DNA of 39,962 bases from Promethearchaeota archaeon. GTDB taxonomy: Archaea > Asgardarchaeota > Lokiarchaeia > Sigyniarchaeales > SOKP01. The DNA lies in the NCBI GenBank assembly GCA_008080735.1, contig SHMW01000032.1, positions 1-39,962 on the forward strand, written 5' to 3'. This document shows, one piece after another, positions 1-39,962 of the stretch (the stretch's first letter is position 1; every line of letters begins with the position of its first letter). The notes beneath the pieces are model-generated. The model made no database searches, had not been told where the DNA came from, and saw nothing but the letters and a program-made list of their open reading frames with translations. A program made the position numbers and the translations under genes.

Positions 1-85
1 TATAAAATATAAAATTAAAATTTTTATCATTTTTTTATTTTATTTTAGCAATATATATTCAAATCACCTATCACAAATAAAAAAA

Positions 86-226
86 ATGGCTAAATGGGAA
101 TGCACAGCATGCGGGTACATCTATGATGAGGAAGCAGAGGGCACCCCCTTTGAAGACCTTCCTGATGATTATACATGCCCGGTCTGTGGCGTCGGAAAAG
201 ACTTGTTTGAAAAAATTTCGGATTAA
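86..226 (+). CDS. Rubredoxin (46 aa; not in ORF track)
   Basis: Manual translation [46 protein letters not shown]: two CxxCG knuckles with the rubredoxin FEDLPDD-x-x-CPVCG signature. Confidence 0.97.
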
Positions 227-227
227 T

Positions 228-255
228 TTAAGATTTCTTCTTTTCTTTTTTCTCA
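228..255 (+). terminator. Oligo-T tract, putative archaeal terminator between convergent rubredoxin and acyl-CoA ligase genes
   Basis: TTTCTTCTTTTCTTTTTTCT immediately after the rubredoxin stop. Confidence 0.4.
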
Positions 256-331
256 AATAATCTATTTGATGAGTATATCTATTCCTCGTTATTAGAAGAT
301 CTTTTAAAAAACACAAAAAAAAAGGGTTAAA

Positions 332-2062
332 TTATTTTTTACGTAGAACTTTTTTATCTACCTTGCCAACGGTAGTCAGTGGCAATTGTTCTACCAGTTC
401 GATTTCTTTGGGAATCTTATATTTGGCTAAATTTTCGACCGCATAGTTTAAAATATCTTCTTTCATCTCTTCTGAGGCAGAATGGCCTTTTTTTAACTGA
501 CAATATAGTTTTACATATTCGGAACCAGGTCGCTTGGGATCGGGTACGCCGACCGTGGCACATAACTCTATAGCAGGATGTTTATTCATTTTATCATCCA
601 CTTCCACGCTGAATACTTTATATCCACTTACGTTTATCATATCTTTAGTTCTATCAACTATTGTGAGATAACCATCCTCATCCATTATTCCCACATCACC
701 GGAATAAAACCATCCATCCTGCAGAGCATTTTGTGTCTCTTCTGGTTTATTCCAATATCCAGAAAATATTTGAGGTCCTCGAATCGCAATCTCGCCGGGT
801 TCCCCTAACGGAACTATTTTGCTCCGGTCGGAGACATCCACAATTTTCACTTCAGTATTCGGAAATGGAACCCCCACCGTACCGATTTTCTTTGTTCCGA
901 GATATGGATTCATTGTGACTCCTGGAGAAGCTTCCGTCATACCATAGGCTTCCACTAACTTTCCATTTCCCACTATTGCTTCAAATTCTCGAATATTTTT
1001 CGAAGGAAACGGTGCGGCCCCAGAAATATATCCTTCTACAGAGCTTACATCTACTTTTTTAAATTTCCTATTGTTTAATAACATCATATATAAGGTGGGC
1101 ACGTTATACATTAAGGCGATCCTTCCTTCATATTCCTTCATCTTACTAATCATATAATTCGTATCTCTGGGATCTGGAACGAGAATTTGTCCACATGCTT
1201 GTGCAACAGTTTGCAGACAGAATTGGAGTCCCGCTAAGTGAAAGAACGGAAAGCCCGACATATATATATTATTTCCCGGATCCAGAGAGGGCTCAAACCA
1301 ATGATTAACAATTTGAATAAGCGAACTCAAGTTCCTATGAGTAAGGATTGCTCCTTTCGGTGGTCCCGTAGTGCCACCAGTATATTGAAGCAACAAGAGA
1401 TCATCTGGTTCTACAAAAAAATCGGGAGAGTAATCACTCGGATAGTGTTCCAGTATTTGATTAAAGATAAAATACCTTATTCCTTCAACCGGTTCTACTT
1501 TCCCTTTTGGAATTTTACCTATTTTGATTAACTGCTCTTTCATAGAAGGTTCTAAGTCCAATACATCGGCAACATTCGTCGTTATCACTAATTTTAGGTC
1601 GGTTCCGCCCATTTGAATGCCTTCTCGTACTTGCTCCTCGTAAAAGGAATCTAATGTGATCATCGCCACAGCGCCACTATCTTTTAATTGATATTGAATT
1701 TCACTAGGAGAAAGAAGGAAATTCATTCCCGACGCGCCGCATCCCGCAAAAAAGGTACCAAAAAGAGCGATGATAAATTGGGGTAAGTTTGGCAAATTAA
1801 TAACAACACGGTCTCCTTTTTTCACGCCATTTTCAACTAAGAAATGAGCAAAACTGTTTACATACCCCAGCATTTCCCGAAAGGTTGCACAACTGCCTTG
1901 AAAATCATAGGCAAGAGCATCAGGATATTTTTGTGCGGTTTTTTTCAGCATATCTACTAAGGTGTAGATTTCTAAATCGAGTTCTGATTTCACATGATCA
2001 TCGTATGACTTCAGCCAAATCTTTTCTTCATAGGGACTGGGCTCAATCATTTTTTCGGTCAT
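332..2062 (-). CDS. Long-chain fatty-acid--CoA ligase (AMP-binding family)
   Basis: YTGGTTGPPKG AMP-binding loop, YGMTEASP, SGD..D.DGY...DR.KD, terminal GKVDKK. Confidence 0.95.
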   Translation of the reverse strand: MTEKMIEPSPYEEKIWLKSYDDHVKSELDLEIYTLVDMLKKTAQKYPDALAYDFQGSCATFREMLGYVNSFAHFLVENGVKKGDRVVINLPNLPQFIIALFGTFFAGCGASGMNFLLSPSEIQYQLKDSGAVAMITLDSFYEEQVREGIQMGGTDLKLVITTNVADVLDLEPSMKEQLIKIGKIPKGKVEPVEGIRYFIFNQILEHYPSDYSPDFFVEPDDLLLLQYTGGTTGPPKGAILTHRNLSSLIQIVNHWFEPSLDPGNNIYMSGFPFFHLAGLQFCLQTVAQACGQILVPDPRDTNYMISKMKEYEGRIALMYNVPTLYMMLLNNRKFKKVDVSSVEGYISGAAPFPSKNIREFEAIVGNGKLVEAYGMTEASPGVTMNPYLGTKKIGTVGVPFPNTEVKIVDVSDRSKIVPLGEPGEIAIRGPQIFSGYWNKPEETQNALQDGWFYSGDVGIMDEDGYLTIVDRTKDMINVSGYKVFSVEVDDKMNKHPAIELCATVGVPDPKRPGSEYVKLYCQLKKGHSASEEMKEDILNYAVENLAKYKIPKEIELVEQLPLTTVGKVDKKVLRKK

Positions 2063-2192
2063 TTATTATAAATCCTCCGTATCTAATTTCAAAAAATTAT
2101 TGATTACGGTAATAATTGCAATGGATAATGATCTATTTAAGATTATCCATCAAACCTCATTTTTCAATAAAAAGAAAATAAAAGGAGATAGA

Positions 2193-2558
2193 TTAAGATC
2201 TTTCCGTAATTGAGGTGGAAAGTATATCGATAATAATCCCGTAGAGTATTCCGGCAAGAAAGGTTGGCCAATCAAGCAATTCTGTAGAAAGGTAGAATTG
2301 AAGCGAAACTAGTAGTCCTAAAATAACCCCTCTAAGAAAACTATTGATCCATTTCGCATAATTACCCTGTTTTATTAGTATTACTTCCCCTGCGAGACCG
2401 ATTATTATACCCATAATAACCCTATTGTACCAGAGACCTATCAAGAGAATTTCATTTCCAACCCAGCCACCAACTCTTCCCCCCGCACCTAAAATACAGA
2501 AAATACCTAATACTGCGCCTAGTACGGTTGCTAATGCAATTCTTTTTGTATTCATCAT
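2193..2558 (-). CDS. Small Gly-rich integral membrane protein (~4 TM), unknown function
   Basis: 121 aa with four hydrophobic GxxxG-rich segments. Confidence 0.75.
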   Translation of the reverse strand: MMNTKRIALATVLGAVLGIFCILGAGGRVGGWVGNEILLIGLWYNRVIMGIIIGLAGEVILIKQGNYAKWINSFLRGVILGLLVSLQFYLSTELLDWPTFLAGILYGIIIDILSTSITERS

Positions 2559-2715
2559 TAAGATCCATTTTTTTCCTTTATTTAAATTCTCTGGTTATGA
2601 AATAGTGGTTGTGGCAGTCTGAGGCAGATGGGATAATGAAAATTAATAATCTAAAATACAAACACTAATGAAGACCTAATTCTTTCACTTAGTAAAGATT
2701 CCAAGATGTATTAAT

Positions 2716-3165
2716 ATGGCAGTTGAAAAAGGAGATACCATTAAGGTTTCATATAAAGGATATTTTGACGATGGAGAGGTGTTCGATTCCACCGACCAAC
2801 ATGATGGGGATTTACTAGAATTTACGGTGGGAAACAGAGAAATCATTTCTGGGTTTGATAAAGCAGTTCAAGGAAAAGATATCGGTGATGAGTTTAAAAT
2901 TCGCTTAGAACCTGAAGAGGCTTATGGAATGTATAATGATCAGGCAGTCCAAGCCATAGAGCGAAGTCAATTACCAGCAGACCTAGTCCCCAAAGTAGGT
3001 ATGGTCTTACAAGTAGAACAACAGCATGGAGACCATACGCATCCAGTTCCCGTGTTCATTACGGAAGTGAATCCTGAGACAATCACTTTGGATTTTAACC
3101 ATCCATTAGCAGGGAAAACACTCAATTTTAACATTAAGATTGAAGAAATCGTTGTTCAAGAATAA
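2716..3165 (+). CDS. slyD: FKBP-type peptidyl-prolyl cis-trans isomerase (SlyD-like)
   Basis: Y.G..DDGEVFDST, PEEAYG, DFNHPLAGKTL motifs; IF domain insertion; no long His-rich tail. Confidence 0.92.
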   Translation: MAVEKGDTIKVSYKGYFDDGEVFDSTDQHDGDLLEFTVGNREIISGFDKAVQGKDIGDEFKIRLEPEEAYGMYNDQAVQAIERSQLPADLVPKVGMVLQVEQQHGDHTHPVPVFITEVNPETITLDFNHPLAGKTLNFNIKIEEIVVQE

Positions 3166-3257
3166 ACCAATTTTTTTAACTATTTTTAATATATTTTTTT
3201 CCCAAGAGCTTTTCAAAAAGAAAAAGAAAGATAATATTGATTTAAAAAGTAGTGGTT

Positions 3258-4499
3258 TTAATAGTCTTCGCCTTCGATTTTTGAGGGAATCTCCTTCACT
3301 TTTTGTGCGATAGATCTACCTAATTCTTCACCTTTAGTGATTTCTTCATTGGAGGGATATCCCTTAAACAATAACGGCTCCTCGATATCCCACTTCATCC
3401 GTTCCGAAATCTTATCGAAATCTCGCTTCGCGCCACCGCTCCAGCCGTAGGAACCGAAAAAACCCACTTTCTTGAAGCGCATGAGCTTCTCATTTAACAG
3501 TTCCATCACATATTTCATCGGTGGAAACATCCCATATTCGTACGTCGGACAGCCAATGATTAATCCCGCGGATTTGAACACATCGCGAAGGATAAAGGAA
3601 GCATCCTCGTTCGGTACTTGATGCACGTGAATCGGGATATCGTACTCTGAGGCACCCTTGATAATGGCGTTCAGCATCGTCTCAGTGTTACCGTACATAC
3701 TGCCCCAGATGATCGTGATCTCGGGCTCCTGAAGCTCCTTACTGTAATTGGCATAACGCACATATTTCTTGACTACTGTCCCCGGGCTACCACGCCAGAT
3801 AAGCCCGTGCGATGGGGCGATCATCTTAATATCGACACCGCTTAATTTGTCAATCGCGCTTAACACATTGCTAGAAAAAGTCGCAACGATGTTTGCGTAA
3901 TATCGTAGCATCTGATCTTCCCAATATGGCTTGATCGCTTCCGGTTGCTCGTCATCGAAAATACTTCCCTTGTGAATCCCATAAGATCCAAAAGCATCAC
4001 TTGAAAATAGTATACCAGAACTTTGCTCATAAGTTACTTGCGTCTCAGGCCAATGAACGTTTGGGATTTCTGTAAAGTGAAGCACCTTACCTTGACCCAA
4101 ATCCAACGAATCCCCAGTCGCCACTGTCTGCACATTCTCCGTTATCCCATAAAATCCATCGACCAATGCTTCACCTTTCTCGGTCGTCACAATAGTTGCG
4201 TTCGGGGCGATAGATCGGAACATATAGGTAAAACCGGTATGATCGGGCTCGAGATGATTCAAAATGATGTAATCCACATCTTCGGGCTCAATATTGAGCG
4301 CTTTCAGTCCTTTCATGAAGGTCATTGCCGCCCCACCCCACTCTCTCACGAGCTCAATTACAGCAGTTTTATCCCCTTGAACGGTGTATGCATTGAGCGC
4401 AACCCCTTCTGGGATGGGCCAGATACCCTCAAATAGATCCTCGGTATGAACGTTTGCGCCGACCCAATGAATTCCGTCGGCTAGTTTAATTGCTTGCAT
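3258..4499 (-). CDS. fprA: Flavodiiron protein FprA (O2/NO reductase)
   Basis: NHLEPDH, HWPE, SDAFG, PSHG di-iron motifs plus flavodoxin domain SMYGNT...FGSYGWSGGA; ATG at 4499 follows AGGTGA. Confidence 0.95.
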   Translation of the reverse strand: MQAIKLADGIHWVGANVHTEDLFEGIWPIPEGVALNAYTVQGDKTAVIELVREWGGAAMTFMKGLKALNIEPEDVDYIILNHLEPDHTGFTYMFRSIAPNATIVTTEKGEALVDGFYGITENVQTVATGDSLDLGQGKVLHFTEIPNVHWPETQVTYEQSSGILFSSDAFGSYGIHKGSIFDDEQPEAIKPYWEDQMLRYYANIVATFSSNVLSAIDKLSGVDIKMIAPSHGLIWRGSPGTVVKKYVRYANYSKELQEPEITIIWGSMYGNTETMLNAIIKGASEYDIPIHVHQVPNEDASFILRDVFKSAGLIIGCPTYEYGMFPPMKYVMELLNEKLMRFKKVGFFGSYGWSGGAKRDFDKISERMKWDIEEPLLFKGYPSNEEITKGEELGRSIAQKVKEIPSKIEGEDY

Positions 4500-4717
4500 C
4501 TTTAATTTCACCTTTCTGTATATTAATAAGGATGTATCCGGATATGATTAAAAAGTTATTTTCTATGAAATATAAAGTAAGGAGAGGAGGTTATATGGGC
4601 CAAGGAATTAGTCTCTCTATTCAAATTTGCAACTGTTTGAGGTAATTTTTAGGAAACGGTTAAATTCGATCCGCTTCTAATCTAAGATATCATTCAGTAG
4701 AGTGAGGAATTCATATA

Positions 4718-4978
4718 ATGTTCCAAATAGAAAAGGCGCCCACGGGCAGCACTAAATGTAGTTGGTGCGGCGAGCTCATAAAGAAGGACTCGCTTCGGCT
4801 TCGATTTGCCCCACCAAAAGGGTACAATTATTATTGGCATCAAGAATGTGGGATTAAATACTTGGAAGGACTTAAAATTTTGCTGAAAAATGGCGAGAAA
4901 GGGCGTATTGGCCGAGAAGAAGCGGAGAAAGCTCGGAAAGATGTGGAAACTAGAGTTAGCGGTTCTACTAATATATGA
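4718..4978 (+). CDS. Stand-alone PARP-type zinc finger protein
   Basis: E.A.TG...CxxC...I.KDSLR...WHxxC pattern resembling zf-PARP. Confidence 0.75.
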   Translation: MFQIEKAPTGSTKCSWCGELIKKDSLRLRFAPPKGYNYYWHQECGIKYLEGLKILLKNGEKGRIGREEAEKARKDVETRVSGSTNI

Positions 4979-5202
4979 CCTGAAAAAACTATATTTTCCT
5001 ATTTCTTACCCAAAGCTTTAGAAAGCAAAACTTAATCTCAATTTTTCTAATTATTTCTGGAATCTCCATATACTTTATTTTTCATCTCGCTCTCAGAACT
5101 TCCGAAAATAATAATTATGTGGATCAAAATTCAATTTCTAAGATCATTATATTGTGCCGATTAAGAATTTCTTTATTTTGTGATAATAAAGAAAAAAAAA
5201 TA

Positions 5203-6285
5203 TTAAATATGGATCGTCTCTCTCTGTCCTCCATCGACATTTATATTCTGACCCGTGATCCATCGACTCTCATCAGATGCAAGAAAGACCACCACTGGGG
5301 CGATATCTGTATATGGGTCGCCAACTCGCTGCATTGCATTATCCTTCATTTGCTCCTTGACCCATTCGGAGTATTCTGGTGTAAGTTTATCAACGATGGT
5401 GTCGGTAATCGCAACAGGACTTATCGTATTCACCCGAATACCATCAGCCCCCCATTCTCTCGCAACAACCATCGACAATGCGCGAATTGCTCCCTTATCG
5501 GCAGCATAAGACGCATATAACTCCAACCCGACTTGGTACGTACCAGAACAGAAATTAATGATGGATGATGATTTTCCTTTCATGTGAGGATAACATAATT
5601 TCATTAAGTGCCAATGCGCATATACACCGGTGTGAAAAGCCTTGTCTAACATCTCGATATCTTGGTCGAGGAAAAGTTTTCGATCTGCTTCGAAATTGGC
5701 ATTATTGATCAAAACGTCAATAGTTCCGAAATGGTTCACCGTTTTATCAATAAACTTTTTTAAATCCTTATATACAGAGACATCGCATCTTTCAGCAAAC
5801 ACTTCTGCTCCTTCTGCTTCACATAGCTCTGCAGTTTTCATAAGCTTTTCAACCCTCCTTGCACATATGGCCAGCTTAGCTCCTTCTTGACCCAATCGGA
5901 TGGAAATTTGTTTTCCCAAACCTGCGCTAGCCCCTGTAAGAACTACCACTTTTCCTTCGAGTCTCTTCATAGGATTTTCTGGAGAACTTAAGGTTGAAAT
6001 ATAGCTTGGTGGTGAGGAAGTAGATTCAATATCATCTCCGGATGCAGTGGATGAAAGTTCCTCCTCATCTTCAACAATAGCTTGAAGATCAGCATCAATA
6101 TCGGGTAATTTTTCTTTAGGAAAGCCAGAACCAGGTATTTTAGCAATAAATTTTAGGGACATTTTAAATCCTTTTTTTAATTGCGGATCTTTTGAAATTC
6201 CGGGCAAATACTTCTCGAGGACTGCCCGAGCTTTGGGACTTTTCATTAAGTCCCCCAATTTTGATTTAATAGAATATTTGGACAT
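5203..6285 (-). CDS. SDR family oxidoreductase with ~70-aa N-terminal helical domain and Ser/Glu-rich linker
   Basis: TGASAGLG, NNA, catalytic S and YxxxK (YAADK), ITGQNINVDGG. Confidence 0.9.
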   Translation of the reverse strand: MSKYSIKSKLGDLMKSPKARAVLEKYLPGISKDPQLKKGFKMSLKFIAKIPGSGFPKEKLPDIDADLQAIVEDEEELSSTASGDDIESTSSPPSYISTLSSPENPMKRLEGKVVVLTGASAGLGKQISIRLGQEGAKLAICARRVEKLMKTAELCEAEGAEVFAERCDVSVYKDLKKFIDKTVNHFGTIDVLINNANFEADRKLFLDQDIEMLDKAFHTGVYAHWHLMKLCYPHMKGKSSSIINFCSGTYQVGLELYASYAADKGAIRALSMVVAREWGADGIRVNTISPVAITDTIVDKLTPEYSEWVKEQMKDNAMQRVGDPYTDIAPVVVFLASDESRWITGQNINVDGGQRETIHI

Positions 6286-6499
6286 ATTATTTCTTGGTGT
6301 TGGTAGAAAATAAATAAATTGTATTTGATCTTTATTATAGATGCATATAGGAGTATCATAATTTTGAAGCTGTAAATTTTCCCGAGAAAACTGTTCCCCT
6401 TCCTTTCAAAACCCTTATTCTATTTTGGTTAATGATAATTTGAAATTATCCGTACTTATGGTTAAAAGACGAGTTTTGACTAAATTCTTGGTTATAGGG

Positions 6500-7579
6500 T
6501 TATTCCGATTTTTCTTGAATTGGGATATATAGGTCTAATTTAGAATTTTCAGAATCAAATCGGAATCTGCTGTCATACCATTCCAATTCCACGCCGAATG
6601 GCAGACGTTCATACCGTGGATTATTAGGAAGCCACTGTTCATGAATATATTGATATGTATTTTTGAGAGTTGACAATGGACCAGTATGTGTAAATAGGAC
6701 ATATTTTTGGCGGGGAATCCTTTCAGATATCATACCTTTAGGTATATCTTCAACTTTTGAAACTTCTACACCCACTATATATCGGTTTTTATCTTCTTTT
6801 AATAGATCCTTATTGCTCATATAAATTCCTAATGCGTGAGAGGTATCTGCATGAGGTATGTGTGAGCCTACTTGTTGAAATCTCGCCCACACAGCTGCTG
6901 GTTCCCGAAGCTCCATTTTGTTGACATCCTCTATGCCAAGGATTTGGAATTGTTCTTTCTCCACGATTTTGGGATGCTTCATGGAACTTTTTCTCACTTC
7001 TGATGTTTTACTCCTTTCATAATTCCATCCTATATCATAACACTTTCCCAAACTCTTGCTTTTTCCTAAGTCTCTATAAACGTTCTCAAGAGCCGAAAAG
7101 ATGATGGGATTGGCATTGATTATGTTGAACTTTTTTCCTTCAATTAAGTTTTCATTGAAATACACTTGGTGAATTTCCCCATAAAATGCAATACATTGCG
7201 GGAATTTTTGTGAATCTATAAACCTACATTCACAAGTTATCGGACATTCTTGAATCATCGGCGCGCTTTCCAGATCTCCATAGAACGTGGTAAAGATCTC
7301 CGATTTATCTGTGGTTTTTCCCGACTTGAGACCGCAATAATCCGTTTCTATTACTTCGTCGGTGGAAGGAATATTAATACTAAACGTATTATTTTCTGCT
7401 ATTCCTGTTGGGGTATAGTGTGATTTAGTTAAGCTGATCATAACAATCGGAGGATTAAGATTCACCGCTCCTATACAACCTACTGCCAAATAGTTAGGTT
7501 TTCCATTTACATTAGCGCCAATTAAAGCTATTGGAACAATTGGTAATGGATTAAATGCCCCTACTTTTATTTTTTCCAT
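6500..7579 (-). CDS. Flavin reductase-like domain fused to GyrI-like small-molecule-binding domain
   Basis: N-half PiPi..G..VNGKPN..FSINIP..DYCG..SG...APMI.ECP..EC; C-half YIVGVEV..IPKGM...IP...Y..FTH.G...YIHEQWLP...E.YD.RF..LYIPI. Confidence 0.85.
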   Translation of the reverse strand: MEKIKVGAFNPLPIVPIALIGANVNGKPNYLAVGCIGAVNLNPPIVMISLTKSHYTPTGIAENNTFSINIPSTDEVIETDYCGLKSGKTTDKSEIFTTFYGDLESAPMIQECPITCECRFIDSQKFPQCIAFYGEIHQVYFNENLIEGKKFNIINANPIIFSALENVYRDLGKSKSLGKCYDIGWNYERSKTSEVRKSSMKHPKIVEKEQFQILGIEDVNKMELREPAAVWARFQQVGSHIPHADTSHALGIYMSNKDLLKEDKNRYIVGVEVSKVEDIPKGMISERIPRQKYVLFTHTGPLSTLKNTYQYIHEQWLPNNPRYERLPFGVELEWYDSRFRFDSENSKLDLYIPIQEKSE

Positions 7580-7820
7580 AATTTTGACCTTCTATTTAAA
7601 ATCTTTTCAATCCAAAAAAAGTTCTATTCAATAAAAGATTATCCTTTTAAAATATTTTAAATTAGCCCGATTGCTATTCTTGACAATAAAATGCTTCAAT
7701 CTTTCATTCAAGTGATCCTATCGTACTTAGATATCCTATATCAAGAAGAGCGCAAAACTAAAATATGAAAAGAACAAAATATATTACAGTCAAAATAAAC
7801 AATTTGGTAAACAAAGAACT

Positions 7821-8401
7821 ATGAGCTTAAAGTTGGATGAGGTTAAAGAAGAGGATAAAGGGATTTTAGCACCTTGCGGATTCTCTGTGCAGGCTGCGAC
7901 AGTCATATAGGGGAGGCAAAACAAGCAGCTAGGAAATTGTATGAAATATGGAATGGAAGCAATATAGAAGACACAGGTCTTCTCTTTGGATTAAAAGGTA
8001 TAGAACCTACTTTAAAAACACTGAAAAAATATATACAAAATGAAGAAAAACTGTGTCCCGGGTGTTATCTCGGTGGTGGTCCATCAAGAATATGCGGAAT
8101 CGCTAAATGCGTCAAATCGAAAGGATTTTGGACATGTGCTGAATGTGAAGAATTTACACCCGATTCAGATTCTCCGTGCCCTCATATCAATCCCGCTCCT
8201 ATTCCAATAGCAGATAAAGGTTCCATGATGCAACTAATATGTAGAAGGTATAACCAAGATAATATTAAGAATTTAGAACTTTGCCATAAGATGGGCTATA
8301 ATAATTTTATAGACCATGCAAGAGAAAAAATCACCGAGGGATGGAGGACTTGGCAAGTGATTAGTAAGGAAAAGGTGTTTACTGAAGCTATGAAAAAATA
8401 G
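7821..8401 (+). pseudogene. DUF3795-like Cys-rich (putative Fe-S) protein interrupted by a 1-nt frameshift near 7880
   Basis: ATG 7821 reads MSLKLDEVKEEDKGILAPCG then stops soon after; the -1 frame continues ILCAGCD...CPGC...C..AKC...TCAEC. Confidence 0.7.
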
Positions 8402-8404
8402 AGC

Positions 8405-8881
8405 TTATCTATTCTTGAATTTGAGATTAAGCACTCCTCTACTCGCTTCTCGATTATATTTTTTACGACAGAGCGAATCGCAAAATATTTCTGCTTTAGG
8501 ATCTTGCCAGATCTCCTTCAATTCATAAATTTTAAGATAATTATTTCTCTTATTGTAGGTGTATAGATCAATCTCCTTCCCACAGTACAGACATTTACGG
8601 GTTTTCGAAATATTTTCGATTGCCCGTAATTCATGGGATTTCAATAATTTAAAACATTCGCAGCAATGAAATTCTAAAAGAGGATTCTGCCATAATTTAA
8701 AGATTGCTTTGGGTGTATATTCCACATTGTCACTCAAGAAATCATAAATATTCAAATCCTTTCCACATTTCCAACAAACTCGTTTTTTAAAGGTTTTCGA
8801 AGATTTTATGAGTTCTCTTAGTTTTTGAATTTTATCCCATAATTGAGCATTATTAATTTTTCTGTAAAAAATTATATCCAC
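8405..8881 (-). CDS. Hypothetical protein with two tandem Zn-binding repeats
   Basis: CWKCGKDLNIY...WQNP...CCEC and CLYCGKEIDLY...WQDP...CDSLC. Confidence 0.75.
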   Translation of the reverse strand: MDIIFYRKINNAQLWDKIQKLRELIKSSKTFKKRVCWKCGKDLNIYDFLSDNVEYTPKAIFKLWQNPLLEFHCCECFKLLKSHELRAIENISKTRKCLYCGKEIDLYTYNKRNNYLKIYELKEIWQDPKAEIFCDSLCRKKYNREASRGVLNLKFKNR

Positions 8882-8989
8882 CTGTTATTAGGTCAACTTA
8901 CTTAGTAAAAATTAATTCAGTTATTTATACTGTATTCTTATACCAGTGAATAATAAATTAATTAAACATAAACTTTTCATAGCAAGTTT

Positions 8990-9556
8990 TCAGCGAATTT
9001 CAGAATAACTTTTAATTGAATGGGCTGCCTCTAAAAAATTTCGGGCTGTAATCGTGGGTTCTATCTCTTTTTCTTCTAATTCTTTTCCGTGCTTCTCTCC
9101 ATGACCCGTGAATAAGTAAACCGTTTTGAGTCCCGCATTAATTCCAAACTGGACATCAGAGGGATGGTCCCCAATCATCCATGAGTTATTCAAGTCTAAT
9201 TCATATTCTGAAAGGATCTCTTCCATGAATTGCGTGTTTGGTTTACGGCAATTACAGTCTACATCTGGATGATGGGGGCAGAAGAAAACAGCCTCCACAT
9301 TAATATGATGCAATTCTAATTCAGCAAGTAGACGGTTTGTAAAATTCCAGAAGTCTTTCTCTTCATAATATCCCCGTCCAATACCGGATTGGTTACTCAC
9401 GATAAAGAAGATATATTCCTCTCTTAGTAACTTTAGCCCTTCAATTACTCCAGACAGAAGTGCGAAATCCTCTACTTTATGGACATATCCGGGATCTACA
9501 TTTAATGTGCCATCCCTATCAAGAATGACTGCTTTTTGTCTTGATTTTATAGTCAG
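8990..9556 (-). CDS. HAD-IIIA phosphatase (GmhB / histidinol-phosphatase family); probable non-canonical CTG start
   Basis: In-frame upstream extension contains motif I LDRDGTLN; also SNQSG, CPHHP..C.CRKP, GDHPSD; GGTGA RBS precedes CTG at 9556. Confidence 0.88.
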   Translation of the reverse strand: MTIKSRQKAVILDRDGTLNVDPGYVHKVEDFALLSGVIEGLKLLREEYIFFIVSNQSGIGRGYYEEKDFWNFTNRLLAELELHHINVEAVFFCPHHPDVDCNCRKPNTQFMEEILSEYELDLNNSWMIGDHPSDVQFGINAGLKTVYLFTGHGEKHGKELEEKEIEPTITARNFLEAAHSIKSYSEIR

Positions 9557-9680
9557 TTTGATTCACCAAATATATTCAAATTTGTATCTAAATCCTTTAA
9601 TTTACGATCTCAAAAAGTTAGTGTTATCTAGATAAAAAAAGGAAAAAAAAGTAAAATTGTTTACGATTTCCGAAATCAAT

Positions 9681-9968
9681 TTAGTCGCCAATTAATTCTT
9701 TGACTTCTTCTGCACCATCTTCTAGCTCTTCTTTCTGCTGAGCATCCAGCTTTAATAAAAGATACTGAAACTCTCCGACATGTTCTTTCTCTTCTTTTGC
9801 GATGTCAAGTAATATCATTTTTAAGTGCTTATTATCAGTCATATCCGCCATTTGCTCGTATAGATTGATGGCATCTAGCTCTGCAAGTATTCCTTGACGC
9901 AAAATCTGTTTATCCAGATTCTCTTGTTTAATTTTACTTAAATCGATAGGAGTTTTAGCTAATGTCAT
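9681..9968 (-). CDS. Short ferritin-like / rubrerythrin-domain protein (encapsulin-cargo Flp type)
   Basis: AELDAINLYEQ and EEKEHVGE di-iron motifs; ATG 9968 after GGTGA. Confidence 0.88.
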   Translation of the reverse strand: MTLAKTPIDLSKIKQENLDKQILRQGILAELDAINLYEQMADMTDNKHLKMILLDIAKEEKEHVGEFQYLLLKLDAQQKEELEDGAEEVKELIGD

Positions 9969-10239
9969 ATAATTCACCAATAATTCTTATTGACTTACGT
10001 TTAAGATTAAGGTGTTTTCCTTAAAAAATTATACCTTAAAAACTAAAGATTTAATTCAATACAATTAGTTTGAATCATACAAAATTTGAGATTTACATTC
10101 TCTAGCTAAGACTTATATTTTAATTAGCAAAACAACACTAATTTAATTCTATAAGCAAAATTCCGTAAAAAATTATAGAGCGCTTCATTAAAAATTAAAT
10201 AGATTCGAGTAGAGTTACTTAATATAAACCGACAAGAAA

Positions 10240-11481
10240 ATGATAGATATGACAAACCAGATAAAAATACCTTGGGCCGCATGGCGGGATCCCGAGTTTC
10301 TTGAACTTACTTTTCCTGATTCATGGGAAATAAAAGCATGTAGGATGAATAAGTGGGATGGTCCCGTTTTAAATAAGAATCAACTTAAAGAAGGAATTCT
10401 TAATCCCGTCGGAACTCCAAGATTATCAGAATTAGCTAAAGATAAAGAGGATGCTGTGATTGTGGTTGACGATATGACAAGAACAACTCCCGTATCACTC
10501 TTAATGCCCTATATCCTAGAAGAGCTTTCAAAAGGGGGTTTATCAAAAAACCAAATAACCATTCTGCTAGCTTTAGGAGCTCATAAACCCATGATGAAGC
10601 AAGATCAAATCCTAAAATTGGGTAAAGATGTGGTTGATACAATGTGTATTGAAAACCACCATCCTTATGAGAATTTAACAAACTTCGGAGAATCCAGTAT
10701 TGGAACTCCCATTGATGTGAATACCACGTATTGCAATGCTGATTTGAAGATCTCTGTTGGTGGTGTTATCCCTCATCCCTTAGCAGGTTTTGGCGGAGGT
10801 GCAAAAATTGTCCTACCTGGAGTATGCGGAATCCGTACGTTAGAAGCAAATCATTCTGCAGCAATGAGGGGTATTGGGGCAGGTATAGGAAGAATGACAG
10901 GGGTTCGGGAGGATATCGAAGAAATAGCAGATAAAGTAGGATTAGATTTTTCCATCAATCTCATCTTAACAGAGAAGGGGGAGATTTCGGGAATCACGGC
11001 GGGTCATTTTAGAGATTCACACAGAAAAGCAATGGAAATGGCGACTGAAGCTTATAGCACCGAAGTCACATTGGATAACGATATATGTTTTTTTAATCTC
11101 TTTCCCGAAGACTCGGAATTAAATCAATCGGTTAAAGGCTTCAATGGATTAATGACTGCTCCTAATAAAATGCTTAAACGACGAGGGCATATTGTACTTA
11201 TGTCATCGTCATATGAAGGAAAAGGATATCATAGCCTCATAGCAGAAACTGGCGCAAAACTTTACAATAATTTAGGTGACAGTGTAGTATGGAAAGCATT
11301 TGTGAAGAAGCGAAAGGTACTCTTCTTTTCTCCTAATATCTCAGAGCCTGATTTGTATCATTTCTTCCCGAAAAATGTGAAGTTATTCAACAGCTGGGAG
11401 AGGCTCATAAATGAATTGGATTCTGCCTATGAAGAGCCACCGAAAGCCGCAGTTTTTCCATGTAGCATCCAATTATCCTAA
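10240..11481 (+). CDS. Lactate racemase (LarA) family nickel-pincer enzyme
   Basis: DDMTRTTP, ALGAH, PHPLAGFGGGAK..LPG motifs. Confidence 0.85.
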   Translation: MIDMTNQIKIPWAAWRDPEFLELTFPDSWEIKACRMNKWDGPVLNKNQLKEGILNPVGTPRLSELAKDKEDAVIVVDDMTRTTPVSLLMPYILEELSKGGLSKNQITILLALGAHKPMMKQDQILKLGKDVVDTMCIENHHPYENLTNFGESSIGTPIDVNTTYCNADLKISVGGVIPHPLAGFGGGAKIVLPGVCGIRTLEANHSAAMRGIGAGIGRMTGVREDIEEIADKVGLDFSINLILTEKGEISGITAGHFRDSHRKAMEMATEAYSTEVTLDNDICFFNLFPEDSELNQSVKGFNGLMTAPNKMLKRRGHIVLMSSSYEGKGYHSLIAETGAKLYNNLGDSVVWKAFVKKRKVLFFSPNISEPDLYHFFPKNVKLFNSWERLINELDSAYEEPPKAAVFPCSIQLS

Positions 11482-11662
11482 TTTTTTTATTCATTGTATT
11501 TTTATTAGTCATCGATTTTGAAATCCGGTTTTATGGGTATTCATCGCCTCCCCTTAATAAATTATTAAAATTACTTTTTTATACCATTCTGACTCTTATT
11601 GAAATATCGAACTTCAATATTTCGAGATTTAATACATAATAATATAGTAGGTGTTTAAAAAT

Positions 11663-12040
11663 ATGGTAGATTATAATGAATTTTACCAAGAGGCCGACTG
11701 GAAAAAGGAAAAACATGTTCCCGTGATAGATATGGCTAAGCAAGGTGATGTGGTTACAATAAGGCTCCATGTAGGAGAAGAAATTGGCCATCCCAACACC
11801 ACGGAACATCATATAAGATGGATAAAAGCGCTCTTTTTACCAGATGGTGAAAAATATCCTTATGAGATAGGAAAGTGCGAGTTTAATGCTCACGGCGAAT
11901 CAGTAGAAGGACCCGATACATCCACCGTCTATTGTGACCCAGAAGCCACTCTTCGATTTAAAACGGAAAAACCAGGCACAATCATCGCATTTTCTTACTG
12001 TAATATCCATGGCTTATGGAGAAATGAAGAAAAATTGTGA
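11663..12040 (+). CDS. Superoxide reductase (1Fe, neelaredoxin / class II SORL)
   Basis: EKHVP, HPNTTEHHIRWI, YCNIHGLW iron ligands. Confidence 0.95.
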   Translation: MVDYNEFYQEADWKKEKHVPVIDMAKQGDVVTIRLHVGEEIGHPNTTEHHIRWIKALFLPDGEKYPYEIGKCEFNAHGESVEGPDTSTVYCDPEATLRFKTEKPGTIIAFSYCNIHGLWRNEEKL

Positions 12041-12058
12041 TTAATACGATCTAATTTC

Positions 12059-12112
12059 TCTGGATTATAAAACCTTTTTTATTTTTATTTTTATAAATAT
12101 TTCTAATCCAGA
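12059..12112. terminator. Inverted repeat with T-rich spacer between convergent SOR and desulforedoxin genes
   Basis: TCTGGATTA (12059-12067) ... TAATCCAGA (12104-12112). Confidence 0.4.
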
Positions 12113-12164
12113 TAAGAAAATTAAGAAAAAAATTGAGAATCGGGATTTAGATATCTAGGAAATA

Positions 12165-12284
12165 TCACTCCTCAACTAACACCATATCTTCCCCGCAACA
12201 CACGAGCGTACCGAATCCAGATTCAATTACCTTGACTACATTTCCACATTTTTTACATTTATATACTTCTCCTACTTCTGTCAT
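12165..12284 (-). CDS. Desulforedoxin (39 aa; not in ORF track)
   Basis: Manual translation [39 protein letters not shown]: YKCxxCGN...LVCCGxxM signature; GGTGGTGA RBS. Confidence 0.95.
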
Positions 12285-12423
12285 GATTTCACCACCAAGA
12301 AATTTTTAAATCTCGGTTATTTATCAATTAAAGCTTAGCCCAATTAAAGTCTGAGTTTTATATTTCAAAACCTTTCCTATAAAAAACGCTATTATAAAAA
12401 GAAAAAAGTAATTTAAATTAAAA

Positions 12424-12816
12424 CTAAAATCTATCCCACGCTTTATGAACTGCCTTTCCGGTCATTTCTATAACGGGTTGCATCTCATCGGCGGGCGCGA
12501 GTCCAACTTCTGGAGCAATTTTCATTATTGAAACATGAGACACAATCACTTTCCCTTCATCTTCATATACTACAAAACTACAAGGAAAAAGCAATCCTAC
12601 ATTTTTCGAGACATCTAAGGCACCTTTTGCAAATTCGGGGGCGCATGCTAAAATAATGGTATATCGAGAATAATCAACACCCAATTTTTTCTTGAAGATC
12701 TTGTCGATTTCTTTCGTTAACATATGACTAAAACCCTCCTCTTGAATTATCTTCTCTACTTTCTCGACTGCCTCATCAAAGTCCATATTCATCTCTTTTT
12801 TCAGAAAATCTACCAT
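12424..12816 (-). CDS. DUF302 domain protein
   Basis: F.E.V..V...I..EGF, Y.I..AC.P..A..AL, GLL.PC.FVVY pattern. Confidence 0.85.
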   Translation of the reverse strand: MVDFLKKEMNMDFDEAVEKVEKIIQEEGFSHMLTKEIDKIFKKKLGVDYSRYTIILACAPEFAKGALDVSKNVGLLFPCSFVVYEDEGKVIVSHVSIMKIAPEVGLAPADEMQPVIEMTGKAVHKAWDRF

Positions 12817-12840
12817 AATTCTTATCACCTCTCTATTAAA

Positions 12841-13179
12841 CTATTCTGCTAATTCTTTTATCGATTTTAATACATTAGCCGTAAACATCAGGCTGGGACC
12901 GCCGCCCATCATACTAGCTACCAAACAAGCTTCCATAATTTCTTCCTTCGTGGCACCCTCTTCTAACGCGTTCTTTACATGAAGGGCAACACACCATTCG
13001 CACTGCTTACTTACAGACAAAGCGACACCTATTATCTCTTTCACTTTTTTCGATAATGCACCATCCTCTTTTGAGGCTCCCATAAACTTCTGAAAGCCCT
13101 CCATCGCGGCGGGATTTACTTTCCCAAAAGAGTTCATCGTATTTTGGATTTCTTGTAATAATTCTTTACTATTTCTCAT
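12841..13179 (-). CDS. Carboxymuconolactone decarboxylase / AhpD-like protein
   Basis: GAL..K.KE.I...SV..QCEWCVALH...A...GAT.EEI.EA...MGGGP; CxxC intact. Confidence 0.92.
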   Translation of the reverse strand: MRNSKELLQEIQNTMNSFGKVNPAAMEGFQKFMGASKEDGALSKKVKEIIGVALSVSKQCEWCVALHVKNALEEGATKEEIMEACLVASMMGGGPSLMFTANVLKSIKELAE

Positions 13180-13472
13180 ATTTTTTTCGCTCTCTTATAA
13201 AATTTTGAATTATTGTTCTAGTTGTTTGAATTTCTTTAATTCCTTTTTATTATAATCTAAAAAGATTTTACATTGGAGTATATGAAACCCTTAAGCTAAA
13301 AAAATGATATGCTTATGATTTATTAAAAAACTCTCGTAATTCATGCTATTCTCATAGATAGTAGATAAATACGATTAGAATTAATTCGCATATTTTTATT
13401 TTAAAAAAAGTAGATATTTAAGGTTCTGCGACTTATGATTCTAAATAATTTATAGAGAGCCACGAATTCAAG

Positions 13473-14636
13473 ATGAGAGAAAATACGAAAATCGCGTTTT
13501 TAGTAATTCTAATTATTTTGGGAATTGGAGGTTTATTATTTGTAATCAATTTATTCGTTCCAAGTTACGCTTACTGCGATTATGATTATGTAAATGCCTT
13601 TCCGAACCTCTCCTTCAGTCAACCCGTGGGAATTTATAGTCCGAACGATGGCTCAAATAGACTTTTTGTTCTAGAAAAAGGGGGTTCCATTCAAATTATC
13701 GATAATAATGAATCAGCAACATCAAAGCATCTCTTTCTTGATATCAGAGATCAAGTAAGCGATGATGGAGAACGAGGATTATTGGGATTAGCATTTCATC
13801 CGAATTTTACCAATAATAATTTTACATATATATATTACACAAACAATACGGGAGATTCCATCATTTCTCGATTCTCTTTAGAAGATGAAAATACTGCTAA
13901 TGAATCTAGTGAATATATAATCTTGAGGGTTGAGCAACCCGCCAGCAATCATAATGGTGGACAGATAGCCTTCGGACCCGATGGATACCTTTATATCGCG
14001 CTCGGTGATGGGGGCGGAGGTGGCGATACCTATGGGAATGCTCAAAATAGAGAGACTCTCTTAGGGTCAATATTACGGATAGACATCGATTCGGGCGATC
14101 CATATGCAATTCCTGGCGATAACCCATTTTTTGGAAATGATCAGGGATATAAAGAAGAAATCTATGCATATGGATTGAGAAATCCGTGGAGATTTAGTTT
14201 TGATAACGAGACAGAGTTATTATGGGCTGCAGACGTTGGACAAAACGCTTGGGAGGAGATAAATATAATCGATAATGGGGGAAACTATGGCTGGCCAATT
14301 CTCGAAGGGACACATTGCTATGAATCCCTGAGCTGCAATAAGAGTCAGTACGACGCTCCTATCTACGAATATTCACATAGTTTTGGACAATCTATTACAG
14401 GGGGATACGTGTATCGCGGAAACCAATTACCATGCTTAAACGGAAAATATATTTATGGGGATTTTATAAACGGGAAAATATGGGCACTCGATTACACCCA
14501 AGGGACTAATGTTCAAAACGAGATTGTGAAAGATTTACCCTATAAAATCACTTCATTTGGCGAAGATTCGAACAAGGAGCTGTTAATATGCACAATCGAA
14601 GGCAATATCTATAAACTAGTGAGAATGATTAAATAA
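13473..14636 (+). CDS. Membrane-anchored PQQ-dependent sugar dehydrogenase (GSDH family)
   Basis: N-terminal TM, GERGLLGLAFHP, NHNGGQIAFGPDGYLY..GDGG, YGLRNPWRFSFD, GGNYGWP. Confidence 0.92.
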   Translation: MRENTKIAFLVILIILGIGGLLFVINLFVPSYAYCDYDYVNAFPNLSFSQPVGIYSPNDGSNRLFVLEKGGSIQIIDNNESATSKHLFLDIRDQVSDDGERGLLGLAFHPNFTNNNFTYIYYTNNTGDSIISRFSLEDENTANESSEYIILRVEQPASNHNGGQIAFGPDGYLYIALGDGGGGGDTYGNAQNRETLLGSILRIDIDSGDPYAIPGDNPFFGNDQGYKEEIYAYGLRNPWRFSFDNETELLWAADVGQNAWEEINIIDNGGNYGWPILEGTHCYESLSCNKSQYDAPIYEYSHSFGQSITGGYVYRGNQLPCLNGKYIYGDFINGKIWALDYTQGTNVQNEIVKDLPYKITSFGEDSNKELLICTIEGNIYKLVRMIK

Positions 14637-14707
14637 TGCTCCTAAATATGCTTTTTTTAATATAAAAATAATCTACAAAAATAAAATAAATAGCTAAAAA
14701 AAAAAAT

Positions 14708-15496
14708 TTATAGTAAAATTACGGCATCAACAAAGAGTTCGTAGTTTTCGTCTTCATCAAGGTCGTGGATTATTACTTTTTCAACATCATTTGTTCCTTG
14801 AATCTCTATAAGTTTAGATTCTCTCAAGATTTTTACATCCGAGAATTTTAATCGTTTTCTTAGCTGTTCTGCCCCAGGTATTCCATCTTTATTGGTAACT
14901 AATATTACTCTTCCGGTAAAATCTGTCAATTCTATAGACAATTCCAACGATTTTTCTCCCGTATCTACAATTAATGTCCGTTTGTCTCTTAAATCCTCCA
15001 AATTTGGAATATTTTTGTACACGCCTTTATCCAAAAATTCTTCCATACCGAGTATTATGTCTATATCTATCGGTTTGCAAGATCCTTGCACTTCTACTTC
15101 TGGTTCGGTGCCTTCTCTATAATTATCAATAGCGGCTTTTAATGCATCCGCTGCTAAATTCGAGCAATGCATCTTTATCGGCGGAAGACCGTCCAACTCG
15201 TCTGCTACATCATCTCTTGTAATTTTATAGGCTTCATCAAGCGTCATACCCATTGCCATTTCGGTGACCATTGAAGAGGTAGCGACAGCAGAGCCACAGC
15301 CAAACGTTCTGAACTTTATATCTTCGATAATTTCTTGTTGATCTTCATTTTCGCTTACGTTAATAAAAATTTCCATCAAATCTCCACAAACGGGATTTCC
15401 CACTTTGCCGTATCCATCAGGATTTTCGATTACCCCCACGTTACGTGGATTTCTAAAATGATCCATCACCTTTTTGGTATACTGCGTAGATTTCAT
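14708..15496 (-). CDS. iscU: IscU/NifU Fe-S scaffold with C-terminal thioredoxin-reductase-like Rossmann domain
   Basis: DHFRNPRNVG, GNPVCGD, FGCGSA, LPPIKMHC; ~125-aa C-terminal extension. Confidence 0.92.
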   Translation of the reverse strand: MKSTQYTKKVMDHFRNPRNVGVIENPDGYGKVGNPVCGDLMEIFINVSENEDQQEIIEDIKFRTFGCGSAVATSSMVTEMAMGMTLDEAYKITRDDVADELDGLPPIKMHCSNLAADALKAAIDNYREGTEPEVEVQGSCKPIDIDIILGMEEFLDKGVYKNIPNLEDLRDKRTLIVDTGEKSLELSIELTDFTGRVILVTNKDGIPGAEQLRKRLKFSDVKILRESKLIEIQGTNDVEKVIIHDLDEDENYELFVDAVILL

Positions 15497-15497
15497 T

Positions 15498-16694
15498 TTA
15501 GTTTTTCACCTCTCTATATTGTTTTAATAATTCTCTAGGAGTCAGAGGAGATAATCTCCTTAGCCTGTGGACGACTTGAGGCAATATTTTAATCAATTGC
15601 TCGATCTCCTCTTCTTGCGTAAATCTTCCCAAGGTTAAAAGTAAACTCCCGTGTGCCTCTTCATGGAGTAGTCCGCATGAAATGAGAGTGTGGGAAGGTT
15701 CTAATGTTTTTGAGGTACAGGCTGAACCCGTAGCAGCAGCGATATTTTGCTCTTTCAGATCCAAGATCAATGATTCTCCTTCGATATAATCAAATCGAAA
15801 ATGAGCATTATGAGCTAATCTTTTGGTTGGATGACCATTAAGATATGATTTTGGAATCGTTTCCAATATTTTTTTTATTAAGATATCTCTGTAATTTGAT
15901 AATCGTTTTGTCTCAGATTCCATTTCTCTCTTCATAATTTCTGCGGCTTTTGCAAATCCAACGATTCCGTGTAAATTATGCGAACCAGACCGCATCCCAA
16001 ATTCTTGCCCTCCTCCGATGAGTATGGGATTAATTCGCAAGCCTTTTCTAAGATAGAGCGCTGCCACCCCTTTTGGTCCATAAATATCGTTTGAGGAAAA
16101 TGTAATTAAGTCGATGGGAACCTGATTAACATCAATCGGCAACACAGATTCGCTCGCAACCGCATCAGTATGAAATAATACACCTTTATCTCTCGCAATT
16201 GCACTGATCTCCTCAAATGGTTGAATTGATCCAATTTCGTTGCTCGCGGTCGAAATAGAGATAAGGATCGTCTCATCGTTAATTAGGTTTTGTAGTTTTT
16301 CAAGCCGAACAATCCCGTATTGATCGACTGGGACTTTACTTACTTGAAAACCTTCTCGCTCAAGATATTTGACAATATTCCTTATCGAGATATGCTCAAT
16401 TTCAGAAATAATAATATGATTACCCTTGTTTTTATATCTCATCGCAGTGCCTATAAGTGCCAAGTTATTGGATTCTGTCGCATTCGATGTGAAGATTATT
16501 TTTGAATCCTCTGAAGCATTAATGAAATCTTTAATCATGCTCCGAGCAGTTTCAAGCGTATCCGTAGCCTCATCACCGATATTATGCAGAGATGCGGGGT
16601 TTCCGAACTTATCTGTGAAATAAGGCATCATCTCCTCCACAACCCTGGGATCGACTGGCTTTGCGGATTGGTAATCTAAATAAATATTTTCCAT
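15498..16694 (-). CDS. iscS: IscS-family protein lacking the PLP Schiff-base lysine
   Basis: YLDY, GNPASLH, ATESNNLA, EH, HTDA, TGSACTS; SSNDIYGPKG where SxHKxYGPKG is canonical. Confidence 0.92.
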   Translation of the reverse strand: MENIYLDYQSAKPVDPRVVEEMMPYFTDKFGNPASLHNIGDEATDTLETARSMIKDFINASEDSKIIFTSNATESNNLALIGTAMRYKNKGNHIIISEIEHISIRNIVKYLEREGFQVSKVPVDQYGIVRLEKLQNLINDETILISISTASNEIGSIQPFEEISAIARDKGVLFHTDAVASESVLPIDVNQVPIDLITFSSNDIYGPKGVAALYLRKGLRINPILIGGGQEFGMRSGSHNLHGIVGFAKAAEIMKREMESETKRLSNYRDILIKKILETIPKSYLNGHPTKRLAHNAHFRFDYIEGESLILDLKEQNIAAATGSACTSKTLEPSHTLISCGLLHEEAHGSLLLTLGRFTQEEEIEQLIKILPQVVHRLRRLSPLTPRELLKQYREVKN

Positions 16695-16736
16695 TTTATA
16701 CACCTCGAATTTTTATTTTTGATTTGTAGTGGTGTG

Positions 16737-17096
16737 TTAGAACCACATCGTTCCATCGGCTTCTAACACTAAATCATTGAGCGTTGCAGCACCCACGATC
16801 TTCACACCGGCAATCAAATCTACACTTTCCCAACCCAGCATTCGTTTAGATGCCTCACAAACCAATATCTCCACCCCTGATTCTAAGGTCTTATCTATCA
16901 TCTCTCTAACACTTGGGAAATTCCCCAATTTAATCTTTTCTGCCGCTCCAGGGCGTAATATTTTTAACCCCGTTCCCAAATAATATACTTTTGCGTTAAT
17001 ATCCATGGCTTTAGCAGTTTGAGCTAATACTAATGGGGAATATTGCTTTTCTGGGGCATCTGTCGTTTGTACATACAATAATTCTTTCTTTTCCAT
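16737..17096 (-). CDS. DsrE-family sulfur carrier / peroxiredoxin-like protein
   Basis: GV.I.VCEAS...G...IVGAAT motif with conserved Cys; ATG 17096 after GGAGG. Confidence 0.88.
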   Translation of the reverse strand: MEKKELLYVQTTDAPEKQYSPLVLAQTAKAMDINAKVYYLGTGLKILRPGAAEKIKLGNFPSVREMIDKTLESGVEILVCEASKRMLGWESVDLIAGVKIVGAATLNDLVLEADGTMWF

Positions 17097-17109
17097 TTTT
17101 TTAACCTCC

Positions 17110-17364
17110 TTATTTTCTTTTTCTAAAATAAAATATGAGATCGTTCTCTTCCTTACTAAAATCGATAATTTCAGTATCCGTTCGTTTTGCCCACCGTTTA
17201 AAATCCTCCTCTGCGGCGGGATCATCTGCCATCACCTTAAAACATTGGCCGATCTCCAACTCTTCAGAAACATTTCGGACTTCAAACAACGGTTCGGGAC
17301 AAAATAACCCTCGTGTGTCCAATTCCACATCAAAAGTAGGTTCTTCAGGTTTTTCTTCACTCAT
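17110..17364 (-). CDS. tusA: TusA/SirA family sulfur carrier
   Basis: LDTRGLFCPEP, ADDPAA.ED..RW; AGGAGG RBS. Confidence 0.92.
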   Translation of the reverse strand: MSEEKPEEPTFDVELDTRGLFCPEPLFEVRNVSEELEIGQCFKVMADDPAAEEDFKRWAKRTDTEIIDFSKEENDLIFYFRKRK

Positions 17365-17691
17365 AGTATAAACCTCCTTACTATTGTTTCGCTGATAGTA
17401 TAATACTTGAGTGAAATCAAAAATCTACTTATTATAAATTCAATGAAATTGACCATTTCACTAGTTATTTATAAGGTAGTTCCAACAAATCGCTTATAGT
17501 ACATAAACTATTAATAAAGATCTCAAACTTTTTAGAAAAAAACTCTGTCAATTTTAATTGGATAATATTCTACATTCTATGGTTTATCTATTTAGATGTG
17601 AAATATCTCCCTTCAGATAACCAATCAGAAAAAAATTAATTCATTTATAGATCAAGACTTACTTCGAAAAAGAAAGGATATACAAGTCAAT

Positions 17692-17946
17692 CTACTTGTC
17701 CTTTCGAAAGTAGAATACTAACTCGCTATCCCCTTGGTTAAAATCGACGATCTCAGTACCCGTTTCCTGTGCCCATTCTCGAAACTCTCTTTCAGCGGCA
17801 GGATCATCTGTCATCACTTTGAAACATTGTCCAATTTCCAAATCTGCTGATTCATCTTTAACCTTAAGTAAGGGTTCCGGACAAAATAATCCGCGGGTAT
17901 CGACCTCAACATCGAATCGCTCTTTTTCAGATGGGTTTTTCTTCAT
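17692..17946 (-). CDS. tusA: Second TusA/SirA family sulfur carrier (paralog)
   Basis: VDTRGLFCPEP, TDDPAA; clearly similar to 17110..17364; GGAGG RBS before ATG 17946. Confidence 0.9.
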   Translation of the reverse strand: MKKNPSEKERFDVEVDTRGLFCPEPLLKVKDESADLEIGQCFKVMTDDPAAEREFREWAQETGTEIVDFNQGDSELVFYFRKDK

Positions 17947-18153
17947 GACTATTCCCTCCGTTCCAAATTTATTTTGAATACTATTATTAATATCTAATTT
18001 GGAAATGAAAAATATATGCATTATAAAATAAGCAATTAAAATGCGAATTCCACACACGAATTAAGTAATCTGGACTTCTCGATTATAAATTATAATCTCA
18101 TTTTAATAATCTTGAATGAAAATGAAAAAAGTAAAAATAAAGAATAGGATAGT

Positions 18154-18786
18154 TTAGTTTTCAGCTAACGCTTTAATATGTTTGACACCCTCGACTGCGT
18201 CTTCGGCAAAATCATCCGCTCCAAGTTCTTTAGCAAGATCCTCATTAAGCGGTGCCCCACCAACGATTAACTTCACTTGATCACGCAATCCCGCATTTTT
18301 TAATGCTTTGTCCACTATTTTTATTTGTTCGACAGTCATCGTAAGCAATGAACTTAACGCGACTATGCTGGCTCCCGTTTCTTTAACTTTCTCAACAATC
18401 TTGGTCTCATCCACATCCATCCCTAAATCGTGGATCTCAAATCCAGAACTTAACAGCAGAGAACCTAAAATATTTTTGCCGATATCGTGGTTATCCCCCT
18501 TCACGGTCGCAAGGATAATCTTTGTCTTTTCTTGGGATTGATCCGCATCTGCTAATGCGGGTTGGAGCACTTCAAAAGCCTCTTTCATTGTCTCTCCCGC
18601 GAGGACTAACTCGGTTAGGTAATATTCTTTCTCTTCATAGCGCCTTCCCACCTCGTCCATGCCCTTGGTTAAGGCGTTAAGCACCTCAAAGGGGTCTTTG
18701 TCCTCACCTAATGCTTCTCTGACCGCTTCTTGAATATCGTCGACCTCTAGCTCTATTATCAATTCAGTTAATTTTTCAAATTCCAT
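18154..18786 (-). CDS. Corrinoid (B12-binding) protein of the methyltransferase cognate MtaC/MtbC type
   Basis: Cap domain GM.EVG.RYE..EY.L.E; DxHxxG (GDNHDIGKN), SSL.T, GGAP. Confidence 0.93.
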   Translation of the reverse strand: MEFEKLTELIIELEVDDIQEAVREALGEDKDPFEVLNALTKGMDEVGRRYEEKEYYLTELVLAGETMKEAFEVLQPALADADQSQEKTKIILATVKGDNHDIGKNILGSLLLSSGFEIHDLGMDVDETKIVEKVKETGASIVALSSLLTMTVEQIKIVDKALKNAGLRDQVKLIVGGAPLNEDLAKELGADDFAEDAVEGVKHIKALAEN

Positions 18787-19102
18787 ATATTACACAAACT
18801 CTTCTCGATATTATAAATTATTTTCAACTAATTTAGTATTAAACTTTATTATATCTAAATTTTCGCAAAATCTTCTCTGATAAGGAGGTGCCTATTGAAG
18901 CTATGTTTTGTGAATATAATCTTTTTAGATATATATATCTGTCAAATGCTTTTTCTTTCTAATTAGGCTTATTCAAATAGTTTGTCGATACACTGGGGGA
19001 AATAACCAATGAGTTTATATGTGAATAGAAAAAGAAAGAGAAAGAGAATTCGCAAAATCGCAAAAACTTTAAACAAGTTTTGGGATAAAAATTTAGTAAT
19101 AC

Positions 19103-19126
19103 CATTTAATTAGGCATTTAATTAGG
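19103..19126 (+). repeat. 12-bp perfect tandem duplication CATTTAATTAGG x2
   Basis: Direct reading of sequence. Confidence 0.8.
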
Positions 19127-19371
19127 AAATTCCCTCATCTCTAAGATATTTACGAGGTATGTTTAGGGGATATTTATTTTATTGCAATTTCGCAGTGAAT
19201 TCTCTCTGAATTATAAATAAGTAGATGATCCTTAAAAACCTTATCATCATTTTTATAAAAAAAAGGATAAAATGCTATTGGACGAAATGAGTTCAATAAA
19301 AATCTATTTATATTCGAAGAGATTACATAATTAGAAAAGTAGATTACATTTCACATAATTAAAAAGAAACT

Positions 19372-20136
19372 ATGTCAGATTCCATTGATAAAGAAAAGAC
19401 TCAAGGAGAAACCGAGAATGAGCGTTCAACCGCACGAATAGATACGAAAATTCTCATTAAGCTCCAGAACGTCGTGAAGGATTTTGAAATTGGGGAATTT
19501 ATCGTCCGCGCGATCGATAATATAAATCTTGAAATTCAGGAAGGTGAGTTTCTCGTAATTAAAGGCCCATCGGGTGCCGGGAAAACTACCTTGCTCAACT
19601 TAATCGGAGGGTTGGACACGCCCACTAAAGGAGATATCTACTCGTTTGGAGTGCTCATCTCAGATATGAACCAAGAATCTTTGACCATCTTTCGTCTGAT
19701 GAATTCTGGATTTGTATTTCAGAACTATAATTTAATAAGTACCCTAACTGCCGAGGAAAACGTAATGTTTCCAATTAGCTTGGTGGGAGAGAGCTTATCT
19801 GAACAGAGGAGCATCGCGATTAGCTTACTAAAAAAAGTAGGGCTTGCCGAGCGGCGCGAACATCTTCCCTTTCAACTTTCGGCGGGAGAACAACAGCGGG
19901 TTGCAATAGCCAGAGCTCTTGCCAATAATCCACCAATTATCTTAGCTGACGAGCCTACTGCAAATTTAGACAAGACCACGAGCGCGTTCATCCGAGATCT
20001 TTTTGATGAGATAAAAGAGATGGGAAAAACCATCATCATAGCAACTCATGATAAATATTTATTGGAGTTGGCTGACCGGATCATCGACTTCCAAGACGGT
20101 AAAATCACAAACGAGACACACCAATCCGAAAATTAG
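19372..20136 (+). CDS. ABC transporter ATP-binding protein (LolD/MacB type)
   Basis: Walker A GPSGAGKT, GFVFQ.YNL, LSAGEQQRVAIARAL, LADEPT, H-loop. Confidence 0.95.
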   Translation: MSDSIDKEKTQGETENERSTARIDTKILIKLQNVVKDFEIGEFIVRAIDNINLEIQEGEFLVIKGPSGAGKTTLLNLIGGLDTPTKGDIYSFGVLISDMNQESLTIFRLMNSGFVFQNYNLISTLTAEENVMFPISLVGESLSEQRSIAISLLKKVGLAERREHLPFQLSAGEQQRVAIARALANNPPIILADEPTANLDKTTSAFIRDLFDEIKEMGKTIIIATHDKYLLELADRIIDFQDGKITNETHQSEN

Positions 20137-20185
20137 ATTTTAATTACAAATTACATAGAAGGATAACTAAACTCCGGAAAAGAAT

Positions 20186-22105
20186 ATGTCGTTTGATTTC
20201 GCACTAAAGGATTTTTATAGGAAGAGACGTCAAAACTTCCCCTATATGCTTACAATTGCTCTTACGATTGCTGTCACGATTTTCCTTATTTATTTTACTA
20301 ATGCCCTAGACCTCAACTATTTTATAACACAAGAGAATAATTACACAAATCCTTATTTCTTCTCTGGGAGCATTAATATAGTGTTTAGTCAATTTAATAC
20401 GATTCTGATAGTCTTGATATTCGCCTTGGCAGTTGTTATGGTCACAATCATTTGCTCATCATTTATCGTTAGTAAAAAACGAGATATCACTATCATGAAA
20501 GCATTAGGGACTCTTCCAGAAAAATTATACAGTTTCTATTTGCTGGAAGCATTTATCATCTTTCTCTTAGGATTTTTCTTTGGGTGGCTTATTGGAATTA
20601 TCGGGTACGGAATTTTTAGTATAATTTATTCTACGGTTTTTATTCAAATAACCTTCCAAATTGAGGTCATTTTTTCGATTATGTTATTTATTCTCTGTAC
20701 TTTCGCATCCTTAGGTTTACCGGGACTTCAGCTAAGGAAATATGGTAGGGCAAATGTGATCAAAAGCTTTTCGAAAGAGCTTCCCTCGGATTTTAATGCC
20801 GTAGATCAGTTAAAATTGGTACCAAAATGGCTTTCTGCATTTGGATTGAATTTAAAATATGCGATTTTGAATCTTGTGCGGAAGAAAAGTAAATTCAAGC
20901 GGTTTTTTGCCGTGTTTTTTACAATCTCCCTCATATTATTTACAATAGGTTTGGGAGCATTAGTCCTTCACACCTCATCCTCCACGTGGATTGAGAAAGC
21001 ACAGGGGGATGAGATAATAATCATAGGACACAAGGATGTGGTAAGCAATTACTCATCGATGTATCAGATGTTTGCCGATCCATCGGTCTTTGTAAATGAG
21101 CAGAGTGTAAATTTTACACGCTCTGAGTATCTGTTTAATTTTAGCCAAATCTCACAAATTGCCTCAATTGAGGAGGTACAGCGCATAGATCAGAGGATTG
21201 TTGACTTTTCGATGGTAAAGGAGCTCATCACCTATAAACCTATAGATGTAGGGCAATATGTTCAAATCGGTGATGGTACCATCGGGAAATTTCCAATAAT
21301 TGGACTAAATTCGAGCGATCTTATCCAAGAATTTGAAATTGAGGGAAAGTTATTCAATAGCAGTAATCCAGTTGAAAAAAATGTTACTATTGGCGATGGA
21401 CTTGCATATAACTTTTTCGAGCTGGCCTTTGATCAAGAACTTGAATTTATTGATTCTGGCGAGCGATTCTCCGTTTCGGGAATAGTTATCGACAGTTTCT
21501 ATTCGGGGTATGCGGTCTATGTAGATATTAAAAAATATTGGTCAATACTCAATTTTACCAACAATGAGATTAATCTGATTCAACTCCAGATAGCCCCAAA
21601 TAGCTACGACCAAGTTAAGAATCAATTAGAATCGAATATTAGCATCTATTTGGGACCAGATTTTACTCATATTCGATTAGAGGCGGATTTTGAAAAGAAC
21701 TTGGCGTTTTTAGATTATTTATCCTCATATTCCGTGTTTCTGATTATTTTAACATCAATAGTATCAATATTTTCATTATATCATTTCCAGAAGGGTGATC
21801 TCTCTGAGAAATTAAAGGATTTCTTGATCATGCGGGCTATCGGTTCAAAATTAACAAACATAGGTAAGATCCTTTTCTTTGAAGGCTTTTTTATTTTGGT
21901 TCCATCAGTCCTCGCCAGTTTAGCAGGAGGGATGATAATCAATACGGTCTTTCTCTTTGAAAGAATAGCGCTTCCTGCCATAGGTATCCCATTCTTATTA
22001 GCGGGAATCGTAATTGGGGCTTTACTGATCTTAAATTTAGTAGTGCTAATTCCAATCTTAAAAAGAATAAACAAGTCTTCTCTTCGAGAATTGAAAATAT
22101 TTTAA
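20186..22105 (+). CDS. ABC transporter permease, FtsX/MacB-like with two FtsX domains
   Basis: Multiple TMs; two R.I..MKALG / MRAIG...E motifs; large extracytoplasmic loop. Confidence 0.88.
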   Translation: MSFDFALKDFYRKRRQNFPYMLTIALTIAVTIFLIYFTNALDLNYFITQENNYTNPYFFSGSINIVFSQFNTILIVLIFALAVVMVTIICSSFIVSKKRDITIMKALGTLPEKLYSFYLLEAFIIFLLGFFFGWLIGIIGYGIFSIIYSTVFIQITFQIEVIFSIMLFILCTFASLGLPGLQLRKYGRANVIKSFSKELPSDFNAVDQLKLVPKWLSAFGLNLKYAILNLVRKKSKFKRFFAVFFTISLILFTIGLGALVLHTSSSTWIEKAQGDEIIIIGHKDVVSNYSSMYQMFADPSVFVNEQSVNFTRSEYLFNFSQISQIASIEEVQRIDQRIVDFSMVKELITYKPIDVGQYVQIGDGTIGKFPIIGLNSSDLIQEFEIEGKLFNSSNPVEKNVTIGDGLAYNFFELAFDQELEFIDSGERFSVSGIVIDSFYSGYAVYVDIKKYWSILNFTNNEINLIQLQIAPNSYDQVKNQLESNISIYLGPDFTHIRLEADFEKNLAFLDYLSSYSVFLIILTSIVSIFSLYHFQKGDLSEKLKDFLIMRAIGSKLTNIGKILFFEGFFILVPSVLASLAGGMIINTVFLFERIALPAIGIPFLLAGIVIGALLILNLVVLIPILKRINKSSLRELKIF

Positions 22106-22152
22106 AAATATTTCCACATTACTGAATCTTAAATACTATTATGAGGTAAAGT

Positions 22153-23076
22153 ATGAATGATGAGAAATATCGAATTTTAATCGACTGCGACCCCGGCTTA
22201 GGGAAGAAAGGAGCGGATGTGGATGACGGTCTAGCCCTATTTATAATATTAAATAATCCAGAACGCTTCCAAGTGGAGGGAATCACCACTGTGTTTGGAA
22301 ATACACGTCTTACTAAAGGTTTTAGATTATTAGAAGAATATTTGGACATGAAAGGTGCGATGAATATTCCCCACCATAAAGGAGCAAAAAGCGCAGCAGA
22401 TTTGGGGGTCTCTACTGAAGCTAGTAACTTTTTAGTGGATATGGTTAAGAAAAATCCCGGAGAGATTATATTAATAAGTTTAGGACCCTTAACCAACATT
22501 GCAACAGCTTTACATACATATCCCGAATTTCTTAACAATGTAAAAGAATATGTCTTTATGGGGGGTGTGATAAATCCGGTTGATGCCTTTAGCAAGAAAT
22601 TTACGTTTGGTGATGAGCTATTTGTGAAAAACGAATTTAATTTTAACCAAGACCCTCAAGCTACCAAAACGGTAATTGAAGCTCAATCCCAAACTCCGAG
22701 AGTGGGATTTGGTTTAGACATTTGCTGCCAAGCCGTATTCAAAAAAGAACATCTAGACCGAATTAAAAATGCCAAAAACCCACTTACCGAATACATTTTA
22801 GAAGATCTAGAATATTGGTTAAACCTCTGGGAGCATAACAAAAGCAAAGGGTTTTTCCCATTTGATACATTTGTACCTCTCTATTTAATGAATCGGGAAT
22901 TATTCTCATTTAATAATTACTATCTTAGGGTGGACACAGAACAAGTACCGGGTATGCTCATAAAAACACAAAAAGAAAGTGGATTATACTATCCCGTGAA
23001 TTTTTGTATGGGATTTTCCACCGATTCTGGCCCAGAAATATTTATGGAGAAACTCCTTTCAAATCTCTTAAAATGA
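22153..23076 (+). CDS. Nucleoside hydrolase family protein
   Basis: DCDPG...DVDD, ITTVFGN, LGPLTNIA, MGG, EFNF..DP. Confidence 0.9.
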   Translation: MNDEKYRILIDCDPGLGKKGADVDDGLALFIILNNPERFQVEGITTVFGNTRLTKGFRLLEEYLDMKGAMNIPHHKGAKSAADLGVSTEASNFLVDMVKKNPGEIILISLGPLTNIATALHTYPEFLNNVKEYVFMGGVINPVDAFSKKFTFGDELFVKNEFNFNQDPQATKTVIEAQSQTPRVGFGLDICCQAVFKKEHLDRIKNAKNPLTEYILEDLEYWLNLWEHNKSKGFFPFDTFVPLYLMNRELFSFNNYYLRVDTEQVPGMLIKTQKESGLYYPVNFCMGFSTDSGPEIFMEKLLSNLLK

Positions 23077-23096
23077 AGAGCCAATGATTCGCGTAT

Positions 23097-25694
23097 TTAT
23101 AATTTAATCTCTACAGAAAATTTCACATTTTTCTCTATCTTTATTTTATTTGGTAATGGATATACCCTTTCTGTACCATCTGCTGTTTGATGGATTATCT
23201 TTTTAATCATCAAATCTGATCTAAATGATTTAATTACAGTAAATTTGATTTCGTTGGATGATTGATCGTATTCCATTAGAAGCCAAAAATCAGGAAAAAA
23301 CAATGGGATGCTCATTTTTTCTATTCTGGGGATAAATCGAGGGGAAATTATTAAGTGATCTTCGAATCCGTTATAGGAGGCACCTGTCAATGCATTTAAA
23401 ACCGCCCACATAACTGGATGCGTCATATATATATGTCCTTTTTGACCCCAATGGTCTAAGTCCCAAGGAAATCCTTCATAATAACCTTTTTCCCAGATTT
23501 TCTTAATAATTTCAAGACCTTCTTCAACTCTATTGAGATATATTGCTTCAAAAGCTTGGTATGCTAATGTCTGCCAAGGATTATTCACATGGAATTTTTT
23601 CTTTAATATTACCCTTACGGGAATCTCATTTCCTTCTATATCCGCTTCCCTATAAATTAATGGGCGGGTTCTTTTATCCCCGATAATAGAAATGTCATGG
23701 GAATTTACTAATGCTTTTGATTGCCATTCACTATGAGAGTATGCTTTATTGTAATCGACCACGGGACCTAATCCACAGAATCTACTAATCCAATCTCCGG
23801 CAAGAGCACTGGTAAAAACTGTATAACCGCGTTCGCATGTTTTAAAGAATCCTTCGGGCGTATTTTCACCACCCTGGGGAATCCATAAACGATCTTGATA
23901 AGATTGATTGGTGGCCCTATATTGCTTTTTATAATTGGTGATAAAGTTCTTTAGATCCTCAACTTTTTTGGGATCTTCTTTTTCCATCACATTTTTTAAA
24001 AGCTCTGCAAGATATATCGCCATCCTAAGCGTTGCAAGATGAAGTACGGCAGTATATATGAAGCATGGCTGGTATTTTTTATAATCATAGGTTGTTATGC
24101 CCTCTGGAACATCATTCACCAGTGTTTCATCAAGATAATTCATCATATCGGGAATTTTTTGCCAAACTCGTTTTAGTAGATCTATATCCCATGATTGTAT
24201 TATATGCTTTCCGATCTGGAGGATAAATGATTGCGGAAGATCTACCCAATGGCTTGTCCGATTAAAAAACTTGATCGGTTCTCCATAGGGAATATCTTTC
24301 GTGCCTAGTGCGATATCCGCATGTCCATTTCCGTGGGGAACTTTTCCGTTTTTAGTTAATTTAAAAAATCCAATAAGTTCATTTTTATCTAATGAAGGAA
24401 AGAGCATATAGGAATAGGGATGGGACGCAAGACGTTGGTCAATCGTTCCAGTTAACGCTCCAAATGGCCAATCCCACGGAACCCCTTCCATCATATAGAA
24501 TTCTCCTTCTCTTGTGAGTGCGGTATTAATTAACATAGAATCTGTAGAGTTTAATATATAGGTTTTTAACCAATTCGGCAGAGTAGATTTTTCAATCAGA
24601 TCCACGATTTCTCTGGAGCGGATCTCAAGTCGGTTCCTTTCCGTAACTACATACTGTATCATCTGCTCTGGGCTTGAAAAATGCTGAAGATAATAATGCC
24701 CATAATCTTTTCCGTTATGAATACCTAACAATTTTCTAAGGCGCTGCTTTTTCTCAATAATATAATAAGGGGTCCACCATAATACATAGAAATTAATTGT
24801 CATTTTTTCTTTTGGTTGCAGTTCAAACTTGATGGCAAACGCACCTGCATTTCCAGAAGATTCGGTAGAACGTAGAATTCCATTTTGCGTAAAATGCTCC
24901 CAAAAATCTATGGATTGCTTTTTTGAATCCCAAGAGGGACACGTGCTCAAAATTGATTCGTTAAACTTGCTAAAATCAGAAAAGATGAAATATTGACCGA
25001 TTACGCGTTTTCTTGGATTATTTGATTTATAATTTTGTGTAGTACCAAATCGAACACCAATAAGATTATCAAATTTAAAATTATCCCCATAATTCCCTTT
25101 AATAGATGTATAGCTTACAGGACCACTCAACGGAAGGAGGTATTTACTACATCCACTGCCACCGATGCCCAAGATATTTTCAAATGAGAATAAAATGGAG
25201 CTTTCTACAGAATACTGATTCCGGTTATTAATTTCCATCTTAAAAAATGCGACGGGTAGAGAGGAATCCTTCACGTTATGAGGTATTAAAGATGTAAACC
25301 CCGTAAGTTTAAGTTGAATTGGAAGATCTTCGTCGGTATAATTCAAATCAAAAATTGGGATCCTGCCTCGAAATTCAGTGTGTTGAATTGACTCAACGTT
25401 AGAAAATTCTTCTCCACCTTGATACCCTCTTCGGAGTATTTTGGCCACTTTCCTGCCATTTGCTTTTGTCCATACAGCAAAAAAAGTGCCTTTCGGATAT
25501 TCCGCCTCAGCAATACTTTTGAACCAATTATGATTTGTACGGAATTTTCCGAACCCTCCGTTTGTAAAAATAGAAAATCCACCCGTTCCAATACCTCCTA
25601 AAGGAAATCCTCGAGAAGTACAGTAGTCGTGGATAGTTCCGTTTTCCTCATCATAATCCACATTTATATCAAATTTTTGACTATTCTCATTCAT
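23097..25694 (-). CDS. GH116 glycoside hydrolase (GBA2-like glucosylceramidase / beta-glycosidase)
   Basis: G.PLGGIGTG, P.N.KDSSLP, E-G..W...GTID.R, PH, W.DL, TYD. Confidence 0.88.
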   Translation of the reverse strand: MNENSQKFDINVDYDEENGTIHDYCTSRGFPLGGIGTGGFSIFTNGGFGKFRTNHNWFKSIAEAEYPKGTFFAVWTKANGRKVAKILRRGYQGGEEFSNVESIQHTEFRGRIPIFDLNYTDEDLPIQLKLTGFTSLIPHNVKDSSLPVAFFKMEINNRNQYSVESSILFSFENILGIGGSGCSKYLLPLSGPVSYTSIKGNYGDNFKFDNLIGVRFGTTQNYKSNNPRKRVIGQYFIFSDFSKFNESILSTCPSWDSKKQSIDFWEHFTQNGILRSTESSGNAGAFAIKFELQPKEKMTINFYVLWWTPYYIIEKKQRLRKLLGIHNGKDYGHYYLQHFSSPEQMIQYVVTERNRLEIRSREIVDLIEKSTLPNWLKTYILNSTDSMLINTALTREGEFYMMEGVPWDWPFGALTGTIDQRLASHPYSYMLFPSLDKNELIGFFKLTKNGKVPHGNGHADIALGTKDIPYGEPIKFFNRTSHWVDLPQSFILQIGKHIIQSWDIDLLKRVWQKIPDMMNYLDETLVNDVPEGITTYDYKKYQPCFIYTAVLHLATLRMAIYLAELLKNVMEKEDPKKVEDLKNFITNYKKQYRATNQSYQDRLWIPQGGENTPEGFFKTCERGYTVFTSALAGDWISRFCGLGPVVDYNKAYSHSEWQSKALVNSHDISIIGDKRTRPLIYREADIEGNEIPVRVILKKKFHVNNPWQTLAYQAFEAIYLNRVEEGLEIIKKIWEKGYYEGFPWDLDHWGQKGHIYMTHPVMWAVLNALTGASYNGFEDHLIISPRFIPRIEKMSIPLFFPDFWLLMEYDQSSNEIKFTVIKSFRSDLMIKKIIHQTADGTERVYPLPNKIKIEKNVKFSVEIKL

Positions 25695-25814
25695 TTTATT
25701 CCATTTAAATAATTTTTATGGTAACGTTAAATTATGGATATCTAAAATAAATATTTAATTAAAAAAAAGCCTAAAGGAATCTATTTTAAGATAAAATAAA
25801 GTAGTAAATCATTT

Positions 25815-26681
25815 TTAGAAAATCATATTATTGCTTCCAAAAACTCTAATTTTTTCCTTGACATTCTCCTTATATGTTTTATAAACTACGGGATCAATAT
25901 CTTGATAATAAACTTCTCCATTGATATTATTTAATTTTTGTTTTACTGCTTCGGCGACTGCGTTTGATGTACGCGAGAAAAAATTGATTTTTGAAATCCC
26001 GTTCTTTATGGCTTTTTTAAAATCGTTATCTGATACTCCCGAGCCTCCGTGAAGTACCAAGGGAACCTCAGAAAGTCTATTAATCTCTTGCAATAAATCA
26101 AAATCCAATTTGGGTTTTTCTAAACAAATTCCATGAGCGGTTCCAATCGAGATTGCGAGCGCATCGACATGTGTTTCTTCTATAAAACTTACCGCCTCTT
26201 CGGGATTTGTGTAGATAAGATCATCTTCAATCTGTGCATCTCCGTCTGGATTGCCCTCCTCCATAGCGACATGCCCAATCTCAGCTTCTACAGAGATTCC
26301 TAAAGCATGGGCAATTTTACAAATTTCCCTTGTATTTTGTACATTTTTTTCATAGGAAAGAGAAGAACCATCATACATTATTCCTGAAGCCCCATATCTC
26401 AAAGCAGAAATGACTGAGGAAAAACTTTTTCCGTGGTCCAGATGTACAGTTACGGGAACTTTCGCCTTTTTCGCTATTTTTACCATTAGTGGAAAAATAA
26501 TATCAAAAGAAATTCGGTCAGAATGTGCGTCACCGAACGCTAAAATAACGGGGGATTTCTCTTCTTCTGCCGCATCAATTACAGCTTTTATCATTTGAAT
26601 GCTTAAGACATTAAAATTACCAACAGCATATTTCTGTTCTCTGGCAGGCTCTAAAATCTCCTTTAAGCTTACTAACGTCAT
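25815..26681 (-). CDS. Class II fructose/tagatose-bisphosphate aldolase
   Basis: VHLDHG, M.DGS, VEAEIGH, LAISIGTAHG, PLVLHGGSG, KIN. Confidence 0.95.
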   Translation of the reverse strand: MTLVSLKEILEPAREQKYAVGNFNVLSIQMIKAVIDAAEEEKSPVILAFGDAHSDRISFDIIFPLMVKIAKKAKVPVTVHLDHGKSFSSVISALRYGASGIMYDGSSLSYEKNVQNTREICKIAHALGISVEAEIGHVAMEEGNPDGDAQIEDDLIYTNPEEAVSFIEETHVDALAISIGTAHGICLEKPKLDFDLLQEINRLSEVPLVLHGGSGVSDNDFKKAIKNGISKINFFSRTSNAVAEAVKQKLNNINGEVYYQDIDPVVYKTYKENVKEKIRVFGSNNMIF

Positions 26682-26800
26682 TATTGTTTCATAAATATGT
26701 TCTTAGGTTAATAATAAGATAATTATTAATTAAATGAATGGTCGCGAATTAATGAAATCTTTGATCCATTGGATAATAGATTGGAATAAATAGAGTTAAA

Positions 26801-28009
26801 TTAAAAATTATGTGGAAATTCGGATATATCATGATCTATATATTCCATATAATACTTTAAGAATTGGATTAATTGATCAAAGGTTGGAGCTTGACCTGTC
26901 CGAATAAAAATTCCGGTGATTCCATTTCCAATTAGTAATGCCTCAGCGGGATCTAAGCCGCAGCAAAGAGCTGAAGATATTCCCGCATTAAAATATTCCC
27001 CCGCTCCAATAGTATATTTGGGTTTTGAGGTAAATCCTTGACGAATATAACAATGATCCCCGCTCCGAAGCGAGATAGTGGCGAAATGAGGGGTGTGAAT
27101 TACCAAATATGAGAGATTCAATTCAGAATTGATTGCTCTCCCGCCCTCCGATAAATCGAGATGATTTGGTATATCATTCTTAAATATATCAACCTTATCT
27201 AACAATTTACAAATATCCATTGCCTCTTGATCATTTAAGCTTAATACTACTGGCACTAGATCGTTTATCTGGCGTAAAATTTCAAGCATCTTTTCAATAT
27301 CATTAGATTTTCTTTTTTTTAAGTCCGCCAAATCGACAAAGAATAATTTGTTTTCCAGATTATCTATTGATGGAAGAATCCAGTCAATCATCTTTGTCCA
27401 AATATTATTGAAATAAGGTAATGATGCCCAATGTCCAAAACCCATCAAATCTGAATTAGTTATCATTGATATTATATTGTCTAATCCGACTCTATCCATC
27501 AATAAATCCCAATCAATATTCATTATATTCGCAAAATCTGGCAATAAAACCTTTCCATCATCAAATTCTAATCCCAAGGTTTCACCCGGATTGGAAAAAT
27601 TGACTAAATCAACTCCGCCTAGTTCCTTGAATGGGAGAAATTGTTTTTTGACTTCGGGATATCCAACAGCAGCAACCAGATTTATCTTAATTCCTAAACT
27701 CTGCATTGCTTTTGCAGTATTTGGAGCAAATCCTCCTGACGTCCTTTTTTTCAATATACGTTCGATATTTGTAGCACTACCTGCAGCTTGTTTGACGATA
27801 TTTCCAAAAGTACTCATTTTGTCCATCTTAATATATTCTTTTGAATCTTTTCGGGACTTTACAAGGGTATAGAGAGAATCAATGTATCCGTCAAACCCTA
27901 AAAAACAGATTTTTGATTTTAACTGAATTCGAAATGTTTTTAATTTAGATTTTATTGAGCTATATGCGTCCGATGTAATATCATATGTATTTCTCTTTTT
28001 ATACTCCAT
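26801..28009 (-). CDS. PfkB/ribokinase-like protein
   Basis: GFDG.ID, GG..PN, LN..EA, C-terminal T.GAGE.FNAG; ATG 28009 after GAGGAG. Confidence 0.7.
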   Translation of the reverse strand: MEYKKRNTYDITSDAYSSIKSKLKTFRIQLKSKICFLGFDGYIDSLYTLVKSRKDSKEYIKMDKMSTFGNIVKQAAGSATNIERILKKRTSGGFAPNTAKAMQSLGIKINLVAAVGYPEVKKQFLPFKELGGVDLVNFSNPGETLGLEFDDGKVLLPDFANIMNIDWDLLMDRVGLDNIISMITNSDLMGFGHWASLPYFNNIWTKMIDWILPSIDNLENKLFFVDLADLKKRKSNDIEKMLEILRQINDLVPVVLSLNDQEAMDICKLLDKVDIFKNDIPNHLDLSEGGRAINSELNLSYLVIHTPHFATISLRSGDHCYIRQGFTSKPKYTIGAGEYFNAGISSALCCGLDPAEALLIGNGITGIFIRTGQAPTFDQLIQFLKYYMEYIDHDISEFPHNF

Positions 28010-28165
28010 AGACAATACTCCTCGATTTAGATTTGCTAACTTATATGTATAATCTTTATTAAGAATTCTGATTGACAAATAATAATAGTTATGAATTTTA
28101 TATTATATATAGAATATCTTTTAGCATATTTTAAATGAAAATTATAAATCAAGGGGGTCAAAAAT

Positions 28166-29515
28166 ATGTCTGAGGAAGCTCTGCGGGCTCGTATTAATGA
28201 TTTAGAAAATGAATTAAAACAAAAAAATACAGAAATAAACTCCTATTTGGATCGTATAGAAGGATTAGAGAGTAATGTGATGAAATTGGAGGGATTAATC
28301 CAAGAGGCAGAGGCAGAAGGCACATTTGACCCGCAAAAAGTCCAAGACACCAAACTTTCCATAGAACTAAAAGAAAAGGAAAGGGAAATGAGGGAACTTA
28401 AAAATAAGATGGGCTTTCTTAGAAAGGAGAAAATCGAGTTACAAAAAAAATTAGAGCAACAACAATATCAACCAAAAAAAGAGTCCACTGTAATTCGAAT
28501 TAAAGAGAAAACTGAAACGGGTCCATTCGATGGATTAGTCAAAGAATTACAGACAAAAATCAATAAACAACAAGCCCTAATTAAGCAACTGAAAGATGGT
28601 GGTACTGTCGCTGAAAAACCTGAAAGCCAACTTGAAAAAGAACTCCAACTTAAAAACAAAACAATCGAAGAGCTAGAATCAAAAATAGTAAGATTGGAGG
28701 AAAAGTTGGAGTCTATCAACTCTCAAAATGCTCCAGAAGGCGGTTCCGATCAAATGTCATTGAGCTTAACGGAAGAATTACAGGATAAACTAAACAGAAC
28801 GAAACGAAGGGTTCTTCACCTTCAAGAAAGACTTTCAAAATACGAAGAAGTTAAAGATACCTTGGGATTAACTGCGGCTGAAGAACAGATGTATACCTCG
28901 CAAGAAGAGTTTCAACAACTTCGGAGGGAACTGAGTGCTAAAACTCAAAAGATTCAAGAGCTTAAAGAAACCATTTCCTGTTTGGAAGATGGTCAATCCG
29001 AGAAAAAATCACCAGAAATATTGACCGGTCCCGAGATGATTTCGGAATTGACGGAAGAACTTCAGAAGAAATTAAATAAAGCTAAAATACGAATTCAACA
29101 ATTAGAAAATGAACTCGAAAGTAAACCAGGAGCTAAAACCGTCTCATCAACTCAATTGGATCAAATGCAAGAGGTAATTTCTGAAAAAGACCAAACTATC
29201 GAGAATCTAAAAACCACCCTTGAATCTAAAGATAAAATGGTTAAGAATAAGCAAGAAGAGCTTGAGACCATAAAAAATGAAGCAATGAAATGTAATTCCG
29301 AAATTGAAAAACTTAAACATACCCTTGATTCGAAAGAAGACCAGATTGAGTCTCTTAAAAGCCAGCTGGCCACTGTTCAACAAGATTCAGAGCAGAAAAC
29401 CTCTCAATCAGAGAACGCGATCTCCCTTCGGGTGAGGGAACTTAAAAATCTGGTAAAAGAACTTAAAAAAGAGAACGCACAGCAATTAGTTGAAATTTCC
29501 GAATTAAGAAAATAA
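28166..29515 (+). CDS. Long segmented coiled-coil protein
   Basis: E/K/Q/L-rich heptads with repeated L(T/V)EELQxKLN motif. Confidence 0.8.
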   Translation: MSEEALRARINDLENELKQKNTEINSYLDRIEGLESNVMKLEGLIQEAEAEGTFDPQKVQDTKLSIELKEKEREMRELKNKMGFLRKEKIELQKKLEQQQYQPKKESTVIRIKEKTETGPFDGLVKELQTKINKQQALIKQLKDGGTVAEKPESQLEKELQLKNKTIEELESKIVRLEEKLESINSQNAPEGGSDQMSLSLTEELQDKLNRTKRRVLHLQERLSKYEEVKDTLGLTAAEEQMYTSQEEFQQLRRELSAKTQKIQELKETISCLEDGQSEKKSPEILTGPEMISELTEELQKKLNKAKIRIQQLENELESKPGAKTVSSTQLDQMQEVISEKDQTIENLKTTLESKDKMVKNKQEELETIKNEAMKCNSEIEKLKHTLDSKEDQIESLKSQLATVQQDSEQKTSQSENAISLRVRELKNLVKELKKENAQQLVEISELRK

Positions 29516-29532
29516 CGCCACACCTTGAAATT

Positions 29533-30513
29533 ATGGAACTTATTATACTGGGATCTTCCGCTGCGATTCCCATAAAAGGTCGAAATCTCTCTGCGACTGC
29601 CTTGAAATATAAATCTGATACAATCTTGTTTGACTGCGGGGAGGATCTTCAACGACGCTTTAATGAGGCAAATCTCAAATTCAATAAACCTCTTATAATC
29701 CTCATATCACATTTCCACGGAGATCATCTCATCGGGCTTCCCGGACTGCTATTCCGATTTTCCCTTATCGATAGAACTGCTCCCGTGAAAATATTTGGTC
29801 CAAGGAACTTATATCTTTATCTCTTTATGCATCAAGCGATCCTTGGATTAAAAGCAGCCTATCCTCTCAGTGTGTACGAGATCGATAATGAAAATGATAT
29901 AATGTATCAGTATGACGGATTGAAAGCCAAATCGCCTAAAAAAGAAATTCGCATTGAAGATAATATTATTTTTGAGAAGCAGCGTTATACAATTGTATAC
30001 GCCGAGATGAATCATTCTGTCTCTTCTTTTGGCTATGCTTTTATTGAAAAACCGCGTTATGGTAAATTTCATCCCGAAAAAGCTCAAGCATTAGGTATCC
30101 CCGAAAGTCGGTTATGGAAAATTTTACAAGAAGGAAAAATTATTGAGTATGAAGGGAGGAAAATTGACCCTATCAAAGAGGGAATCGTTGATCCCAAGCG
30201 CCCGGGAAGAAAAGTCACCTATTCTGGAGATACTATGCCTTGCAATGCACTGATTGAGTTGGGCAAGGATTCTGATATCCTTGTCCATGAATCGACCTTT
30301 GCCAGCAAATTAAGAGATGTTGCTCGTGAAAAAAAGCATTCCACTTCCGTGGACGCGGCTCAAGACGCTAAGAGGATGAATGCAAAAAAACTTGTATTAA
30401 CTCACATTTCTACCCGTTATCAAGAAGAAGCGAACCAATTACTAAAAGATGCTCAAGAAATTTTTCCAAATACGGTTCTAGCAGAAGATCTGATGCGTAT
30501 TAAAATCAAATAA
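29533..30513 (+). CDS. rnz: Ribonuclease Z
   Basis: LG...P..GRN, FDCGE, SHFHGDH, exosite GKF..EKA..LGIP, SGDT, HESTF, HST, THIS.RY. Confidence 0.96.
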   Translation: MELIILGSSAAIPIKGRNLSATALKYKSDTILFDCGEDLQRRFNEANLKFNKPLIILISHFHGDHLIGLPGLLFRFSLIDRTAPVKIFGPRNLYLYLFMHQAILGLKAAYPLSVYEIDNENDIMYQYDGLKAKSPKKEIRIEDNIIFEKQRYTIVYAEMNHSVSSFGYAFIEKPRYGKFHPEKAQALGIPESRLWKILQEGKIIEYEGRKIDPIKEGIVDPKRPGRKVTYSGDTMPCNALIELGKDSDILVHESTFASKLRDVAREKKHSTSVDAAQDAKRMNAKKLVLTHISTRYQEEANQLLKDAQEIFPNTVLAEDLMRIKIK

Positions 30514-30742
30514 TCCGTGAGTATATTACTTTCGGAAGGTTCAATACCTTAGCGCCTCGGAGAGCTGATTCAAGGATTATGCGGATTATATGAGAATCTT
30601 GGATATTTCAGTACTTAAACCTTGAGAACGTATAAGAGTGATATATCGCCCCATTTTTTTCTTCTCCATTGAGAGGAATTTATTTCTCTTGGGGATCTGC
30701 AAATCTTTAAATAAGATTAGTTAACTTTACAATTAGAGAAAC

Positions 30743-31846
30743 ATGATTGCTGTTATTTTGCAAGGATTAATCGAAACCTCAGTTTTACACTTATTTCATT
30801 ATTTCTCCGTGTTCATTCTCGGCTTTCTCACGCTACAAATCGCGAAAAAGGCATCAGAAGGCACCTTATTTTCCACCACGACGACGGGTTTTACAGCTTA
30901 TATGATCTGTTTCTCCATATATATCTATTTTGTAGAATTGCCTCTTATCTATGATATACCGATGGGAGAGACCCAATTTTATTATTTCCATTTTATCTTT
31001 ATGGCAATATATTTTATCGGAATTATTGTATTTGTATTTTTCACGGAGCTCGATACTCATCTTCGAGGGACTGTAGCCAGTAAGAAACCCTTTCCTTATC
31101 TGTTAACTCTTATTACGCTCGCTGGTACTATCGTATATCTCATTCTTGGAATATTAGCTGTCTATGATCTCTTCATCACGCTTTCCATTATTTTAGTGCC
31201 CTATATTATTGCCACCCAAGAAATAATGAAAAATTTCGAAAATTTAGAAATTGTGAAACGAGAGCAACTTTCGCGATGGTTTTATTTCGGACTGGCGCTG
31301 TCGGGTATGTCAAATGGGCTTATTGGATTGTATTTCGCCATCGGATCCACCGCATTATACATGAAATATGTGGCTATTATCATCGGCAGCTTTTTGATGG
31401 TCTATGCATGGAAATCCCTCCCGAATTTGTCTGAATTGAATTGGATGCAAAAAATGGAGCAACTCTATCTTATCCATAATGAGAGTTCGACACTCTTATA
31501 TCAATATCAGTTTAAAACTGATGCAGTGAGTACGGAGGAAGAAGTCGACGGTGACTTGGCAGGCTCGGCGATCGGAGGAATTGATATGCTACTTTCCGAG
31601 ATTTTAGCAGATTCTGGGCATATTAAGGCAATTGATCACGGAGATAAGAAAATATATTTTGTCCATGGAACCTACGCGACCAGTATCCTTATAGCAAATA
31701 GCCCTTCAAAAGAATTTCAATACAGGCTCGAAATGTTCCACCTTACCTTCGAAAAAAATTATTCTGAAGAATTAGACGAGTTTTCAGGTGCTCTTGCTCC
31801 CTTTAAAGATCTCGATGATCTAGTCAGAGAATCTTTCCTAAATTAA
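30743..31846 (+). CDS. Multi-TM protein with C-terminal longin-like cytoplasmic domain (Asgard-type)
   Basis: ~7 hydrophobic segments then LYLIH..S.LLY...D.DL.G.AIGGI..LL.EI...I..IDHGDKKI.F..G...F...FE..Y. Confidence 0.75.
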   Translation: MIAVILQGLIETSVLHLFHYFSVFILGFLTLQIAKKASEGTLFSTTTTGFTAYMICFSIYIYFVELPLIYDIPMGETQFYYFHFIFMAIYFIGIIVFVFFTELDTHLRGTVASKKPFPYLLTLITLAGTIVYLILGILAVYDLFITLSIILVPYIIATQEIMKNFENLEIVKREQLSRWFYFGLALSGMSNGLIGLYFAIGSTALYMKYVAIIIGSFLMVYAWKSLPNLSELNWMQKMEQLYLIHNESSTLLYQYQFKTDAVSTEEEVDGDLAGSAIGGIDMLLSEILADSGHIKAIDHGDKKIYFVHGTYATSILIANSPSKEFQYRLEMFHLTFEKNYSEELDEFSGALAPFKDLDDLVRESFLN

Positions 31847-32101
31847 TATGTTTTATTTTAAACCTCATGTTCTGCCTACAGCAAATTCATTATCGTGCGT
31901 ATGTTAATAAGAGAATTAGGTTAGGATAGGACTCCTCTTGAAAGAATTTCTTTTTTTTTCTTCTCTTTAAATATTGTATTTACGATTATTAAATGGGTTT
32001 GATAAATAGGTATGCCGAGTCGTTTTTTATTTAAATATGGTCGCATTCTGTAAGCGGTAACTCAATATAAGATACCGAAATAGAAATATTAGAAAAAAAC
32101 A

Positions 32102-32491
32102 ATGCTGAGTCGTAAAAAATTTGAGGTAATCGAGACCGAGGAGGTACGGATCGAGTTGTCAGATCTCACCGTGTTTGAATTGTTTCGCGACTTGGTGAAG
32201 GATTTGATTTACGGCGAGATCGAATTTCTCAAGATGGACGCGCTGCTCTATATACTTCATTTTTGCGAATTTGAGAATGACCCCAAAGACCGCGTAAAAA
32301 TAAAAGAGGGGGAATGTATCATACGGACGGGTGCTTATGAGACCGATTTTGGCTATGATCGCCTCTACGACCTGCTGGGCTCCCTTCAGAGCAGTCTTAC
32401 ACACGACTACTTCCTCCAAGGGGCGATCATCCTTACTGAAGACAATCGGTTGGTAAACAATCTCTTCTATATCAAACCCATTCTCAACTGA
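32102..32491 (+). CDS. Hypothetical protein
   Basis: 129-aa ORF with ATG start; more GC-rich than flanks; no recognised motif. Confidence 0.6.
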   Translation: MLSRKKFEVIETEEVRIELSDLTVFELFRDLVKDLIYGEIEFLKMDALLYILHFCEFENDPKDRVKIKEGECIIRTGAYETDFGYDRLYDLLGSLQSSLTHDYFLQGAIILTEDNRLVNNLFYIKPILN

Positions 32492-32931
32492 GTGCTTTTA
32501 TTTTCTTTCCTTCTCTCCTTTTTATCGGCTATTTAAAGGTAGATTCAGGAAGCTATGAAAAAATCAGATACATAAAAAAAAAGGAAAATATAATGTGTCG
32601 ACGTGTCAAGGGGGTTAATGAATCGGACCAAACTTATGTTTCAGCTTTGCTAATTTCGCTTCGTATTCGGGCATTGCTTATAGTCGGGGAACTTACAAAT
32701 TGCGGTTTTTTTGAGGCAAAATACAACGCGCGGAAAAAGGGGCAAAATAGAATAAGAATCCCAACGTAGAGATCAGGTTATTAAACTACCATTGGAAAAC
32801 TATAGCGAACTTCAATAGAAATGTGAGTAAAGAATTCGGTATTAAATATCCTAATCCTATTTTTAATTTAAATCGAGGATCCTAAATATTATAAGCAAGG
32901 CAATGAATATTTTTTAAATAATTTTGTAGCA

Positions 32932-33435
32932 TTAATCAAAAAAGCCGCACTTAGCTCTGATAAACAAATCGATAATACTCATCGATGCCCACTTTCGAGA
33001 ATCATTCTCATGGTTCCAAATAAATATAAACCGATTTCTAATTTTGCGATTCATATTTATTGGATATCCAAATAAATCTCCATTCCCATATTCCCCAATG
33101 AAAAGAATATTATCAAATGGCATATATAAATCTTTAAAACCATCATAAGTACGCATTTCGGTGTTTTTTTCTATTAATACTTCAACGGGAAAAATTAAAT
33201 CATAAGAAAACTGGTCTTTGACTCCATTTGTTTGGTCATATAATGTTAACAATTCCTTTGGTAATTGAATTTGAAATTTACGCTCAATATTCTGAATTAG
33301 ATATGATTTCGCAGGTTTTGTTATTTTCCACTCCTCAGAAATCATTGGGATTATATTTTTCCATTCTTTTTCCCCTTTTATTTTCTCGTGCAACGATCTA
33401 TGCTTTTCTATCATGTTTAAATCATTTTCGGTCAT
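32932..33435 (-). CDS. SMI1/KNR4 (SUKH) family protein
   Basis: PA....I..IE......LP.EL..LY..TNG, N..MR.......LYMPFD..LFIG..GNGD.FG, F.WNHENDSR.W. Confidence 0.88.
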   Translation of the reverse strand: MTENDLNMIEKHRSLHEKIKGEKEWKNIIPMISEEWKITKPAKSYLIQNIERKFQIQLPKELLTLYDQTNGVKDQFSYDLIFPVEVLIEKNTEMRTYDGFKDLYMPFDNILFIGEYGNGDLFGYPINMNRKIRNRFIFIWNHENDSRKWASMSIIDLFIRAKCGFFD

Positions 33436-33513
33436 AGCTTTAAATCATCAAACGCTTTTAGATGATACATATTTAGTGATTTATCCTAAAAAAATCTGCT
33501 AAAAATCAGTTAA

Positions 33514-33771
33514 GGAGACTATTTCATTTTAAAGAATTATTTCATTGGCTTTCTCTCCAAGCTTATAGGACTTCACCTCGAAAATAATCGGCTCACCACG
33601 CTTCCCGACTCGCTAATTGGGTTGAATATACTTCCTTCGCTTGAAGGAAATAACTTCATATCTGTACCTCCCGTCTTGGAAGAATTCTATAAAAAAATTT
33701 ATGGGAGGAACCCTCGGAATTATTTTAAAAAGTCCAGAACGTTCGGATATAAACCTCCCCCTTCCGAGTAA
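33514..33771 (+). pseudogene. Leucine-rich-repeat gene remnant (3' fragment; not in ORF track)
   Basis: Open frame reads IGFLSKLIGLHLENNRLTTLPDSLIGLNILPSLEGNNFISVPPVL; in-frame TAA at 33511 with no start codon before the LRRs. Confidence 0.7.
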
Positions 33772-33891
33772 TAAAGGGCTTACAGATAAAGGATTCGTTT
33801 AAGTTATATAAAAATCTTTTCCTAGCATGTTTGAATTAGCCCATGCAAACTCTTAAAAGTAAAAAAAAGAATAAAAAAACCTTAGCTCCTC

Positions 33892-34101
33892 TTAGCAGCC
33901 GCCCGCAATGTGAGGCAAAATGACGATCTCGTCGTCCTTTCCAATTGTAGTATCCGGATCCGCTTTTTTGCCATTTACTAAGATGCCAAAATATTTATCT
34001 TCTAAATCAAGTTCTTTAAGAAGATCGGCAACGGTGGTTGTTTTTTCCGGAGAAAAGGTTTCATAAACCCCACTTTCAATAAGTTCAGAAACTTGTTTCA
34101 A
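33892..34101 (-). CDS. ThiS/MoaD/SAMP ubiquitin-like protein ending GG-C
   Basis: TVADLL.EL....GILVNG....D....DEIVILPHIAGGC. Confidence 0.92.
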   Translation of the reverse strand: MKQVSELIESGVYETFSPEKTTTVADLLKELDLEDKYFGILVNGKKADPDTTIGKDDEIVILPHIAGGC

Positions 34102-34250
34102 ATTTTTTTCCTCTTATGTAATTGGTATTGATAATTAGTTCCTTATTATCTAAGTGGAATTACTTATATTTATAATTAATCCTTATCAATTTTTTAATAT
34201 ATATAGTATATAAAAGCGTAATGAGAGCGACTTTCCGCAATTATCTATTG

Positions 34251-34272
34251 CCATAGGCAGATTTACCTATGG
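34251..34272. promoter_or_regulatory. Inverted repeat in the divergent Ubl/TPR intergenic region
   Basis: CCATAGG-N8-CCTATGG. Confidence 0.35.
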
Positions 34273-34418
34273 TGCTTTAAGCTTTGCGTGTAATTTTTGT
34301 CTGAGTGGAGCACCCTTCAAAGTAAAAATTTTTTTATGGAGGTATTAATTCTCATACTTAGTTCCAAATCGATGCGAGATGATCTCTGATTATAGAAGGG
34401 GAAGGTTTTTCTGAGTTC

Positions 34419-36032
34419 ATGGATTTTTTTGAAGAAGTAAGAGACTCAATACTCAGAGCAGATGAAATCGACGATCTCGTGGAGCGAAATAAAAAAATCG
34501 AGCAGATTATTTCTGATTCAATTGACTTTGCGCAGAATCTAACCCATTCGAATGAATATTACGAGGCGGGAGAACTGTTATTTTCTGTTGCTGAGCTTTT
34601 AGAAGATATCGCCTACTCACGCACATTAGAGCTATATGAAAAGGTCATTTCTCACTGGGAGAGCCAGATCAATCTTTACCAGATGCAGGGGAAATTGCAT
34701 GAAATCAGTGAATTATATTTGCGTATTGCAGAGATTTACGGAGAAAAGCTGAAAAAATACGATCTGGAGCGAAGTTTTATTTTTAAAAGTATCCGCTTTT
34801 TAAAGCAAGAAAGTGATTTATTACTCGAGTTCAACGAAGGGCGAAAACTGGCGCAAAACTATCAGAATATTGCCGAGTTATATCTAAAGGTAAATAATTT
34901 TGAAAAAGCCATTGAATTTTATAGGAATGTAATCAAGTTTGCTAAGGAACTACACTATTTCGATATATTGTCTTATTCCTACAAACAAATTTCCTTATGT
35001 TATGAGGAATTGGATGATTTTAAGAAAGCGAAGGATATTATTTTAGATGCGATTGATTTTTTTAGGGATCTCTATAGCAAGTTCAAGAAAAAAAATGAGA
35101 ATCTTGCCGTTGCCCAGATTTGCCAAATTTTGAAAAACCTTTATCATTTCTTAGAAGATGAAGAGCAGTTTATCTTTTTCTCAAAACGAGAAGCGGGAGC
35201 ATATATCAATGTGGCAGAAGAATTAGCCAAAAAAGAGAAAAATTACTATAAAATCGCCCGCTATTATCGCGGAGCAGCCTTATGTTATAAAGATATACAA
35301 GAAAACCTCATAGAAGCCGCCTCGTGTTTTGTCTTAGCAGCAAATTATAGTGAGAAGATAGGAGATTATAATCAAACCGCTATTAATAATTTGGATGCCG
35401 CGAAAATTTTCAAGAAGCTTAGGAATCACGAATTCGCATACAAACATTTCATGAAAGCTGGCGATCATTTTTGGAAAGCTGAGGAATATAATAAATCCAC
35501 CGAAAGTTATTTGAATGCCTATGACATTTCAGTTGAAGGAAAGTTAGAATACAATCGATACGGATTATTCAATCAAATCATTCGCGGATTGAGTATGATT
35601 GCAAAACAAGGACTCCAAAACAAACAGTTCTACACTGCTGCCACCCTAATTCTTGAGAGTATTAAATTTTATGAGCAATTAGATACTGCAAAAGATTTCC
35701 TACTCAAAGAAATGATAAAAAATACTTATAAATATTACTATCGTGCGGCAAACCTTAAGAAAGTGGGGTATTCTCATATCGTCCATTCTTATGTACTCGC
35801 CTCTCTTTCACTAATTCATATTGGAAATTTAGAAAGAGCAAGAGAGATAATTTCCGAAATAGAACCTGAGAGCAAGACGATAAAAGATTTTAAACGTATG
35901 ATAGATCTAATAATCAAACAGGTCTCTGAAGGTCAGGAAGTAAGCATAGGCAAATTACCATTTAAAATTCAACGACTAATTCAAACTTCCGATGATATTA
36001 AGTATTTAATCAATTTATTTAGGCGCTTATGA
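34419..36032 (+). CDS. TPR-like helical repeat protein (alpha-SNAP-like repeats)
   Basis: Repeated A..Y..(I/A)A..Y......A...Y..A helical-hairpin pattern. Confidence 0.75.
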   Translation: MDFFEEVRDSILRADEIDDLVERNKKIEQIISDSIDFAQNLTHSNEYYEAGELLFSVAELLEDIAYSRTLELYEKVISHWESQINLYQMQGKLHEISELYLRIAEIYGEKLKKYDLERSFIFKSIRFLKQESDLLLEFNEGRKLAQNYQNIAELYLKVNNFEKAIEFYRNVIKFAKELHYFDILSYSYKQISLCYEELDDFKKAKDIILDAIDFFRDLYSKFKKKNENLAVAQICQILKNLYHFLEDEEQFIFFSKREAGAYINVAEELAKKEKNYYKIARYYRGAALCYKDIQENLIEAASCFVLAANYSEKIGDYNQTAINNLDAAKIFKKLRNHEFAYKHFMKAGDHFWKAEEYNKSTESYLNAYDISVEGKLEYNRYGLFNQIIRGLSMIAKQGLQNKQFYTAATLILESIKFYEQLDTAKDFLLKEMIKNTYKYYYRAANLKKVGYSHIVHSYVLASLSLIHIGNLERAREIISEIEPESKTIKDFKRMIDLIIKQVSEGQEVSIGKLPFKIQRLIQTSDDIKYLINLFRRL

Positions 36033-36685
36033 AGGATATCGTCCTCAGTTTTGACTTAGATTTCACCTTAATTGATAATACAACTGGCATTCTGAATGCG
36101 TTTAGATATACCTTCGAGACATATAATCTCCCTGGAGTCCATCCGAAGAAGCTTATCAGCACCATTGGAATGCCACTACATAAAGCATTTAAGAAATTTA
36201 CCGATTTCGATCAGAACAAATTAGTGAAGACATTTCGAGACTTTTACTCACGGAAAGGAATGTATCAAGTAGAACTTTATCCCGCTGTCCCGAAATTATT
36301 AAACCGGTTCAAAGCCCATAATCTTATTCTTGGAGTAGTTACATCTAAAAAACAAGAAATTGCTGAAAAATTATTGAACCATCTTGCTATCAGAGACTAT
36401 TTTACATTTGTAATTGGGGAGACTGATAAAATTAAGAAAAAGACTGATCCTGAAGTAAAATCTTTTTTTTTTAACACATATCCCAAGCATAGCTATATCA
36501 TAGTGGGGGATAACGTGAGTGATAAAAAACTTGCAATAATGCTCGGGAGTCCGTTTATTGGGTTATTATCGGGTACCTCATCCAAGTCAGATTTGAAAAA
36601 AGACAGCAAGATTCCAACTCTCATTCTTGAAGATATTTCAAAGCTTACAATAACTCAGATTATAGAATTGATTAACAGAAAATAG
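36029..36685 (+). CDS. HAD-family phosphatase (Gph-like)
   Basis: FDLDFTLID, VTSK, K..P, VGD...D; ATGA overlap with upstream gene. Confidence 0.9.
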   Translation: MKDIVLSFDLDFTLIDNTTGILNAFRYTFETYNLPGVHPKKLISTIGMPLHKAFKKFTDFDQNKLVKTFRDFYSRKGMYQVELYPAVPKLLNRFKAHNLILGVVTSKKQEIAEKLLNHLAIRDYFTFVIGETDKIKKKTDPEVKSFFFNTYPKHSYIIVGDNVSDKKLAIMLGSPFIGLLSGTSSKSDLKKDSKIPTLILEDISKLTITQIIELINRK

Positions 36686-36766
36686 TATTGCATAAGTCTA
36701 GATTACTATCTGACGGTATTTTTCAAGATAAATGAAAAAAAGGAATAAAAAATTATAGGAGTGAGA

Positions 36767-38230
36767 CTATTCTTTTCTCTCTTCGTATTCTTTCATATAT
36801 TTCTTTGGATCCCACTGCTTATCAATGAATTTCCCGATTCCAGAACTATCACGTGGACCTACCAAAACAAAGGCGTCCGCCTCATCCTCTAAGGCACCAC
36901 TAAGTCGGGCTGCCATCCCGGGAATAATTAATATTCGGTGGTCAACTTTATCGAACACATTAAATTCCTTGACTGATTCTGCTATGGAACCCGCCGAGAA
37001 TTGGCCTCCTGCAACCGCGCTCTCAATACCAATTCCTTCACTGTCAGATACTAATAAATAGGCATCGAGATTTGCTCCCTTTATATCTATCTCTACTGGT
37101 ATCTTAGTGAGACGATAATTAGAGGTGACAAATACTGGAGCATCAGGTCCTGGTTCACCAATTTCATACAATCCCGGATCAACAGTCGGATAGACTCGTG
37201 GGTCTGAGAATATGCTTTGTCGAAGGGTTACTAGAGCTAAAAGGGCCCAAATATCCTCTTCTTCTTGACCAGTATGAATGATTATCAATGATGTATCGAT
37301 TGCGATCATAATGGAAGCCATAATTATTTCTTGGTATTTATGTTTCCATATCTCTTCCTCATCTCCCTCAATATCATATTGGGTCCAATAAGCTGCTGGA
37401 ACACCCATAACAGGCCAGCCAGCATTCTCATTCTCTTTGTCAATTGCCGCAATTCGGAGTTGTTGAATATTATCATAAGTCAATTTAATGTTACCTTCTC
37501 CGAAAAACGTTCCAGGATCTAGAATAATCTGATCGGAACCTAACTTTTGTAGCGTTGCACTTAAAGACATTAACTCATCTAAATCTCCGCTCGGAGAGAC
37601 CGCAATAATCGGTAAATCATTCTGTACAGCAAAAGTACCTACTTTCTCCCATGTTTCTTTCGTAGCTGCATATAGGGCCGGTTTTACATTTTTAATCTCA
37701 GTCGCCGCAGCAATTAAGAATTCTGGTTCTAAGCAGCATAGCATTATGGGTAAATTGGTATTTTCAGCAATCTTTTTCGCGGCATTTTTAAAATCTTCCG
37801 CATTTTTAGATACACATCGCAGAGCAATGCCATCCAGCGTCAATTTCTCTCCCATCCTTTCCACAGCTGCTTCCGTAAGATATTTTGAAACTTTAGCTAA
37901 ATCCCCATGTGTGTCTGGGACTTCCACGAAAATACCTGTTGGATTATAAAATGTGAGTTGATGGCGCATTAAGACTTCTTCTCCGCCGATAGTGAGCTCA
38001 CGCTCCCCCACACCGATTCGCACTGGCTTTTGGGGTGGCATAATCATTTCTCTGAGTTTTTTTAGGTTCTTTTTCTGCTTGGGATCTTGCATTAAATGAG
38101 TGCAGTCCTCTATTCTAATCTTACGCTCTAATAAATCAGTTGCAAACGCCATACACGTATCATAACCACAATCTCCGCAATTTGATTTATCCAATAATCC
38201 GTAAACTTCCAATGGGCTTGGTCTTGCCAT
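36767..38230 (-). CDS. cdhE: Acetyl-CoA decarbonylase/synthase gamma subunit (corrinoid Fe-S protein large subunit)
   Basis: NCGDCG..TCMAFA...C 4Fe-4S domain, GGE.V..RH, TLRQ.IFSDPR, VT.NY.LT, IIPGMAARLSG. Confidence 0.95.
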   Translation of the reverse strand: MARPSPLEVYGLLDKSNCGDCGYDTCMAFATDLLERKIRIEDCTHLMQDPKQKKNLKKLREMIMPPQKPVRIGVGERELTIGGEEVLMRHQLTFYNPTGIFVEVPDTHGDLAKVSKYLTEAAVERMGEKLTLDGIALRCVSKNAEDFKNAAKKIAENTNLPIMLCCLEPEFLIAAATEIKNVKPALYAATKETWEKVGTFAVQNDLPIIAVSPSGDLDELMSLSATLQKLGSDQIILDPGTFFGEGNIKLTYDNIQQLRIAAIDKENENAGWPVMGVPAAYWTQYDIEGDEEEIWKHKYQEIIMASIMIAIDTSLIIIHTGQEEEDIWALLALVTLRQSIFSDPRVYPTVDPGLYEIGEPGPDAPVFVTSNYRLTKIPVEIDIKGANLDAYLLVSDSEGIGIESAVAGGQFSAGSIAESVKEFNVFDKVDHRILIIPGMAARLSGALEDEADAFVLVGPRDSSGIGKFIDKQWDPKKYMKEYEERKE

Positions 38231-38575
38231 TTATATCAACTTCTTTTTTTTAGTATATTTAATTGAAATTAATAGTATGATTAAAAAAATAATAGAATAG
38301 TTAAAAACTTGTTTTTTCGTCATTTTTTCATCCTTAATAGTAGAATCTAATACAATAATGCCGATGAAATGTAGCAAACCGATCAAATCTCAATAGAATT
38401 GTGGAATCTGAAAAAATACTCTATTTAAGGTAGCTATTCATTTTGTGAATTCGTGGAAAGCTCTTTATTAGGAAACCTATCCTATTAGCTATATTCTTAT
38501 CTAATTTTTAAGTTTGGATTAGTTTAAAAAGATTAAGGTCCAATAAAATATAACAAATCATTATCTTGTTTACAT

Positions 38576-39565
38576 ATGACTTCTTTTAAAAAACAATTCA
38601 ATATCAAATTAATGAAAAAAATAATTAATAACAGGTATAAATATCAGCCTCAACTTAAGGAGACGAAACTAAATTTATTTCTCAGACAAATCGAACAACT
38701 ATCTCGCAAAAAAACCAATGATCAAGTAGAAGTATCTAATTCTTTAACCCAAGAAGAAAAAATACGATGGAGTAGACAGCTTCGGAATCCGATACTCAAT
38801 CAAGAAAAAATAAAAAACGCGAAAATAAGTGTATTTGGGTTGGGAGGTATTGGGTCAAATGTCCTCTTGAATTTAGCTTATGTTGGGGTCTCTAATCTGG
38901 CTCTAATTGATTATGATAGGATTGAGCTTTCAAATCTAAACCGTCAAACCTTATATACTCCAAAGGATATTGGAAGATTTAAAACGGAATCTGCTCAAAA
39001 AAGACTTTTACAAATAAATCCCGATATAACATCAGAAATCTATAATTTAGAATTGGATTATCCTAAAGGAATTGAATTGTTGAACTTCCCTCCAAATGAA
39101 TATCCCGAGAGGATTTCAATACTAAATTCAATTATTTCAAATAGTGATATTGTTATAAACGCTATGGATTACAAGGGTGCTCCTTATCTTATAAATGATT
39201 TATGTGTGAAGAACAAAAAGCCCTTTTATTGGGCTGGAATTAATTACTTTCTTGGAGAGATTTATTGCTATTTTCCTTCTAAAGAAACGGCATGCATACG
39301 AGATATATTTCATCCTAATGAACCGCTTTTTAATCAAAGCTTTTTACGATATAAAGAGCAGAATCAAGGATTAAATAAATCCAGTTATAGTCTTGGTATA
39401 ATTGCCATAATTATTGGAAGTCTTATATCGAATTTAATACTATTTGATATTAATGAGGTTAACCATCCTTATCATGGGTACTATTTAATGTATGACGGCT
39501 TTAATATTGAGTTAATGAAAATCCCAATTCAAAAAAGAAAAGATTGTCTTTGTCAAAATAGATAA
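38576..39565 (+). CDS. ThiF/MoeB/E1-like adenylyltransferase with N-terminal extension
   Basis: RWSRQL, GLGGIGS, DYDRIELSNLNRQ, GR.K..A..RL..INP, MD; degenerate Zn motifs (CIRD, DCLC). Confidence 0.88.
   Translation: MTSFKKQFNIKLMKKIINNRYKYQPQLKETKLNLFLRQIEQLSRKKTNDQVEVSNSLTQEEKIRWSRQLRNPILNQEKIKNAKISVFGLGGIGSNVLLNLAYVGVSNLALIDYDRIELSNLNRQTLYTPKDIGRFKTESAQKRLLQINPDITSEIYNLELDYPKGIELLNFPPNEYPERISILNSIISNSDIVINAMDYKGAPYLINDLCVKNKKPFYWAGINYFLGEIYCYFPSKETACIRDIFHPNEPLFNQSFLRYKEQNQGLNKSSYSLGIIAIIIGSLISNLILFDINEVNHPYHGYYLMYDGFNIELMKIPIQKRKDCLCQNR

Positions 39566-39962: not shown

Follow-up and report, generated by a model that had tools for sequence, protein, structure and literature searches.

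How an IscS–IscU pair can obtain sulfur when its IscS carries no catalytic lysine is the question raised by a five-gene locus (positions 14708–17946) of the window, that is, the whole stretch of 39,962 nucleotides of Promethearchaeota archaeon DNA analyzed here. The IscS of Archaeoglobus fulgidus is described in two papers (PMC8918507; PMC7585200) as lacking desulfurase activity and as ligating the [2Fe-2S] cluster of IscU through a Cys, and the former, a 2022 review, treats as an open question how IscS-IscU of this type builds clusters without that activity. According to a 2024 preprint (bioRxiv 10.1101/2024.03.20.586028), A. fulgidus iscS2U2 by itself failed to complement an E. coli Fe-S mutant, even when Na2S was supplied, and its authors ask what is missing. 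A failure to complement in E. coli could have many other causes.

The five co-oriented genes named in the original prediction, tusA-tusA-dsrE-iscS-iscU, were all present and all located on the minus strand. The first gene, tusA1 (17946..17692), encodes an 84 aa protein with a CPEP motif (Pfam PF01206, 2e-19, 69.6 bits vs a cut-off of 28.6). It is followed by an AT-rich spacer of 327 nt (17365..17691), in which oligo-T tracts lie close behind tusA1 and TATA-like AT boxes precede tusA2. The next gene, tusA2 (17364..17110), is preceded by the ribosome-binding site AGGAGG and also encodes 84 aa, with the sequence GLFCPEP (PF01206, 1e-18, 67.4 bits vs 28.6). Then come the dsrE-like gene (17096..16737; 119 aa; PF02635 4e-14, PF13686 2.8e-14), the Lys-less iscS (16694..15498; 398 aa; Aminotran_5 6e-72) and iscU (15496..14708; 262 aa; NifU_N 8.5e-47). 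The predicted gaps of 13 nt (tusA2-dsrE), 42 nt (dsrE-iscS, with the iscS start placed at the ATG matching the N-terminus of homologues) and 1 nt (iscS-iscU) agreed with the coordinates, and this tight spacing applies to tusA2, not to tusA1. One base past the iscU stop codon, a run of 11 T on the minus strand (14696..14706), read from the sequence, probably serves as an archaeal-type terminator for the operon. The 327-nt spacer probably holds a terminator and the promoter of a four-gene operon, with tusA1 probably a transcription unit separate from tusA2-dsrE-iscS-iscU. The Rfam scan returned no family in the whole window, spacer included, and the predicted RNA fold of the spacer was no better than that of shuffles (z = -0.14). 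Scans with models ill-suited to archaea gave 15 sigma-70 promoter-like sites against a shuffle mean of 12.1, and 2 intrinsic-terminator-like sites against a shuffle mean of 2.3.

The window IscS reads SSNDIYGPKG, with Asp in place of the Schiff-base Lys, and retains the loop Cys (Cys326) in TGSAC. In the HMMER alignment with A. fulgidus IscS2 (PDB 4EB5; E 1e-130), SSNDIYGPKG was identical and the Asp fell on Asp199, the position occupied by Lys in the D199K variant 4R5F, which bears out the earlier reading of a Lys-to-Asp change with the loop Cys kept, as in A. fulgidus IscS. The alignment to the E. coli and A. fulgidus proteins, proposed at the time as a check, revealed that Gln183 and Arg354 are lost besides Lys206: at the E. 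coli positions Lys206, Gln183 and Arg354 the window protein has Asp, Ala and Leu, while Cys328 is kept. It is thus set apart from canonical IscS/NifS proteins by the absence of the PLP Lys206, Gln183 and the substrate-binding Arg354, and it scored below both NCBIfam equivalog cut-offs (NifS, 460.5 vs 530.75; IscS, 418.9 vs 643.2). By its type-I cysteine-desulfurase fold with Asp for the Schiff-base Lys, together with the loop Cys and the adjoining iscU, it belongs with the Lys-less IscS2-type proteins. Its nearest homologues are alike, SSN[D/E] being found in 120/120 of those listed. Among the matches listed, 84 Lys-less proteins had Gln183 replaced by Ala in 78 cases and never had Arg at position 354, while His104 (83/84), Asp180 (83/84) and Cys328 (84/84) were retained. 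In E. coli, mutants at Gln183 and at Lys206 lose activity (PMC9978102). From the loss of these three residues, combined with the A. fulgidus experiments, the window protein is predicted to be of the A. fulgidus 'dead' type, without cysteine desulfurase activity.

The assignment of TusA (CPxP) and DsrE to persulfide-carrier families also held up, as far as Pfam membership and conservation of the active-site Cys can indicate. Both tusA products are members of the TusA family (PF01206) with a CPEP motif. At 39.4 and 46.1 bits they fall under the cut-off of 78 for the E. coli-type TusA equivalog (NF001423), so they count as family members rather than TusA equivalogs. The two proteins share 51/84 identities (61%, BLASTP). 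A locus of the same genus has a single tusA that is nearer to tusA2 than to tusA1; judged by sequence, the one tusA of related cassettes is orthologous to tusA2, and tusA1 is an extra paralogue. The active-site Cys was present in 71/72 aligned cassette TusA proteins. The DsrE-like protein is a single-domain member of the DsrE family (PF02635, 53.2 vs 22.7 bits; PF13686, DrsE_2, 53.8 vs 25 bits) with one Cys, in VCEAS. Its closest solved structure is the DsrE/DsrF-like 3MC3 (1.5e-13), with which the Cys aligns, and this Cys was found in 49/52 relatives, the other three having a gap at that site. Compared with the DsrE2 carrier (NF047629), it is a short single-Cys form, which matched the C-terminal half only and reached 42.1 bits vs 210.

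The window IscU is twice the usual length. Its scaffold domain (residues 1–131; 15104..15496, minus strand) contains Cys37, Asp39, Cys67, His110, Cys111 and LPPIK, all invariant in the alignment, and exceeds the IscU/NifU-N cut-off (TIGR03419, 196.2 vs 187.9 bits). The model of this domain superposed on chain C of 4EB5 at 0.9 A with 65% identity, and it also matched the IscU structure 7C8M. After a linker of low AlphaFold confidence (residues 132–145), a C-terminal domain follows (residues about 146–262 plus the stop codon; 14708..15061, minus strand), modeled with a pLDDT of 86. This domain matched positions 120–231 of TIGR01292 (E 8e-11), and Foldseek placed it near the thioredoxin reductase (TrxR) structures 4ZN0, 3F8D and 2Q7V (rmsd 1.4–2.3 A over about 118 columns). 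No CxxC, GxGxxG, conserved Cys or Gly loop was found in it across 23 aligned sequences. Going by the model and the alignment, the tail has the fold of a thioredoxin-reductase NADPH domain without CxxC or glycine loop. We rejected its identification as a thioredoxin reductase, as only the NADPH-domain fold is there, with no FAD domain, CxxC or GxGxxG.

The original prediction had asked whether IscS with the Lys-to-Asp change co-occurs with tusA/dsrE across archaea, and the outcome was strongly positive, in bacteria too. The sample, not a census, consisted of 171 IscS loci listed from Asgard archaea, Halobacteriota and a GTDB-wide pattern scan, and carrier linkage was defined as tusA or dsrE within 1.5 kb of iscS. 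Among the matches listed, 72/84 Lys-less loci had carriers within this distance (tusA in 68, dsrE in 51), compared with 0/87 Lys-type loci, and the carriers always shared the strand of the Lys-less iscS. At least five gene orders show the linkage, which extends over Asgard archaea, Halobacteriota, Bathyarchaeia, Nitrospirota, Chloroflexota, Aminicenantes and other groups. Among the matches listed, these orders include tusA-dsrE-iscS-iscU (34), tusA-iscS-iscU (18), iscS-iscU-dsrE-tusA (3) and iscS-dsrE-tusA (3), indicating that the linkage survived rearrangement. Of the 12/84 listed Lys-less loci without adjacent carriers, three ran into the end of a contig and in one the carriers lay 4 kb off. 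The iscU gene adjoined Lys-less iscS in 70/84 loci listed and was missing beside 14/84, so neither partner is obligatory in cis. In the IscS tree, the Lys-less proteins formed one or two clades, with four state changes by parsimony, and the linkage counts are therefore not independent events. A single Lys-less clade was not rejected by the AU test (p = 0.38), one and two origins both being compatible, and the independent-pairs test found only two to four usable pairs, too few to have any power. The carrier linkage is thus a matter of deep conservation rather than of many independent events, and the contrast between Lys-type and Lys-less loci may go back to just one or two ancient events and to inheritance from them.

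The best reading of the locus, and in our judgment a moderately likely one, is a persulfide relay that runs from TusA/DsrE to the Cys of IscS and on to IscU within an A. fulgidus-type Fe-S assembly operon. The genes tusA2-dsrE-iscS-iscU would form one operon, an Fe-S assembly unit of the same (minimal ISC, MIS) type as A. fulgidus IscS2-IscU, whose IscS would be unable to draw sulfur from cysteine. The DsrE-like protein and TusA would hold sulfane sulfur as cysteine persulfides. We infer the binding, the direction of flow and the sulfur source: TusA may dock on the IscS dimer in the manner of the E. coli TusA-IscS pair, and the sulfur would pass to the mobile-loop Cys326, in reverse of the E. 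coli direction. The IscS would then hand the sulfur to IscU and provide the fourth cluster ligand, and the TrxR-like tail of IscU would be a non-catalytic docking or structural domain.

The source from which the carriers are loaded may differ between genomes. The same genome contains a canonical SAHK-type (Lys) IscS on contig C86, a further IscU and also a SufB-like gene, and the cassette need not therefore be the main Fe-S route. The canonical IscS could load TusA, and for this genome the proposed independence from cysteine desulfurase is only tentative. For A. fulgidus, in which neither a Lys-type IscS nor a SufS was found, it is plausible; the other Aminotran_5 matches there are SepCysS, MfnA and an aminotransferase. 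Carrier loading there would have to follow a sulfide-, polysulfide- or thiosulfate-derived route, as no Lys-type IscS is at hand. In relatives, iscU is followed by a CoADR-like/TusA/rhodanese gene; this gene was also considered as a part of the cassette and was discarded, since it had only weak partial matches in the genome.

A different and, we think, unlikely possibility is that the cassette acts as a hub for persulfide traffic in general, where the loop Cys of IscS would be only a carrier between TusA/DsrE and tRNA thiolation, molybdopterin or SepCysS and IscU would not be the end point, or that TusA/DsrE would be acceptors from an IscS-IscU pair fed in some other way. E. coli TusA does accept sulfur from IscS, and some Lys-less loci have carriers with no adjacent iscU (iscS-dsrE-tusA, iscS-tusA and tusA-dsrE-iscS). 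However, if the carriers were acceptors, one would expect them to be linked to active IscS, of which there was no case among the Lys-type loci listed, and linkage confined to inactive IscS is as expected of a donor role; the predominance of adjoining iscU in the Lys-less loci listed (70/84) argues against a hub. In three loci of Archaeoglobi, a SepCysS paralogue and the cassette lie 2–3 kb apart, but SepCysS is found near Lys-type IscS loci as well, so its link with the cassette is not specific and we rejected it as a specific acceptor.

It is more doubtful still that free sulfide builds the clusters on IscS-IscU and that TusA/DsrE are co-expressed buffers, detoxifiers or regulators handing over no sulfur. 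Sulfide is hypothesized as the source for A. fulgidus IscS-IscU in the 2022 review (PMC8918507), the minimal SufBC of the same organisms runs on sulfide alone according to the preprint (bioRxiv 10.1101/2024.03.20.586028), and the habitats of these organisms are sulfidic. Against this, the addition of Na2S to A. fulgidus iscS2U2 in that preprint gave no complementation, and a direct role is suggested by the carrier Cys, which is strictly conserved, and by the linkage, which stays on the same strand through rearrangements. We regard it as very improbable that the arrangement is the inherited synteny of one old clade without functional coupling, or that the Lys-less IscS has another catalytic activity, for example with non-covalent PMP/PLP. 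No more than one or two origins can be assigned to the Lys-less state, which suits the former, but neutral synteny would not be expected to last across so many phyla and gene orders. A. fulgidus IscS binds PMP or PLP for a reason given as not known in the review (PMC8918507), which suits the latter; however, Gln183, which contacts the cofactor phenolate, and Arg354, which contacts the substrate carboxylate, are both gone.

The proposed persulfide relay would bear on the A. fulgidus pair. A dsrE-like gene is located directly upstream of the crystallized A. fulgidus IscS2 gene (838 bits to 4EB5), and the iscS2 paralogue of this organism has tusA-dsrE upstream. Published work on the pair, in its accessible parts, does not consider the neighboring carrier genes. 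The linkage thus names two candidate parts, TusA and DsrE, beside the very genes that were crystallized, and offers a testable answer to the sulfur supply of 'dead' IscS-IscU pairs. Tentatively, and with a confidence just short of even, we propose that TusA, often helped by DsrE, donates the sulfur that Lys-less IscS-IscU lacks, and that together they form a cysteine-independent, persulfide-fed Fe-S machine. Such a machine would be common among strict anaerobes, Asgard archaea included, and would explain why A. fulgidus IscS2-IscU on its own is inert in vivo. The linkage also matters for how Fe-S clusters were assembled before there were cysteine desulfurases, and for the Fe-S toolkit of those archaea that are related to eukaryotes.

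Among known systems, A. fulgidus IscS2-IscU (PDB 4EB5, 4EB7, 4HVK; D199K, 4R5F) has the same IscS subtype with iscU directly downstream, to which the window adds a TrxR-like domain on IscU and a second tusA. The isc1 cluster of Methanosarcina acetivorans also pairs a Lys-less IscS1 with IscU1 and is clustered with further genes (PMC7585200). The MIS system (MisS/MisU) of Garcia et al. is a two-gene IscS-like/IscU-like pair of an anaerobic archaeon and has no HscAB, Fdx, IscA or IscR, and a 2026 review (PMC13066941) lists it as a two-protein system of cysteine desulfurase and scaffold with no carrier or relay part, whereas the window has a dead-type IscS and two carrier genes in the predicted operon. 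The likeness to MIS rests on gene content, hscAB, fdx and iscA being absent beside the window iscS-iscU pair. The E. coli IscS-TusA complex (PDB 3LVJ) likewise joins a TusA-family protein with a CPxP Cys to a type-I IscS with a mobile-loop Cys. In E. coli, the persulfide is formed by an active IscS and handed on to TusA; since the window IscS appears from its residues to be of the inactive type, the flow between the two would need to be reversed. In the DsrE3-TusA and rhodanese-DsrE-TusA relays of sulfur oxidizers, persulfide or thiosulfonate is passed between the Cys residues of DsrE- and TusA-family proteins, and in the SufS-SufE/SufU relay of SUF a dedicated carrier feeds the Fe-S scaffold. 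Unlike the window cassette, the former relays end in dissimilatory sulfur oxidation and the latter starts from an active SufS.

On the minus strand of the window, all five genes claimed in the original prediction were present, with gaps of 13, 42 and 1 nt confirmed. The second of two tusA genes (tusA2, 17364..17110), encoding an 84-aa TusA-family protein with a CPEP motif, was followed after 13 nt by a dsrE-like gene (17096..16737) for a short, 119-aa DsrE-family protein with a single Cys, after a further 42 nt by iscS (16694..15498; 398 aa, Aminotran_5), and 1 nt later by iscU (15496..14708; 262 aa). A purine-rich ribosome-binding site preceded each of these four genes and an 11-T run lay one base beyond the iscU stop codon; from their sequence, the four genes look like one operon. 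The upstream tusA1 (17946..17692; 84 aa, TusA family, CPEP) is an extra paralogue, 61% identical to tusA2 and separated from it by an AT-rich spacer of 327 nt, with oligo-T tracts directly after tusA1 and TATA-like AT boxes ahead of tusA2. It is probably its own transcription unit, because a sampled locus of the same genus (L014) holds only the tusA2 orthologue. The family assignments of the cluster proteins by Pfam and NCBIfam were clear; among the NCBIfam models, IscS did not reach the equivalog cut-off of either NifS or IscS, and IscU exceeded the TIGR03419 cut-off. A gene for a two-domain, B12-binding corrinoid protein (18154-18786, minus) directly precedes tusA1 and shares its strand. Downstream of the cassette are three small redox or stress genes (11651-13179), encoding a desulfoferrodoxin-type superoxide reductase (11651-12040, plus), a DUF302 protein (12424-12828, minus) and a CMD/AhpD-like protein (12841-13179, minus).

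The best solved relative of the window IscS was A. fulgidus IscS2 (4EB5, 4EB7, 4HVK; E 1e-130). The predicted Lys-to-Asp change held up: the SSNDIYGPKG motif was identical in both proteins, and upon alignment to 4EB5 the window's Asp fell at the position where the D199K variant (4R5F) carries Lys. SSN[D/E] occurred in 120/120 of the nearest database homologues, all Asgard, and the lysine loss is therefore a fixed family trait rather than a lesion. The activity of E. coli IscS requires Gln183 and Lys206, and the substrate carboxylate is held by Arg354 (PMC9978102). When 171 IscS proteins were aligned (E. coli numbering), Gln183 was replaced by Ala in 78 of the 84 lysine-less proteins and Arg354 was Arg in none of the 84, while His104, Asp180 and Cys328 were kept. 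Judged by these residues, the window IscS is of the A. fulgidus 'dead' type. The A. fulgidus IscS has no desulfurase activity, and one of its Cys residues ligates the [2Fe-2S] cluster bound to IscU; its sulfur source has been posed as an open question (PMC8918507, PMC7585200). In small-genome Asgard archaea (~1.4 Mb), SANS replaces SSND in IscS (L044:6995-8182 and L052:6944-8182), with tusA-dsrE still ahead and iscU still after.

The association between carriers and IscS type was examined in 40 loci found by searching Asgard genomes across the phylum, in 80 loci, most of them bacterial, among the matches listed when one genome per GTDB species was scanned for a pattern, with 7 further loci from metagenomes, and in 40 loci from Halobacteriota, the phylum of a Methanotrichaceae genome. 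Loci were typed from the alignment and neighbors were counted within 1.5 kb of iscS. The proposed co-occurrence was borne out: tusA or dsrE accompanied 72 of the 84 lysine-less loci (tusA in 68, dsrE in 51), compared to 0 of the 87 loci with the PLP lysine (tusA 0, dsrE 0); iscU was adjacent in 70 and 71 loci, respectively. TusA is the more constant partner and DsrE a frequent addition. Among the 12 lysine-less loci with no carrier nearby, 3 were cut by a contig end and 1 had carriers 4 kb off. Carriers shared the iscS strand in every linked locus, in the orders tusA-dsrE-iscS-iscU (34), tusA-iscS-iscU (18), tusA-dsrE-iscS (3), iscS-iscU-dsrE-tusA (3), iscS-dsrE-tusA (3) and rarer ones, and the active-site Cys was kept in 71/72 TusA and 49/52 DsrE-like proteins. 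In two complete Asgard genomes (L035:5315-9001, L036:5290-8997), tusA-dsrE-iscS(ND) is followed by a SufS/CsdA-like gene with the lysine (400 bits to Aminotran_5) instead of iscU. A metagenome locus (L056:3897-6635) carries a lysine-less iscS(SD), iscU and a second Aminotran_5 gene, with no tusA or dsrE; it may represent a different solution, in which a dead and a live IscS flank one IscU.

One genome in the Halobacteriota sample was identified as A. fulgidus, one of its IscS genes matching 4EB5 over the full length (838 bits). A dsrE-like gene ends just ahead of the IscS2 gene; at the paralogous locus, the order is tusA-dsrE-iscS-iscU. The Aminotran_5 matches in this genome included no Lys-type IscS or SufS, and apart from the IscS genes they comprised two SepCysS, MfnA-like decarboxylases and an aminotransferase; desulfurase independence is plausible in A. 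fulgidus. In A. fulgidus and two relatives, tusA-dsrE-iscS-iscU has a SepCysS paralogue at a distance of 2-3 kb (L148:1382-2569; L153:8469-9668; L158:8473-9672); this link is not cassette-specific, because SepCysS also occurs near Lys-type IscS in methanogen loci.

Residues 1-131 of the window IscU are a canonical IscU with the full set of cluster ligands, 73% identical to 7C8M. In the AlphaFold model, a low-confidence linker (132-145) leads to a tail (pLDDT 86) that superposes on the NADPH domain of several thioredoxin reductases at 1.4-2.3 A; residues ~146-262 align with the thioredoxin-reductase model TIGR01292 over its positions 120-231 (E 8e-11). The tail recurs in the window's own family, a second Asgard family, some Halobacteriota and two Actinobacteria-binned contigs. 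Alignment of 23 long IscU proteins revealed no CxxC, glycine-rich dinucleotide loop or conserved Cys in it, and in our reading this unreported-looking tail would serve docking or structure and have no catalytic role. The two Actinobacteria-binned contigs (L063:2039-4645, L064:5227-7971) hold the full archaeal-type cassette, with IscS 60% identical and the IscU tail included, reflecting lateral transfer or mis-binning.

In E. coli, TusA binds to IscS, where it swaps persulfide with the loop Cys, and trans-persulfidation is chemically reversible. An IscS unable to form a persulfide of its own, yet retaining the loop Cys and an IscU partner, would depend on an outside sulfur supply, and a carrier from the same operon would be the simplest supplier. 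We consider it moderately likely that sulfur would pass from the DsrE-like protein to TusA, from TusA to Cys326 of IscS and from there to IscU, with IscS also providing the fourth ligand of the cluster.

The carriers may be loaded by an ~800-aa protein whose gene follows iscU at six loci from the window's own family (L017:9756-12188, plus strand; also L015, L016, L018, L019 and L023) and in one further Promethearchaeota MAG (L061). It combines a flavoprotein part resembling CoA-disulfide/persulfide reductases (pyridine-nucleotide-disulfide oxidoreductase) with one TusA and two rhodanese domains, which fits persulfide or polysulfide handling. No orthologue was found in the assembly of the window's own genome. 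On contig C3 of that genome, a 464-aa protein (119317-120708, minus) combines a metallo-beta-lactamase part containing an HTPGHT motif with two rhodanese domains; it resembles persulfide-dioxygenase/rhodanese fusions and is possibly another sulfane-sulfur handler. On contig C86, the genome encodes a canonical Lys-type IscS (SAHKIYGPKG; 15963-17072; L001 1441-2628) with Gln183 and Arg354 kept and no adjacent iscU, and, ~7 kb away, a second, short IscU (8360-8737); it further holds one SufB-like gene and rhodanese domains. Because of these genes, 'desulfurase-independent' is not established for the window organism.

Rather than the path to IscU, the carriers might form a hub with other end points, or free sulfide might be the source, with TusA and DsrE as helpers. 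A 2024 preprint reports no complementation of E. coli by A. fulgidus iscS2U2, even when Na2S was supplied, and asks what is missing (bioRxiv 10.1101/2024.03.20.586028). The gene association itself might represent neutral synteny, or the lysine-less IscS might have a new activity. Lysine-less IscS was not scattered on the IscS tree: a large, mainly archaeal clade A held ND with a few NS, SD and SA variants, and clade B held 15 bacterial sequences (NQ, HQ, QG, QQ, QS, SQ, NT; support 98-100). Lys-type sequences set the two apart in the best tree, although a single lysine-less clade was not rejected by the AU test (p = 0.38). Given this clustering and a powerless independent-pairs test, the 0/87 versus 72/84 contrast goes back to one or two ancient events and later retention and does not count as dozens of independent ones. 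The association draws its weight from having been kept across lineages (Asgard archaea, Halobacteriota, Bathyarchaeia, Nitrospirota, Chloroflexota, Aminicenantes, Saganbacteria and others) and through several rearrangements, and from the lack of such linkage in all active IscS sampled. The comparative data support well a functional coupling of the carriers to lysine-less IscS, upholding that part of the earlier interpretation; direction of flow, sulfur source and desulfurase independence are what we infer.

A full-text search for TusA, DsrE, IscS and IscU together returned two papers on other topics, judged by title and abstract; most subscription journals lay outside the search, and an earlier description is possible. 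In a 2026 review of Fe-S biogenesis, the minimal system MIS comprises a desulfurase and a scaffold with no relay component, and TusA comes up four times, each time in connection with the ISC system of E. coli (PMC13066941). With the relay proposed here, the sulfur source of lysine-less IscS-IscU, a published open question, becomes directly testable. Compared to published systems, the window cassette would be the same minimal ISC or MIS system to which a sulfur relay is added.
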